Under the pieces are notes generated by a model. The model had not been told where the DNA came from and ran no database searches. It saw nothing but the letters and a program-made list of their open reading frames with translations. DNA of 64,000 nt, taken from assembly GCA_963828255.1 (NCBI GenBank), contig CAWHDZ010000021.1, forward strand, positions 64,001 through 128,000. The letters are read 5' to 3'. A program made the position numbers and the translations under genes. The DNA is from an uncultured delta proteobacterium. Its GTDB lineage: Bacteria > Myxococcota > Myxococcia > Myxococcales > Anaeromyxobacteraceae. How positions within the stretch are numbered: the stretch's first letter is position 1; each line of letters begins with the position of its first letter. Below, in pieces: positions 1-64,000 of this stretch.

Positions 1-434
1 ATCTGCGCACCAGCCCCACCCACGCCCGAGAGGTCCAGGGTTTCGGTCACGCCGAAGCCGGCGCTTCCATCGAGCCAGGTGCCGACGACCTGTACCTGTG
101 CCCCTGAACTGGCCACCACCAGCAGGTCGGCCATCCCGTCGTTGAGCGATCCCGATGCGAGGAAGCTCGGGCGCGGGACGGTTGGGATGGCGAGCGGCCA
201 CGAGGCGTTGAGCCCCGACACGGAGGAGTCGGACGCCGGGTCGAGGAGCCGCAGCTCGTTGCCCCGAAACGAAGCGACCGCCACGAGCGGGACGAGCCCG
301 GCCTCGGGCATCATGGGGTTGTACCCGGTGAACGCTGCGATCGCCACCGGCCCACGCAGGAGGGCCGGGATGACGGCGGACCCGCTGGAGCAGGCGGCCA
401 TGCCGAGCGCGAGCGCGAGCGCCACCCGCTTCAC
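1..434 (-). CDS. Putative lipoprotein, runs off the window edge (partial)
   Basis: GTG at 434 overlaps the stop of the upstream gene (GTGA). My translation is MKRVALALALGMAACSSGSAVIPALLRGPVAIAAF..., with a lipobox MAAC and an open frame to position 1. Confidence 0.75.
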   Translation of the reverse strand, partial: MKRVALALALGMAACSSGSAVIPALLRGPVAIAAFTGYNPMMPEAGLVPLVAVASFRGNELRLLDPASDSSVSGLNASWPLAIPTVPRPSFLASGSLNDGMADLLVVASSGAQVQVVGTWLDGSAGFGVTETLDLSGVGGAGAQ

Positions 435-1870
435 GGTCCCCTCCCGATGCGTTTCACGAGCGCCACGTCGGTCGGACGATCGGGGTCGAGTTCCAGGACG
501 TTCACCCAGTGATTGAGGAAGCTCCCCACGTAGATCCGCTGGCAGTCCCTCCCGGCGGTGCACGGGGACGGCTGGTACCCGGACCCGGCGACGGGGATCG
601 TGGCCCGCGCCGGGTCGATGGGCTCGACGGCCAGGCCGAACGGCGAGCGTCCCAGAACCGGGAGACCGGAGCTGGTGTCGAGCCCGACGTACCGGACGAC
701 GGTGCGGGAACTGGTGTCGATGATGGCCAGGGCGCCCTCGGTGTCGCAGGTCACCGCGAGGAGATCCGGCTTGCCGTCCCGATGGGGCAGGCGCCGGATC
801 TGTCCGACGCCCAGGCAGGTCCGGACGATGCCCTGGAGCGCCATTCGCGGCTCGCCGAACGACGAGGGCGCGAGGTCGAAGATTGCGACCGCTCCACCCT
901 GGGTGAAGAAGGAACCCGTCTGCGCCGCCACCGGCACGTCGTAGAGGTCCACCGTCACGTAGAGCATCTGGCCGTCGCTGGAGACCGCCATGTCCCGGGC
1001 CGCGGCTCCCGTCAGGAGGGCCGAGAAGTACGCAGCGGCGTACTCGGGCATGGCGAATCCGTTGACGTCCGAGACCGTGACCAGGGGGTTGAACCAGCGG
1101 AACTGCTGGTTGAAACCGATGGTGGAGGTGACGAACAGCCGGTCGTTGGCGGGATTGAAGACCGAGCTGTACGTCCCGTCGCTGCCGATGAGCAGGGGCA
1201 GGACGTCGTCATCGGCCGCCAGGTTCAGCCGGGTGAGCCACCCGAGGTTGTTGGCCGCCATCAGGTGGGAGACGAAGGCGTAGGCGGCAGGGAAGCCCGC
1301 GGCTTCGCTGCAGGCGATCGAGACCCCGTAAGGATCCGGTCGGTCGATCGGGACGGAGAAGGGGCATCCGGCGCCGCAATCGAGCCCCCCGGCCTCCGTG
1401 ATCGACATGCGGTATATCTGCAGGCCCGAGCGGGAAGCGACCACCAGCTTCGCCCCCCCCGCCGCGAGCACGGGATCGGACGCGAGGGGCGGACACCCCG
1501 ATGGGCAGTCGGGCCATCCGGGTTGGCACCGCGCCTCGACGAGACCTGCCTCGCCCCCGAAGCTCGCGATCCGGAACGACCCCAGGACGCTGAGCGCACC
1601 GCCCACCTCGGTATCCTGGGACCGGTCGGGGTCCACGACCAGGACGGTGCCGCCGTCGATCTGGTCGTAGCGGAGGTCGAAGTTGGAGTTGACGACCACG
1701 AGCTGCGACGACCCGTACGGATCCGCGGGCGTGGGCGCCAACTGCCGGACGGCGATACCAACCGGAAAGTAGAGGATGTCGAGAGGGGGGACGACGTTCG
1801 GGAAGGAATCCCGGCAGCCGGCCGCCGTCACGAAGGCGAGGAGCGCAATAATCTTTGGGAATCTGGTCAC
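431..1870 (-). CDS. Cys-rich putative lipoprotein, possibly beta-propeller-like
   Basis: 479-aa ORF with signal peptide and lipobox (TAAGC). Repeated YncE-like blades (PVGIAV, PYGVSI, ARDMAVS, PFGLAV). Confidence 0.7.
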   Translation of the reverse strand: MTRFPKIIALLAFVTAAGCRDSFPNVVPPLDILYFPVGIAVRQLAPTPADPYGSSQLVVVNSNFDLRYDQIDGGTVLVVDPDRSQDTEVGGALSVLGSFRIASFGGEAGLVEARCQPGWPDCPSGCPPLASDPVLAAGGAKLVVASRSGLQIYRMSITEAGGLDCGAGCPFSVPIDRPDPYGVSIACSEAAGFPAAYAFVSHLMAANNLGWLTRLNLAADDDVLPLLIGSDGTYSSVFNPANDRLFVTSTIGFNQQFRWFNPLVTVSDVNGFAMPEYAAAYFSALLTGAAARDMAVSSDGQMLYVTVDLYDVPVAAQTGSFFTQGGAVAIFDLAPSSFGEPRMALQGIVRTCLGVGQIRRLPHRDGKPDLLAVTCDTEGALAIIDTSSRTVVRYVGLDTSSGLPVLGRSPFGLAVEPIDPARATIPVAGSGYQPSPCTAGRDCQRIYVGSFLNHWVNVLELDPDRPTDVALVKRIGRGP

Positions 1871-1881
1871 CGGGAAGGCGG

Positions 1882-1911
1882 AACCTAAGCCCCACCTCCC
1901 CCCAGGGTCAA
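1882..1911 (-). promoter_or_regulatory. Putative sigma70-type promoter for the lipoprotein pair
   Basis: TTGACC-N18-TAGGTT on the minus strand, 11 nt before the GTG start. Confidence 0.45.
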
Positions 1912-1927
1912 GGGGAAACCGGACGCC

Positions 1928-4042
1928 TCAGGCGCTTCCGCCGCCGCTGCCCGCGGGAGGCAGTTCGGCCTGGATCTTCCGGAAGTCGGCGACGTCTCCG
2001 AACAGGTCGGACACACGCTTCATGAGCCCGAGCCGGTTGGCGCGGACGGCCGGGTCGTCGGCCATGACGAGGACCTTGTCGAAGAACAGGTCCACCGCCG
2101 GCTTGAGCGAGGCCACCGCCCTGAGCACCGCCGCGTAGTCGCGGGCGCGGCGCATCTCCGCCACCTCCGACTCCACGCGGACGAGGTCGTCGAGGAGCGC
2201 GGTCTCGGCGCCCTCCCGGAGCAGCGCCGGATCCACCGCGGCGCCCGCTCCCTCCCCCGCCTTCTCGCGGATGTTGGCCACGCGCTTGAACGCCACCGCC
2301 AGCGGGAGGAAGTCCGGCCGGGCCTTGATGCTCGCGAGCGCCTCCAGCCGCCGCCGCGCGTCCACCGCGTCGTCGAAGCCGGCGGCCAGGACGGCGTCCA
2401 CGAGGTCGCCCGGGAACTCGTCGCTCCAGAGCGCCCGGAGCCTCCCGCGCAGGAAGTCGCGGACCTGCGAGGCCACCACCGCCCGGTCGGCGGAGAGGCG
2501 CACGCCGGAGAGCGCGTCGAGCGTGCGCTCCACACCGGCGGCGAGCGAGAGGTGCCACCCCCGCGACTGCACGATGCGCAGGATCCCGATGGCGGCGCGC
2601 CGCAGGCCGTAGGGGTCGGCGGCTCCGGTGGCCTTCTCCCCCACCCCGATGATCCCGACGAGTTGGTGCAGCCGGTCGGCCACGCCGACGAGCGCGCCGA
2701 GATCTCCGCGCGGCATCTCGCCGGCGGATCCCAGCGGCTTGTAGTGGTCCTCGATGGCGTCGGCGATGGCGGAGCGCATCCCCTCGTGGCGGGCGTAGTG
2801 GCCCCCCATGATCCCCTGCAACTCGGGGAACTCGCCCACCATGCCGGTGGTGAGGTCGGTCTTGCAGAGGCGGGCCGCCTCGAGGACGTCCGGGACCAGG
2901 TCGTCCCTGCCAAGGGCCCGGGCCAGGTCGCCTGCCACCGCGGCGATCCGGTGTACGCGGTCGAGCTCGCTGCCCAGGCGCGCCTGGTAGGTCCTCCTGC
3001 CCAGGTCCTCGATCCGGTCCACCAGCCTCCGCTTGCGGTCCTCCTCGAAGAAGAACCGGGCGTCGGCGAGCCGGGCGCGCAGCACCCGCTCGTACCCGTG
3101 GCGGGCCACCGCAGGGTCCTTCACCGGCGTGCCCGAGACGGCCACGAAGCGGTTGAGGAGCCGCCCCTTCGCGTCGTTCACCGCGAAGTAGCGCTGGTGG
3201 TTGCGCATCTCGGAGACGACCACCTCCGGGGGCAGTTCCAGGTTCGACTTCTCGAAGCTGCCGGCGATCCCGGTGGGGTGCTCGACGAGCCAGGTGACCT
3301 GCTCGACGAGCGGCTCGTCGGGACGGAGCGCTCCCCCGGCCTTGCGGGCGGCCCGGGCGAGCTCCTTCTCCACCGCGGCCCTCCGCTCGTCGGGGTCAGC
3401 GACGACGAACGCCTTGCGGAGCCTGGCCAGGTAGTCCTCGGGCTTCCCGGAGAGCGGGATGGCGCGCGGCGCGAGGAACCTGTGGCCGTAGGTGGTCCGG
3501 CCGCTCTTCACGTCCCCGTGGCGCACCGCCACCGGCCGTCCGTCGAGGAGCGCCACCATCCAGCGCACCGGCCGGGCGAAGGTGACCTCCTCGCTGCGGG
3601 AGCGCATGGCCTTCTTGAAGCGCAGGCCGGCCACCAGCCGCTCCAGGATCGCCGGCACCACCTGCTCCGCCTTGCGCCCCTTCTCGACCTTCGTCACCGC
3701 CAGTCGAAGTCCCTTGGGCGTCTCCACCCGCTCCAGCGCCGCCACCTCGACCCCCTGGCTCCGGGCGAAGCCGGCCGCCGCCGGGGTCGGGTTGCCGGCC
3801 GCGTCGAAGGCCTGGGCCACCGGGGGCCCGAGCGCCTGGCTGATGGCGTCGCCCTGCCGCCGCTCCACCTCGCGCGCCCACACGGTGAGCCGCCTCGGCG
3901 TCCCCACCGCGCGCACCTCGCCGTGCCCGAGCCGGGCGTCGTCGAGGGCCTTCGACAGGTCCTGGGCCATCTGCTGCAGCGCCGCCGGCGCGAAGCCCGC
4001 CGGGATCTCCTCGGCGCCGATCTCGAAAAGAAGGTCCGCCAT
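1928..4042 (-). CDS. glyS: Glycine--tRNA ligase beta subunit
   Basis: MADLLFEIGAEEIP, GTPRRL, RPVRW, GEFPELQGIMG, DPYGLRR motifs; lies next to glyQ. Confidence 0.97.
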   Translation of the reverse strand: MADLLFEIGAEEIPAGFAPAALQQMAQDLSKALDDARLGHGEVRAVGTPRRLTVWAREVERRQGDAISQALGPPVAQAFDAAGNPTPAAAGFARSQGVEVAALERVETPKGLRLAVTKVEKGRKAEQVVPAILERLVAGLRFKKAMRSRSEEVTFARPVRWMVALLDGRPVAVRHGDVKSGRTTYGHRFLAPRAIPLSGKPEDYLARLRKAFVVADPDERRAAVEKELARAARKAGGALRPDEPLVEQVTWLVEHPTGIAGSFEKSNLELPPEVVVSEMRNHQRYFAVNDAKGRLLNRFVAVSGTPVKDPAVARHGYERVLRARLADARFFFEEDRKRRLVDRIEDLGRRTYQARLGSELDRVHRIAAVAGDLARALGRDDLVPDVLEAARLCKTDLTTGMVGEFPELQGIMGGHYARHEGMRSAIADAIEDHYKPLGSAGEMPRGDLGALVGVADRLHQLVGIIGVGEKATGAADPYGLRRAAIGILRIVQSRGWHLSLAAGVERTLDALSGVRLSADRAVVASQVRDFLRGRLRALWSDEFPGDLVDAVLAAGFDDAVDARRRLEALASIKARPDFLPLAVAFKRVANIREKAGEGAGAAVDPALLREGAETALLDDLVRVESEVAEMRRARDYAAVLRAVASLKPAVDLFFDKVLVMADDPAVRANRLGLMKRVSDLFGDVADFRKIQAELPPAGSGGGSA

Positions 4043-4054
4043 GCCCGCCTCCTG

Positions 4055-4984
4055 CTATCCGGCCTCGGCCGCTTCGCGGGCCGCGCGCGCTGCCTCGACC
4101 GCCGCCTTGCGCTCCCGGGGCGGCAGCAGGGGGAATCCGAGGGCCTCCCGGGAGGCCAGGTAGCCCCGTGCGCACTGGTGCGCCAGCGCGCGCACGCGTC
4201 CGATGTAGGCGGCGCGCTCCGTCACGCTGATGGCGCCGCGGGCGTCGAGCATGTTGAAGGCGTGGGAGCACTTGAGGCAGGCGTCGTAGGCCGGGAGGGG
4301 GAGCCGGGCCTCGATGAGCCGCCTGCACTCCGCCTCGAAGACGTCGAACTGGCCGAAGAGCATCTTCGGGTCGCTCTGCCGGAAGGCGTACTCGCTCATC
4401 TCCACCTCGTTGCGGTGGAAGACCTCGCGGTACTTCACCCCCTTCACCCACTCGACGTCGAAGACGTTCTCCACGTCCTGCAGGTACATGGCGATGCGCT
4501 CGAGGCCGTAGGTCAGCTCGGCCGCCACCGGCTTCACCTCGAAGCCGCCGGCCTGCTGGAAGTAGGTGTACTGGGTGATTTCCATCCCGTCGCACCACAC
4601 CTCCCAGCCGAGCCCCCAGGCGCCCAGCGTGGGGCTCTCCCAGTCGTCCTCGACGAAGCGGATGTCGTGCGCGCGCGGGTCGATGCCGATGGCGCGCAGC
4701 GAGCCCAGGTACAGGTCCTGGGTGTCGGGCGGATTGGGCTTCAGGATCACCTGGAACTGGTGGTGCTGGAAGAGCCGGTTGGGGTTGTCGCCGAAGCGGC
4801 CGTCGGCGGGGCGCCGGGAGGGCTCGACGTAGGCCACCTTCCACGGCTCCGGTCCGAGCACCCGGAGGAACGTGGCCGGGTTCATGGTGCCGGCCCCGAC
4901 CTCGAGGTCGTATCCCTGGGCCAGGATGCAGCCCTGCTTCGCCCAGTAGGACTGGAGCTTGAGGATGAGGTCCTGGAACGTCAC
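4055..4984 (-). CDS. glyQ: Glycine--tRNA ligase alpha subunit
   Basis: [49 protein letters not shown]. Confidence 0.98.
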
Positions 4985-5068
4985 GCGATGCCCTCGCTTT
5001 CACGCTCCCGGCCGCTGCCGGGCCCTCCTTCGTAGGTCCCCGCGGCCGGTGCTGTCAAACGGAACCAT

Positions 5069-5824
5069 TCACTCCCGAGAGAGCATCGGCCCCACCTCGT
5101 CGAGAAAGCGGCGCGACTGGAGCCGCTTGCCGAGGTGGATCTCGATGCAGGCCCCGAGGATGGCGCGTGCCTCCGCCCCCTCGGACACGCCCGCCTCCAC
5201 GCCCTCGCCCCCCTGCAGCCTGCGCAGCGCCTCGAGGGCCCCGGCCGAGATGGGACGCGCCCCGGCGCCGCCGGTGGAGCCGCAGGCCGGGCAGAGCACC
5301 CCTCCCTGGAGCGGGTCGAAGCGTCCCGGGCCCTCGCCGGCCGGCAGCCCGCAGCGCGCACACGCAGTGAGCGAAGGCTGGAGGCCGGCGGCGCGCAGCG
5401 CGTCGAGCTCGAACCGGCGCAGGTCCCAGGGGCGGGCCGGACCCTCGTCCAGCAGTCCCATGTACGCCACCAGCGCGTCGAAGAGGTCCTCGTGCGGCTC
5501 GGCGTCGCGCACCAGTTCCCGGGTGAGCTCGACGGCGTAGCTGGCGCAGGCGATGCGGGCCAGGTCGCCGCGAAGGTTTCCGAACCCGCGCTCCACCGCC
5601 GCGTCCTCGAGCCCCCACAGGTCCCCGCCGCGCTCCGTGAGCTCGGCCGAGAGCAGCGTGAAGGGCTCGAGCACCCCGCCGAAGCGCCTCCGGGAGGAGC
5701 GCGCGCCGCGGGCGAAGGCCGAGAGCTTTCCCCTCTCCCGGCTGAAGAGGGTCACGACGCGATCCCGCTCGCCGTAGTCCACCGAGCGCAGGACCACGGC
5801 CAGGAGCTTGGCGGACCGGGCCAC
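5069..5824 (-). CDS. recO: DNA repair protein RecO
   Basis: AVVLRSVDYGERDRVVTLFSRERGKLSAFARGARSSRRRFGG plus CxxC...CxxC zinc finger. GTG start at 5824 inferred inside ORF 5069..6688. Confidence 0.93.
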   Translation of the reverse strand: MARSAKLLAVVLRSVDYGERDRVVTLFSRERGKLSAFARGARSSRRRFGGVLEPFTLLSAELTERGGDLWGLEDAAVERGFGNLRGDLARIACASYAVELTRELVRDAEPHEDLFDALVAYMGLLDEGPARPWDLRRFELDALRAAGLQPSLTACARCGLPAGEGPGRFDPLQGGVLCPACGSTGGAGARPISAGALEALRRLQGGEGVEAGVSEGAEARAILGACIEIHLGKRLQSRRFLDEVGPMLSRE

Positions 5825-5832
5825 GCGAACGC

Positions 5833-6345
5833 CTACGGAGCGCCGGGGGCCCGGTAGGGCGCGCGCTCGGAGGACCTGCGGCCCTGGACCTCGCCCGCGT
5901 CGCCGCCCCCGCGCCGCATGCCGACGGCCACCGCCGCGGCGACCAGCAAGACCACCAGGATGGCGACGACCGCGAGGCGGCGCTTCCCCGGCGACGCCAC
6001 CGCGCCGGGGCGAGCCCCCACCCGCGCGGCCCCGGCGCGCGCCGCCCCGGGCGCCGGCTCGGGCTCCTCGAAGCCGGCCGCCTCCTGGTAGCGGAGCACG
6101 ACGTCGTCGGCGTCGAGCCCGACCGCCCCGGCGTAGCTCCTCAGGTAGCCCACCAGGTAGCCGCGCGGCGGCATCCGCTCCGGGTCGCCCGCCTCGATCG
6201 CCTCGATCACCGTCAGCGCGAGCCGGGTGACCCGGGCCACGTCCTCGGCGGAGAGGCCCCGGAGGTCCCGCTCCCTCAGGAGGTAGCGTCCGAAGGCGCG
6301 GACCGCCTCCGGGCGCGGCTCCGGCGCGGGCGCGTTCGTCGTCAC
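5833..6345 (-). CDS. RodZ-like HTH membrane protein (short)
   Basis: FGRYLLRERDLRGLSAEDVA...IEAG...GYLRSYAGAVGLD is an HTH_25-like domain, followed by one TM helix. Confidence 0.8.
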   Translation of the reverse strand: MTTNAPAPEPRPEAVRAFGRYLLRERDLRGLSAEDVARVTRLALTVIEAIEAGDPERMPPRGYLVGYLRSYAGAVGLDADDVVLRYQEAAGFEEPEPAPGAARAGAARVGARPGAVASPGKRRLAVVAILVVLLVAAAVAVGMRRGGGDAGEVQGRRSSERAPYRAPGAP

Positions 6346-7076
6346 CGGAGCTGCTCGCCGCTCTTCTTGCAGTCCTCGCCGACCGGCGTCCCCGCGCCGA
6401 GCTCGGCGCAGCGCTGGAACGAGTCGCGGGCGCGCCCGGCCTGCCCGACCCGGAGAAGGGCGCCGCCGAGGAGCTGCTGGGCGTCGGCCGACTTCTCACA
6501 GGTCTTCGCGTACTGCTCGAAGGAGCCGACCGCCTCGCGGGACTGCCCGTCGGCGAGCTGGATGCGCCCCAGCTCGCGCCACCCCTGGCAGTACTTGGGC
6601 TGGAAGTTGAGGCAGGCCTTGAGCTCGGCGACCCCCTCCTCCTTCTTCCCCATCCGCCAGAGCGCCTGCCCCTTGTTGCACCGGGCAACCCAGGGCTCGC
6701 GGTACAGCATGATGGAGGCGGCCACGTCGAACTCCTTCACCGCCTCCTCGAGCCGGCCGGTGCGGGCGAGGAGCTGCCCCAGGTTGTTGTGGGCCTCGGC
6801 CAGGGTGGGCTTGAGGAGGATGGCCTTCCGGTACTCGGCCTCCGCCTCGTCGAGCTTCCCGAAGGCGAGCTCGTAGACGACCCCCTTTCCGAGGTGCGCC
6901 TCGGCGAGTTCGGGGTCGTACTTGAGCGCCTCGTCGTAGGACTTCATCGCGTCCTGGGCGCGGCCGGCGGTCACCGCCTCGGCCCCCAGGTCCGCGTGGA
7001 CGATGGCGGTGTCCTTGTCCCTGGCGCTCGCGCCGTGGGCGCAGGCCGATGCGAGGAGGAGGAGCACCGAGGCCAA
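6342..7076 (-). CDS. tgl: Type IV pilus pilotin TPR lipoprotein Tgl (PilF/PilW-like); true start uncertain
   Basis: Lipobox ASAC, several TPRs (AEAHLGKG, AEAHNNLG) and Cys-rich C-terminal TPRs. Myxobacterial tgl-HTH-recO-glyQ synteny. Confidence 0.8.
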   Translation of the reverse strand: MASVLLLLASACAHGASARDKDTAIVHADLGAEAVTAGRAQDAMKSYDEALKYDPELAEAHLGKGVVYELAFGKLDEAEAEYRKAILLKPTLAEAHNNLGQLLARTGRLEEAVKEFDVAASIMLYREPWVARCNKGQALWRMGKKEEGVAELKACLNFQPKYCQGWRELGRIQLADGQSREAVGSFEQYAKTCEKSADAQQLLGGALLRVGQAGRARDSFQRCAELGAGTPVGEDCKKSGEQLR

Positions 7077-7100
7077 GGCGACGGGGAGATTCTCTCATGG

Positions 7101-7550
7101 TCAGACGCTCGCCAGGAGGCGCGCGATGCGCTCGGCCTGCTTGAGGTCGGCCGCGCCGTCGGCCGGGCGCGGCTCGTGGAAGACCGGGACCCGCTTCACG
7201 GTCTCGATCTGCTGTGGCTCGGCCAGGTTCCGGAAGTTCAGGTTGTCGAGCATGAATCCCATCGACTCCAGGAAGTGGAGCCCCTCGATCTCGACGTCGC
7301 GGTACTCCTCCATGCCCACCTCGCGCCGTTCGCTGGCGTAGACCACGTTCTCTCCGGTCTTGGGGAGGTAGAGCGAGACGAAGATGGAGAAGCTGCCGTT
7401 CTGGTTCCGCAGGCCGCAGAGGAACCCCTGCACCGCCTGCGGCTCCTTGCCCGGGATGGAGACCTGGGGCTGGTTGATGCTCTCCACGAGCGCCACGACC
7501 TGCTCGCGGCTGGCGGGGATGTAGCGGATGCCCGGGTCTGGCTCGAACAC
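7101..7550 (-). CDS. Conserved myxobacterial protein upstream of tgl
   Basis: 149-aa ORF with coding-like codon usage (ESINQPQVSIPG, FLESMGFMLDNLNF); same operon as tgl. Confidence 0.75.
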   Translation of the reverse strand: MFEPDPGIRYIPASREQVVALVESINQPQVSIPGKEPQAVQGFLCGLRNQNGSFSIFVSLYLPKTGENVVYASERREVGMEEYRDVEIEGLHFLESMGFMLDNLNFRNLAEPQQIETVKRVPVFHEPRPADGAADLKQAERIARLLASV

Positions 7551-7665
7551 GCTGATCCTCGTCGTTCCGGTGGGGTCGTTCCTCTTTCGCCTGGCCTTCC
7601 GGTAGCTAGCGCCCCCGGCGCGGGCGCGTCAAGTTCCACGCGCCCTCGCGGGCGCCGCGCGAATC

Positions 7666-8298
7666 CTACACGCCCCGGGCCGCGGCGCCCCAGACGACCT
7701 TGTGGAGTTGCAGGTTCAGGCGCGCGGCGACGCCGCTCTCCAGGATCCAGCGGGCCAGGTCGCGCGGCTCGACCCGTCCCAGGACCGGGCCGACGAGCAC
7801 GGTCACCCTCCCCTCGAGCCCCTGGCCGCGGATCACCTCGAGCGACCAGCGGAAGTCGGCCTCCGAGGAGACCACGAACTTCACCTCGTCGTGGGGGAGC
7901 AGCCGGGAGAGCCAGCCCAGCCCGGTGGCCGGCTCGCCCGACTCCGGCGTCTTCACGTCGGCGATTCGCACCACGGCGTCGGGAAGGGCGTCGAGCGGGG
8001 CCTGCCCGTGGGTCTCCACGAGCACCTCGTACCCCCGGTCGAGGAGGTCGCGGGCCAGGTCGGGGAGCTCCCGCTGCAGCATGGGCTCCCCGCCGGTGAG
8101 AAGGACGAGCTTGCAGGGGTGGCGGGCCACCTCGGCCAGGATCTCCTCCCGGCTCGCCTCCCGGCCCCCGGTGAAGGCGTAGGCCGTGTCGCAGTAGTTG
8201 CAGCGCAGGTCGCAGCCGGTGAGGCGCACGAAGACGCAGGGGAGCCCCGCGCGCGTGCCCTCCCCCTGGATGCTGAAGAAGATCTCGGTGACCCGCAT
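7666..8298 (-). CDS. queE: 7-carboxy-7-deazaguanine synthase (radical SAM)
   Basis: MRVTEIFFSIQGEG, RLTGCDLRCNYCDT, TGGEP, QLHK. ATG at 8298. Confidence 0.93.
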   Translation of the reverse strand: MRVTEIFFSIQGEGTRAGLPCVFVRLTGCDLRCNYCDTAYAFTGGREASREEILAEVARHPCKLVLLTGGEPMLQRELPDLARDLLDRGYEVLVETHGQAPLDALPDAVVRIADVKTPESGEPATGLGWLSRLLPHDEVKFVVSSEADFRWSLEVIRGQGLEGRVTVLVGPVLGRVEPRDLARWILESGVAARLNLQLHKVVWGAAARGV

Positions 8299-8318
8299 GG
8301 CTGCGACCGGCCCGGATC

Positions 8319-8657
8319 CTACTCCTTCGGCTTGCGCGCGCGCTCCTGGGCCACGGCCTCGAGCCGGTCGGCGATCTCGTCCATGCGCCGGCGCAGGGCG
8401 TCGATCTCGTCGCGGGTGGGGATCTTGAACTGGGCCGCGGCCCGCTTCACGCCGTCGTCGATGGCCCGCTCCACCTCGCGCCGCTGCTGCGAGAGGCGCA
8501 CCCCGAACTCGCGGGCGTGGTGCTTCACGTCCTCGGGGGTGAGGCCCGCCGCGTCGGCGAGCCGGCCGAGGACCTTCTCGGCCTCTGCCTCTGCGGCGTT
8601 CAGCCCGACCAGCGCCTGGGACCAAGCCTCACGGAACTTCGCCTGGAGATCCGCCAT
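8319..8657 (-). CDS. Phasin-family (PHA granule-associated-like) protein
   Basis: MADLQAKFREAWSQALVGL...IPTRDEIDALRRRMDEI matches the phasin C-terminal pattern. Confidence 0.7.
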   Translation of the reverse strand: MADLQAKFREAWSQALVGLNAAEAEAEKVLGRLADAAGLTPEDVKHHAREFGVRLSQQRREVERAIDDGVKRAAAQFKIPTRDEIDALRRRMDEIADRLEAVAQERARKPKE

Positions 8658-8674
8658 CGCGATGCTCCCCTTCC

Positions 8675-9115
8675 CTAGGCCTGCCCGACGACGGGCTTGC
8701 GCGTGGGCTTGCCGGCCTTGCGCTTGCGGCTCTCGTCGAGCCGCTTCAGGATCTTGTTGATCTCGCGCGAGAGCTCGGCGACCTCCTCGCGGCTGGCGAC
8801 GCCCAGGAACTTGAGCGCAGAGACCTGGAGGTTCTCGAGCTTCTCGGCGGCGTCCACGCGGAACTCCTGGGCCTTGTCCTTCCACTCCTCGGCGCGCTCG
8901 ATCCCGACCTCCCGGAGGTGCTCGAGCCGCTCGCGGACCTCGGCCCAGTCCTTCCCGGAGACCTTCTGGAAGCGGGTCTGCACCTCGTGCATCAGCTTCT
9001 GGGCCTCGGCCTCGAGCGTCTCGAGCCTGGCCTGGGCCACCTCGACGGACTCTCGGAGGAAGCCTTCCACCTTGGCGGAGTTCTTCGCGTTGCGGCTCTT
9101 CTGGGCTTCGGCCAT
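8675..9115 (-). CDS. Phasin-like coiled-coil protein with basic tail
   Basis: LGVASREEVAELSREINKI followed by a Lys/Arg-rich tail; tandem with the adjacent phasin-like gene. Confidence 0.65.
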   Translation of the reverse strand: MAEAQKSRNAKNSAKVEGFLRESVEVAQARLETLEAEAQKLMHEVQTRFQKVSGKDWAEVRERLEHLREVGIERAEEWKDKAQEFRVDAAEKLENLQVSALKFLGVASREEVAELSREINKILKRLDESRKRKAGKPTRKPVVGQA

Positions 9116-9219
9116 CGTCGTCTCCTTCGTGGGGTTGGCCCCTCACACGGAGGGGCGATGTCGCGAAAGGTATATAACGCGTCGCGTCATCCCCGTCAAC
9201 TGTCCAGGTGATTTATCAG

Positions 9220-10308
9220 TCATCCCGGATGGGTCGTATCGCGGGCGGCCGCCGGCTCCGTGCCGACCGCCTCGGCCACGTTCCCGAACCCGTCCCGCCT
9301 CAGCAATTCCGGCAACTCCTCGAGGACCCGGCGGGGGAAGCCCGGCCCCCCGTAGACGAACCCCGTGTAGACCTGGACCAGCGAAGCCCCGGCGCGGATC
9401 CGCGCGTAGGCGTCGGCCGCGTCCATGATCCCGCCCACGCCGACGATGGGGATGCGCCCCGCGGCCCGTGCGTGGGCGCGGCGCAGCGCGCGCAGCGCGA
9501 GGGGGGCCAGGGGAGCGCCGGAGAGGCCGCCCGCCTCGGCGGCGCGCGGGTGGGACGCCACCTCCCCCGGGCGCTGGATGGTGGTGTTGGTCGCGATGAC
9601 GCCGGAGGCTCCGCAGGCCACCGCCACGTCCACCGCCTCGTCGAGGGCCTCGGGCGCCAGGTCCGGGGCGAGCTTCACCAGCAGCGGCTTGCCGAGCGGA
9701 CGGGCCCGGTCCACGCAGGCCCCCAGCAGCGCCTCGAGGGGGGCGCGCTCCTGGAGGGCGCGCAGGCCGGGCGTGTTGGGCGAGGAGAGGTTCACCACCA
9801 GGTAATCGGCCCAGGGGTGAAGCGCGTCGATGGCGGCCAGGTAGTCGTCGGCGGCCCGCTCGTTGGGGGTGTCCTTGTTCTTGCCGACGTTGACGCCGAC
9901 GATCCCCCTGCCCTCCCGGGGGAGCCGGGCCAGCCGCTCCGCGCAGGCCGCCGTCCCCTGGTTGTTGAACCCCATCCGGTTCAGGAGCGCCCGGTGCTCG
10001 GGGAGGCGGAAGAGGCGCGGGCGGGGGTTTCCGGCCTGGGGGCGGGGCGTGATGGTCCCCACCTCGACGTGGCCGAACCCCAGCGCGTGCAGGCCGCGCA
10101 CCAGCACCTCCCCCTTGTCGAACCCGGCACCCATCCCCAGCGGGCTCTCGAAGTCGAGCCCCAGGCACTTCACGCGGAGTGAATCATCCGGCCGGGGGCG
10201 AAGGGCCGCTCCGGCGCTCCCCATGGCGCGCAGCGCCACGGCGGCGAGCCCGTGGGCCCGCTCGGGGTCGAGGTGGAACAGGAGCTTCCGGGCGGCGTCC
10301 CAGGCCAT
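9220..10308 (-). CDS. pyrD: Quinone-dependent dihydroorotate dehydrogenase
   Basis: DPERAH, AGFDK, NRMGFNNQG, NLSSPNTPGLR, KLAPD, GGLSG. Confidence 0.97.
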   Translation of the reverse strand: MAWDAARKLLFHLDPERAHGLAAVALRAMGSAGAALRPRPDDSLRVKCLGLDFESPLGMGAGFDKGEVLVRGLHALGFGHVEVGTITPRPQAGNPRPRLFRLPEHRALLNRMGFNNQGTAACAERLARLPREGRGIVGVNVGKNKDTPNERAADDYLAAIDALHPWADYLVVNLSSPNTPGLRALQERAPLEALLGACVDRARPLGKPLLVKLAPDLAPEALDEAVDVAVACGASGVIATNTTIQRPGEVASHPRAAEAGGLSGAPLAPLALRALRRAHARAAGRIPIVGVGGIMDAADAYARIRAGASLVQVYTGFVYGGPGFPRRVLEELPELLRRDGFGNVAEAVGTEPAAARDTTHPG

Positions 10309-10312
10309 GGCG

Positions 10313-12508
10313 TCAGGGGCGCGGCGCGCCCAGGTTCTCCCGGAAGAAGCGGATCTCCATCTCGGCCAGCCGCTCCGCCGTGTCGGGATCGGCCGCCAGG
10401 TGGGTCACGTTGGCGAGCGGCACGAAGGCGGCGGGCGCGCCGGCGCGGAAGAGCGCGTCGGCCAGCTTGATGGAGTGGAGCAGGTAGACGTTGTCGTCGG
10501 CCGTGCCGTGCACGAGGAGCAGCGGCGCGTGCCCCTTGCCGGCCAGGCGCGTCAGCGAGCTCCGCTCGTAGGCCTCCGGCGCCGTGGCGGGGTGCCCCAG
10601 GTAGCGCTCGGTGTAGTAGGTGTCGTAGTCGCGCCAGTCCACCACCGGGGCCCCGGCCACCGCGGCCCGGTACACGTCGGGGCGCCGCAGCGCAGCCAGC
10701 GCCGCCATGTAGCCGCCGAACGACCAGCCGGTGATCCCCACGCGGGAGAGGTCGATCTCGGGGACCACCTCGGCCAGCGCGGCCAGGGCGTCGATCTGGT
10801 CCTCGAGCGCCGGGCCGGCCAGGTCCCCCTTCACGGCCCGCTCGAACTCCCGCCCCAGCCGCGCCGTCTCGCCCCGGTTCACCACCTTCACCACCAGGAA
10901 ACCCTGATCGGCCATCCACTGGGTGCGGGGGGAGCCGGTGCGCAGCCCCAGCGGCGAGAAGCGCGTGGGGCCGCCGTAGACCTGGACGATGACCGGGTAC
11001 TTCACGCCCGGCTTGAAGTCGCGCGGACGGACGAGCGAGGTCCAGAGCCCCCGCTGGCCGACCTGACGGACCTCCGGGCGCGCCCGGAAGGGAGGCTCGA
11101 GGGCCACCGACGGGAGCTGGATGCCCTCCTTTCCGTCGGGACCGACGAGCGCCAGGCGGGACCCCTCGCCCGGGCGGGAGGAGGAGACCACGAGGACCCT
11201 TCCGCCGTCGGCGACCTTGGCCGAGAGGCCGATGTGCGGCTCGCCGGGGAGGACCACCTCCACGGGGGCCGCGCCGGGGCGGACCCGGAAGAGCCGCTCG
11301 CGCGTGGGGTCACCCCGCGTCCCCACGAAGTAGACCTCGCCGTCGTCGGAGATCCCGGCCAGCCCGACGTAGCCGTACTCCAGGGGAGCGACGCCGGAGA
11401 GCCGTTCGCCCCCGGGGGCGCGCAGTTCCAGCTCGGCCCCACCGCCACGCTCGGTGAACCAGAGGAACCCCGAGCCGTCGGGCATCCAGCGCAGCGCCGC
11501 CTCGTTCAGGTTCAGCCAGGCGGCGTCCTTCTCCACGAGGAGGACCGCGGTCTTCCCGCTCGCGGGGTCGGCGCGGAGCACCGCCTCCTCGGTCTGGGCG
11601 CGGTCCTGGACCACGAGCAGGAGCGGCGCCCCCTTCTGCCAGCGCACCTGGGCCAGGTAGGGGTAACGCTCCCGATCCCATTCGATCCAGGTCGGGGCCC
11701 CGCCCTCCAGGCCGACCACGCCCAGCCGCACCCTGGTGTTCTGCCGTCCGGCGCGCGGGTAGGCGAACTGGACGGCTCGCCGCTCCGGTCGCGCCGGGTC
11801 CTGGATGGAGAGCTTCTCCACCTCGGTGTCATCGGCCTCCTGGAAGGCCAGGCTCCTCGAGTCGGGCGACCACCAGAACCCCTCGCGGCGGTCCATCTCC
11901 TCCTGGGCCACGAACTCGGCCAGGCCGTGCGTCTTCCACTCGGTGGCGCCGGTGGTGAGCGCACGGGCCTTTCCGGTGGCGATGTCGAGGACGTGCAGCT
12001 CGCCGCCGGCCACGTAGGCGACCTGCTTGCCGTCCGGGGAGAGGCGCGGGTCGAGCGCGCCCTGCGGGGTGGGCACGCGCCGCTTCTCGCCGTTGGTCCG
12101 GTCCACCGCGTAGAGGCGGCCGCCGAGCGAGGCCAGGAAGGTCTTCCCATCCTGGGCCATCTCGTAGTGGGTGATCCCCCGGGCGGTGATGCGCTGCCGC
12201 TCGAGCCGCGCCTTCTCGGCGTCGGACAGGTCCTCCGGCTCGGAGGCGAGGAGCGCCTCGGCGGTGAGCAACTCGCGCGTCTTCCCGGTGGCCACGTCGG
12301 TGGCGAAGAGGGAGAGCACCCCGGACCGGGGGCCGGACCGGAGGAAGATCACCTCCGCCCCGCCGGGCACCACGGTGGCGCGCGAGGGCGACCCGGCGCG
12401 GTAGCCGCGGGTCTCGGCGTTCTCCCGGAGGAACGAGGGGGCCGCGGCGGGCGGCGCCGGAGGAGGCGCCGAGGCGAGTGTCAGTGCGAGGAGGAGCGCG
12501 GGCGTCAT
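10313..12508 (-). CDS. Secreted S9B dipeptidyl peptidase IV-like peptidase
   Basis: Signal peptide, DPPIV N-terminal propeller (AEFVAQEEMDR), GWSFGG nucleophile, HGTADDNV. Confidence 0.93.
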   Translation of the reverse strand: MTPALLLALTLASAPPPAPPAAAPSFLRENAETRGYRAGSPSRATVVPGGAEVIFLRSGPRSGVLSLFATDVATGKTRELLTAEALLASEPEDLSDAEKARLERQRITARGITHYEMAQDGKTFLASLGGRLYAVDRTNGEKRRVPTPQGALDPRLSPDGKQVAYVAGGELHVLDIATGKARALTTGATEWKTHGLAEFVAQEEMDRREGFWWSPDSRSLAFQEADDTEVEKLSIQDPARPERRAVQFAYPRAGRQNTRVRLGVVGLEGGAPTWIEWDRERYPYLAQVRWQKGAPLLLVVQDRAQTEEAVLRADPASGKTAVLLVEKDAAWLNLNEAALRWMPDGSGFLWFTERGGGAELELRAPGGERLSGVAPLEYGYVGLAGISDDGEVYFVGTRGDPTRERLFRVRPGAAPVEVVLPGEPHIGLSAKVADGGRVLVVSSSRPGEGSRLALVGPDGKEGIQLPSVALEPPFRARPEVRQVGQRGLWTSLVRPRDFKPGVKYPVIVQVYGGPTRFSPLGLRTGSPRTQWMADQGFLVVKVVNRGETARLGREFERAVKGDLAGPALEDQIDALAALAEVVPEIDLSRVGITGWSFGGYMAALAALRRPDVYRAAVAGAPVVDWRDYDTYYTERYLGHPATAPEAYERSSLTRLAGKGHAPLLLVHGTADDNVYLLHSIKLADALFRAGAPAAFVPLANVTHLAADPDTAERLAEMEIRFFRENLGAPRP

Positions 12509-12539
12509 GGAACGCTTCCTACCACGGGGAACGGCTCCT

Positions 12540-13004
12540 TCAGAGGTCCTTGTCCATGACCAGCGCGTCCTCCCCGTCCTCGGCGTAGTAGCGCGGGCGG
12601 ACCCCGACCTCGCGGTACCCGAAGGAGCGGTAGAGGGCGATGGCCGGGGCGTTTCCGCGGCGCACCTCCAGCATGGAGACGCGGGCCCCCTGCGCGCGCC
12701 CCCGCGCCTCCACCTCGTCGAGGACGGCCCGGGCCACGCCGCGCCGACGGGCCTCCGGCGCCACCGCCACGTTGAGGACGTGAAGCTCGTCGTGGACCAG
12801 CCAGACCACGGCGAACCCCAGGATCCCGCCGGCCGCGCCGCCGGTGGCGAGCAGCACGGTGGAGAACTCGTGGCCGAGCTCGCGGCGGACCAGTTCCTCC
12901 GACCAGGGGTGGGAGAAGGCGGCCCGCTCGATCTCCATCACGCGCGGCAGGTCCCCCTCCCGCATCCGGCGGAAGGCCAGGCCGTGCCCCTCGCCCACGG
13001 TCAC
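12540..13004 (-). CDS. rimI: Ribosomal protein S18 alanine N-acetyltransferase
   Basis: IERAAFSHPW, ELHVLNVAV, LEVRRGN, RPRYYAEDGEDALVM. GTG start overlaps the upstream stop. Confidence 0.92.
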   Translation of the reverse strand: MTVGEGHGLAFRRMREGDLPRVMEIERAAFSHPWSEELVRRELGHEFSTVLLATGGAAGGILGFAVVWLVHDELHVLNVAVAPEARRRGVARAVLDEVEARGRAQGARVSMLEVRRGNAPAIALYRSFGYREVGVRPRYYAEDGEDALVMDKDL

Positions 13005-13675
13005 GGCCCGGCGCCCAGGTCCACGAGGATGCGGATGTCGGCCCGGTTCCGGAGGTCCGCGAGCAGCGCCTTGGTCTCGGCGTCGGCCCGGGACGACGCG
13101 AGCCGGGCCGCGATCTCGTCGGCCGCCTCCGCGAGGGTTCGCCCCCCGTAGTCGGAGGCGTGGGCCCGGTACCAGGCCTCCACCTCCCGCGGCGCCGGAC
13201 GGAACCTTCCCAGCCGGGACTCGAGGTACCTGCGCACCCGCAAGCTGCGCCGCAGCGTCGTCGTGAGATCCTCCTCGGTGGCCTCGATCGCGAAGAGGAA
13301 CGCCTTGAAGGCCTCGGGCGTCGCGAACTCGGCCTTGAACCTCGCCAGCTCCGCCACCGCGGCCTCCCGGTCCACCTCGAACACCTTGAGCCGGACCGCC
13401 TCCTCGTGGAGCAGGAGCTGGTCCACGTACCAGTCGAGGGAGGCCCGCAGCACCGCCCCGTCGAGGGGGGCGGACGCAGCTTCGATCCCCCCACGGGAGA
13501 CGAGCGCGATCCTGCCCTCCTCGGCGACCTTGGAGAGGGTGACGACGCTGGCCTCCCTCCCCCGGGTGGCCACCACGGCCACCACCTCGTCCACGACGCG
13601 CCCTCCAGACGGGGCGTCCACTCCCCCCGCGGCGAGCGGGACGAGGAGGGCCGCGAGGATGGCGCACTTCGTCAT
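13001..13675 (-). CDS. Exported protein with SurA-like N-terminal fold
   Basis: Signal peptide, VVDEVVAVV and C-terminal LADLRNRADIRIL, as in SurA-type chaperone cores. No PPIase domain visible. Confidence 0.6.
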   Translation of the reverse strand: MTKCAILAALLVPLAAGGVDAPSGGRVVDEVVAVVATRGREASVVTLSKVAEEGRIALVSRGGIEAASAPLDGAVLRASLDWYVDQLLLHEEAVRLKVFEVDREAAVAELARFKAEFATPEAFKAFLFAIEATEEDLTTTLRRSLRVRRYLESRLGRFRPAPREVEAWYRAHASDYGGRTLAEAADEIAARLASSRADAETKALLADLRNRADIRILVDLGAGP

Positions 13676-13719
13676 CGGGCGATTCTAGCCTCCCGCACCC
13701 TTCCGAGCGACAACCAACG

Positions 13720-13747
13720 TTGACCTCGGGCGCGAACGCGTTAGCCT
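13720..13747 (+). promoter_or_regulatory. sigma70-type promoter, likely leaderless, for the J-domain gene
   Basis: TTGACC-N16-TAGCCT, then 6 nt to GTG at 13754. Confidence 0.6.
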
Positions 13748-13753
13748 TTTCCC

Positions 13754-14716
13754 GTGCCCCAGAGAGACCTGTACGACGTCCTCGGCGTGAGCCGTGGCGC
13801 CTCGAACGACGACATCCGGAAGGCGTACCGGAAGCTCGCCAAGAAGTTCCACCCGGACATGAACCCGGGGGACCGCAAGGCCGAGGACAAGTTCAAGGAG
13901 ATCACCGCGGCCCACGAGGTCCTCTCCGACGAGAAGAAGCGCAAGCTCTACGACGAGTTCGGTCCCGACGCCCTGCGCACCGGCTTCGACGAGAAGGCGG
14001 CCGACCAGTACCGGCAGTGGAGGCAGCACGGGGGGCGCCCGGGGCAGGAGGTCCCCTTCGACCTGGGGGATTTCGAGACCGTCAACGTCGGCGGCGTGGG
14101 CAACTTCGACTTCGGCTCGATCTTCGGCGACCTCTTCGGCGGCGGCGCGGGGCGCGGCCGGCGGCGCGGGGGCCCCGTGTCCAGGCCCGGGCGCGACGCC
14201 GAGGCCGAGCTCCAGGTCGACCTTCGCGACGCGGTGCTGGGCGCCGAACGCGACCTGCACGTGGATGGCCGCACGCTGCGCGTGAAGATCCCCGCCGGCG
14301 TGACGGACGGGTCGAGGATCCGGCTGACCGGCCAGGGAGGCGAGGGCTCGAACGGCGCCCCGGCCGGAGATCTGTACCTGGTCGTCCGGCTCCGCGATCA
14401 GGTGGGCGTTCGCCGGGAAGGGCGCGACCTCTTCCTCGAGCTCCCCCTCACCATCCCGGAGGCCGCGGCCGGCGCGGAGGTGGTCATCCCCACCTTCGAG
14501 GGGCAGGTCCAGCTCAAGATCCCGCCCGGAACCCAGTCCGGACGCCAGCTCCGGCTGCGCGGCAAGGGGCTCCCGGACCTCAAGGGAGGCTCCCGGGGAG
14601 ATCTGTACGCGGTGGCCAGGATCGTCCTCCCCGAGGAGAGCGAGGCGCTCCGCGAGGCGGTGAAGCCGCTCCGGGATCTCTACAAGACCGACCCGCGCGC
14701 GGGAATCTCGTTGTAG
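13754..14716 (+). CDS. Class B J-domain co-chaperone (CbpA/DnaJ-like)
   Basis: J-domain with HPD, G/F-rich linker, DnaJ C-terminal domain; no zinc finger. Confidence 0.92.
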
Positions 14717-14726
14717 AAGGGGCCCC

Positions 14727-15494
14727 ATGGGAATCCTCGACCTCTTCGGCAGCCGCGAATCGCGGGAGCAGGCCAGCCTGAAGAAGCTGGGCCAGAAGAT
14801 CACGCAGAAGTGGGGCCCGGCCGAGAACCGCCAGAAGGCCATCGAGCAGCTGGGCGAGAACGGGACCCCGGCCGCGCTCAAGGTGCTCTGCCTGCGGTTC
14901 ACGGTGCGCGCCGAGGTGGGCATCTCCGACGACGACGAGAAGGAGCAGGCCCGCGCCATCCTGGTGGCCGCCGGACCGAAGGCGCTCGAGCCGGTGCGCG
15001 AGTTCCTCGACGAGCAGGAGTCGGGCGTGGCCTGGGGCTTGCGGGTGCTCGCCTCGCTCGCTCCCCCCGCGGAGCTCCTGGGGACCGTCCACTCCCTCCT
15101 CCAGAAGCTGGGGCGGGAGTACACACGCGATCCGGAGAAGAAGATGGTCCTCCTCTCCTGGCTGCGCGAGAACCCCGACATGGCCGGCCTGACCCCCGTC
15201 GGCGGGCCGTCGCGCGACGAGGCGGTCATCCCCCTCCTCGAGGACTTCGTGGACGACGTGCGTATCGGCGCGGCCCGCGCGCTCACCGTGGGGACGCAGA
15301 GCGACGCGGCGCGCGACGCACTCATCGCGCTCCTCCTGCGCGACCGGGACAACGCCCGGGTGCGCGGCGAGGTCTTCCAGGCCCTGGTGGACCTGGGAGC
15401 GGACGTGAAGGGGCACCGGAGCGAGGTAGAAGCGCTGCTCGTCGAGCCCTGGTACCTCGACCGCGAGGGGCGCGTGAAGCGCCGCGGCGCCTAG
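14727..15494 (+). CDS. HEAT-repeat protein
   Basis: Helical repeats (EAVIPLLEDFVDDVRIGAARAL, NARVRGEVFQAL). Confidence 0.75.
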   Translation: MGILDLFGSRESREQASLKKLGQKITQKWGPAENRQKAIEQLGENGTPAALKVLCLRFTVRAEVGISDDDEKEQARAILVAAGPKALEPVREFLDEQESGVAWGLRVLASLAPPAELLGTVHSLLQKLGREYTRDPEKKMVLLSWLRENPDMAGLTPVGGPSRDEAVIPLLEDFVDDVRIGAARALTVGTQSDAARDALIALLLRDRDNARVRGEVFQALVDLGADVKGHRSEVEALLVEPWYLDREGRVKRRGA

Positions 15495-15515
15495 CCCGGC
15501 TCACCCGGACCCCGA

Positions 15516-18035
15516 TTGGATCCCGCTCCCTCGACCGCGCCCGCGCCCCGCAGCCCACGAAGGCGGAGGCTCCTCTTCGACCGGTGGTTCGACCCCATCC
15601 ACCTGCCGGAGGGGCTCGAGGAGCAGATGGCGGCGCTGGCGCAACGGGGCAGCGTGGTCTTCGTGGCCCGGTCCTCGGGGCTCATCAACTACCTCTACGT
15701 CAACTGGCTGGTGCGCCGGCTCGGACTGCCGCCGCTCCGCGTCGCCGTGAACTTCGTCGGGCTCTTCGGCTGGCTGGCCGCGGTGTGGCGCAGCGTCCGG
15801 GCGCTCGTCGACGCCGCGGCGCGCGGCCAGTCCACGGCGGTCATCTTCCTGAACACGCACGAGGAGAGCGGGCCGCCCTTCGAGGCGCTGGTGGAGCTGC
15901 AGCGCGGCCAGCAGCGGCCCGTCTTCCTCGTCCCGCTCATCCTGGTCTGGAACCGCCGGGCCCAGCGGGTGGTGCCGTCCATCTGGGACCTGGTCTGGGG
16001 CTCACCCGAGTCGCCCACCACCCTTCCCGCGGCCGTGGCCTTCTTCCGCAACTACAAGCGGGCCTTCCTCCGGGTGGGGCGCCCCATCGACCTCGCCGCC
16101 TTCGTGGCCGAGCGCCCCGAGGAGGCCGACGCGCTCGTGGCCCGGAAGGCCCGGGGCACCATCCACCACCACCTGGCCCGCGAGCTTCGCGCCTCCGTCG
16201 GGCCGCCGCTCCGGACACCCACCCGCGTCACCGAGAAGGTGATGCGCGACCGGCACCTCCGCGAGGTGCTGGGGCACGTGGCGAAGCAGAGGGGGCGCTC
16301 GCCGTCCTCGGTCCGGCGGGAAGCGGTCCGCGACCTCGACGAGATCGCCAGCCGCTACTCCCCCCTGTTCATCGACCTCATCCGCCCCATCTTCCGCTGG
16401 ATCTTCCAGACGATGTACGACCGGGTGGAGATCGACGAGAAGGGGCTCGCCGAGATCCGCAGGCTTGCGGCCGACAAGCCGCTGGTGCTCACGCCCAGCC
16501 ACAAGAGCCACGTGGACTACATGCTGCTCTCCTGGGCCTTCTACGAGCACGGCCTCATCCCGCCCCAGGTCGCGGCCGGCATCAACCTGGCCTTCTGGCC
16601 CTTCGGCTCGCTGGCCCGGCGCGCCGGCGCCTTCTTCATCCGCCGATCGTTCAAGGGCGACAAGATCTACAGCGCGACCCTGCGCGCCTACGTGAAGCAC
16701 CTCCTGCGCGAGCGCTTCACCCAGGAGTTCTTCCCGGAGGGCGGCCGATCCCGCACCGGCAAGCTGCTCTTTCCCAAGACGGGCCTCTTCTCCATGGAGG
16801 TGGACGCCTGGGGCGACGGCGCGGCGGAAGACGTGCTCTTCATCCCCATCGCGGTGGACTACGAGCGGCTCGTGGAGGGCGCCTCCTACGCGCAGGAGCT
16901 GGCCGGGGGAGAGAAGAAGAAGGAGTCGTTCGGCGCCCTGCTCCAGACCCCCAGGGCGCTCCTGCGGCGCTACGGCCGCATCTACCTCCAGTTCGGGACG
17001 CCGGTCTCGCTCAAGGAACTGGCCGAGCAGCAGCTCGGGGCCGGTGCGGGCGCGCCGTCGCTCACCCTCGACGCCGACGAGCGCGGGTCCGATTCGCGCC
17101 GGTCGCTGGTGCAGCACCTCGCCAACCGGGTCATGTGGGGCATCGCCGAGGTGGTGACGGTGACGCCGGTGAGCCTGGTCGCCGCGGCCCTCCTCTCCCA
17201 CGTCCGCCGTGGCATCTCGGCGGAGGAGGTCGCCGCGCGGGTGGAGCTCCTGCGCGCCATCGCCATCCGGGAGGGGGCGCGGATCGCCTCGGGGCTCGCG
17301 GAGGCGCCGTCGAGCCCGCTCGCCCCCGGCCCCATCCACGACGCCGTGGTGACCTTCGCGGCCAGCAGGGTGATCGAGGTCCAGGAGGCGGGCGGCCAGG
17401 TCATCTACCACGTGCCCGACGCCAAGCGGACCTACCTCGACTTCAACCGCAACGCGATCCTGAACCGCTACGTGGGGCTCTCGCTGGCCGCCCAGTCGGT
17501 GCGCGCCCGCGGCGGCGGCGCCCCCCTCGAGGAGATCCGGGACGACGTCCGCTGGCTCTCCCGCCTCTTCCGGCTCGAGTTCATGTACCCCGTGGGCGCC
17601 AGCTTCGAGTCGATCTTCCGGGCCAAGCTCGACGCACTGGCGGGCCTCGGCGCGGTGGTCGAGGATGCCGGGGGCGTGCGCCCCGGACCGCAGCGCGCCC
17701 GTCTCGACTTCCTCGCCGACCTGACCCGCCCGTACCTCGAGGCCTACCGGGTCGCCGGGGAGACGGTCCGCAGCGCGGGGCTCACGGGCGGATCGGCCGA
17801 TCGCAAGGGGCTCGTCAAGCAGGCGCTGGAGCGCGGCCGCGCCGAATTCCTCTCGGGCCACGTGCTGATGCGCGAGTCGATCTCCAAGGCCACCCTGGAG
17901 AATGCCGTCGAGTGGCTGGGGAGCCAGGGCGCCTTCGAGGGCGACGCCGACGGGCGTCGCACGGTCACCGCCACCTGGCGGGACGCGGCTTCGACGCACC
18001 TCGTCGAGAAGATCGGCCGGTTCCTGGCACCTTGA
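15516..18035 (+). CDS. plsB: Glycerol-3-phosphate O-acyltransferase
   Basis: HKSHVDY (HxxxxD), GAFFIRR, FFPEGGRSRTGK, FIPIAVDYE, ELAGGEKKKES. Confidence 0.9.
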   Translation: MDPAPSTAPAPRSPRRRRLLFDRWFDPIHLPEGLEEQMAALAQRGSVVFVARSSGLINYLYVNWLVRRLGLPPLRVAVNFVGLFGWLAAVWRSVRALVDAAARGQSTAVIFLNTHEESGPPFEALVELQRGQQRPVFLVPLILVWNRRAQRVVPSIWDLVWGSPESPTTLPAAVAFFRNYKRAFLRVGRPIDLAAFVAERPEEADALVARKARGTIHHHLARELRASVGPPLRTPTRVTEKVMRDRHLREVLGHVAKQRGRSPSSVRREAVRDLDEIASRYSPLFIDLIRPIFRWIFQTMYDRVEIDEKGLAEIRRLAADKPLVLTPSHKSHVDYMLLSWAFYEHGLIPPQVAAGINLAFWPFGSLARRAGAFFIRRSFKGDKIYSATLRAYVKHLLRERFTQEFFPEGGRSRTGKLLFPKTGLFSMEVDAWGDGAAEDVLFIPIAVDYERLVEGASYAQELAGGEKKKESFGALLQTPRALLRRYGRIYLQFGTPVSLKELAEQQLGAGAGAPSLTLDADERGSDSRRSLVQHLANRVMWGIAEVVTVTPVSLVAAALLSHVRRGISAEEVAARVELLRAIAIREGARIASGLAEAPSSPLAPGPIHDAVVTFAASRVIEVQEAGGQVIYHVPDAKRTYLDFNRNAILNRYVGLSLAAQSVRARGGGAPLEEIRDDVRWLSRLFRLEFMYPVGASFESIFRAKLDALAGLGAVVEDAGGVRPGPQRARLDFLADLTRPYLEAYRVAGETVRSAGLTGGSADRKGLVKQALERGRAEFLSGHVLMRESISKATLENAVEWLGSQGAFEGDADGRRTVTATWRDAASTHLVEKIGRFLAP

Positions 18036-18143
18036 CGCTGGTCAGACGTCGCCTTCTTCTTCCAAAGCGCGCCCCGTCCGGGCTATCCTGCCCGCCCCTA
18101 ACGCCAGCTGCCGGACTTCAAGGTCCGCGAGGAGAAACACACG

Positions 18144-19676
18144 ATGGGTGATCGCATCCTTCACAACGGACTGAAGAGCAAGGTGATGTCGGCCGAGGCG
18201 GCTGCGGCGCTCATCCCGAACGGCTCGGTCGTCGGCATGTCCGGGTTCACCGGCGCCGGCTACCCCAAGGCCGTGCCCATCGCGCTCGCCAAGCGCGCGC
18301 TCGACGAGAAGCTGAAGGGCAAGGCGCTCAAGCTCGACGTCCTCACCGGCGCCTCCACCGGCCCGGAGCAGGACTCGATGATGAGCTTCGTCGAGTCGCA
18401 GCGGTTCCGCTTCCCCTACCAGGGCGACGCGGTCACCCGCGAGAAGATCAACGCCGGCATCATGGAATACCAGGACATGCACCTGTCGCACGCCGGGTCC
18501 CTGGTGCGCTACGGCTACTACGGCAAGGGCAAGAACACCATCGACTTCGCCGTCATCGAGGTCACCAAGATCAACGCCGACGGAACCCTGGTCCCGTCGT
18601 CCTCATGCGGCGCCAACAACGTCTACTTCGAGATGGCCGACAAGATCATCCTCGAGGTGAACAGCTGGCAGGACGAGCGTCTCGAGGGGATGCACGACAT
18701 CATCTCCATCCCGGGCGAGCACGGGAAGCGCGTCCCCCTGCCCATCCTGGCGACCGCCGATCGCAAGGGCTCGAAGTTCTGGAACATCGACATCAGCAAG
18801 GTGGTCGCAGTCGTCGAGTCCACCTTCCCCGACCGCAACGCCGCCTTCAAGCCGCCCGAGGACATCCACAAGCGCATCGCCGGCCACATCATCGACTTCC
18901 TCTCCGGCGAGGTGAAGGCGGGCCGTCTCTCCAAGCACCTCAACCCCCTGCAGTCGGGCGTCGGCAACATCGCCAACGCCGTGCTCGTGGGGCTCAACGA
19001 GGGGCCCTTCGAGAACATGACCAGCTACACCGAGGTCATCCAGGACGGCATGCTCGACATGCTCGACTCGGGCAAGCTCACCGTGGCGTCGGCCACCGCC
19101 TTCTCGGTCTCCCCCGAGGGGCAGATCCGCTTCAACAAGCAGATCGACGACTACCGGAAGAAGATCATCCTGCGTCCGCAGGAGATCTCCAACCACCCGG
19201 AGATCATCCGCCGCCTCGGCTGCATCGCCATGAACGGATTCGTCGAGGCCGACATCTACGGCCACGTGAACTCGACGCACATCGCCGGAAAGGGCATCGA
19301 GAACGGCATCGGCGGATCGGGTGACTTCGCCCGCAACTCGGCCTACACGATCTTCATGTCCCCGGCCACGGCCAAGGACGGGAAGATCTCGGCCATCGTG
19401 CCCTTCGCGTCGCACATCGACCACACCGAGCACGAGGTGAACGGCATCGTGACCGAGTTCGGCTTCGCCGATCTGCGCGGCCGGAGCCCCAAGGAGAAGG
19501 CCAAGGAGGTCATCGAGAAGTGCGCGGCCCCCGAGTACCGCCCCATCCTCTGGGACTACGTGAAGCGCTCGATGAAGAACCCCAGCGCCGGCCTCCACTC
19601 GCCGCACATGTTCAGCGAGGCCTTCGCGTTCCACACGCGGTACCTCCAGACCGGGGACATGCGCCCCAAGAAGTAG
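18144..19676 (+). CDS. Succinyl-CoA:acetate CoA-transferase / acetyl-CoA hydrolase family
   Basis: SGFTGAGYPKAVP, LQSGVGNIANAV, TEVIQDG, RPQEISNHPE, GIGGSGDFARN. Confidence 0.93.
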   Translation: MGDRILHNGLKSKVMSAEAAAALIPNGSVVGMSGFTGAGYPKAVPIALAKRALDEKLKGKALKLDVLTGASTGPEQDSMMSFVESQRFRFPYQGDAVTREKINAGIMEYQDMHLSHAGSLVRYGYYGKGKNTIDFAVIEVTKINADGTLVPSSSCGANNVYFEMADKIILEVNSWQDERLEGMHDIISIPGEHGKRVPLPILATADRKGSKFWNIDISKVVAVVESTFPDRNAAFKPPEDIHKRIAGHIIDFLSGEVKAGRLSKHLNPLQSGVGNIANAVLVGLNEGPFENMTSYTEVIQDGMLDMLDSGKLTVASATAFSVSPEGQIRFNKQIDDYRKKIILRPQEISNHPEIIRRLGCIAMNGFVEADIYGHVNSTHIAGKGIENGIGGSGDFARNSAYTIFMSPATAKDGKISAIVPFASHIDHTEHEVNGIVTEFGFADLRGRSPKEKAKEVIEKCAAPEYRPILWDYVKRSMKNPSAGLHSPHMFSEAFAFHTRYLQTGDMRPKK

Positions 19677-19699
19677 GGGCGTCATCCGCCGGGCATCCC

Positions 19700-19730
19700 A
19701 CGGCCGCTCCGGGCTCCCCGGGGCGGCCGT
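19700..19730 (+). terminator. GC-rich hairpin downstream of the CoA-transferase, probable terminator
   Basis: ACGGCCGCTCCGGG-CTC-CCCGGGGCGGCCGT; only a weak T tract follows. Confidence 0.5.
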
Positions 19731-19760
19731 CCCGTTTCCGGCCGGTGGTATGGTCCGGCC

Positions 19761-20564
19761 ATGTCCCGAGACCTAGACCTCGACCTGGCCCTCGCCACCG
19801 CCCGCCGCGCCGTGGAGGCTGCCTCGGCGGCCAGCCTGGCCCACTTCCGCCGCGGGGTCCGCGTCGAGGTGAAGCCGGACCGGACCCCCGTCACCGCCGC
19901 CGACCGGGACGCCGAGGCGGCGGTGGTGGCGACCGTCCGCGCGGCCTTCCCCACCCACGCCATCCTCGGGGAGGAGACCGGCGCCCACGCCGGCGACGCC
20001 GCCACCCGCTGGATCGTGGACCCCATCGACGGGACCCGCGGTTTCACCCGTGGTGGATCCTTCTGGGGGCCGCTGGTGGCGCTGGAGCACGAGGGGCGCG
20101 TGGTGGCCGGGGCCATGGCCATGCCTGCGCTCGGCGAGGCCTACTGGGCGGCCCGCGGGCGGGGCGCCTGGATGGCGCGCGACGGCGGCGAGCCCACCCG
20201 GCTGCAGGTCTCCGGGATCGCCGACTGGGCCGAGTCCTCCCTCTCCTTCGGCGAGTTCCGCGGCGTCTTCGCCCCCGAGCGCGAGCGGGCCGTGCTGGAT
20301 CTCTGCCGGTCGGCCGCCCAGGCCCGCTGCTACGGCGACCTGGCCGGTGCGGCCATGGTGCTCACCGGGCGGGCCGAGGCCTGGGTCGAGGCCGGGGTCC
20401 AGGTCTGGGACATCGCGCCGCTCCTGGTGCTCGCCGAGGAGGCCGGCGGACGGTTCACCGACCTCTCCGGGAAGACGACGGCGGCGTCCGGGAACTGCCT
20501 GCTCTCCAACGGCCGGGTGCACGACCACGTCCTGCGGGTGCTGGCCGGGGCGGGCCCGGCTTGA
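19761..20564 (+). CDS. Inositol monophosphatase family, probably histidinol-phosphatase (HisN-like)
   Basis: KPDRTPVTAAD, ILGEE, WIVDPIDGTRGF, WDIAP. Confidence 0.85.
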   Translation: MSRDLDLDLALATARRAVEAASAASLAHFRRGVRVEVKPDRTPVTAADRDAEAAVVATVRAAFPTHAILGEETGAHAGDAATRWIVDPIDGTRGFTRGGSFWGPLVALEHEGRVVAGAMAMPALGEAYWAARGRGAWMARDGGEPTRLQVSGIADWAESSLSFGEFRGVFAPERERAVLDLCRSAAQARCYGDLAGAAMVLTGRAEAWVEAGVQVWDIAPLLVLAEEAGGRFTDLSGKTTAASGNCLLSNGRVHDHVLRVLAGAGPA

Positions 20565-20570
20565 ACCGCA

Positions 20571-22055
20571 TCACGCGCCGGCGCGCCGGAAGAGGTCCAC
20601 CACGGCCCCCTCGCGACCGGCGGCACGGGCGCGGCCGCGCGACCACTCCCGCAGGGCCTTGATCTCCTCCTCGTAGGTCTTGAAGAGCGGCACCAGGTCC
20701 TGGGCGACGCGGCGCAGGTCGGCCATCTCGAGATCCCGCCCCTGCGCGAAGGCCCGGTGCATGGCTCCCACCACCACCTGCTCGAGCTCCGCGCCGGAGA
20801 AGTTCTCGCAGGCGTCGGCCAGCAGGGGCAGGTCGAACCGCTCCGGCGCGCGCCCGCGCTTGCGCAGGTGCAGGGCCAGGATGGCCCGGCGGGAGGCGGC
20901 GTCGGGGAGGTCCACGAAGAAGAGCTCGTCGAAGCGCCCGCGCCGGAGCAGCTCGGGCGGGAGGCGCGACACGTCGTTCGCGGTGGCCACGGCGAAGACC
21001 GCCCCGGCCCGCTCCTGCAGCCAGGTGGAGAAGGATCCCAGCAGCCGGGCGGCCCGCGAGTCGGAACCCTGCCCCGGCCCGCTCCCCGCGAAGGCCTTCT
21101 CGATCTCGTCCACCCAGACGGCCACCGGCGCCACCGCCTCGGCCGCGGCGAGCGCGCGGGCCAGGTTCTCCTCGGCTCCCTCGGCCGCTCCCATCACCCG
21201 GGGCAGGTCGAGCCGGAGCAGCGGAACCCCGAGCTGCGAGGCCGCGACCTTGGCGGCGAGCGACTTGCCGCACCCCTGCACGCCGACCAGCAGGACCCCG
21301 CGGGGCGCCGGGAGCCCGAAGCGCCGGGCCCCGGGGGCGAAGGCCTGGGCTCGCTCCTCCATCCACGCCTTGAAGCTCTCCAGCCCTCCCAGGGCGTCGG
21401 CCGCCTCGAGCGTCTCGACCAGCTCGAGCCCCAGGTCCCGGGAGAGGATGCGCTTCTTCTCCTCGAGCACCATGTCGGCGCCCTTCTGGCCCAGGGCCGG
21501 GTCGGCGTGGAGCGCCCGGAGGAAGGCCCGGCCGGCCTGCGTCTCGGTGAGCCCCCGGGCCGCCACCAGAACCCGGTGACGGTCCACCATGCTCTCCGCG
21601 CCCGGGGGCGCGAGGCCGTCGAGCAGCGCCGACAGCTCCACCTCTCCGGGGAGTGGCAGCCGCAGGACGGCCGCCTCGGAGGCGAGGCCGTCGGGCAGGA
21701 CCAGGCGGGGCGCGACGATGACCAGGCAGCGCCCCTCGGCGGTGAGTCGCGGGAGCGCGTCGCGGATGGTCCGCACCACGGAAGGGTCGGCGAGCGCCTC
21801 GTGGAAGTCGAGCAGCACGGCCATGAAGGGGGCCGGGGCCTTCAGGACGGCCTGGATGGCGGCGACGGGGGTCCGCGCCTCGGGGGCGATGGGCTCGAGC
21901 CCGCGCTCGCTCGACCAGACGGCCACGTTGGCGTCCTTCTCGTCGGCGGCGGCGCGGCAGACCGCCACCGCCCGGGCCTCCTCCACGGTGACGAGGTAGA
22001 GGATGGGCGTTCCCACCGCCCAGAGCTCCCCGACCTCCGCCTCGGGCGTCCTCAT
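20571..22055 (-). CDS. AAA+ ATPase, Ycf46-like
   Basis: GVQGCGKS Walker A, VWVDEIEK, ATAND..LPPELLRRGRFDELFFVDLP. ATG at 22055 overlaps the upstream stop. Confidence 0.88.
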   Translation of the reverse strand: MRTPEAEVGELWAVGTPILYLVTVEEARAVAVCRAAADEKDANVAVWSSERGLEPIAPEARTPVAAIQAVLKAPAPFMAVLLDFHEALADPSVVRTIRDALPRLTAEGRCLVIVAPRLVLPDGLASEAAVLRLPLPGEVELSALLDGLAPPGAESMVDRHRVLVAARGLTETQAGRAFLRALHADPALGQKGADMVLEEKKRILSRDLGLELVETLEAADALGGLESFKAWMEERAQAFAPGARRFGLPAPRGVLLVGVQGCGKSLAAKVAASQLGVPLLRLDLPRVMGAAEGAEENLARALAAAEAVAPVAVWVDEIEKAFAGSGPGQGSDSRAARLLGSFSTWLQERAGAVFAVATANDVSRLPPELLRRGRFDELFFVDLPDAASRRAILALHLRKRGRAPERFDLPLLADACENFSGAELEQVVVGAMHRAFAQGRDLEMADLRRVAQDLVPLFKTYEEEIKALREWSRGRARAAGREGAVVDLFRRAGA

Positions 22056-23875
22056 GCGCCCCCCTCCGAGTCCGCGGTGGAACGCATGGCCTCCTCGAAG
22101 GAGGTCGCCCCCGACGCCACCTTGAGGACGGCGTGCTCGCGGAGCGTGCGCAGCCCGTCCTGCCGTGCGGTGCGGGCCAGCACCTCGGGCGTCGCCGCCT
22201 CGGCGATGAGGTGGCGCAACCGGTGGTTCACGGCCAGGATCTCGTAGATCCCGGTGCGTCCGAAGTAGCCGGTGTAGCGGCACTTGGGGCAACCCAGGCC
22301 GCGCCGGGCGATGAGCTTGCCGGCGTGCTCCTCGGGGTGGCGCACGCCCAGCTCGGCCACCTGGTCGGCGGTGAGGAGCACGTCCTCGGCGCAGTTCGGG
22401 CACACCCCGCGGACCAGCCGCTGGGCGATCACGCCGGTGAGGGTGGCGGCGATGAGGAACCCCGGCACTCCCAGGTCGCGCAGGCGGGCCACCGCCCCCA
22501 CCGCGTCGCTGGTGTGGAGGGTGGTGAGCACGAGGTGGCCGGTGAGTGCCGCCTGGACGGCCTGCGTGGCGGTCTCCCCGTCCCGGACCTCCCCCACCAT
22601 GATCACGTCGGGGTCCTGGCGCAGGACGTGGCGCAGCGCCTCGGCGAAGCCCGTGCCGGTCTTGGGGTTGGCGGCGATCTGGTTGAACTCCTCGTGAACC
22701 ATCTCGATGGGATCCTCGATGGTCACGATGTTGATCTCGGGCGAGGCCAGCGCCTCCAGCGCCGAGTAGAGGGTGGTGGTCTTGCCCGACCCGGTGGGGC
22801 CGGTGACGACGACGAGGCCGTGCGGCCGCTCCAGCCAGCGCTCGAATCGGTCCCGCTCGTCGGGGAGGAAGCCCAGCTCGGAGAGGTCGCGCACCAGGAC
22901 CTGCTGGTCGAGGATGCGCACCACGATCTTGTCGCCAAAGGCGGTGGGAATCGTGGAGACGCGCAGCTCCATCTCGGTCTCGCCCCGCGCCGTGCGGATG
23001 CGCCCGTCCTGGGGGCGGCGGGCGGCGATGTCGAGGCGGCTCATGATCTTGAGCCGGTTGGCGATGGCGCCGTGCACGCTCTTGGGGATCCGGTAGACCG
23101 GGTGCAGGACCCCGTCGATGCGCATGCGGATGAGGGTCTCCTCCCGCCGGGGCTCGACGTGGATGTCGCTGGCCCGCTGCTCGAACGCGTAGTGGAAGAG
23201 GTACTCGACGGCGGCCACGATGGGCTCGCTCGAGGCCTCGAGCGCGTCCATGCCGGAGAGGTTGACGAACTGCTCCAGGTTGCTGACGTCCACCACCCCG
23301 CCGGTGACCTGGATCTGGGCTTCCTTGATCTGCTCCCTGAAGCCGTAGATCTCGGCGATGGCCCGGCTGATGTCGGACGGCGCGGAGAGCACCGGCTCGA
23401 TGGCCATGCCGGTGAGCCCGTGGAGGTTCTCGAAGAGCTCCTTGTCGAAAGGGTTGGCGGTGGCCACGACCAGCACGCCGTTCTTCTTCTCCAGCGGCAG
23501 CACCGCGTGCTTGCGGGCGAAGGGACGGGAGAGGGTCCGGGTGATGAGCTGCACGTCGAGCTTGAGGGGGTCGATCTTCACGTAGGGCAGGCCGATGGAC
23601 TCGGCCAGCGCCTTCGTGGCCCTGTCCTCGTCGACGCGATCGGCCTCGCGCCGTGCGTCGGAGAAGCCGAAGGAGGCCAGCAACTCGACGGGGGAGAGGT
23701 CGGCCCTGCGCAGCGCGCCACCTCCCCGCTGGGGGGTTTCCCGGAGCAGCCTGGCCCGCTGGACGTTCTCCCGTGCGGAGGCCGTGCGGTGGTCCTCCTC
23801 CCGCAGGATCCCCTTCTTCTGGAGCGCGTCGGCGACGAACTCCAGCGTGAAGTCGCTGGCGCGATGGCTTCGCAT
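22052..23875 (-). CDS. GspE/PilB-family secretion ATPase
   Basis: ASDIHVEP, PQDGR, GPTGSGKTTT, TIEDPIE, LRQDPDVIMVGEVRD, CPNC...CPKC. Confidence 0.93.
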   Translation of the reverse strand: MRSHRASDFTLEFVADALQKKGILREEDHRTASARENVQRARLLRETPQRGGGALRRADLSPVELLASFGFSDARREADRVDEDRATKALAESIGLPYVKIDPLKLDVQLITRTLSRPFARKHAVLPLEKKNGVLVVATANPFDKELFENLHGLTGMAIEPVLSAPSDISRAIAEIYGFREQIKEAQIQVTGGVVDVSNLEQFVNLSGMDALEASSEPIVAAVEYLFHYAFEQRASDIHVEPRREETLIRMRIDGVLHPVYRIPKSVHGAIANRLKIMSRLDIAARRPQDGRIRTARGETEMELRVSTIPTAFGDKIVVRILDQQVLVRDLSELGFLPDERDRFERWLERPHGLVVVTGPTGSGKTTTLYSALEALASPEINIVTIEDPIEMVHEEFNQIAANPKTGTGFAEALRHVLRQDPDVIMVGEVRDGETATQAVQAALTGHLVLTTLHTSDAVGAVARLRDLGVPGFLIAATLTGVIAQRLVRGVCPNCAEDVLLTADQVAELGVRHPEEHAGKLIARRGLGCPKCRYTGYFGRTGIYEILAVNHRLRHLIAEAATPEVLARTARQDGLRTLREHAVLKVASGATSFEEAMRSTADSEGGA

Positions 23876-23929
23876 GAACGCGAGGATCCTATCGCGACGC
23901 GCCCCGGGGGGCGAGGTTGCGACCCTTCC

Positions 23930-23980
23930 GCTATCTGGCGATTCCGCTGGTTCCGCGCGACCGCGCGGAGGTCAGATGGC
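23930..23980 (-). promoter_or_regulatory. Candidate bacterial SECIS element
   Basis: Stem TCCGCGC/GCGCGGA with loop GGTC; the loop starts after an 18-nt spacer 3' of the TGA. Possible lower stem GCCATCTG/CAGATAGC. Confidence 0.65.
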
Positions 23981-24184
23981 TCAACCGACCGGACCGCAGT
24001 TCGCCGAGGAGGCGGCCGAGCCGCCATCCCCGCCGGAGCGGGCCGCCGCCGGGCGGGAGATCTTCTTCTCGACCCGCTTCCCCTTGCAACTCGGGCAGCG
24101 GACGTCGTCCTCGTCGGAGCGGCGCATGACCAGCTCCTCGAAGGACCGGTCGCAGGCCTTGCAGGCGTACTCGTAGATGGGCAT
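23972..24184 (-). CDS. FmdB-family zinc-ribbon protein; probable selenoprotein if TGA 23981-23983 is Sec (otherwise it ends at 23981)
   Basis: MPIYEYACKAC...CPSC, Gly/Ser-rich tail, then CGPVG-TGA-GCC-ATC-TGA with a downstream hairpin. Confidence 0.85.
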
Positions 24185-24228
24185 CGGGAGTGGGAGCCCG
24201 CCGGGGTGGGAAGGGTTCGGCGCCGCCC

Positions 24229-24834
24229 CTACTTCTTCCGCTGGGTCTTCCCGCCGGACCTGGCCACCTTCTTCGGGGGCGGGGACATGTCCCCGCGGAG
24301 CCGGTCGGCCTCGCGATCGTAGAGCCGGATGGCCCCGCGAAGGACCTCCAGCGCCTCCGCCCTCCCCTGCGGCTCGCGGACCAGGACCTTCTTGTGCTCC
24401 AGCGCCTTGTAGTCCTCGAAGAAGCGCTTGAGCTCCCGCATCCGGTGGGTGGGCATCTCGGAGATGTCGGAGATGTCGGCGTACTCGGGGTCGTCGGCGG
24501 AGACGGCGACGAGCTTGTCGTCCTCCCCCTTGTCGTCCCGCATGCGCATCACGCCGATGACCTTGGCCTGCATGATGGCGAGCGGCACGATGTGCTCCTG
24601 GCAGTAGACCAGGATGTCGAGGGGGTCCCCGTCGTCGCAGTAGGTGCGGGGCACGAACCCGTAGTTGGCCGGGTAGTGGACGGCGCTGAAGAGGATGCGG
24701 TCCACGCGCAAGAGCCCGCTGGCCTTGTCCAGCTCGTACTTCACCTTGGAGCCGGTGGGGATCTCGATGATGGCCGGGATGGCCTCCTCCACGTAGCGGG
24801 GGAGTTCCACGTCGTGCCACGGGTGGAAGGACAT
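24229..24834 (-). CDS. ppa: Inorganic diphosphatase (family I)
   Basis: [40 protein letters not shown]. Confidence 0.96.
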
Positions 24835-24870
24835 TCGATTCTCCGGTGAGACGGGGAAGGCGGACCGGGG

Positions 24871-25761
24871 CTATCCCCGCTCCACCGGGGCTTCCTGCGT
24901 GACCTTGCTGCCGGGCGGCACCGCGTGGGTGAGCCAGACGTTTCCGCCGATGCTGGAGCCCTTGCCGATGACGATGCGACCCAGGATGGTGGCGCCCGAG
25001 TACATCACCACTTCATCCTCCACGATGGGGTGCCGGTCGATGCCCTTGATGGGTTTGCCGTGCTCGTCGAGGGGAAAGCTCTTCGCGCCCAGGGTCACGC
25101 CCTGGTAGATGCGCACGCGGTTGCCGATGACGCTGGTCTCGCCGATGACCACCCCGGTGCCGTGGTCGATGAAGAAGCGCTCCCCGATGCGAGCGCCCGG
25201 GTGGATGTCGATCCCGGTGATGGTGTGGGCGTACTCGGTGATGATGCGCGGGATGAGCGGCACGCCCAGGACGTGCAGCTCGTGGGCCATGCGCTGGTTC
25301 GTCACCGCGAAGATCCCCGGGTAGGCGAAGATGGCCTCGTCGCGGGTGCGCAGGGCGGGATCTCCCTCGAACGCCGCCTCCACGTCGCTCGCCACCAGGC
25401 GGCGCACCGCGGGCAGGCGGCCCACGAACTTCCGGGTGGCCTCGGAGGCGGCGACCGCGCAGTGGGCGCAGGCCTCGAAGTCGTGCTTCTCGGCGAAGGC
25501 GACGGCGCGACGGATCTCCTCGTCGAGCACCACCCGCATGCGGTCGAGGGTGGCGCCGATGTGGAAGGAGAGCGTGTCGCCGCGCAGGTCCTGGGTCCCG
25601 AAGTACCCCGGGAAGAAGAGCGACCGGACGTCCTCGACGATGGCGATGACCCGCTCGCGGGACGGCAGCACCATCCGGTAGTGGCCGGACAGCACGTGCT
25701 GGGCCTCGCGGCAGAGCTCGTCCACGATGGGCTGGATGGGGGAGTCGTCGGGCGGGGTCAT
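24871..25761 (-). CDS. cysE: Serine O-acetyltransferase (CysE/EpsC type)
   Basis: [38 protein letters not shown]. Confidence 0.92.
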
Positions 25762-27782
25762 TGGTTCCTCCGGGAGCCTGGATTCATACGTTCCTCGCCG
25801 TCCCCGGGCAACCTCCCCGCCTCCGGAGGGTGGAAGAACTCCCGGACCGCGCGGGCCTGGGCCTCCCCCAGCCCCTCGACCCGGGCGATCTCCTCCACGG
25901 TCGCGTCACGGACCCTGCGCAGGGATCCGAAGTGGCGGAGCAGCGCCTTGCGGCGCAGCTCCCCGATTCCGGGGATCTCGTCGAGTCCGGAGCGGAGCGT
26001 GCGGGCGCGCCGCAGCTTGCGGTGGAACTCGATGGCGAAGCGGTGGGCCTCGTCGCGGAGCCGCACCAGTAGATAAAGCTCGGCGGAGTTCTGCCGCAGC
26101 ACCACCGGGTCCTTGCGCCCCGGCAGGAAGACCCGCTCCGGCGTCCGCGCCGCCTCGGCCACGAACCCCTTGCCGGCCCGCTCGGCCGCATCGGCCAGCC
26201 CCGCGCTGCGGGCCGAGCGGCGCGACACGACCCGGGTGGTGGAGAGCGCCGCCACGTCGAGCGTCCGGCTCTTGGCGAGCCCCACCATCTGCACGAAGGG
26301 CAGCCCCGGGTTGCCCGGGTCGGGGCGGGTGGCGACCCCCAGGTCCTTGGCCGCCGCCAGCGCCGCCGACAGCTGCCCCTTGCCTCCGTCGATGACGAGA
26401 AGGTCGGGCATGGCCTCCTCGGCGAGCGCCCTCCGGAGCCTCCGGGTGATCACCTCGTGCAGCATGGCGAAGTCGTCCTGGCCGGCCACGCCCTTCACCC
26501 GGTAGCGCCGGTACCCCTCCTTGTCGGGCTCGCCGTCACGCATGGAGACGCCCGAGCCGACCGCCATCGACCCCTGGAAGGTGGAGATGTCGAAGCACTC
26601 CATCCAGCGCGGTTCCCGGTGGAGCGACAGCGCCCGGGTCAAGGCCGCCAGCGCATCGGAGCGCTTCACCCCCTCCTCGCGCCAGTTCTTGAACGACTGG
26701 ATGGCGTTCCGGTTGGCCACGTCGAGAAGGTCGGCCTTGGCCCCTCGCCGGGGGAAGAGGAGCCGCACCTTCCTTCCGCGCCGATCCGAGAGCACCTCGG
26801 CCAGCGCGTCGGCGTTCACGGGCTCGATGGGGAGCAGCACCTCGTCGGGGGGGTCGATCCGCTCGTAGTGGAGGGAAAGGAAGGAGGAGAGCAACTCGTC
26901 CCCGGGGAACTCCTGGCCGGAGAACGGGTAGGCCCGCGAGTCGAGGAGCTTCCCGCCGCGCATGGAGAGGACCTGGAAGACCAGGTCGGGCCCCTCGCGG
27001 TGGATGCCCAGCACGTCCCGGTCGGCCAGGTCGCCCATGAAGACCCGCTGGGTCTCCAGGCTGCGCTCCACGGCGCGCAGCTGGTCGCGCAGCCGGGCCG
27101 CCTCCTCGAACCTCGTGGCCGCGGCGGCCTCGCGCATGCGCTCCTGGAGGCGCCCGGTGAGCTCCCCTTCCCTCCCCTCCAGGAAGGCCACCGCGTCCTC
27201 CACGCTGCGCGCGTACTCGCCGTCGGGGAGCTCGTAGACGCAGGGGGCCGGGCAGCGGTGGATCTGGAAGAGGATGCAGGGGCGCTTGCGGTGGTCGAGG
27301 ACGTGGTCGGTGCAGGTGCGCAGCTGGAACCAGCGGTTCACGAGGCGCAGGGTCTCGCGGATGGAGCTGGCGCTGGAGTAGGGGCCGAACCAGCGCGCCC
27401 CGTCGTCCTTGCGCGCCCGGGCCCGGGCCACCTCGATGCGCGGGAAGGGGTGGCGCCGGTCGAGCCGGAGGACGATGAAGTCCTTGTCGTCCCGCAGCTG
27501 GACGTTGAAGCGGGGCCGGTGCTTCTTGATGAGCTCGTTCTCGAGGAGCACCGCCTCCTTCTCGGAGCGGGTCACGACGACGTCGATGTCGCCGAGCAGG
27601 TCGTCGAGCAGCGGGATGAAGTGCCGGTCGTCGCCCCCGGCGGCGTCGAAGTAGCTGCGGACCCGGGAGCGGAGCGATGAGGCCTTCCCCACGTAGACCA
27701 CCTTCGACTGGCGGTCCTTCATGAGGTACACGCCGGGCGCGGCGGGGAGCTCGTCGAGCTTCTTGCGGAGGGCGGGGTCCAC
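25758..27782 (-). CDS. uvrC: Excinuclease ABC subunit C
   Basis: GIY-YIG ([21 protein letters not shown]), [21 protein letters not shown], HhH. GTG at 27782 preferred over TTG at 27803. Confidence 0.96.
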
Positions 27783-29004
27783 GGTCGGGGGAAGTGTAGC
27801 CAAGAACCTACGGCCGGGACAGGACGCCTCAGCGCATCGAACCGTACGTTCCGCGGACCTTCGGCCAGATGGGGCGTGCGCAAACGCCTCTATTGACAGC
27901 GTTTCCGTGAGATTTGCTTCCCGTGAAGCGGCGGCTGAAGGAATGCCCCTGTCGCTTCGCCACGGGCTCGCTGGGGCCCTTCCGGAATTCCTGGCGAGGT
28001 TCGAGATCTTCCGGCGGAAGGACGCGGCGGAGGGGATCCTCGTGCGTTCCAGGAGGCTCGAAACTCACGTGCGACAGTACTTTCATGACCGACGACACCC
28101 TTCTCGAGGCCCGCTCCTTCCACTCCCGGCTCATCGATCTCCTCCGGGTCGAGTTCGCCTCCCTGGGCGCCTTCCTCGAGGCGCTGGCGGAGTTCGACCG
28201 GCGAAAGCTCTTCCGCACCCTCGGCCACGCGGACCTCTTCGCCTATCTCCACAAGGGGCTGAAGCTCTCCCGCGCGGCGGCTCATCACCGGCGCGCCGCC
28301 GCCTGGCTGGTCCAGCGATTCCCAGAGGTTCTGCACCCGATCCGCGAGGGGAACCTGTGCTTCACAACAGCGGCGGAGCTGAAGCCCCGGACGGTGGTGC
28401 CGACGAGGACGGTTGTCACCCGGGTGGAGACGTCTCCGCCGGTGGGCCCGGTCGCGGAGGTGAAGCGGACGGTTCCGGAAATTCGCCCAGGCGAACTTTG
28501 GGCGCCCCGGACGGAGGTGGAGCGGACAGTCGTCGAGCCGATGACCGCCACGTCGAGCCGGATGCACGTGACCGTGTCGCGGGAGTTCCTGGCTCTCTTG
28601 AAGAAGGCAAAGGCGGGGGACTCCCACCGCAATCCAGGAGCGTCCGACGAGGAGGTCCTCACCGCGGCGCTGCTGTTGCTCATCGAGAAGCAGGCGAAGC
28701 GGAAGGCCTGCGTGCCGGCCGAGGTGAAACGTGAGGTCGTGAAGCGGGACGGGGGCAAGTGCCAGTGGAAGTTGGCCGATGGAGGAGTCTGCGGGGCGAC
28801 GGTGCGGCTGGAGGTGGACCACGTGGTTCCGCGCGGGAGGGGTGGCCCGTCGACGGTCGAGAACTGTAGATTGCTCTGCATGGGGCACAACCTGGAAGCG
28901 GCGCGGCAGGCGTACGGCGACGCGCACATGGACCTGTTCACCAGGGGTGGAGCAACCGGCGTCCCCCCACTGGCCAGGGAGGAGATCGTGCCGTACGGCG
29001 CCCC

Positions 29005-31092
<2,088 letters not shown>

Positions 31093-31144
31093 CGGACGAT
31101 CCTAACGCCCGGCGCCCCCGGGTTCAGCGGGACGGCGCCCGCGC

Positions 31145-33871
31145 CTACGGCCGGAAGACGAAGCGGTCCACCGCCGCGGCCTGCACGTCGGCTGCGGTCC
31201 AGGGCTGCTCGCCCGGCGCGTTCGAGAGCCAGAGCGGGATCTGGTTCTGGTAGCTCGGGTCCTGGACGAAGTCGGCGGCGCCGCCGGGGACGACCGCCCG
31301 CCAGACCACGTTTCCCGTGGCGATCATCTCGGCCGAGAACCGGACGTTGGGGCCGGCGCGCTGGAAGAAGCCGTTCCCGCCGTCGTCGTTCCAGGAGAAG
31401 TTGGCGACGTCGACGGTGTAGAGGCCGCCGTCGTTGGCGAAGGGGCCGTGGTTGAAGAAGGACACACCGGCGCTGGCGAGCAGGCTGTCGAAGGTGGCCC
31501 GGTGCTTGCGCCCCCAGATCCAGTCGGACGGGAGTGCGCTGCCGAAGGCCTCGACGGACGAGAGGAAGTCCACCGTGTCCTCGAGCGCGGCCACGACGGC
31601 GGGGGCGTACAGCGAGACCGGGCACTGGCTCTGCAGGCAGGTGTAGAGCGGCACCGCCGGCGTTCCCCCGGCCGCGTACTGGGAGAGGGCCGCCAGGTAC
31701 TTGGCCGCCGTCTGCCCGCCGGTCAAGGAGAGGAAGGTTCGGGTGTCGAGGGCCTGGCCTCCGACCTCCACGGAGCTCAGGGGGCCGTCGAGCAGGCGCG
31801 CCGCCAGGCGTGGGACGAGCGCGTGGAAGAGCATCGAGGCGTTGGAGGCCGCCACCACCTCGGCGTCGGTGGAAGCGGCGCCGGCCGGGTTGGTCGACGA
31901 GAGCCCGGTGGGCGTGGTGTAGCGGCGGGCGTTCGTTCCACTCGACCAGTGGGTGAGCAGGTCCACCGCGGGCTGGAGCCCCTTCGCCGTGATCTCCGCG
32001 CTCCCCGACTGGAACCAGGCCAGCAGGCCCGGGACGACGTCGGCCGCGAAGAGGGAGTGGTTGTCCGCCTGGATGGCCGTGAAGTCGTCGAGCGTGTAGC
32101 CGGAGGCCTTGGCGGAGAGCAGCGTGGCGGCGCGGGTCGCCCGGTAGCCCAGGTCGGTGAAGGCGTAGAGGTAGAGGTCAGCTCCCGCCGAGAACGGGTC
32201 GTTCCCCATGAGCTGGCCTGTGATGTCGTTGTTGGCGGTCACGATCCGGTTCGCGGCCGGGTTCTTCGCCTGCGGGAGCGCTGCATCGGCGATTCGGCCG
32301 GTCCAGGTGCAGCTCCCGTCCCCGGGCATGGGCGCCCAGGGGACCACCAGCCCGGGGGCGCCGTAGACGAGTCGCGGGCTGCCGGCCGGCGTCCCGAAGC
32401 AGCCGGCCTTTCGCACCGGGACGTAGGCGTGCGGGTAGTACCCGATGTTCCCGTTCACGTCGGCGAAGACGAAGTTCTGGGCGCCGACCTGGAAGGTCCT
32501 GACGGCCTCGAAGGCCTCGTCCACCGACTTCGCCAGGTTCAGCTGGAAGAAGGCCAGGAGCTCGTTGGTCGGCTCCTGCCCGGTCCAGCGGGCCGTGTAG
32601 TAGGCGCTCGTGTCGGAGGCGACGACCGGGCCGTAGTCCGGAACCAGGATGATGGGAGGGTTGGGCGTGACCGGCGTGCCTCCCCGGACGTTGTAGGTCT
32701 CGATCACAGGGACCCTGTTCGCCGGCAGGCCGCCCGCGGCGACCGGGAAGTAGTAGACGTCGGTGACGTCGTAGTAGGCCACCGTGTCGCCCCAGCCCAC
32801 GTGATCGTTGTGGCCGATGGGGAAGACGGGCGCGCCCGGGAAGCCGACCCCGCCCACGTTGTGGGTGTCGCTCGTCACCTGCGCCAGGTAGAAGACCGAC
32901 GGATTCTGCAGCGCCAGGTGCGGGTCGTTGGCGACCATGGCGTTGCCGGTCAGCGGCGACCGCATCACCCAGTTGTTCGAGCCGGCCGGGTCGCCGGGAC
33001 GAAGGCCGAGCATCTCCTTGATCGCGCGCAGGCCCTGGAGGACATCCGAACCCTGCAGCGGCGCGGGCGCGCGGATCGCCCCGGCGGGGGAGCCCCCGGT
33101 GACCGCGGCGGGCGGCGGGAGGATGCTCGTCCGGGTCGCCGGGACGAAGCGCGTGATGTCCGAGAAGAGCGCGAAGATCGGGCACTGGGTCACCGGCGTC
33201 GAGCCGCAGGCGGCCGCGAAGCCCTGCGCGAGCCGCCCGTAGTTGACCTCGTCCGAGAGGCTCTCGGAGAGGAGCCAGGACTGGAGCCGGCCGATGGCGA
33301 TCGAGTCCTGGACGGTCCACGGACCGGGCGTGTAGGTGCCCGGCAAGGACGCGATGGCGACGTACTCGGCCGGCACCCTCGCTCCGTTCTTGCCCGCGGC
33401 CATGTCGGCGAGGTAGCGGTTCACGCCGTCGGCGTAGCGCTGGAGGTAGGTCCGGAACGCGGGGGAGAGCGTGGAGGTGATGACCTCCTCGATCCGGTAG
33501 CTCCCCGCGTTGGGGAGCCCGGCCGCCACCGGCGCCTGCGCCGTGAAGACGGTCCGGATGGCGACGTCGTTCGAGAGCGCGGCCGATCCCAGCATCTCGG
33601 CGAGGGTTCCCCGGGCCGCGCGCCGCATGAAGTCCATCTGGAAGAGCCGGTCGCGCGCGTGCACGTAGCCGGTGGCGTAGGAGGCGTCGTCGTCGCTTCC
33701 CGCCACGATGTGCGGGACGCCCAGCCCGTCGTAGGAGACGGTGACCTCGGCGCTCAGGCCTGGGACACCGGACACCTCGCCGATGACGGGGAGGCCTTCG
33801 GGCGTCGCCGTCGACTGGCAGGCGGCCAGGGTCGCGGCGAGGAGCAGCGCGGGGAGAGCTCGGCGGGCCAT
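31145..33871 (-). CDS. Penicillin acylase family (Ntn hydrolase, S45) lipoprotein
   Basis: Lipobox LAAC, DGLGVPHI, GYVHARDRLFQMD, catalytic GSNNW, ANDPHL, TANN. ATG at 33871 with GAGGTG RBS. Confidence 0.9.
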   Translation of the reverse strand: MARRALPALLLAATLAACQSTATPEGLPVIGEVSGVPGLSAEVTVSYDGLGVPHIVAGSDDDASYATGYVHARDRLFQMDFMRRAARGTLAEMLGSAALSNDVAIRTVFTAQAPVAAGLPNAGSYRIEEVITSTLSPAFRTYLQRYADGVNRYLADMAAGKNGARVPAEYVAIASLPGTYTPGPWTVQDSIAIGRLQSWLLSESLSDEVNYGRLAQGFAAACGSTPVTQCPIFALFSDITRFVPATRTSILPPPAAVTGGSPAGAIRAPAPLQGSDVLQGLRAIKEMLGLRPGDPAGSNNWVMRSPLTGNAMVANDPHLALQNPSVFYLAQVTSDTHNVGGVGFPGAPVFPIGHNDHVGWGDTVAYYDVTDVYYFPVAAGGLPANRVPVIETYNVRGGTPVTPNPPIILVPDYGPVVASDTSAYYTARWTGQEPTNELLAFFQLNLAKSVDEAFEAVRTFQVGAQNFVFADVNGNIGYYPHAYVPVRKAGCFGTPAGSPRLVYGAPGLVVPWAPMPGDGSCTWTGRIADAALPQAKNPAANRIVTANNDITGQLMGNDPFSAGADLYLYAFTDLGYRATRAATLLSAKASGYTLDDFTAIQADNHSLFAADVVPGLLAWFQSGSAEITAKGLQPAVDLLTHWSSGTNARRYTTPTGLSSTNPAGAASTDAEVVAASNASMLFHALVPRLAARLLDGPLSSVEVGGQALDTRTFLSLTGGQTAAKYLAALSQYAAGGTPAVPLYTCLQSQCPVSLYAPAVVAALEDTVDFLSSVEAFGSALPSDWIWGRKHRATFDSLLASAGVSFFNHGPFANDGGLYTVDVANFSWNDDGGNGFFQRAGPNVRFSAEMIATGNVVWRAVVPGGAADFVQDPSYQNQIPLWLSNAPGEQPWTAADVQAAAVDRFVFRP

Positions 33872-34021
33872 TTTCACCTCAGGTGATCGATGGTGGCTGC
33901 GGAAGGCGGTCGGCAAGAGTTCGCTTCGCCCGGCCGATCCCGTTTAGCTGGCGCGTGTCCCCGACGCATCGCGCGACGCGTCATCCGGCGACGAATTCCC
34001 GCGAAACTTCTGGAGAGGTGG

Positions 34022-35470
<1,449 letters not shown>

Positions 35471-35475
35471 CTCGC

Positions 35476-36621
35476 CTACCTTTTCACTAGGAGTGCTACC
35501 GCGTGGGCGGCGATGCCCTCGCCCCGCCCCACGAACCCGAGCCCCTCGCCGGTGGTGGCCTTGACGTTGACCTGCGCCGGCGAGACGCCGAGCGCCTCGG
35601 CCAGGCGGGCGCGCATCTCGTCGGCGCGGGGGGCGATCTTCGGCCGCCGGGCGGCCAGCGTCACGTCGCAGTTCCCCACCGTCCAGCCCAGCGCCCGCGC
35701 CTTGGCCGCCACCTCGCGGAGCAGGTGGAGCGAGGAGACCCCCTTCCAGCGCGGGTCGGTGTCGGGGAAGTGGCGGCCGATGTCCCCCAGCCCGGCCGCG
35801 CCCAGCACGGCGTCGCAGATGGCGTGGGCGCAGATGTCGGCGTCGGAGTGGCCGAGAAGGCCGTCCCCCTCGAACGGGACGCCGCCCAGGACGAGCTTCC
35901 GCCCCGGGGCGAAGGCGTGGACGTCGTAGCCCACCCCCGTGGCCACCGCCGGCTCGAGCAGCGCCCGGGCCCGGGCCAGGTCGTCCGGCCCGGTGATCTT
36001 GAAGTTCCCCGGCTCGCCGGGGACGAGCGCGACCTCGGCGCCGAGCGCCTCCACCAGCTGGCACTCGTCGGTGGCGCCGGCGGCGGCCGGCCCGGCCTCG
36101 GCGAAGGCCCGGCGGAGGAGCGGGGCTCGGAAGGCCTGTGGCGTCTGGGCCAGCCAGAGCACCCGCCGGTCGAGCGTCTCCACGACCCGGCTCCCCTCCC
36201 CGCGCTTCACGGTGTCGGTGGCCGGGAGGGCCGCCAGCGCCGCCCCGCGCGCCGCGGCAGCCTCGGCCACGGCCCGCGCCAGCTCAGCCGTCGCGAAGGG
36301 TCGGGCGGCATCGTGGACCACCACCACCGCGACCTCACCCAGCGCCTCGAGGCCGGCGCGGACCGAGTCGGCGCGGGCCGCTCCTCCGGCCACCGCGCGG
36401 ACGGGGACCGGGAGCCCCTGGAGGTCGGCCGCACCGCGGGACTCCTCGCCGGCCGGGACCACCACCACGATCTCATCGACCACGCCGCTCGTGGCGAGCG
36501 CGCGCGCCGCCCGCCGGACCACGGTCTCGCCGCCGAGCGTCGCCCACTGCTTGGCGACGCCGGCGCGGAGGCCGGAGCCGCCCGCCGCGACGATCCCGCC
36601 CACCCGCTCGCCCCCGATCAA
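35476..36621 (-). CDS. ispDF: Bifunctional IspD/IspF (MEP pathway)
   Basis: IspD motifs AAGGSG, VHDAARP, AQTPQAF, NFKIT fused to IspF motifs GYDVHAF, GHSDAD, NVKATTGE. TTG start with GGAGG RBS. Confidence 0.93.
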   Translation of the reverse strand: MIGGERVGGIVAAGGSGLRAGVAKQWATLGGETVVRRAARALATSGVVDEIVVVVPAGEESRGAADLQGLPVPVRAVAGGAARADSVRAGLEALGEVAVVVVHDAARPFATAELARAVAEAAAARGAALAALPATDTVKRGEGSRVVETLDRRVLWLAQTPQAFRAPLLRRAFAEAGPAAAGATDECQLVEALGAEVALVPGEPGNFKITGPDDLARARALLEPAVATGVGYDVHAFAPGRKLVLGGVPFEGDGLLGHSDADICAHAICDAVLGAAGLGDIGRHFPDTDPRWKGVSSLHLLREVAAKARALGWTVGNCDVTLAARRPKIAPRADEMRARLAEALGVSPAQVNVKATTGEGLGFVGRGEGIAAHAVALLVKR

Positions 36622-36793
36622 GGCGCCTCCACCGGGCTGGCACTCCTCGTGCTCTCGCCCATCCTCGATGAACGTCCGGCACGCCACGCCACGATCCGTC
36701 CCCCGGAAACGAGACCGCCGCACGGGCCATGGGCCGCGCGGCGGACGTCGTCCCTGCCGATCCGAAACGGCATGCCGTCCCGGACCCGGGCCA

Positions 36794-37309
36794 TCAGGTG
36801 ATGTTGAAGATCTTCCGGAGCTCCGTCTCGACGTCCTGCTCGTCGCAGTCCTTGGCGATGGCCAGCTCCTTGATGAGCAGCGACCGTGCCGTGTCGAGCA
36901 TCTTGCGCTCGCCGAAGGAGAGATCCTTGTCGGAGCGGAGCAGGTAGAGGTCGCGCAGCACCTCGGCGATCTCGAAGACCGAGCCGGTCTTGATCTTGTC
37001 CATGTACTCCCGGTACCGGCGGTTCCAGGTGGTGGAGTCGACCGAGACCTCCTTCTCGCGGAGGATCGTGTAGACCTTGCGGACCTCCTTGTCGCCGATG
37101 ATCTCGCGCAGGCCGACCGAGCCGACCTTGTTCATCGGGATCATGATCTTCATCCCGTTGTCGAGGATCCGGAGCACGTAGAAGGACTGCCGCTGGCCGG
37201 CGACCTCCTTGTGCTCGATCCCCATGACCTCGCCGACGCCCTGGCCAGGGTAGACTGCCTTGTCCCCGACCTTGAAGATCGGGCCCAACTGATTCTGGAT
37301 TGCCGCCAT
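36794..37309 (-). CDS. cdnL: CarD/CdnL RNA-polymerase-binding regulator
   Basis: FKVGDKAVYPGQGVG, WNRRYREYMDKIKTGS, LSFGERKML. No HMGA tail; sits upstream of ispF and cysS. Confidence 0.93.
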   Translation of the reverse strand: MAAIQNQLGPIFKVGDKAVYPGQGVGEVMGIEHKEVAGQRQSFYVLRILDNGMKIMIPMNKVGSVGLREIIGDKEVRKVYTILREKEVSVDSTTWNRRYREYMDKIKTGSVFEIAEVLRDLYLLRSDKDLSFGERKMLDTARSLLIKELAIAKDCDEQDVETELRKIFNIT

Positions 37310-37384
37310 TCGTTCCTCCGCCCCGCTGCCGGTGTCGCCTGCACCCGGGATATCGGGCGGGCGGGCGCTGGGCCTGGAGCGCGG

Positions 37385-37413
37385 ACCCTACCACAATGGT
37401 TGAGCCCCGTCAA
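37385..37413 (-). promoter_or_regulatory. sigma70-type promoter of the cdnL operon
   Basis: TTGACG-N17-TAGGGT with extended TG and an AT-rich upstream tract. Confidence 0.65.
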
Positions 37414-37464
37414 TATTGAAAGAATCGCTCGATTTCGGGCTTTTTCTTGAGGAATTCAAGGCAG

Positions 37465-39765
37465 ATGCAGATCGCGGCGGTCGCGTTCGCCGCGGGAGCC
37501 GGCGCCGCCATCTCCTTGAAACCAGGGGCGTTGGCAGCATTGGCAGGAATCGTCCCCGCCGTCTCGGCAGCCTGGGTTAGCTGTACCCCCCTCGCCTTCG
37601 CCGCTGCTGGATGGGTCGCAGCGGCAGCCTCCACGGCATCCCAGTCCTCCCCCGTTACGGGGTCATCTGCCCTCCGTGGGGAGGTCATTTCCATGCCCCG
37701 AAGGCAGGAGGACCGGGCCCGCTTCCTCCTCTCCGACCCCTCGCGAGGGCGGGTCGAGGTCTCGGCTCCCGACCTGGTCGCCCCCCTCGCCCCGGGCGAC
37801 CAGGTCCTCCTGTCGGTCGAGATCCGCGAGCCCAGGGGAGCCCGGAACCCGGGGGGTCGCGACGGCACCGTCGCCATGGCGGCCCACGGTGTCTCCGCCC
37901 AGGCATGGACGCGAACCCCGCCGGCCCGCTCGGCCCCGCCCTCGGCGCTCTCCGCAGTGGCGGCAGCGCGGCTCCGGTTCGGCGCCACGGCGTCGGGGGT
38001 CCTGCCGCTGCCGGAGGCGGCGCTCGTCCGGGCCATCGGCGCCGGCGACGAGTCGCAGGTTGACACGGCGACCCGGGAGCGCTTCGCGCGGAGCGGGCTC
38101 GCCCACGTGCTCTCGGTCTCCGGCCTCCACCTCGCGGTCGTGGCGCTGGGGAGCTTTCGCGCCCTCCAGGCGCTCCTGCTCCGGGTGCGCCCGCTGTCGT
38201 CGCGCCTCGACGTCCGGCGCGCAGCGGCGGGCGCCTCCCTCCCGGTGGCCGCTCTCTACGCGGTCGCCACCGGGGCGTCGGTGCCTGTCCTCCGCTCGGC
38301 CCTCGCCGCCGGGCTGGTATTCACCTCCGTCCTCCTCGGGCGCCGCACCGACGCCGCCTCGGCGCTGGCCATGGCGGCGCTCGTCCTGCTCGCCGTCGAT
38401 CCCGGCTCGCTCGTGGACGTGTCGTTCCAGCTCTCCTTCGCCTCGGTGGCCGGGCTCGTCGCGCTCTCCGGCCCCTTCCGCGCGGCGCTCCCCTTCCGGG
38501 CGGACCGGTCGGGCTGGCGCGCCCGGGCGCTCGAGGCGGCGCTCCAGGGGGCCTGCGCCAGCGCCGCGGCCACCGTGGCCACCGCTCCCCTCCTGGCGCT
38601 CCACTTCCGGAGCCTCTCCCTGGTCGGCGTGATCTCCAACGCGGTGGCGTTGCCCCTCGCCTCCGCGCTCACCGTCGTCGCGGCGCTCGCCTTCCTGGCC
38701 AGCGCCGCCCTGCCGCCCCTCGCACCCGCGCTCCTCTGGTCCTGCTGGCCGCTCGCCACGGCGTTCCTCCGGGTGAACGACGCCTTCGCCGCGCCGTCCT
38801 TCGCCTCGGTGGGCGTGGCCTCGCCGGGCTGGGGACTCGTCTGGGCCGCCTACGCGGCGGGCATCGGGGCGTTCCTGGCGCGCGGCCGCCTCCGCTGGTT
38901 GCTCGCCGCCGCCGGGCTCGCCGCCCTCCTCCTGCCCGGCCCGGCCAGGCTCCTCGCCTCCCGCGCACGGAACGGGATCGAGGTGGTCTTCCTCGCGGTG
39001 GGCCAGGGGGACTGCACCATCGTCCGGCTCCCCGGCGGCACGGCCGTGGTGATCGACGCCGGCGGGGATCCCTCCGGCCGGTACGACCCGGGCGCGCGCG
39101 ACGTCCTCCCCTTCCTGCGCGACATGGGGGTGACGCGGCTCGCCGCCGCCTTCGTGTCCCACCCGCACCCCGACCACCTGCAGGGACTCCCGGCGGTGGT
39201 GGCGGGCCTGGGCGCCCGGAACGTCTACGCGTCCCACGACCGCGGCGACGAGGCCGCCCGCGCCGCCTTCGCCCGCATGCCCCCGGCGACGGTGCTCGCG
39301 GCCGGGGACGAGGTCGACCTCGAGGGCGTCCGCTTCCGGGTCCTCGGCCCGCCGCCGGGCGACACGCGCCTCGTCGAGAACGACGCCTCCCTGGTCCTCC
39401 ACGTCACCTACGGTCAAACCTCCTTCCTGCTTCCGGGCGACGTGGAGGCGGCCGGGGAGGCCGCGCTGGCCGCCGCCGGCATCCCCCGCGCCGACGTGGT
39501 CAAGGCGCCGCACCACGGGAGCCGCACCAGCTCCGGGCGCGGGCTCGTCGCCGCCACGCACCCACGCTGGGTGGTCTTCACGGTTGGTCTGGGCAACCGG
39601 TACGGATTCCCCCACGCCGAGACGGTGGAGCGCTGGCGGGAGTCGGGCGCGGAGATGCTCCGGACCGACGAGGGTCCGGTCCGGTTCCGTTCCGACGGCC
39701 GGGCGGTGTGGCGCGCCGGGCCGGAAGCCGCCATCGACGCCTGGGCGCTCCTGGGGGGGAGGTAG
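37465..39765 (+). CDS. comEC: Competence channel ComEC/Rec2
   Basis: FARSGLAHVLSVSGLH, SFQLSF, VGQGD, SHPHPDH (MBL), KAPHHGSRTS, NRYGFP. Confidence 0.92.
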   Translation: MQIAAVAFAAGAGAAISLKPGALAALAGIVPAVSAAWVSCTPLAFAAAGWVAAAASTASQSSPVTGSSALRGEVISMPRRQEDRARFLLSDPSRGRVEVSAPDLVAPLAPGDQVLLSVEIREPRGARNPGGRDGTVAMAAHGVSAQAWTRTPPARSAPPSALSAVAAARLRFGATASGVLPLPEAALVRAIGAGDESQVDTATRERFARSGLAHVLSVSGLHLAVVALGSFRALQALLLRVRPLSSRLDVRRAAAGASLPVAALYAVATGASVPVLRSALAAGLVFTSVLLGRRTDAASALAMAALVLLAVDPGSLVDVSFQLSFASVAGLVALSGPFRAALPFRADRSGWRARALEAALQGACASAAATVATAPLLALHFRSLSLVGVISNAVALPLASALTVVAALAFLASAALPPLAPALLWSCWPLATAFLRVNDAFAAPSFASVGVASPGWGLVWAAYAAGIGAFLARGRLRWLLAAAGLAALLLPGPARLLASRARNGIEVVFLAVGQGDCTIVRLPGGTAVVIDAGGDPSGRYDPGARDVLPFLRDMGVTRLAAAFVSHPHPDHLQGLPAVVAGLGARNVYASHDRGDEAARAAFARMPPATVLAAGDEVDLEGVRFRVLGPPPGDTRLVENDASLVLHVTYGQTSFLLPGDVEAAGEAALAAAGIPRADVVKAPHHGSRTSSGRGLVAATHPRWVVFTVGLGNRYGFPHAETVERWRESGAEMLRTDEGPVRFRSDGRAVWRAGPEAAIDAWALLGGR

Positions 39766-39770
39766 CCCCG

Positions 39771-40499
39771 GTGGCGTCGCTCGCCATCCTCCATCGTCCC
39801 GGGGAGCCACCCGTCGAGATCCCGCTCGCGGCCGGAGCCACCAGCGAGGTCCTCCCCTCGGTCCGGGTGTCGGCCGCCGACGCCCCGGGGGTCGTCATCG
39901 AGGGCTCGCCCCGCCGGATCCGGGTCGCCGGGCGGCGCCTTCGTCCAGGGGAGCGGTGGCTCCTGCGGCCGGGTCAGTGGGCCACCGTGGACGGCGCGCG
40001 GATCGTCGCGGGGTGGGTCGACCCCGGCACCGCTGCCGAGGCGCGCTCCGTCCTGCTGGCGGCGCTCCGCGGCGACGACGCCGGGGCCTGGCCGGAACTC
40101 CACGCCCTGGCCGGGCCGCTGGCGGGGCGGCGCCTCAGGCTCCGACCCGGGGTGATGGGCCGGGGAGCGTCTGCCTCGACCCGGCTCGACGACCCCACGG
40201 TCTCGCGGGAGCACGCCCGGGTCCAGTTCGAGGCCGGGCGGATCCTCCTCGAGGACCTGGGCAGCCGCAACGGCTCCTGGCTCGGAGGGGCGCGGCTGGG
40301 CGGGCCCCGCGAGATGGCGCCGGGCCAGGAGTTCCGTGCCGGACGGACGGTGCTCGCCCTCGGCATCGTCCCGCCACCCGGTGGGGAGGACGCGCCGGCG
40401 CCCCTCCCCAGGCCCGTCCGGCCCTTTTCCGGGCGGCCGTCCCGCGTCGCGCTGCTGGCCGCGGCGACCGCAGCCGCGGCTGCGCTCCTCGCGCTCTGA
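39771..40499 (+). CDS. FHA domain membrane protein
   Basis: GR..., VSREHA and DLGSRNGS FHA motifs; hydrophobic C-terminus. Confidence 0.8.
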   Translation: MASLAILHRPGEPPVEIPLAAGATSEVLPSVRVSAADAPGVVIEGSPRRIRVAGRRLRPGERWLLRPGQWATVDGARIVAGWVDPGTAAEARSVLLAALRGDDAGAWPELHALAGPLAGRRLRLRPGVMGRGASASTRLDDPTVSREHARVQFEAGRILLEDLGSRNGSWLGGARLGGPREMAPGQEFRAGRTVLALGIVPPPGGEDAPAPLPRPVRPFSGRPSRVALLAAATAAAAALLAL

Positions 40500-40508
40500 C
40501 CGACGGTC

Positions 40509-41435
40509 CTAGAACCGGCCGCCCAGGGCGCGGTAGGCCTGCTCGAGCGCGTCGAAGTCCTTGAGCACGGTGGCGCCGGCGTGGGCCACGGCCTCGGGGC
40601 GCGCCTCGGCCGCGGCTCCCCCCACGAAGACCTCCACCCCGGCTTGCACTCCGTCCACGACGGCGCGGACCGAATCGACCGCCGATGGGCCGGAGTCGAG
40701 CCGGGTCAAGGCGAGGACCACCGCCCGGGCTCCGGTCCGCCGCGCGGCCTCGACGACGTCCGAGGCGGGCAGGTCGGCCCCGAGGTACACGACCCCGAGC
40801 CCCCCGGCCGCGGCGAGCATGGCGGCGGCGGCGAGCCCGAGCTCGTGCCGTTCCCCGGGAGGGGTGGCGAAGAGCAAGCCGGTCCGGCTCTCGCGTGGCG
40901 CCTGGACCCGGATCAGCGAGCCGAGCAGGCCGCGCAGGGAAGCCGAGACCATGTGCTCCTGGGCGACGGTGAACCGACCCTCCTGCCAGCCCTTCCCCAC
41001 CTCGCGCAGGAACGGCAGGACCACCTCGTGCACCATCTCGCGGGACGCGAGCACCGCGGAGAGCTTTCCGAGCTTCCGGTCCACCGCCGCGAGGTCGTAC
41101 CGATCGACGGCGTCGAGCAACCCCACGAGGTCCACCGCGTCGGCCTTCCCGCCGCGGTCGGAGGGCTCGAGCCCGGCCTCGAGCAGCTTCCCGAGCTCCG
41201 GCTCCCCGAGGTTGGCGATGCGACCGATGGCGTGGCCGCGCTCCACGAGCCGCCGCAGAAGCTTGAGCTTCTGGAGGTCCACGTCGTCGTAGAGCCGGCC
41301 ACGGTCGTCCCGGGCCGGCTCGACGGCGCCGTACCGCCGCTCCCAGGCTCGAAGCGTGTCGATGGGGATCCCGGTGATTCGGGCGACGACGCGAATGGGG
41401 TACTTGCCGGACGGTTTCCCAGGCGCTGGAATCAT
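40509..41435 (-). CDS. MerR-type HTH plus B12-binding regulator (CarH/CarA/LitR family)
   Basis: TLRAWERRYG HTH, W-x9-EH (WQEGRFTVAQEH), ExHxxG (ERHELG), YLGADLP. Confidence 0.9.
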   Translation of the reverse strand: MIPAPGKPSGKYPIRVVARITGIPIDTLRAWERRYGAVEPARDDRGRLYDDVDLQKLKLLRRLVERGHAIGRIANLGEPELGKLLEAGLEPSDRGGKADAVDLVGLLDAVDRYDLAAVDRKLGKLSAVLASREMVHEVVLPFLREVGKGWQEGRFTVAQEHMVSASLRGLLGSLIRVQAPRESRTGLLFATPPGERHELGLAAAAMLAAAGGLGVVYLGADLPASDVVEAARRTGARAVVLALTRLDSGPSAVDSVRAVVDGVQAGVEVFVGGAAAEARPEAVAHAGATVLKDFDALEQAYRALGGRF

Positions 41436-41460
41436 CCCGCCTCTCTAGCGACCCCAAAAA

Positions 41461-41512
41461 TCGTTGCAAGTACTTTGTCAGGTCTCTATCCATGACAAAC
41501 ACACTGCAACGA
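41461..41512. promoter_or_regulatory. Nested palindrome, putative CarH-family operator
   Basis: TCGTTGCA-N5-TTTGTCA-N12-TGACAAA-N5-TGCAACGA between the divergent genes. Confidence 0.65.
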
Positions 41513-41520
41513 GGTCAAAG

Positions 41521-42003
41521 ATGATCCGGATTCACATTCTCGAGCGAAGCCAGGTCGTGCCCCTGCCCCGTGCCGAGGTCTTCTCCTTCTTCGCCGATCC
41601 GCGAAACCTGGAAGCCATCACCCCGTCGTTCTTGAGGTTTTCCATAATTCCGCCCGTCCCAACCTCGCTCGACGTGGACGCGCGCATCGAGTACCGGCTC
41701 TCCCTGTTCGGCGTCCCCTTCCTCTGGCGGACCCGCATCGCCGCCTGGCAGCCGGGCCTGCGCTTCGTGGACGTCCAGGAGCGTGGCCCCTACGCCCTCT
41801 GGCACCACACCCACACCTTCGCCGACGTGGACGGGGGCACGCGCGTCGCCGACCGGGTGGAGTACCGGTTGCCCCTGGGCGCGCTCGGAGAGGTCGCGCA
41901 CCCGCTCATGGTGCGCCGCACGCTGGCGCGCATCTTCGACCACCGGCAGGAGCGGGTCGCGAGCCTTCTCGGCGCGGCGCCCGGCTCCCGGCGCGCCGCC
42001 TGA
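41521..42003 (+). CDS. SRPBCC/START-like (polyketide cyclase) family protein
   Basis: VFSFFADPRNLEAITP, FVDVQERGPYALWHHTHTF, DRVEY, IFDHR. Confidence 0.88.
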   Translation: MIRIHILERSQVVPLPRAEVFSFFADPRNLEAITPSFLRFSIIPPVPTSLDVDARIEYRLSLFGVPFLWRTRIAAWQPGLRFVDVQERGPYALWHHTHTFADVDGGTRVADRVEYRLPLGALGEVAHPLMVRRTLARIFDHRQERVASLLGAAPGSRRAA

Positions 42004-42028
42004 CGGCTGCCGGATCCGGGCCGCGAAT

Positions 42029-43408
<1,380 letters not shown>

Positions 43409-44407
43409 TCATCGACGGGACCGGCCCGGGGTCCGGCGCTCCAGCGCCTGGGTGGCGTATTCCAGGTCGACCGCGAAGCCGATGGCGGGACCGGGACGGC
43501 CGAACCGGGCCAGCAGACCGTCGTAGCGGCCGCCCGAGGCGACCGCGCTGCCGGCGCCCGGCGCGTACCCGGCGAAGGTGATGCCGGTGTAGTACCCGAG
43601 CCCCCGGACCTCGCCGAGATCCACCTCGACCTCGCGCACGCCCCGCCGGCGCGCCAGGCGCAGCCCGGCTTCCAGCTCGGCGAGCGGCCCGGCCGCCCCC
43701 GGCACGCCCCTGGCCATGGATCGGGCCCGCGAGAGGGCCCCCTCGCCGTAGAGGGTGGCGAGGGAGGGCAGCACCTTGCGGGCGATGAGCGAGCCCCTGG
43801 CCCGCCCGGCCAGGCGGGAGAGCGACCCCTGGTCCTTGCGGGAGAGGGCCTCCTCGGCCTCGGCGCGTGCGGCGCCCCGGAGCCCGGCCGCATCGAGCAC
43901 CGCGCCGGCGAAGCGCGCGTGCCCCACCTCGAGCACCGCGGCGTCGAGCCCCACCCGGTCGAGCGCCTTGCGCAGGATCGCGAGCGCCTCGGCGTCGGCC
44001 GACGGTCCGCCCGCTCCCAGGAGCTCGACCCCGGCCTGGTAGACCTCGCGGGGCCTCCCGGCGCGGGCCTCGCGGGCCCGCAGCACCGGCCCGTCGTAGC
44101 AGAGCCGCGCCGGGTCGGGCAGGGCGTCGGGGCGCGCCGCGTAGAGCCTCACGATCTGCGGCGTGATGTCGGGCCGGATGGCCACCACCTCGCCCGAGCC
44201 GGGCTCGACGAACTTCAGCACCTGCGCGAGCGCCGCGGGCGAGAGCCCCCGCTCCACCACCTCGAGCCGCTCCAGCGTGGGGAGGAGCAGGCGACGGTAG
44301 CGGAAGGACGCGAAGACCTCGTGCAGCCGCGCCGACAGGTCGGCCAGGTGCGCCGAGTGGTCGGGGGTGAGATCGCGGAGGCCGAGAGGGAGCGAGAGGT
44401 CGAGCAT
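43409..44407 (-). CDS. hisZ: ATP phosphoribosyltransferase regulatory subunit
   Basis: LPLGLRD, RPDITPQI, REVYQAGVEL, YYTG, GGRYD; lies upstream of purA. Confidence 0.9.
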   Translation of the reverse strand: MLDLSLPLGLRDLTPDHSAHLADLSARLHEVFASFRYRRLLLPTLERLEVVERGLSPAALAQVLKFVEPGSGEVVAIRPDITPQIVRLYAARPDALPDPARLCYDGPVLRAREARAGRPREVYQAGVELLGAGGPSADAEALAILRKALDRVGLDAAVLEVGHARFAGAVLDAAGLRGAARAEAEEALSRKDQGSLSRLAGRARGSLIARKVLPSLATLYGEGALSRARSMARGVPGAAGPLAELEAGLRLARRRGVREVEVDLGEVRGLGYYTGITFAGYAPGAGSAVASGGRYDGLLARFGRPGPAIGFAVDLEYATQALERRTPGRSRR

Positions 44408-44417
44408 GACCCCGACT

Positions 44418-46004
44418 CTACAGCCGGATGCGCCGGACGTCGCGGACGTGCGGCAGGGCCCGGAGCGCGTCGAGCACCTCCGGCTTCGGCTCGGAGTCCA
44501 CGTTGAGGAGGGACGCGGCCTCGGCCCCGGCGACGTCGCGGGAGAGCGAGATGCCGGCGATGTTCACGCCCGCCTTGCCCAGCGCGGTCCCCACGTTCCC
44601 GACCACGCCCGGGGAGTCGTCGTTCACGCAGAGGATGATGTGACCCTCCGGGACGGCCTCGAGGTGGAACTGGTTCACCCGGACGATGCGGGCGTCGCGG
44701 TGCCCGAAGACCGTCCCCGCCACCGCCGCCTCCCCGCCCGCCCCGCCCACGGACACCGTCACCAGGCTGGCGTAGTCCTGGGACCCTGCCGCGCGCTCCT
44801 CCAGCACCGCGATCCCCCGATCGCGGGCGATGCCCGGCGCGCTCACCTCGTTCACCGGCGCGGTCTCCACCGTGGAGAGCAGCCCCTTCAGCACGGCGGA
44901 CGTGAGGAGCCGCTGCGGGGCGTCGGCCACCTCGCCGGCGAAGGTCACCCGCACCTCGCGCACCCCGGCGGGGGCGATCTGCCCGACCAGCGAACCGAGC
45001 TTCTCGCAGAGCCTCAGGTAGGGGCCGAAGCGCTCCCGGGCCTCCTTCGACATCGAGGGGACGTTGACGGCGTTCCGCACCTCGCCCCGCGTCAGGTACG
45101 CGGCGAGCTGCTCGGCGATCCCCACCGCGACGGCGGCCTGGGCCTCCTCGGTGGAGGCGCCCAGGTGCGGGGTGCAGATGAAGCGGTCCTGGGCGAGGAG
45201 CGGGTTGTCCGGGGAGACCGGCTCCTTCTCGAACACGTCGAGGGCCGCGCCCCCGACGTGCCCCGAGGCGAGCGCGTCGGCGAGCGCCTTCTCGTCCACC
45301 AGGCCTCCGCGGGCGCAGTTGACGAGGAGGACCCCCTTCTTCATGCGGGCCAGGGTGGCGGCGTTCACGACGTTGCGGGTCTGCTCGGTGAGCGGCACGT
45401 GGAGCGAGACCACGTCGGCGCGGGCCCAGAGCTCGTCGAGGGTCACGAGCTCCACGCCGAGTTGTTCTGCGGCCTCGGCGGAGATGAAGGGGTCGTAGGC
45501 CACCACGCTCATCTTCATCGACCGGGCCCGGTCCACCACCACCGACCCGATGTTCCCGATGCCGACCACCCCCAGGGTCTTCCCCGAGAGCTCGTGCCCC
45601 TGGAAGCGCTTCTTCTCCCACTTGCCGGCCTTGATCGAGACGGTGGCCTGGGAGATGTGCCGCGAGAGCGCGAGCATCATGCCGACGGCGAGCTCGGCCA
45701 CGGTGACCGAGGACCCTCCCGGCGAGTTCATCACCACCACGCCCCGGCGGGTGGCCGCGTCCAGGTCCACGTTGTCGATCCCGACCCCGGCCCGACCCAC
45801 CACGCGCAGGCGGGAGGCCTTCTCGAGCACGCGGGCCGTCACCTTGGTGGCGCTGCGGACCGCGATGGCGTCGTAGTCGCCGATGGCCGCCTCGAGCTCC
45901 TCCGGCTTCATCCCGACCCGGACGTCCACCTCCAGGCCGGCGCGGCGCAGGACCTCGACCCCCTCGGAGGAGAGGTCGTCGGCGACGAGGACGCGGTGGG
46001 CCAT
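44418..46004 (-). CDS. serA: D-3-phosphoglycerate dehydrogenase (with ASB and ACT domains)
   Basis: RAGVGIDNVD, GIGNIG, NCARGG, TPHLGASTEEAQ, C-terminal ACT domain. Confidence 0.96.
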   Translation of the reverse strand: MAHRVLVADDLSSEGVEVLRRAGLEVDVRVGMKPEELEAAIGDYDAIAVRSATKVTARVLEKASRLRVVGRAGVGIDNVDLDAATRRGVVVMNSPGGSSVTVAELAVGMMLALSRHISQATVSIKAGKWEKKRFQGHELSGKTLGVVGIGNIGSVVVDRARSMKMSVVAYDPFISAEAAEQLGVELVTLDELWARADVVSLHVPLTEQTRNVVNAATLARMKKGVLLVNCARGGLVDEKALADALASGHVGGAALDVFEKEPVSPDNPLLAQDRFICTPHLGASTEEAQAAVAVGIAEQLAAYLTRGEVRNAVNVPSMSKEARERFGPYLRLCEKLGSLVGQIAPAGVREVRVTFAGEVADAPQRLLTSAVLKGLLSTVETAPVNEVSAPGIARDRGIAVLEERAAGSQDYASLVTVSVGGAGGEAAVAGTVFGHRDARIVRVNQFHLEAVPEGHIILCVNDDSPGVVGNVGTALGKAGVNIAGISLSRDVAGAEAASLLNVDSEPKPEVLDALRALPHVRDVRRIRL

Positions 46005-46064
46005 GTGTTCTCCGGGACGGCGGCAGCGGGTGGACTCCCCGCTTAACGGCGCTCCGGGGGTGCG

Positions 46065-46742
46065 TCAACGTGCCGGCGCTGGACTCCCGGGCGGGAGGAT
46101 CGCGCCCAGCGCCGCCGCCACCACCTGGCGCTTCATCCGTTCCAGGTCTTCCTCGCTGGGCTGGGGCGCCGTGAGCAGCCCGGTCAGCATGCCGGCCAGG
46201 TTCATGTCGAGCACGCCGAGCACGCTCGCCGCGGCCACCAGCGGCTCGAGGTCGGTGCGTAGGTCGCCCTCCCGCTGCCCGCGCTGCACCATCTCGGCGA
46301 TGAGCCGCATGGCCGTCTCGAAGGTCTGGCGGGTGCTGCCGGCGCGTACGACGTCGGGCGACCGGGGAACCTCGAGGATGAGGACCCGGACCGCGGCGGG
46401 CGCGGTGCGGAAGACGTCCATGGCGAAGCGGATCACCGAGGCGATCTGCTCGGGAGCGCTGCCCGGACCGTCGGCGATGGAGCGGATGGCGCCGAGGAAG
46501 ATCCGCCATTGCTCGTCGAAGACACTCTCGAGCAACTCGTCCTTGTTCCGGAAGTAGTGGTAGACGAGGCCGTAGGCGACGCCGGCCTCGCTGGCCACGT
46601 CGGCGATGCGGCAGCCGTGGTACCCCCGCTCGGCGAAGACCTTGAGCGCGGCGTGGAGGATGGCGCGCCTCTTCTCCGGCTCCCCCTCGACGGGAGTGGC
46701 TGGGTGCGGCGCTTCGGTGCTTTTTCGCTGGCGTGCCACCAT
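46065..46742 (-). CDS. TetR/AcrR family transcriptional regulator
   Basis: ILHAALKVFAERGY..IADVASEAGVAYGLVYHYFRNKDEL. ATG at 46742. Confidence 0.92.
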   Translation of the reverse strand: MVARQRKSTEAPHPATPVEGEPEKRRAILHAALKVFAERGYHGCRIADVASEAGVAYGLVYHYFRNKDELLESVFDEQWRIFLGAIRSIADGPGSAPEQIASVIRFAMDVFRTAPAAVRVLILEVPRSPDVVRAGSTRQTFETAMRLIAEMVQRGQREGDLRTDLEPLVAAASVLGVLDMNLAGMLTGLLTAPQPSEEDLERMKRQVVAAALGAILPPGSPAPAR

Positions 46743-46757
46743 TGACTCCCGAGTCAA
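46742..46757. promoter_or_regulatory. Palindrome TTGACTC-CC-GAGTCAA, putative TetR operator
   Basis: Perfect 7-bp inverted repeat abutting the TetR start codon. Confidence 0.6.
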
Positions 46758-46804
46758 CCGCAGGCTACGCGCCCTCCCGGGGACAGTCAAACGGCCCGTA
46801 GGGG

Positions 46805-49381
46805 CTACGGGACCAGCGTCATGCCGGTGATGGCGGAGAGGTCGAGCCCTGCCGTCACGCCGTAGTAACCGCACTGGGAGACCTGCACCCGCACCAGGCC
46901 CCGCCAGCAGTTGCAGGGCGAGTTCCAGGAGGCGGTGACGGTGTTCTGCTGCATGGAGGGGCCCACCGGGACGGGCGCGCCGCCGCTGCAGGGCGTGGCG
47001 TAGACGGTCCGCACGGAGAAGAGCGTGTCCCACTGGACGTCGAGGCCGCCGGCCACGTGGATCTTCAAGCCGGCGGTCCCCTGCCCGAAGGTCTGGAAGG
47101 GCACCGGGCGAGGGTCGAAGAGGGGGTCGAGCCCGGCCCTGAGCGTCGCCGAGGACGCCGAGGAGATCGCCAGGAAGCCCAGCGTGAGCCGGTCGCCGCG
47201 GGAATCCGCGGCGGCGAGGTCGAGGCGGATCTCGGTGAAGTGGTCCAGGAACCCCGCGTCGAGGGAGCCCCAGGTCCCGGCTGCCGGCGCCGCGCCGAAG
47301 GCGAGGAACCGGGCCAGCACGAGCCCCTGCACCGGCCCCCACTCGGCGGCTCCCCGGACGAAGGACTCGCCCAGCCGCCCGGTGGACAGGTCGAGGTCCT
47401 GCCCGACGTCGAGGTCGATCCGGGTCACGCTGGGCATGCCCTTCCCGGGGGCGACGAGCCGGTTGCGCAGCGAGATGCGCATCTGCTGGAAGCCGCCGGG
47501 CAAGGTGGCGGAGAGGGTCCGCAGCGGCAGGCAGGCGCCGGTGAGGCCGGACGGCGGAGCGAGGCAGGGAGCGCCGGGGAGGACGGGGGCTGCGTCCCGC
47601 TCGTCGTAGGCATAGGCGGGGAGCGGCGTGCCGCCGATGCCGGTGGATCCCCGCCACTCGACGCGCGGCTCGATGACGTGACGGAGGGTGTCGGGGCCGG
47701 CGCCGAAGGTGCGGGAGATGGAGGTTCCCAGGATGGCCCCGCCGCTCACCCACCCGCTCGCCAGGGCGGGCTGTGCGTCGGCGCCGAAGAGGTAGGCCGC
47801 GCCGTTCCCGGCCACCCACGGCTCGAGCAGGGCGACGCCCCCGAGGGAAAGGGGGGCGCGGAGCTCGGCGCGGGTCCAGGCCCGTGAGGCCGAGAGGCGC
47901 TGCCCGGCGACCCATGTGTCGCCCGGCGGCGGCGCCGGCCCCAGCCAGCCGCGCTGGCCGGGGCCGATCCCGTTCACGCTCTGGTCGGTGATCCCGGAGA
48001 GGGGCGCGAAGCGGGCGATCCCTGCCTGGGCCGAGACCGCGAGCGGCCCCGCCACCTGGACCGGCAGCAGCGTCGCCGAGACGGCGGGGAGCCGGTGGAA
48101 GGAGGGCACGCTCCCGCCCAGGAAGCCGAAGGGGACGAGCGGGATCACCGGCTGGCCGGGAGGGCTCGCCTGGCCCAGGGTCCCGATCTGCTCGACGTAG
48201 GTCAGGTCCCCCTCGAGCAGCAGGTGGGGGAATGCGTACCCGGCCGCCAGCGAAGACCGGTAGTAGGGGGCGTCGCGCTGGAGGATGTCGCCCACGAAGT
48301 CCTGGGACCAGGCCGGGTCGCCGACCAGGAAGGCCTCGGCGTTCACGAAGCTCCCCGGGGACGGACGCGCCTGGCTGCGCAGCGCGATCCCGGAGCGGAC
48401 CCCGCTCTCCGGCTTCCAGCGATACGCCAGGGTGTCGTGCTGGAGGAGGAGCTTCGCCTCGCCCTTCACTCCGGGCAAAGGGGCCCAGCGGTACTCGATC
48501 GCGCCGCCCGCACCGCGCACCCCCGGGTTCTGCCCCTCGGCGATCCGGGAGTCCACCGTGGACCGGGACGGGCCGAAGGCGTAACCGGCGGTGAAGGTGA
48601 GGTCGTGGCTCTCCCCCAGGGTCAGGAAGAAGGGCTGGGCCAGCCACCAGCCGGTGCGCGAGCCGACGTCCACCGTGGGAAAGAGGAAGCCGGTCTGCCG
48701 CCCGGAGAGCGGCACCTGCAGCCACGGGAGCGGCAGGACCGGGATGGGCTCGTCGATGAAGAGGAAGCGCGGGGTGACGTAGACGATCGGCCAGGTCAGG
48801 GTGGCGGTCTTCCCGGGCTCGATCTCGGCGCGCGCGGCCCGGATCTCCCAGGAGGGCGCCCCGCCGCAGCAGTCGCAGAGCGTGAGCCGGACCCCCTCCA
48901 CCGAGAGGCGGGAGGGCGCGTCGCCGCCGGGAACCGCTCCCTCGGCCCGGTCGGCCCGCACCGAGAGGCGATTCCGGCCGTCCGTCCCGGCCTCGGCGAT
49001 GGTGTCGTGGCGGGAGAGGTCGAGCGGCGTGTCCTTGTAGAAGGCCAGGACGCCGCGGGCCTCCCAGGCGCCGTCCAGGACCGCGTGGATTCCCTCGGCC
49101 GCGACCACCCTCCCCGGCCCGGTGAGGAGCACGTCGCCGGTGGCGTCCACCTCGCCGGTGCGCGGGTCGTAGCTGGCGGTCCGGGCGCGCAGCAGGACCG
49201 CCCCGCGGCGGAGCCGGACGCCGCCCTCGAGGAGGAATCGCTCGCGGGCCGCGTCGTAGGTGACGAGGTCGGCCTCGACCTCCACCGGTCCGCCCGGACC
49301 GGGGAGCGAGGCCGTGGCGCTCCGGGCCGCGCCCGGGAGGAGGAGCAGCAGCCCGGCGAGAAGAGCGAGCGGCCGCGTCAC
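46805..49381 (-). CDS. lptD: LPS-assembly protein LptD
   Basis: Signal peptide, beta-jellyroll N-terminus (VEVEADLVTY), TLCDC..PSWEIRA, RQTGFLFP, C-terminal barrel with CNCW. Confidence 0.8.
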   Translation of the reverse strand: MTRPLALLAGLLLLLPGAARSATASLPGPGGPVEVEADLVTYDAARERFLLEGGVRLRRGAVLLRARTASYDPRTGEVDATGDVLLTGPGRVVAAEGIHAVLDGAWEARGVLAFYKDTPLDLSRHDTIAEAGTDGRNRLSVRADRAEGAVPGGDAPSRLSVEGVRLTLCDCCGGAPSWEIRAARAEIEPGKTATLTWPIVYVTPRFLFIDEPIPVLPLPWLQVPLSGRQTGFLFPTVDVGSRTGWWLAQPFFLTLGESHDLTFTAGYAFGPSRSTVDSRIAEGQNPGVRGAGGAIEYRWAPLPGVKGEAKLLLQHDTLAYRWKPESGVRSGIALRSQARPSPGSFVNAEAFLVGDPAWSQDFVGDILQRDAPYYRSSLAAGYAFPHLLLEGDLTYVEQIGTLGQASPPGQPVIPLVPFGFLGGSVPSFHRLPAVSATLLPVQVAGPLAVSAQAGIARFAPLSGITDQSVNGIGPGQRGWLGPAPPPGDTWVAGQRLSASRAWTRAELRAPLSLGGVALLEPWVAGNGAAYLFGADAQPALASGWVSGGAILGTSISRTFGAGPDTLRHVIEPRVEWRGSTGIGGTPLPAYAYDERDAAPVLPGAPCLAPPSGLTGACLPLRTLSATLPGGFQQMRISLRNRLVAPGKGMPSVTRIDLDVGQDLDLSTGRLGESFVRGAAEWGPVQGLVLARFLAFGAAPAAGTWGSLDAGFLDHFTEIRLDLAAADSRGDRLTLGFLAISSASSATLRAGLDPLFDPRPVPFQTFGQGTAGLKIHVAGGLDVQWDTLFSVRTVYATPCSGGAPVPVGPSMQQNTVTASWNSPCNCWRGLVRVQVSQCGYYGVTAGLDLSAITGMTLVP

Positions 49382-49384
49382 CCG

Positions 49385-50668
49385 CTACTTGCCCGGCTTG
49401 GCCGGGATGGCTGCCTTCGCCGGCGCCGGGGGCGTCGGGGGCGCTGCCGGCCGGTCGAAGTCGAGGGAGAGCGTCGTCCCCTCGATCCGCTGCTGCCAGG
49501 CCACGCGCTCGCGGAGCCGGATCTCGAGGACGTAGCTCTTGCCCTCCCGGACCGGGGTGACCTTCGCCACCGCCGTCGGGAAGAAGGAGGTGTCGAGGGG
49601 CTTGAGGTCGTTCCGGAGCGGGACCCGCGTGTTCGGGAACTCGACCCGGACGAGCTTCTCCTGTGGCTCGGAGACGCTGAACTTCGGGGCCGAGCGGAGG
49701 CGGATGAAGACCCGGGACCCGGTCGCGGTCTGCTTGAAGCCGAGGAACTCGACCTCGTTGCGCTCGGCTGCGACGGGCGCCGGCTTGGCGGCGGGCGTCG
49801 GCTTCGTGGCGGCCGGAGCCTGTGCTGGAGCCGGCTTCGGTAGGGACGCGACGGCAGCGGCCCTGGCGGCGGCCTCCTTCGCATCGGCGGCGGCCCTGGC
49901 TTCCGCCGTGGCTCGAGCGTCGGCAGCGGCCCTGGCCTCGGCTGCGGCGCGAACCTCCGCAGCGGCCTTCGCGTCGGCGAGGACGCGCGCCTCCGCGGCC
50001 GCCCTGGCCTCGGCAGCGGCCCTGGCTTCCGCCGCGGCCTGCGCCTCCCTGGCCGCCTTGGCCTCCGCAGCAGCCTTGGCCTCCGCAGCAGCCTTGGTCT
50101 CCGCAGCGGCAGCGGTCGCCGCGACGGCAGCGGGAGCGGCCGCAGGCGCCGCAGCGGGAGGCGGCGCCGCAGGAGCGGGCGGTGGCGCCGCGGCGACCGC
50201 CGGTGCAGGCGCCGGCGCAGGCGCCGGCGGCGGCGCCGGAGGCGGAGGCGGGGGAGCCTGTGCGGCGGCGACCATGGTCCCGGCCGAGGGCAGCACGCGG
50301 AGGACGATCCGGTTTCCGGAGACCACCACGTCGGGCGGTTCCACGACACCGACGAACGTGACGGTGATGCGCGCCGTGGCGTGCGTGCCTTCACCGAAGG
50401 AGATGGCGTTCACCTCCTTCACCTGCCCGGCGCCCGGCACCTTCCTCCTCGCCCCGTCCAGCCCGGCCTCGGAGACGTCGATCACGAAGCGTGGGGGATC
50501 GACGAGCGAAAAAGTCGTGAACGACGGGGCCTTGGAGGCTCCGATGGTCACCTCGGCTACGCCGCCCTTCTCGGCGACGTCGATGGCGGTGATGCCGTTG
50601 ATGCCGGTGGCGAACGCCGCGGCAGGAACGAGGATGAGTGCAGCGGAGAGTAGCGTGGACTTGCGCAT
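49385..50668 (-). CDS. Exported double-AMIN-domain protein with Pro/Ala and AEAK-repeat linker
   Basis: Signal peptide; AMIN-like FTTFSLVDPPRFVIDV; second AMIN-like domain (VRVEFPNTRV, LDTSFF). Confidence 0.8.
   Translation of the reverse strand: MRKSTLLSAALILVPAAAFATGINGITAIDVAEKGGVAEVTIGASKAPSFTTFSLVDPPRFVIDVSEAGLDGARRKVPGAGQVKEVNAISFGEGTHATARITVTFVGVVEPPDVVVSGNRIVLRVLPSAGTMVAAAQAPPPPPPAPPPAPAPAPAPAVAAAPPPAPAAPPPAAAPAAAPAAVAATAAAAETKAAAEAKAAAEAKAAREAQAAAEARAAAEARAAAEARVLADAKAAAEVRAAAEARAAADARATAEARAAADAKEAAARAAAVASLPKPAPAQAPAATKPTPAAKPAPVAAERNEVEFLGFKQTATGSRVFIRLRSAPKFSVSEPQEKLVRVEFPNTRVPLRNDLKPLDTSFFPTAVAKVTPVREGKSYVLEIRLRERVAWQQRIEGTTLSLDFDRPAAPPTPPAPAKAAIPAKPGK
49855..50260 (-). repeat. 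Coding low-complexity repeats (AAEAKA/AAEARA, 18-nt units; PAPA/PPP)
   Basis: Tandem GCAGCCTTGGCCTCCGCA-like units and AP repeats within the AMIN protein. Confidence 0.8.
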
Positions 50669-50741
50669 GGAGCGCTCCCGTCGGGCGTTTGCGGGAAGAT
50701 AGCACGCACCCAGCAGGGACCCACAAAGGAGAAGCGGAGGC

Positions 50742-51956
50742 CTACATCTCCTCACCCGCGAGCCGCCGCCGCGCCTCGCCGACCAGGTAGAGGGATCCGG
50801 CCACGCAGACCAGCGCCCCGTCCAGGGCCGCCGTGCGCGCGCAGGCGAGCGCCTCCGGGAGCGAGACGTGGACGTCGGCATCGGCGCCGAGCGCCCGGGC
50901 CACCTGGACGTAGCTGCCGGGGTCCCGGGCCCGCGGCGAGTCGGGGGCGACAAGGTGGAGGCGGCGGACTGCCGGGGCGAGCGCCGAGATCATTCCCTCG
51001 TGGTCCTTGTCGGACAGGACCCCGAACACCAGTTCCACGGCGCGCGACGGGTGGAGCACCGGCAGCGCCGCAGCCAGCGCGGCCGCGCCGTCCGGGTTGT
51101 GCGCGCCGTCGAGCAGCACGCCGCCCACCTCTTCCATGCGCCCCGGCCAGCGCGCCGACGCGATGCCGGAGCGGATCTCCTCCTCACCCACCCGGACGCC
51201 GGCGGCGTCGAGGAGACGGAGGGCAGCCGCTGCGAGCGCCGCGTTCCCCTCCTGGTGGGCGCCGCGCAGCGCGACGGGCCCTCCCCAGGATTGGGCCGCG
51301 ACGTGGAAGGGCGCACCCCGCCGCGCCGCCTCGTCGCGCAGGGCCTCCATCGCCGACTCGGGCTGGGCCCAGGCCGCCACGGCCGGGACGCCGCGCTTGA
51401 AGATCCCGGCCTTCTCCCGCGCGATCGCGTCCACCCGGTCACCCAGGAACTGCATGTGATCGAGGCCGATGCGGGCCACCGCGGAGACCAGGGGAGTCAC
51501 CGCGCTGGTGGCGTCGAAGCGCCCCCCCAGCCCGACCTCCACCACCGCGGCGCCGACCTTCTCCCTGGCCAGGTGGAGGAGACCGACCAGGGTGGCGAAC
51601 TCGAAGTAGGTGAGCCGATCGGCCTCGCCGCCCTGCTCGTGCCACGGGCAGGCCCGCCGCACCTCCTCGATCCGGGCTGCGAGCGCCGGGTCGTCGATGG
51701 CGCGGCCGTCCACCTGGATGCGCTCGTGGAAGCGGACGAGGTGCGGAGAGGTGTAGAGCCCCACCCGGTGGCCGGCCAGCTGGAGCGCGCGGGCCGCCAT
51801 GGCGCAGGTCGAGCCCTTCCCGTTCGTCCCCGCCACGTGGAGGATGGCCAGGTCGCGGTCGGGGCGCCCGAGCGCGTCCAGGGCCCGCTCCATGCGCTCG
51901 AGGCCGAACCGAATGGCCAGCGGACGAAGCGTGTCGAGGTAGTCGTTCGGGCCCAA
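50742..51956 (-). CDS. folC: Folylpolyglutamate synthase / dihydrofolate synthase
   Basis: HVAGTNGKGST, YTSPHL, TYFE, EVGLGGRFDAT, LDGAHNPDG, GSLYLVG. Confidence 0.96.
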   Translation of the reverse strand: MGPNDYLDTLRPLAIRFGLERMERALDALGRPDRDLAILHVAGTNGKGSTCAMAARALQLAGHRVGLYTSPHLVRFHERIQVDGRAIDDPALAARIEEVRRACPWHEQGGEADRLTYFEFATLVGLLHLAREKVGAAVVEVGLGGRFDATSAVTPLVSAVARIGLDHMQFLGDRVDAIAREKAGIFKRGVPAVAAWAQPESAMEALRDEAARRGAPFHVAAQSWGGPVALRGAHQEGNAALAAAALRLLDAAGVRVGEEEIRSGIASARWPGRMEEVGGVLLDGAHNPDGAAALAAALPVLHPSRAVELVFGVLSDKDHEGMISALAPAVRRLHLVAPDSPRARDPGSYVQVARALGADADVHVSLPEALACARTAALDGALVCVAGSLYLVGEARRRLAGEEM

Positions 51957-51990
51957 TTCGCCCCGGGAAAGGCGCAGGTCGTGCCGGGCG

Positions 51991-52851
<861 letters not shown>

Positions 52852-52876
52852 GTTCACCTTTGCCGTCGCCGGATCG

Positions 52877-53641
52877 TCAGAACGCGATCTCGTCGCCGTC
52901 TTCGAGCACCGTGACTCCGCGGAGCCCGAGCTCCGCGAGCTCCGCCTCGAGCTCGGCCCGGAAGGCCGGCTTGAGGTGGTACAGATATACGGGAACGTCG
53001 TCCCGTTCCACCTTGGCCAGCTCGCCGACGAGCGCGCGGGGCGTGAGGTGCCCCGATCGATCGGCGAGTCGCTGCATCCGGCTGGGGAAGGAGAGCTCGA
53101 CGAGGATCGCCCCGAGGCCCCGGGCGCGGTTCACCTCCCGCCAGAAGGCGGTGGTGGGCCCGGTGTCGCCTGAGATGGCGAAGGCCGCTGCGCCGCGCCG
53201 CACCACGAACCCCGACGACTCGACCGGGTGGCGGACCTTCACCGCGGAGACGCCGTAGGCGCCGATCCGGAACGGGACGCCGTACGCGAACGGGGCAAGG
53301 CGCACCACGGGGCTGTGGGCGCTGGGGATGCGGGTGAAGTCCGGCCAGAGCCTCCCGTTGAAGAGGCTGCGGCGGAGGGTCTCGGTGGCGCCCGGGGAGG
53401 CGTGGACCGTGACCGGGCGGCGTCGGCGCCCCACCATGAGGTCGGCCAGCAGCGGGACGTCCTTCACGTGGTCGAGGTGGGCGTGGGTGACGAGGACGTG
53501 ATCCACGCGGTCGAGCTCGGCGAGGTCGAGGCGCGAGGTGAGCGCGCCCGCGTCGAGCGCCAGCCGCCCGTCCACCAGGAAGCAGGTGCTGCCGTGGCCG
53601 CGCAGCTCGCCCCCGGAGGCCCCCAGGACCCGGATCCTCAC
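52877..53641 (-). CDS. Class II-like cyclic nucleotide phosphodiesterase (MBL fold)
   Basis: [52 protein letters not shown]. Confidence 0.85.
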
Positions 53642-54273
53642 TGGTGCGTCCCGGGTCGGGAGTCGAGCTGCAGGAGGTCGAGGAAGTGGCGGAGCCGGTC
53701 GGGGTCGGGGACGGTCCAGGCACCCTCCGAGCCGACCAGGAGCCCGGTGCGTTCCAGGGTGCGCAGCACGTCGGCCGCCTGCTTCGCGTCCACGTCGAGC
53801 CTGCTGGCCAGATCCTCGGGCGAGAGCGCCAGGGGCGCCTCGGGGTGGCGGGACGCCTCGCCGCTGACGAAGTGGACCACCCGGGCCCGGGCGTCGCGGA
53901 GGAGCAGGTTCTCGATCTGCCGGTCGGCCTCGGCCAGCCGCCCCGCCATCTTCTTGATCATGCGCACCGCGATCTCCGAGCTGGCGCGCACCATGGTCTC
54001 GAAGGTCCGGGCGTCCACGACGAGCAGCAGGCAGTCCTCGACGCAGGTGGCGGTGGCCGAGCGCGGGGCGCCGTTCAGGATCGACATCTCCCCGAGGAAC
54101 TCGCCCTGCCCGAGCGTGGAGAGGACCTTCTCGACGGCGCCGACCCGGGCCGAGATGGAGACCTTTCCGCGGTTCACGACGTACATGTCGCCGCCCGGGT
54201 CCCCCTCGCGGAAGAGCACCGTGCCGCGCGGAAACTCGCGGCCGAAGCGCCGCATCAGATCTCCCGGGTCCAC
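53638..54273 (-). CDS. Crp/Fnr-family cyclic-nucleotide-binding protein
   Basis: [22 protein letters not shown] phosphate-binding cassette; C-terminal wHTH. Confidence 0.88.
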
Positions 54274-54279
54274 GGACGG

Positions 54280-54309
54280 TCCTTAGCCGACGGCGCTCCG
54301 CGGTGTCAA
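54280..54309 (-). promoter_or_regulatory. sigma70-type promoter, likely leaderless, for the crp-PDE operon
   Basis: TTGACA-N18-TAAGGA, then 6 nt to GTG at 54273. Confidence 0.5.
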
Positions 54310-54372
54310 CGCGCGCGTGCCACGGCCGGTGACGCCTTGCGGCATCGCCGCGCATCCGGTAAGGGGGGGCGC

Positions 54373-55407
54373 ATGGCCACGACCTATCGCGACGCCGGCG
54401 TCGACATCGACGAGGGCGATCGGCTCGTCGACCTCATCAAGCCCCTGGCGGGCCCCACCATGCGCCCCGAGGTGCTCGCCGGCATCGGCGGGTTCGGCGG
54501 GCTCTTCGCCCTCGACGTGAAGAAGTACCGGGACCCGGTGCTGGTCTCGGGCACCGACGGGGTGGGCACCAAGCTCAAGCTGGCGTTCCTCACCGGCCGC
54601 CACGACACCGTGGGCATCGACCTGGTCGCCATGTCGGTGAACGACGTGGCCGTGACCGGCGCCGAGCCGCTCTTCTTCCTCGACTACTTCGCCACCGGGA
54701 AGCTGCGCGCCGAGGAGGCCGCACAGGTGGTGAAGGGCATCGCCGAGGGGTGCCGCCAGGCCGGCTGCGCCCTCATCGGCGGCGAGACCGCCGAGCTGCC
54801 CGGCTTCTACGCCGACGGCGAGTACGACCTGGCCGGGTTCGCCGTCGGGGTGGTGGAGCGGGACCGGATCCTCGACGGCCGGAAGGTCCGCCCCGGCGAC
54901 GCCCTGCTCGGCGTGGCCTCCACCGGCCTCCACTCCAACGGCTACTCGCTGGCCCGCAAGGTGCTGCTCGATCGCCACGCCCTCTCCGACCGGCCTCCCG
55001 AGCTCTCCGGCCGGACCGTCGGCGAGGCGCTCCTCGAGCCCACCCGGATCTACGCCAAGGACATCCTGGCGCTGCTCGAGGGAACGCCGGTCCACGCCGT
55101 GGCCCACATCACCGGCGGCGGCCTCCCGGGGAACGCACCCCGCAACCTGCCCGACGGGACCCGCGCGGTGATCCGCGCCGGAAGCTGGCCCGTCCCCGCC
55201 ATCTTCGGCCTCATCGAGCGGGAGGGCGCCGTTCCCCGCGACGAGATGTACCGGACCTTCAACATGGGGCTGGGGCTGGTGATCGCGCTGCCGGCCGCCT
55301 CCGCCGAGGCGGCCCGCGCCGTGCTGGCCGCGCGCGGCCTCTCGAGCTGGGTGGTGGGAACCGTCGAGCCGGGCGCCGGCGAGGCCACCTGCGAGGTGGT
55401 CGGGTGA
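54373..55407 (+). CDS. purM: Phosphoribosylformylglycinamidine cyclo-ligase
   Basis: [43 protein letters not shown]. Confidence 0.98.
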
Positions 55408-56081
55408 TCCGGGTCGGCGTCCTCGCCTCCGGATCGGGCTCGAACCTCCAGGCGATCCTCGACGCCGCGCGGGTCGGGCGCATCGACGTCACGGTCGCCG
55501 TGGTGGTCTGCAACGTGCCGGGGGCTCGCGCGCTGGAGCGGGCGCGGGTGGCCGGGGTTCCCGCCGAGCTCCTTCCGTCGAAGGGCGTCCCCGACCGGGA
55601 GGCCTACGACCGGGAGGTGGTGGAGAGGCTGCTCGCCCACCACGTGGACCTGGTCTGCCTGGCCGGCTGGATGCGCATCGTCACCCCCGCGTTCCTCGGG
55701 GCCTTCGCCCCCTCGCCGGAGAGCCACGGCTGCCCGCGCGTGATGAACGTGCACCCGGCGCTCTTGCCGAGCTTCCCGGGGCTCCACGCCCAGCGCCAGG
55801 CGCTCGACTACGGGGTGCGCTTCACCGGCTGCACGGTCCACTTCGTGGACTCCGGCACCGACACCGGACCGGTCATCGTCCAGGCCGCCGTCCCGGTGCT
55901 GCCCGGCGACGACGAGTCCACCCTCTCGGCCCGGATCCTCGTCGAGGAGCACCGCGTCTACCCGCTCGCCGTGCAGTGGTTCGCCGAGGGGCGGCTCTCC
56001 CTGGACGGCCGAAGGGTCGTGCTCCGCGACGCGGCCGCTCCCCTGATGGACGGCGTCGTGAACCCCTCCCAGGATCGCTGA
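55404..56081 (+). CDS. purN: Phosphoribosylglycinamide formyltransferase
   Basis: [41 protein letters not shown] start overlaps the purM stop. Confidence 0.97.
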
Positions 56082-56087
56082 CCCGCC

Positions 56088-57572
56088 TTGTCCGCCAACA
56101 CCCGATCGCCCGCCGCCCCCCGCGCCGCCACGGTCCGGCGCGCCTACGACGTCTGCGTGATCGGGGCGCAACTGGGAGGGGTCGCCGCCGGGGCGCTGCT
56201 GGCCCGCCGCGGCTACCGGGTCCTCCACGTCGACCACGAGGGGATCGGCACGGGCTACGAGGACGGTGGCTGGAGGATCCCCTGGGGCCCGGCCATCGTC
56301 CCGGCCCTGCGATCCCACCCGGCGGCCGAGGCCGTCCTGGTCGAGCTCGGGCTCGCCACCGACGCCGTGCGCCTCCTCGAGCCGGCCCGCCCCGCGCTCC
56401 AGATCCTGCTCCCGCGCCACCGCGTGGACCTCCCCGCCTCGAAGGGGGAGCGCATCGCCGAGCTGCGCCGGGAGTGGCCGGACGACGCGCCCCGCCTCGA
56501 CGCGGCGCTCTCGGCCGCGCGCGCCGCCTTCGACGCCGAGCAGCCGCTCCTGGCCGCCTTCCCGCCGGTTCCCCCGCGCGGCCTCGTCGAACGCTTCCGG
56601 CTCCACCGCGCCAGGAAGCTCTCCCCCACCGGCGGCGCGCGGGCGCCGGACCCGCTCGCCGACCTGGGAGAGCACCCGCTCGCCTCGGCCCTCCGCGCCG
56701 CCTGGCCGTTCCTCGCCTTCCTCGACGGCCCACCCTCCCCGCTGGGGCTGGCCCGCACGCTGGGGGGCGCGCTGCAGGGCACGCTCCGCACGGCCGGAGG
56801 GGACGCCGCCATCGCCGCGCTGCTGCGCCGGCGCATCGCCGAGTCGCGCGGCGAGCTGCTCGGCGGCGAGGGGGAGCCCACACCGGTCACCGGCCTGGAG
56901 CTCGAGGGCGGGAAGGCCACGACACTGAAGGTGAAGGGAGGCGAGGCCCGCTACGCCGCCCGGGCCTTCCTCTACGCCGGGGAGGTCTCCGCGCTCCCGG
57001 CGCTCACCGGGAAGCCCGAGCGGCTGGAACGCTGGCTCGCCCCGGCCACCCCGTCGGGCCGGCTCGTCTCCCTGGCCTGGGTCCTGCGGGGCGACGCGCT
57101 GCCCGCGCCCCTCGGGGATCTCGCGCTGGCGATCGGGACGGACGGCGCCGCGGTCCTCCTCCAGGCGCTCCCCGCCCTCCGCGCCGGCCCGAAGGGGCCG
57201 GACGCCAGCCCGACCGAGCGGGTCCTCGTCGCCGCCACGCCGGTGCGGGGCCCCGGGGAGACCGCCGCCTGGGCCGTCGAGCGGATCCGCCGGACCGTGG
57301 CCGAGCACCTGCCGTTCCTCGACCGCGCCACCGTGCACGCATCCGACCCGGGCGACCGGCCCGGGGCGCGCGCCTTCCACCCCCTCTTCTCGATCCGCCC
57401 CGACCGGGCCCTGGGCATCGGAGGGGTCACCACGGTCTCCCCGATCGGCAACCTCTTCCTGGCCGGACGCGAGGTGGTCCCCGGGCTGGGCGCCGAGGGG
57501 CAGTTCCACTCGGCCTGGCAGGCCGCCGCGGCGATCGAACGGCACCTCGGAGCGAAGAACCGGCCGAAGTGA
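56088..57572 (+). CDS. FAD/NAD(P)-binding oxidoreductase-like protein (phytoene desaturase superfamily)
   Basis: [23 protein letters not shown]ossmann-like start; C-terminal [14 protein letters not shown]. Confidence 0.7.
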
Positions 57573-57573
57573 C

Positions 57574-57602
57574 TTGACGTGGGGCCCCGTCCCGCGTAAG
57601 AA
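57574..57602 (+). promoter_or_regulatory. Putative promoter of rpmB
   Basis: TTGACG-N17-TAAGAA, 10 nt before the ATG. Confidence 0.5.
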
Positions 57603-57612
57603 CCCGCCCCCA

Positions 57613-57834
57613 ATGGCACGTCGATGCGACATCTGTGGGAAGGGGCCGCTCGTCGGCAACAACGTCTCCCACGCGAACAACAAGACCAAGACCCGCTCGC
57701 TCCCGAACCTCCGCTCCGTTCGGGCGACGGTGGACGGAACCGTCCGCCACGTCCGCATCTGCACCCGTTGCCTCAAGGCCGGCCGCGTCGTGAAGGCGCC
57801 GCACCACGGTGCGCGGGCTGCGGCACGGGCCTGA
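57613..57834 (+). CDS. rpmB: 50S ribosomal protein L28 (zinc-binding CxxC/CxxC type)
   Basis: [26 protein letters not shown]...PNL...ICTRCLKAG. Confidence 0.97.
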
Positions 57835-59456
57835 TTCCGGATCCGAAGGGTGAGGCGGCTCCCGGTGACGGGGGAACGCTCGACCTGCGCCGTTCGCTCG
57901 CCCTGCTTCGCGGGCGGAAGCGGCTCGACCTGCTCCTCGACCAGCCCGACCCCCAGGCGGTCGTGCGGTCGCTCCCCGCCGACGAGCTCTACCACTCCAT
58001 CCAGGAAGCCGGCCTCACCGACGCCTCGGACGTGGTCCAGCTCGCCTCGCCCGAGCAGTTCCGCACCTTCGTGGACCTCGACGCCTGGCGTGGCGACGAG
58101 GTGGACCCGCTGCGCCTGGTCCCCTGGCTGCGGGTCGCCCGCGGCGCCCACTCCGGCGCCGACCGCGAGGCCGACCTCACCGCCTGGCGCGAGAAGCTCG
58201 CCGCCCTCGACCCCGAGCTGGTGAGCCTGCTGCTTCGCTCGGCGCTCCGGATCCACGACCTCGAGGAGGACGAGGACCCGGACTTCGAGAGCGAGCGGTT
58301 CATGCGGACGGCGGAGGGGCGCTACATCGTGGAGTTCCTGCCCGACGGCGCAGACTACGTCTCGGTGCGCCGGCTCGTGGACGACCTCTACGAGCGCGAT
58401 GCATTCATGGCCGGCCGGGTCCTCTCGGCGGTCCGCTGGGAGCTGGTGAGCGATCTCGAGGAGCAGGCGCTCCGCTGGCGGGAAGGCCGGCTCGCCGATC
58501 TCGGCTACCCCACCTTCGAGGAGGCCCTCTCCTGGTTCGCCCGACCGGCGGCGCGCGGGAACGCCCCCGCCGGCCTGGCCGAGCGGCCGCCCGGGTTCTG
58601 GCTCGCCTCCTTCCGCCGCGAGACCCTCCTGGACCGCGCCGCGGCAGGGCTGCCCGCCGCGGCCCTCCCCCGCTTCGAGAGCGAGGCGCTCGCCGCCGCC
58701 AACGCGGCCATCGTCGCCGACCGGGTGGACCCCTCCGACCCCGAGGCGGTCCGCACGGCGGTCGAGTCGGCGCGGACGCTCCTCGAGCTGGGGCTCGAGT
58801 CCGTCTCCGGAGGCGACGTGGACGCAGCCACCCTGGCGCTCTCCTCGACGCCGCTCAAGTCGATCTTCCAGCGCGGCTTCGGCCGGCTCCTCGAGCTTCG
58901 CTGGAGGGCGGAGCGCATCCGCAAGGAGGCCGCCGCGGCCGGACCGCTCCCCGCGCTCGACTCCCCGGTCGGCGAGGCCTTCGCCGCGGTCCAGCGCCGC
59001 CGTCCCCGCTTCTTCCCGGGGCTCGAGCGGCCCGGCGAGGAGTGGGGCTCGGTGACCGCCGGGGCCTTCGTGGAACGCCCGTTTCGCTCCGCGAACGAGG
59101 TGGAACGCACCGCATCCGCCCTCGGCGACGCCGAGGGGCTCCTCGCCCTGGGGCGCTCCCTCGGGCTCGCGCCGTCCGCTGGGCCGAACCCGCCCTCGCT
59201 CGCCGCCCTCTACCTCACCGCGCTGGCCAACGAGCGGCTGGGGCGCGCCTTCTCGCCGGCGCCGCTCCTCCGCACGGAGATCCCCGCCGCCACCCGGGCC
59301 CTCGAGCGCATCGAGGATCCCCGGCTCTCCGGCGCCGGGGCTCCTGGCGCGCTCCTCCTCGTCATGGCCCGGAACCGCGCCGCCGAGCTCGCGCCGGTCC
59401 GGGTGGGCGAGGAGCCGCCTCCCGGCTCGATCGCCGCGGTGCTGGTCTCCGGGTAG
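57831..59456 (+). CDS. DUF6178-like conserved protein; start uncertain
   Basis: [48 protein letters not shown] pattern. Confidence 0.7.
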
Positions 59457-59483
59457 GCCCCCCCGCCCTCGGAGCGCCGCCCG

Positions 59484-60491
59484 TCATGCCGGGCGCGCTC
59501 CCTCGACGAAGGTGGCCTCGCGCGCCCAGCGGAAGGCCTGGTCGATCTGCTCGTCGGCCAGCACCCCGTCGCGGCGCAGCATCTCCACCTCGCGCCGCAA
59601 GTCGGTGTCGAGCAGGTACGGGCCGTCGGTGTTGATGGTGAAGCGCACCCCGGCGCGCCAGAGCTTCTGGAGCACCTCGCGCATCTCCGCCGTCCCCGAG
59701 ACGGCGCGGGTGGCCAGGTTCGACGTCGGGCAGATCTCGAGCGTCACGCCCCTCTCCCGCAGGAGCGCCATCACGCTCTCGTCCTGCGCGGCCCGGATGC
59801 CGTGGCCGATCCGGTCGGGCTCGAGCTGCTCCACCACGGCCCGGACCCCCTCCGCGCCGGTGCCGGCGGTCTCGCCGGTGTGCACGGTGGTCCTGAGGCC
59901 CGCCTTGCGGGCGTGGGCGAAGAGCGCGCGGTACTTCCCCACCGCCGCCGGGTCGAGCTCGAGCGCGTTGCGCTCGGTTCCGGCCAGGTCGATCCCCACC
60001 ACGCCCCGCTTCTGGTAGCGGATGGCCTTCTCCACGATGATCTCGTTCAGGTGGGGCTCGAACTCGCGGGCCAGGCAGAAGATGAGGCCGGCCTGCACGC
60101 CGTACTCGAGCACCCCCCGGTCCATCCCGCGGAGCGCGGCATGGATGATGTGGTCGAGGTCCCGCTCGCCGCCCTGGTTGCGCTTCATGGGGTTGAAGCG
60201 CAGCTCGATCAGGTTCACGCGGGAGGAGCGGTACTCCTTCCCGATGATCTCGTGGACGCTGCGCTCCATGGCCTGGGGCGACGACTGGATGCGCTCCGTC
60301 CACTGGTGGAGCACGGCCAGGTACTCGTCGAGCGACTTCACCTTCCCGGGGCGTGCGGAGACCAGTTCCCGGAACTCCCAGTAGTCGGCCACCGGGAGCT
60401 TCAAGCCCTGCTCGTGCGCGATGGACCAGAGGGTGTGGGGCGCCGCCGCCCCTCCCACGTGGATGTGGAGGTCGGAGAGGTCCCGCGTCAC
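59484..60491 (-). CDS. Adenosine deaminase family amidohydrolase
   Basis: DLHIH, GIDLAG, TVHTGE, RIGHG, EICPTSN, INTD. Confidence 0.9.
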   Translation of the reverse strand: MTRDLSDLHIHVGGAAAPHTLWSIAHEQGLKLPVADYWEFRELVSARPGKVKSLDEYLAVLHQWTERIQSSPQAMERSVHEIIGKEYRSSRVNLIELRFNPMKRNQGGERDLDHIIHAALRGMDRGVLEYGVQAGLIFCLAREFEPHLNEIIVEKAIRYQKRGVVGIDLAGTERNALELDPAAVGKYRALFAHARKAGLRTTVHTGETAGTGAEGVRAVVEQLEPDRIGHGIRAAQDESVMALLRERGVTLEICPTSNLATRAVSGTAEMREVLQKLWRAGVRFTINTDGPYLLDTDLRREVEMLRRDGVLADEQIDQAFRWAREATFVEGARPA

Positions 60492-60513
60492 GACGGCCGA
60501 CCGCGCGACCCGG

Positions 60514-60990
60514 TCAATGCTCTGCCTCGTCGGGCGCAGCGTCGCCCGCCGCGCCGAGCCCGAGCCCGCAGTCGGGGCACTCGGCGGCGCTGCCGGCCGG
60601 CGTGAAGCGGTGTCCGCAGGCCGGGCACTGGATCTCGCCCCCCGCGTCGAGGTCCACGCCGCGCAGCCCGCGCTCCGCCGCCTCCCGCGCCCCGGTCTCG
60701 ACCAGGAGGTCGGCCCATTCGGCCCGCAGGGCCGCCTGGGCGGCCTCCACCTCGGCCGCGGGGACGTAGAGGTTCCAGAGCGGATGCTGCTTCTGCTCGG
60801 GCCGCCCGGGCGGAACCTGCTCCATTCCCGGGGAGAGCCCCTCGCCCTCGAGGGCCTCCATCATCTCCTTCACCGATGCGTAGCCGGACCGCGAGAGCAA
60901 CCTCAGCCCTTCCCCCTCCGCGGCGCAGGTCACGCAGGTCCCGGCGTCGTCGAGCGGGGTGTTGCACTTCGGACATCCGGCCACGGCCAT
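60514..60990 (-). CDS. Double zinc-ribbon hypothetical protein
   Basis: CPKC..CVTC at the N-terminus and CPAC..CPDC at the C-terminus. ATG at 60990 with GAGGAG RBS. Confidence 0.75.
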
Positions 60991-61057
60991 GGTGCTCCTC
61001 CTCGGTCGCCGGATGTTCGCCCTCCCCGGCGCTCCCACGGCTATACTCCCACGCCTC

Positions 61058-61897
61058 ATGATCATCGACGGAAAACAGGTTGCCGCGAAGGTCCGCGCCG
61101 AGGTCGCAGACCTCGTGCGGGAGATGACCCGGCAGGGACTCGTGCCCGGGCTGACCGTGGTCCGCGTCGGGGACGACCCGGCCTCGGCGGTCTACGTCCG
61201 GGGGAAGCGAAAGGCCTGCGAGGAGGTGGGGATGCGCTCGGTGGAGCACCATCTCCCGGCCACCGTGGGGGAGGTCGAGCTCCTCGACCTCATCGCCCGC
61301 CTGAACGGCGACCCCGAGACCCACGGCATCCTGGTGCAGCTCCCGCTGCCGAAGCAGATCGACGAGTCGAAGGTGCTCGACGCCATCTCGCCGGCCAAGG
61401 ACGCCGACGGCTTCCACCCCGTGAACGTGGGAGCGCTCTGGCTCGGGAAGCCCGCCCCCCGCCCGTGCACCCCGGCCGGGGTGATGCGGCTCCTCGACGA
61501 GGCGGGCGTCGATCCCAAGGGGAAGCGGGCGCTCGTCATCGGCCGCTCCCACATCGTCGGCAAGCCCATGGCGGCCATGCTCCTCGACCGCCACGCCACG
61601 GTGACGGTGGCCCACTCCCGGACCGAGGACCTGGCCGGCGAGGTGGGCCGCGCAGACATCCTGGTGGCCGCCATCGGCAAGGCCGAGATGGTCAAGGGCG
61701 CCTGGGTGAAGCCGGGCTCCGTGGTCATCGACGTGGGGATGAACCGGAAGGCCGACGGGAAGCTCTGCGGCGACGTCGAGTTCGTCGAGGCCGAGAAGCG
61801 GGCCGGGGCGATCACCCCCGTGCCCGGCGGCGTCGGCCCGATGACCATCGCCATGCTGCTCGTGAACACCCTCGCGCTTGCCCGCCGGGCGCGATGA
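61058..61897 (+). CDS. folD: Methylenetetrahydrofolate dehydrogenase / cyclohydrolase
   Basis: [52 protein letters not shown]. Confidence 0.97.
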
Positions 61898-62979
61898 GGT
61901 TCGTGGTCGCCGCGGCGCTCGTCCTGGCTGCGGCCTGCACGCAGGGGTCCGACTTCGTGCTTCGCCCGGAGCCGCTCGGCCCCGCGCCCGCCCCGGCCAC
62001 GGTGGTCTTCCGGGCCATCCACATCGCGGACTTCGGCGACGACACCCGCCTGCAGGGCAAGGTGGCCGAGGCCATGGCGGCCACCGCGCGCGCGCTGCCG
62101 GTGGATCTCGTCCTCCACCCCGGGGACAACGTCTACGAGTGCGGCCCCGACCCGATGCTGCCCGGGGCGGAGCGGTGCGCGTTCGGCCCCGACCAGAACG
62201 CCGTTGCGCCCGGCTACGTGCCGCCGAGGGATCCGTCCTTCGAGAACCTCTTCGAGAGGCCGCTCGCCGGCGTGGTGCGCGATGGCAAGCCGGTCCCGGT
62301 GCTCCTCACCCTGGGAAACCACGACGTGGCGGCAATGGGTACCTGCGCCTCCGGGGGCGAGGCGCGGGTGATCGCCCGGCGGCGCGCCTGCCTGGAGGTG
62401 GCCCACCGGTCGCCGAGCTGGTCCATGCCGGGCCGCCACTGGGTCGAGGACCGTGGACCGGTGCGGTTCATCGGCATCGACTCCAACCTCATCAAGCGCG
62501 ACTACGGCGGCTTCTCCTTCGATGACGAGGTCGCCTTCGTGACCGAGGCCGCGCGCCCTTGCAAGGAGCGGCTCTGCTTCATCGTCTCCCATCACCCGAG
62601 CGCCTCGGCCGGGGAGCACCGCGCCGACGCGACGCCCGAATACCTGGCCCGGGTGAAGCGCATCGAGGAGGCGGCCGGCCCCGTCGCCGGCTGGATGGCC
62701 GGCCACGAGCACCAGCTCGAGCACCTCCGGGCTCCCTCCGGCTACGACGTCTTCATCGCGGCCAGCGGTTCCCGCGACCGTCCGGGCGAACGGTTCACCG
62801 CCGTCTCCGTGCCCGGCGCCCGCCTCCTCTTCGCCACCACCCGGCCCGGCTTCGGGCTCCTCGAGGTGGCGGCCGGCGGCGGCTGGGCCTACCGCTTCCT
62901 CGACCAGTCGGGCAAGAACATCCAGTGCTGCACGGCCCCTGCACGGGGGGCCTGCACGCCGGTGACCTGCCCTCCATGA
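61894..62979 (+). CDS. Metallophosphoesterase (purple acid phosphatase-like) lipoprotein
   Basis: Lipobox AAAC, ADFG, GDNVY, GNHD, SHHP, GHEH. Confidence 0.88.
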
Positions 62980-62983
62980 TGCC

Positions 62984-63011
62984 TTGACCCTCGGGGGGCG
63001 GCCGATACAAT
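62984..63011 (+). promoter_or_regulatory. sigma70-type promoter of gcvT
   Basis: TTGACC-N16-TACAAT. Confidence 0.65.
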
Positions 63012-63042
63012 CCCGCCGCCCTCCCCTACCCCGGTGGCCCAG

Positions 63043-64000
63043 ATGGCGAAGCGCACCCCGCTCCACGACGTACACGTGCAATCCGGCGCCCGGATGGTCG
63101 AGTTCGCCGGCTGGGACATGCCGGTCCAGTACTCGGGCGTCCTCGACGAGCACGAGGCGGTGCGCACCCGCGCCGGCCTCTTCGACGTCTCCCACATGGG
63201 CGAGGTGGTCTTCCGCGGGCCCAAGGCGCTCGAGGCGCTCAACCGGGTCTTCACGAACGACCTCTCCCGCGTGGCCGACGGCCAGGCCCAGTACGGCTGC
63301 CTGTGCCGCGAGGACGGCGGCATCGTCGACGACGTCGTGATCTACCGTCGCTCGGCCGAGGACCTCCTGGTCTGCGTGAACGCCGGGAACCGCCAGAAGG
63401 ACTTCGAATGGCTGCGCGACCACGCCGGCGGCGCGCAGGTGGCCAACGAATCGGACGACTGGGTCCAGCTGGCCCTGCAGGGGCCCCGGGCCCAGGCCAT
63501 CCTCACGCCCCTCACCGGCGCCGACCTGGCGAAGCTCGCGACCTTCCACTTCGTGGAAGGCGACGTGGCGGGCGTGCCCTGCACCATCGCCCGCACCGGC
63601 TACACCGGCGAGGACGGGTTCGAGCTCTTCTGCCGCCCGGCGCTGGGCGTGAAGCTCTGGAAGGCGCTCATGGAGGCCGGGAAGGCCGAGGGGCTGGTCC
63701 CGGCCGGCCTGGGCGCCCGCGACACGCTGCGGCTCGAGGTGGCCTACCGGCTCTACGGCAACGACATGGACGACGCCACCACCCCGCTCGAGGCCGGCCT
63801 GGGCTGGGTGGTCAAGCTCGACAAGGGCGACTTCATCGGCCGCGACGCCCTGCTCCGCCAGAAGGCGGCCGGCCTGCCCCGCAAGCTGGTGGGCTTCGTC
63901 CTCACCGATCCGGGCATCGCCCGCCACGGCTTCGACGTGCTCCACGACGGCAAGAAGGTCGGGGTGGTGGCCAGCGGCACCAAGTCACCTACCGTGAAAA
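63043..64000 (+). CDS. gcvT: Glycine cleavage system aminomethyltransferase T (partial, runs off the window)
   Basis: MAKRTPLHDVH..GARMVEFAGWDMPVQY, GLFDVSHMGE, RTGYTGEDGFE, GLGARDTLRLE. Confidence 0.97.
   Translation, partial: MAKRTPLHDVHVQSGARMVEFAGWDMPVQYSGVLDEHEAVRTRAGLFDVSHMGEVVFRGPKALEALNRVFTNDLSRVADGQAQYGCLCREDGGIVDDVVIYRRSAEDLLVCVNAGNRQKDFEWLRDHAGGAQVANESDDWVQLALQGPRAQAILTPLTGADLAKLATFHFVEGDVAGVPCTIARTGYTGEDGFELFCRPALGVKLWKALMEAGKAEGLVPAGLGARDTLRLEVAYRLYGNDMDDATTPLEAGLGWVVKLDKGDFIGRDALLRQKAAGLPRKLVGFVLTDPGIARHGFDVLHDGKKVGVVASGTKSPTVK

Follow-up and report, generated by a model that had tools for sequence, protein, structure and literature searches.

An FmdB-family zinc-ribbon gene on the minus strand of the window (the whole stretch of 64,000 nucleotides that was analysed) is predicted to encode a selenoprotein. 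The first in-frame TGA, at which the open reading frame seems to end, is very likely read as selenocysteine (Sec), with two residues added beyond it. All the sequence tests that were run agree with the prediction of a protein whose third residue from the C terminus is Sec, and they support it strongly. The selenocysteine reading is backed by the presence of sel machinery in the genome, by a TGA that is invariant in relatives whereas the following stop varies, by a covarying SECIS-like hairpin and by distant homologs with Cys at the corresponding place. On these grounds the C-terminal C-x4-U selenoprotein proposed in the preliminary description stands.

The open reading frame starts at an ATG at position 24184 and reaches its first TGA (23983-23981) directly after the residues CGPVG. 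The codons GCC and ATC follow, and then a second in-frame TGA at 23974-23972, three codons on, as the frame had been read earlier. The coding sequence, delimited with TIGR02605, PF09723 and the orthologs, covers 23975..24184 on the minus strand and would give a 70-residue product (Sec68, then Ala-Ile), with the true stop codon at 23972..23974 (TGA here; TGA, TAG or TAA in relatives). The protein is a member of the FmdB zinc-ribbon family: TIGR02605 is matched at 60.3 bits (curated cut-off 31.3) and PF09723 at 55.1 bits (cut-off 34.4), and the two N-terminal CxxC knuckles are present. TIGR02605 and a sub-cut-off NF053663 were the only NCBIfam matches.

The zinc-ribbon domain (residues 1-40; 24065..24184, minus strand) has the pattern CxxC-x18-CxxC, with Cys8, 11, 30 and 33 invariant in 21/21 aligned orthologs. 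AlphaFold2, run with 21 sequences, models it with confidence as a ribbon of three strands and a single short helix (pLDDT 84-90). A Foldseek search returned no match at E <= 0.001, the weak rows being mostly zinc ribbons and rubredoxins. The ribbon is followed by a Gly/Ser/Ala-rich linker (23999..24064, minus strand) whose length and sequence differ between orthologs. Linker and tail are of low confidence (pLDDT 48-56) and predicted disordered, as in the zinc ribbon with a flexible tail envisaged earlier. The tail carries the motif C-G-P-V-G-U (Cys63-x4-Sec68; 23981..23998, minus strand), in which C63, G64, P65 and G67 are invariant in 21/21 sequences.

The genome (G000; 4.3 Mb, 71% GC, 99% complete) encodes selA, selB and selD above cut-offs, selD having an in-frame TGA of its own, and a tRNA-Sec matched by Rfam at 78 bits on contig C23. 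The set selA/selB/selC/selD, which the preliminary description had proposed to look for, is present in full, all on contigs other than that of the zinc-ribbon gene and in an assembly with 6.6% contamination. A second tRNA-SeC called by ARAGORN (G000 C30:93412-93504) is absent from the Rfam RF01852 matches and is probably a false call in a coding region. Matches to selA occur in 36/36 genomes of the family and in 15/24 other genomes of the order; since every tested family genome has selA, co-occurrence of the gene with selA does not discriminate. The family is probably Anaeromyxobacteraceae-like, and its named relatives carry the label deltaproteobacteria.

We parsed 58 distinct genes from 72 loci; the 14 loci left out were duplicates, the other FmdB types L034 and L036, the unparsed L134, and L035, which fits the pattern by loop-anchored comparison. 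Protein searches without codon constraint yielded 39/58 of the genes, and a DNA pattern allowing only TGA, TGC or TGT yielded the other 19/58. The codon after the motif (23981..23983 here) is TGA in 58/58 genes, including 39/39 of those found without codon constraint. The stop three codons later is TGA in 36, TAG in 19 and TAA in 1, and is lost by frameshift in 2, the orthologs L023 and L037, which have longer tails. On a coding-DNA tree of these genes, which come from one family and as kin are not independent, the first TGA requires 0 changes, against 13-25 at neighbouring positions; the minimum is at least 18 for the second stop (the 2 frameshifts included), 16 for the upstream Gly and 20 for Pro. 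The DNA pattern matched in 52/73 family genomes and 1/227 other genomes, always with TGA, and none of the 54 pattern matches had TGC or TGT at the Sec codon. With the protein query, no ortholog was found in 9/36 family genomes, nor in 8/11 further ones.

Constraint extends beyond the TGA. The first residue after it is Ala, Gly or Ser in 58/58 genes, and the second is Ile in 45, Phe in 4, Val in 4, Leu in 3, Thr in 1 and Ser in 1. The codons of both residues vary while their identity is constrained, with Ile, Phe, Val or Leu at the second position in 56/58. The possibility that the second TGA is another Sec codon was rejected, this codon being TAG or TAA in 20/58 genes and the hairpin lying too close to it.

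The upper hairpin (23952..23969, minus strand) consists of a 7-bp stem (23969-23963 / 23958-23952) closed on a GGTC loop (23962-23959), and was assigned as SECIS-like from its fold, from the orthologs and from its likeness to the fdhA element. It lies 3' of the stop codon, its loop beginning after an 18-nt spacer from the first TGA. Loop, stem and spacer had all been described correctly, and the hairpin covaries in orthologs. The additional lower stem GCCATCTG/CAGATAGC suggested with them fared otherwise: it occurs in the minimum-energy fold of this genome's sequence but is absent from the consensus of 29 orthologs. The fdhA gene of the same genome shares the 18-nt spacer and the GGTC-led loop. 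Its element has a stem that is interrupted and falls inside the coding sequence, whereas that of the zinc-ribbon gene has a perfect 7-bp stem past the stop and no conserved lower stem. Uninterrupted stems are also found in a SelW-like gene (GGTC loop at 21 nt) and a peroxiredoxin gene (GGAC loop at 22-23 nt) of this genome.

As a single sequence, the hairpin has a fold that beats shuffles by no more than a modest margin (z -1.1 to -2.1 in four windows), and an 84-nt window folds differently (z -0.1). Because it is unremarkable on its own sequence, evidence that it is more than chance was sought in relatives and in the genomic background. A GGTC tetraloop on a stem of at least 5 bp, 15-23 nt downstream, follows 0/1284 TGA and 2/1083 TAG codons that end coding-like stretches in this genome, a count that leaves out the gene's own TGA (below the coding cut-off). 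In contrast to this background, a hairpin with a GG-led loop and a stem of at least 5 bp stands 16-21 nt downstream of the TGA in 56/58 orthologous genes, the exceptions being L125 (at 31 nt) and L196 (none by the GG-loop/stem rule). The loop is GGTC in 54/58. In 29 aligned loci, 96.4% of stem cells are paired, and L035, which is off by one column, accounts for most of the unpaired ones. Both sides have changed in 30 cells, a count that kinship inflates, against 10.8 +/- 2.1 in shuffles, of which 0/500 were as high. By loop-anchored comparison, pairs 2, 6 and 7 of the seven stem pairs swap yet remain paired. When the gene is relocated, the hairpin travels with it, with its invariant loop at SECIS spacing. 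The ortholog alignment proposed earlier therefore yields a TGA conserved in 58/58, a covarying hairpin and, in distant homologs, Cys. Orthologs with TAA or TAG at this codon, with neither aligned Cys nor a conserved hairpin, had been named as evidence to the contrary; none were encountered among the 58 genes.

A further in-frame TGA was seen in a gene for a signal-peptide-like protein (L333:650-1423, minus strand; G000 C31:140341, with a duplicate at C32:4406). It falls at residue 28 (AFG-U-GV), a hairpin with a GGTCC loop comes 18 nt later, and the frame runs on for about 230 codons; the first 100 aa have no NCBIfam match. This protein is possibly another, unlisted selenoprotein.

Cys counterparts and database entries bear on the same codon. 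Among the close orthologs, 0/58 have Cys at the Sec codon. The Cys/Sec pairing thus rests on homologs that are about 37-49% identical, in short and gappy tail alignments: the Sec column is Cys in 9/10 non-Sec homologs hand-picked for alignment, and two database proteins, P0141 and P0185, end in C-x4-C-G-I, like the read-through product. Standard gene callers had been expected to truncate the protein, and indeed 67/70 database relatives are cut at CGP[VI]G. One entry, P0049, ends CGPVGWAV with Trp at the Sec site (known from the protein record alone). The tail contains C-x4-C in 20 of the best 150 cluster representatives; GF[S/T/G/R]-like ends are seen in 58 of the 150 and C-x3-G ends in 26.

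At the DNA level, other FmdB genes with multi-Cys tails use any of the stops and hardly ever carry a hairpin (L052 is an exception by rule). In genes with single-Cys tails, such as L034, L049, L156, L165 and L249, a TGA followed by 1-2 codons and another stop is combined with a GGT-led hairpin, which indicates that the phenomenon reaches beyond the C-x4-U subfamily. Outside the family, 33 FmdB genes were parsed from 42 loci, and 3 of them, all in selA-positive genomes, have TGA plus hairpin; in 7 selA-negative genomes the figure is 0/8, a sample too small to carry much weight. We also observed FT/FS/FR/FG-TGA ends with 1-2 further codons, a second stop and SECIS-like hairpins at L034, L049, L156, L165, L208, L210 and L249, and FmdB types of the form C-[AG][PA]-x-x-x-TGA at L202, L203, L205, L207 and L219.

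The genes around the zinc-ribbon gene lie on the same, minus strand, as described previously: a cysE-like gene (25761-24871) and ppa (24834-24229) upstream, and a GspE/PilB-type ATPase gene (23875-22052) followed by an AAA ATPase gene downstream. Across the 58 loci, mostly with 1.5-kb flanks, gspE lies downstream in 50, ppa upstream in 34 and cysE in 31. A TAGGAT -10-like box (23886..23891, minus strand) stands before gspE, outside the selenoprotein gene, and such a box occurs at most 35 nt from the gspE start in 48/50 loci. This arrangement points to a separate promoter for gspE, so that lying next to the GspE/AAA pair does not argue for a functional link. A functional connection of the zinc-ribbon gene with GspE/AAA, ppa or cysE is unsupported, and the gene order beside gspE is probably inherited synteny. 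In relatives, the box has the form TA[G/C][A/G][A/C]T (48/50), and its closeness to the gspE start suggests a short-leader transcript. Eight of the 58 genes lie away from gspE: L133, L138 and L140 are beside Pfam-assigned rhodanese, NrfD or C_GCAxxG_C_C genes, L120 is by a sigma-54 activator, L032 by cytochromes, and L033 and L139 by unrelated genes. A plasmid tblastn with the protein gave no match. Metatranscriptomes shared less than 0.2 of words, and in X1 and X2 short contigs of relatives lay over the tail, informative on neither strand nor transcription. Elsewhere in the window, the N-terminal part of an ORF at 27914-29287 (minus strand), between uvrB and uvrC, is by eye similar to ORFs at G000 C7:205530 and in L035; it is probably a repeated mobile or HNH-type gene.

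Upstream of the zinc-ribbon gene, a promoter-like motif, yGAA[C/T]CCTT-N12-GGCTC[C/T]CAC (24190..24219, minus strand), ends 5 nt before the ATG, and the gene appears to have a leaderless start. The motif precedes the FmdB start in 52/54 other orthologs, at 5-9 nt from the ATG in 44 and at 31-43 nt in 8. With a weight matrix built only from the sites of other orthologs, the site at the zinc-ribbon gene scores 30.0 bits, joint top in the genome. Nine sites of at least 20 bits occur in the genome; its reversed sequence has 0, and other spacings yield 0-1. A sigma-70 promoter scan at the locus gave 0 matches. The sites considered were those of the whole G000 genome, that of the window, and those at L275-L279, L281-L287 and L322-L332.

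The top eight sites lie before the zinc-ribbon gene, the genes of two rhodaneses, a thioredoxin, a thioredoxin-like protein, YgaP and cytochrome P460, and that of an unassigned 79-aa protein; the ninth has no ORF downstream. An FAD oxidoreductase that weakly matches sulfide-quinone reductase comes after one of the rhodaneses, a thioredoxin-reductase-like gene after the thioredoxin, and a CcdA/DsbD membrane protein after the thioredoxin-like protein. Four of the top sites fall in or beside a thiosulfate/polysulfide-reductase-like cluster. This sulfur-redox cluster (L275; G000 C7:132001-151000) comprises a thiosulfate/polysulfide-reductase-like molybdoenzyme, YeeE/YedE transporters, a sigma-54 activator, cytochrome P460, TauE, a rhodanese, thioredoxins and their reductase, a methyltransferase, a radical SAM protein and a DUF6125 protein. 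Weaker sites precede another thioredoxin and, by eye, OsmC-like, TrxB-like and YHS-domain proteins, the rest being noise-like.

In 10 relatives, the strict motif pattern gave 18 sites versus 0 in the control. Six precede the zinc-ribbon gene, three rhodaneses (one with C-x4-U), two the thioredoxin-like gene and three small unknowns; the others lie, one each, before a HesB-like gene with an in-frame TGA, a CoA-disulfide-reductase-like gene, YgaP and a homolog of the 79-aa protein (several of these downstream genes were assigned by eye). A motif-bearing rhodanese has C-x4-C in this genome and C-x4-U in the relative G036. Sec-type genes under the motif are therein represented by the rhodanese of G036 (L282:1570-1950, plus strand) and the HesB-like gene of G020 (L281:1536-1859, plus strand), each with TGA at a Cys-like position. 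Sites without an obvious thiol role precede cytochrome P460 and three small unknown proteins, or lie inside a beta-lactamase-family gene. Because rhodanese, thioredoxin, YgaP and Sec genes have the motif in common, we infer that it marks a thiol/persulfide-stress regulon; our searches found no published account of the motif or its regulon.

A candidate for the corresponding sigma factor is an ECF sigma with a fused C-terminal zf-HC2 domain (L288:3638-4474, plus strand; G000 C18:3638-4474; P0229). Its gene is present in 70/76 family genomes and adjoins the zinc-ribbon gene at L133 and L138. Only at these two loci does the motif occur within about 1.5 kb of the ECF gene; it was not found in 28/28 other located loci. 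The motif thus gives no clear signal of autoregulation, and the sigma assignment is only a lead.

We propose the following mechanism. SelB carrying Sec-tRNA would bind the hairpin just past the stop, Sec68 would be inserted and translation would end two codons later, steps in which we have high confidence. The product would have 70 residues and a tail, predicted to be flexible, that ends in Cys-Gly-Pro-Val-Gly-Sec-Ala-Ile. The motif probably serves as promoter for an alternative (ECF-type) sigma factor, co-expressing the gene with rhodaneses, YgaP, thioredoxin and its reductase, CcdA, the CoA-disulfide-reductase-like enzyme and the HesB-like selenoprotein; that this factor is the ECF protein with the fused zf-HC2 domain we put at slightly below an even chance. 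Cys63 and Sec68 may form a redox pair. Their cycling between a reduced form and a selenenylsulfide or persulfide, with the tail reducing or carrying sulfane sulfur, is a proposal for and against which the odds seem equal; the same holds for its other part, in which the four-Cys ribbon binds zinc as a scaffold. Taken as a whole, the account in which a Sec tail serves as a redox arm for thiols and persulfides during sulfur or thiol stress is somewhat favoured.

The most conservative alternative is that the first TGA is an ordinary stop, that a 67-residue protein ends at CGPVG, and that the hairpin is a terminator, a stability element or a repeat fixing the bases near it. The ends of the 67/70 database relatives, the lack of a close Cys ortholog, the position of the hairpin in an intergenic region before a second, putative promoter, and the fact that TGA is the commonest stop of the genome (1284 versus 1083 TAG) would all fit. 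However, an ordinary stop would not be expected to remain unchanged when the stop after it has undergone at least 18 changes, nor amino-acid-level constraint to continue past it, nor an invariant loop to keep SECIS spacing and move with the gene on relocation. Moreover, 23800-24900 contains 0 terminator-like sites (GC stem plus U tract), 23600-24400 gives 0 Rfam matches, and in other FmdB genes the hairpin is found mainly with single-Cys TGA-plus-extension tails, not with multi-Cys tails. We regard this reading as very improbable.

If Sec is inserted, the function of the tail could still differ from that proposed. The Cys63/Sec68 tail might be a soft-metal ligand (a Cu, Hg, Zn or Fe-S carrier), a pared-down version of the multi-Cys tails of other FmdB proteins, in a metal chaperone or buffer of the same regulon. 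Many homologs have 3-6 tail Cys, with C-x4-C inside CxxC-x4-CxxC-H-like ends (20 of the top 150 representatives carry C-x4-C); YHS-domain proteins and the HesB-like protein also lie behind the motif; HypA and rubredoxins are among the weak fold neighbours (E > 0.2); and the SAO/HgcAB paper (bioRxiv 10.1101/2022.07.06.499078) ties Cys/Sec motifs near C termini to metals. Yet only two chalcogen ligands are left in the C-x4-U subfamily, and the strong targets of the motif are for the most part genes of sulfurtransferases and thioredoxins, which makes a metal-binding tail unlikely. Still less probable is a redox-switched regulator whose tail would serve as the sensor and whose partner would be, for example, the sigma factor, RNA polymerase or the adjacent GspE/PilB ATPase. 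The family label 'putative regulatory protein', a weak fold likeness to RNA polymerase zinc-ribbon subunits, and adjacency to the zf-HC2 ECF gene in 2 loci and to gspE in 50/58 speak for it; against it, none of the fold matches reaches significance, the gene seldom lies beside the ECF gene, a separate -10-like box precedes gspE (48/50), and 8/58 genes have left gspE.

The analysis adds a predicted selenoprotein subfamily that annotation shortens by three residues in 67/70 relatives. The shared promoter-like motif gives a testable hypothesis for a family for which we found no paper giving a function, and a 70-residue protein with a near-terminal Sec is easy to make and assay. Given the several single-Cys-tail FmdB genes with TGA, extension and hairpin, many more database entries are probably truncated. 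Extending the redox-arm account, single-Cys-tail FmdB proteins might form a large uncatalogued class of C-terminal selenoproteins that includes the C-x4-U subfamily, the present protein being a selenium-tipped persulfide carrier or reductant in an undescribed sulfane-sulfur/thiol-stress regulon under a one-component ECF sigma with a fused zinc-binding domain. We consider this broader view doubtful, but if true it would provide a first functional handle on the FmdB family.

Two FmdB selenoproteins were predicted from GOS marine metagenome reads by Zhang and Gladyshev 2008 (PMC2398784). They belong to the same TIGR02605/COG2331 ribbon family and, as here, have an in-frame TGA with a bacterial SECIS-like element. 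In contrast, as described there, their Sec lies in the first CxxC knuckle and their tail has no terminal Cys motif, whereas the present protein keeps the four ribbon Cys, has Sec third from the C terminus in C-x4-U, and has its hairpin beyond the stop. The GOS set comprises 2 reads, against 58 genes across one family for the C-x4-U subfamily. FmdB selenoproteins had been said to be reported from deltaproteobacterial lineages; in the literature consulted, the published forms are these two marine reads, with Sec in the first knuckle. The relevant parts of PMC9312934 and PMC13188914 list FmdB as U/CxxU or UxxU, the GOS form only, and PMC13188914 treats a different Sec position as a distinct subfamily; the present Sec position, differing from the published ones, thus defines a different subfamily. 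It is absent from Table 1 (119 entries) of PMC13188914, and FmdB is mentioned in none of the portions searched of deep-Sep (PMC12013277) and BSepDB (PMC13326102). We found no paper on tail-Sec FmdB proteins, and an existing listing elsewhere is possible. The name FmdB is also applied to an unrelated enzyme (PMC11227280), and an FmdB-family gene is differentially expressed under acid and oxidative stress in a mycobacterium (PMC11022373), a weak hint as to function.

Closer in architecture are the C-terminal selenoproteins SaoC (Cys-Sec-COOH) and KCU-star/DUF466 of Haft and Gwadz (bioRxiv 10.1101/2022.07.06.499078), who report that PGAP is unable to predict C-terminal Sec. Their criteria are at least 10 examples and TGA in 100% at the site; here TGA is found in 58/58. 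Both proteins share with the present gene a Sec at or near the C terminus, a close second stop, a perfect 7-bp stem, a G-led loop 3' of the stop and a miss by annotation. They are unrelated proteins with adjacent CU, whereas the zinc-ribbon protein has C-x4-U plus two residues and does not match their NCBIfam models. C/U-x4-U spacing as seen here also occurs in the TsoB rhodanese-type selenoproteins (UxxxxU; PMC13188914 Table 1). There the motif forms a loop of the folded rhodanese domain, whereas ours is on a predicted disordered tail, and no homology is claimed. TsoB is the best NCBIfam match of the C-x4-U rhodanese of G036, at 53 bits versus a cut-off of 805.

The recoding mechanism of the gene is to be seen as ordinary, and the candidate regulon has a known parallel in type. 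In thiol-stress ECF regulons with ZAS anti-sigma factors (SigR-RsrA type), the targets include thioredoxin and thioredoxin reductase. The candidate regulon is alike in having thioredoxin and thioredoxin reductase targets and a candidate sigma factor with a zf-HC2 domain. It differs in that zf-HC2 is fused to the sigma factor, that the targets are rich in rhodaneses, that the link between sigma factor and motif is a candidate one, and that the SigR consensus is distinct from the yGAA[C/T]CCTT-N12-GGCTC[C/T]CAC motif.
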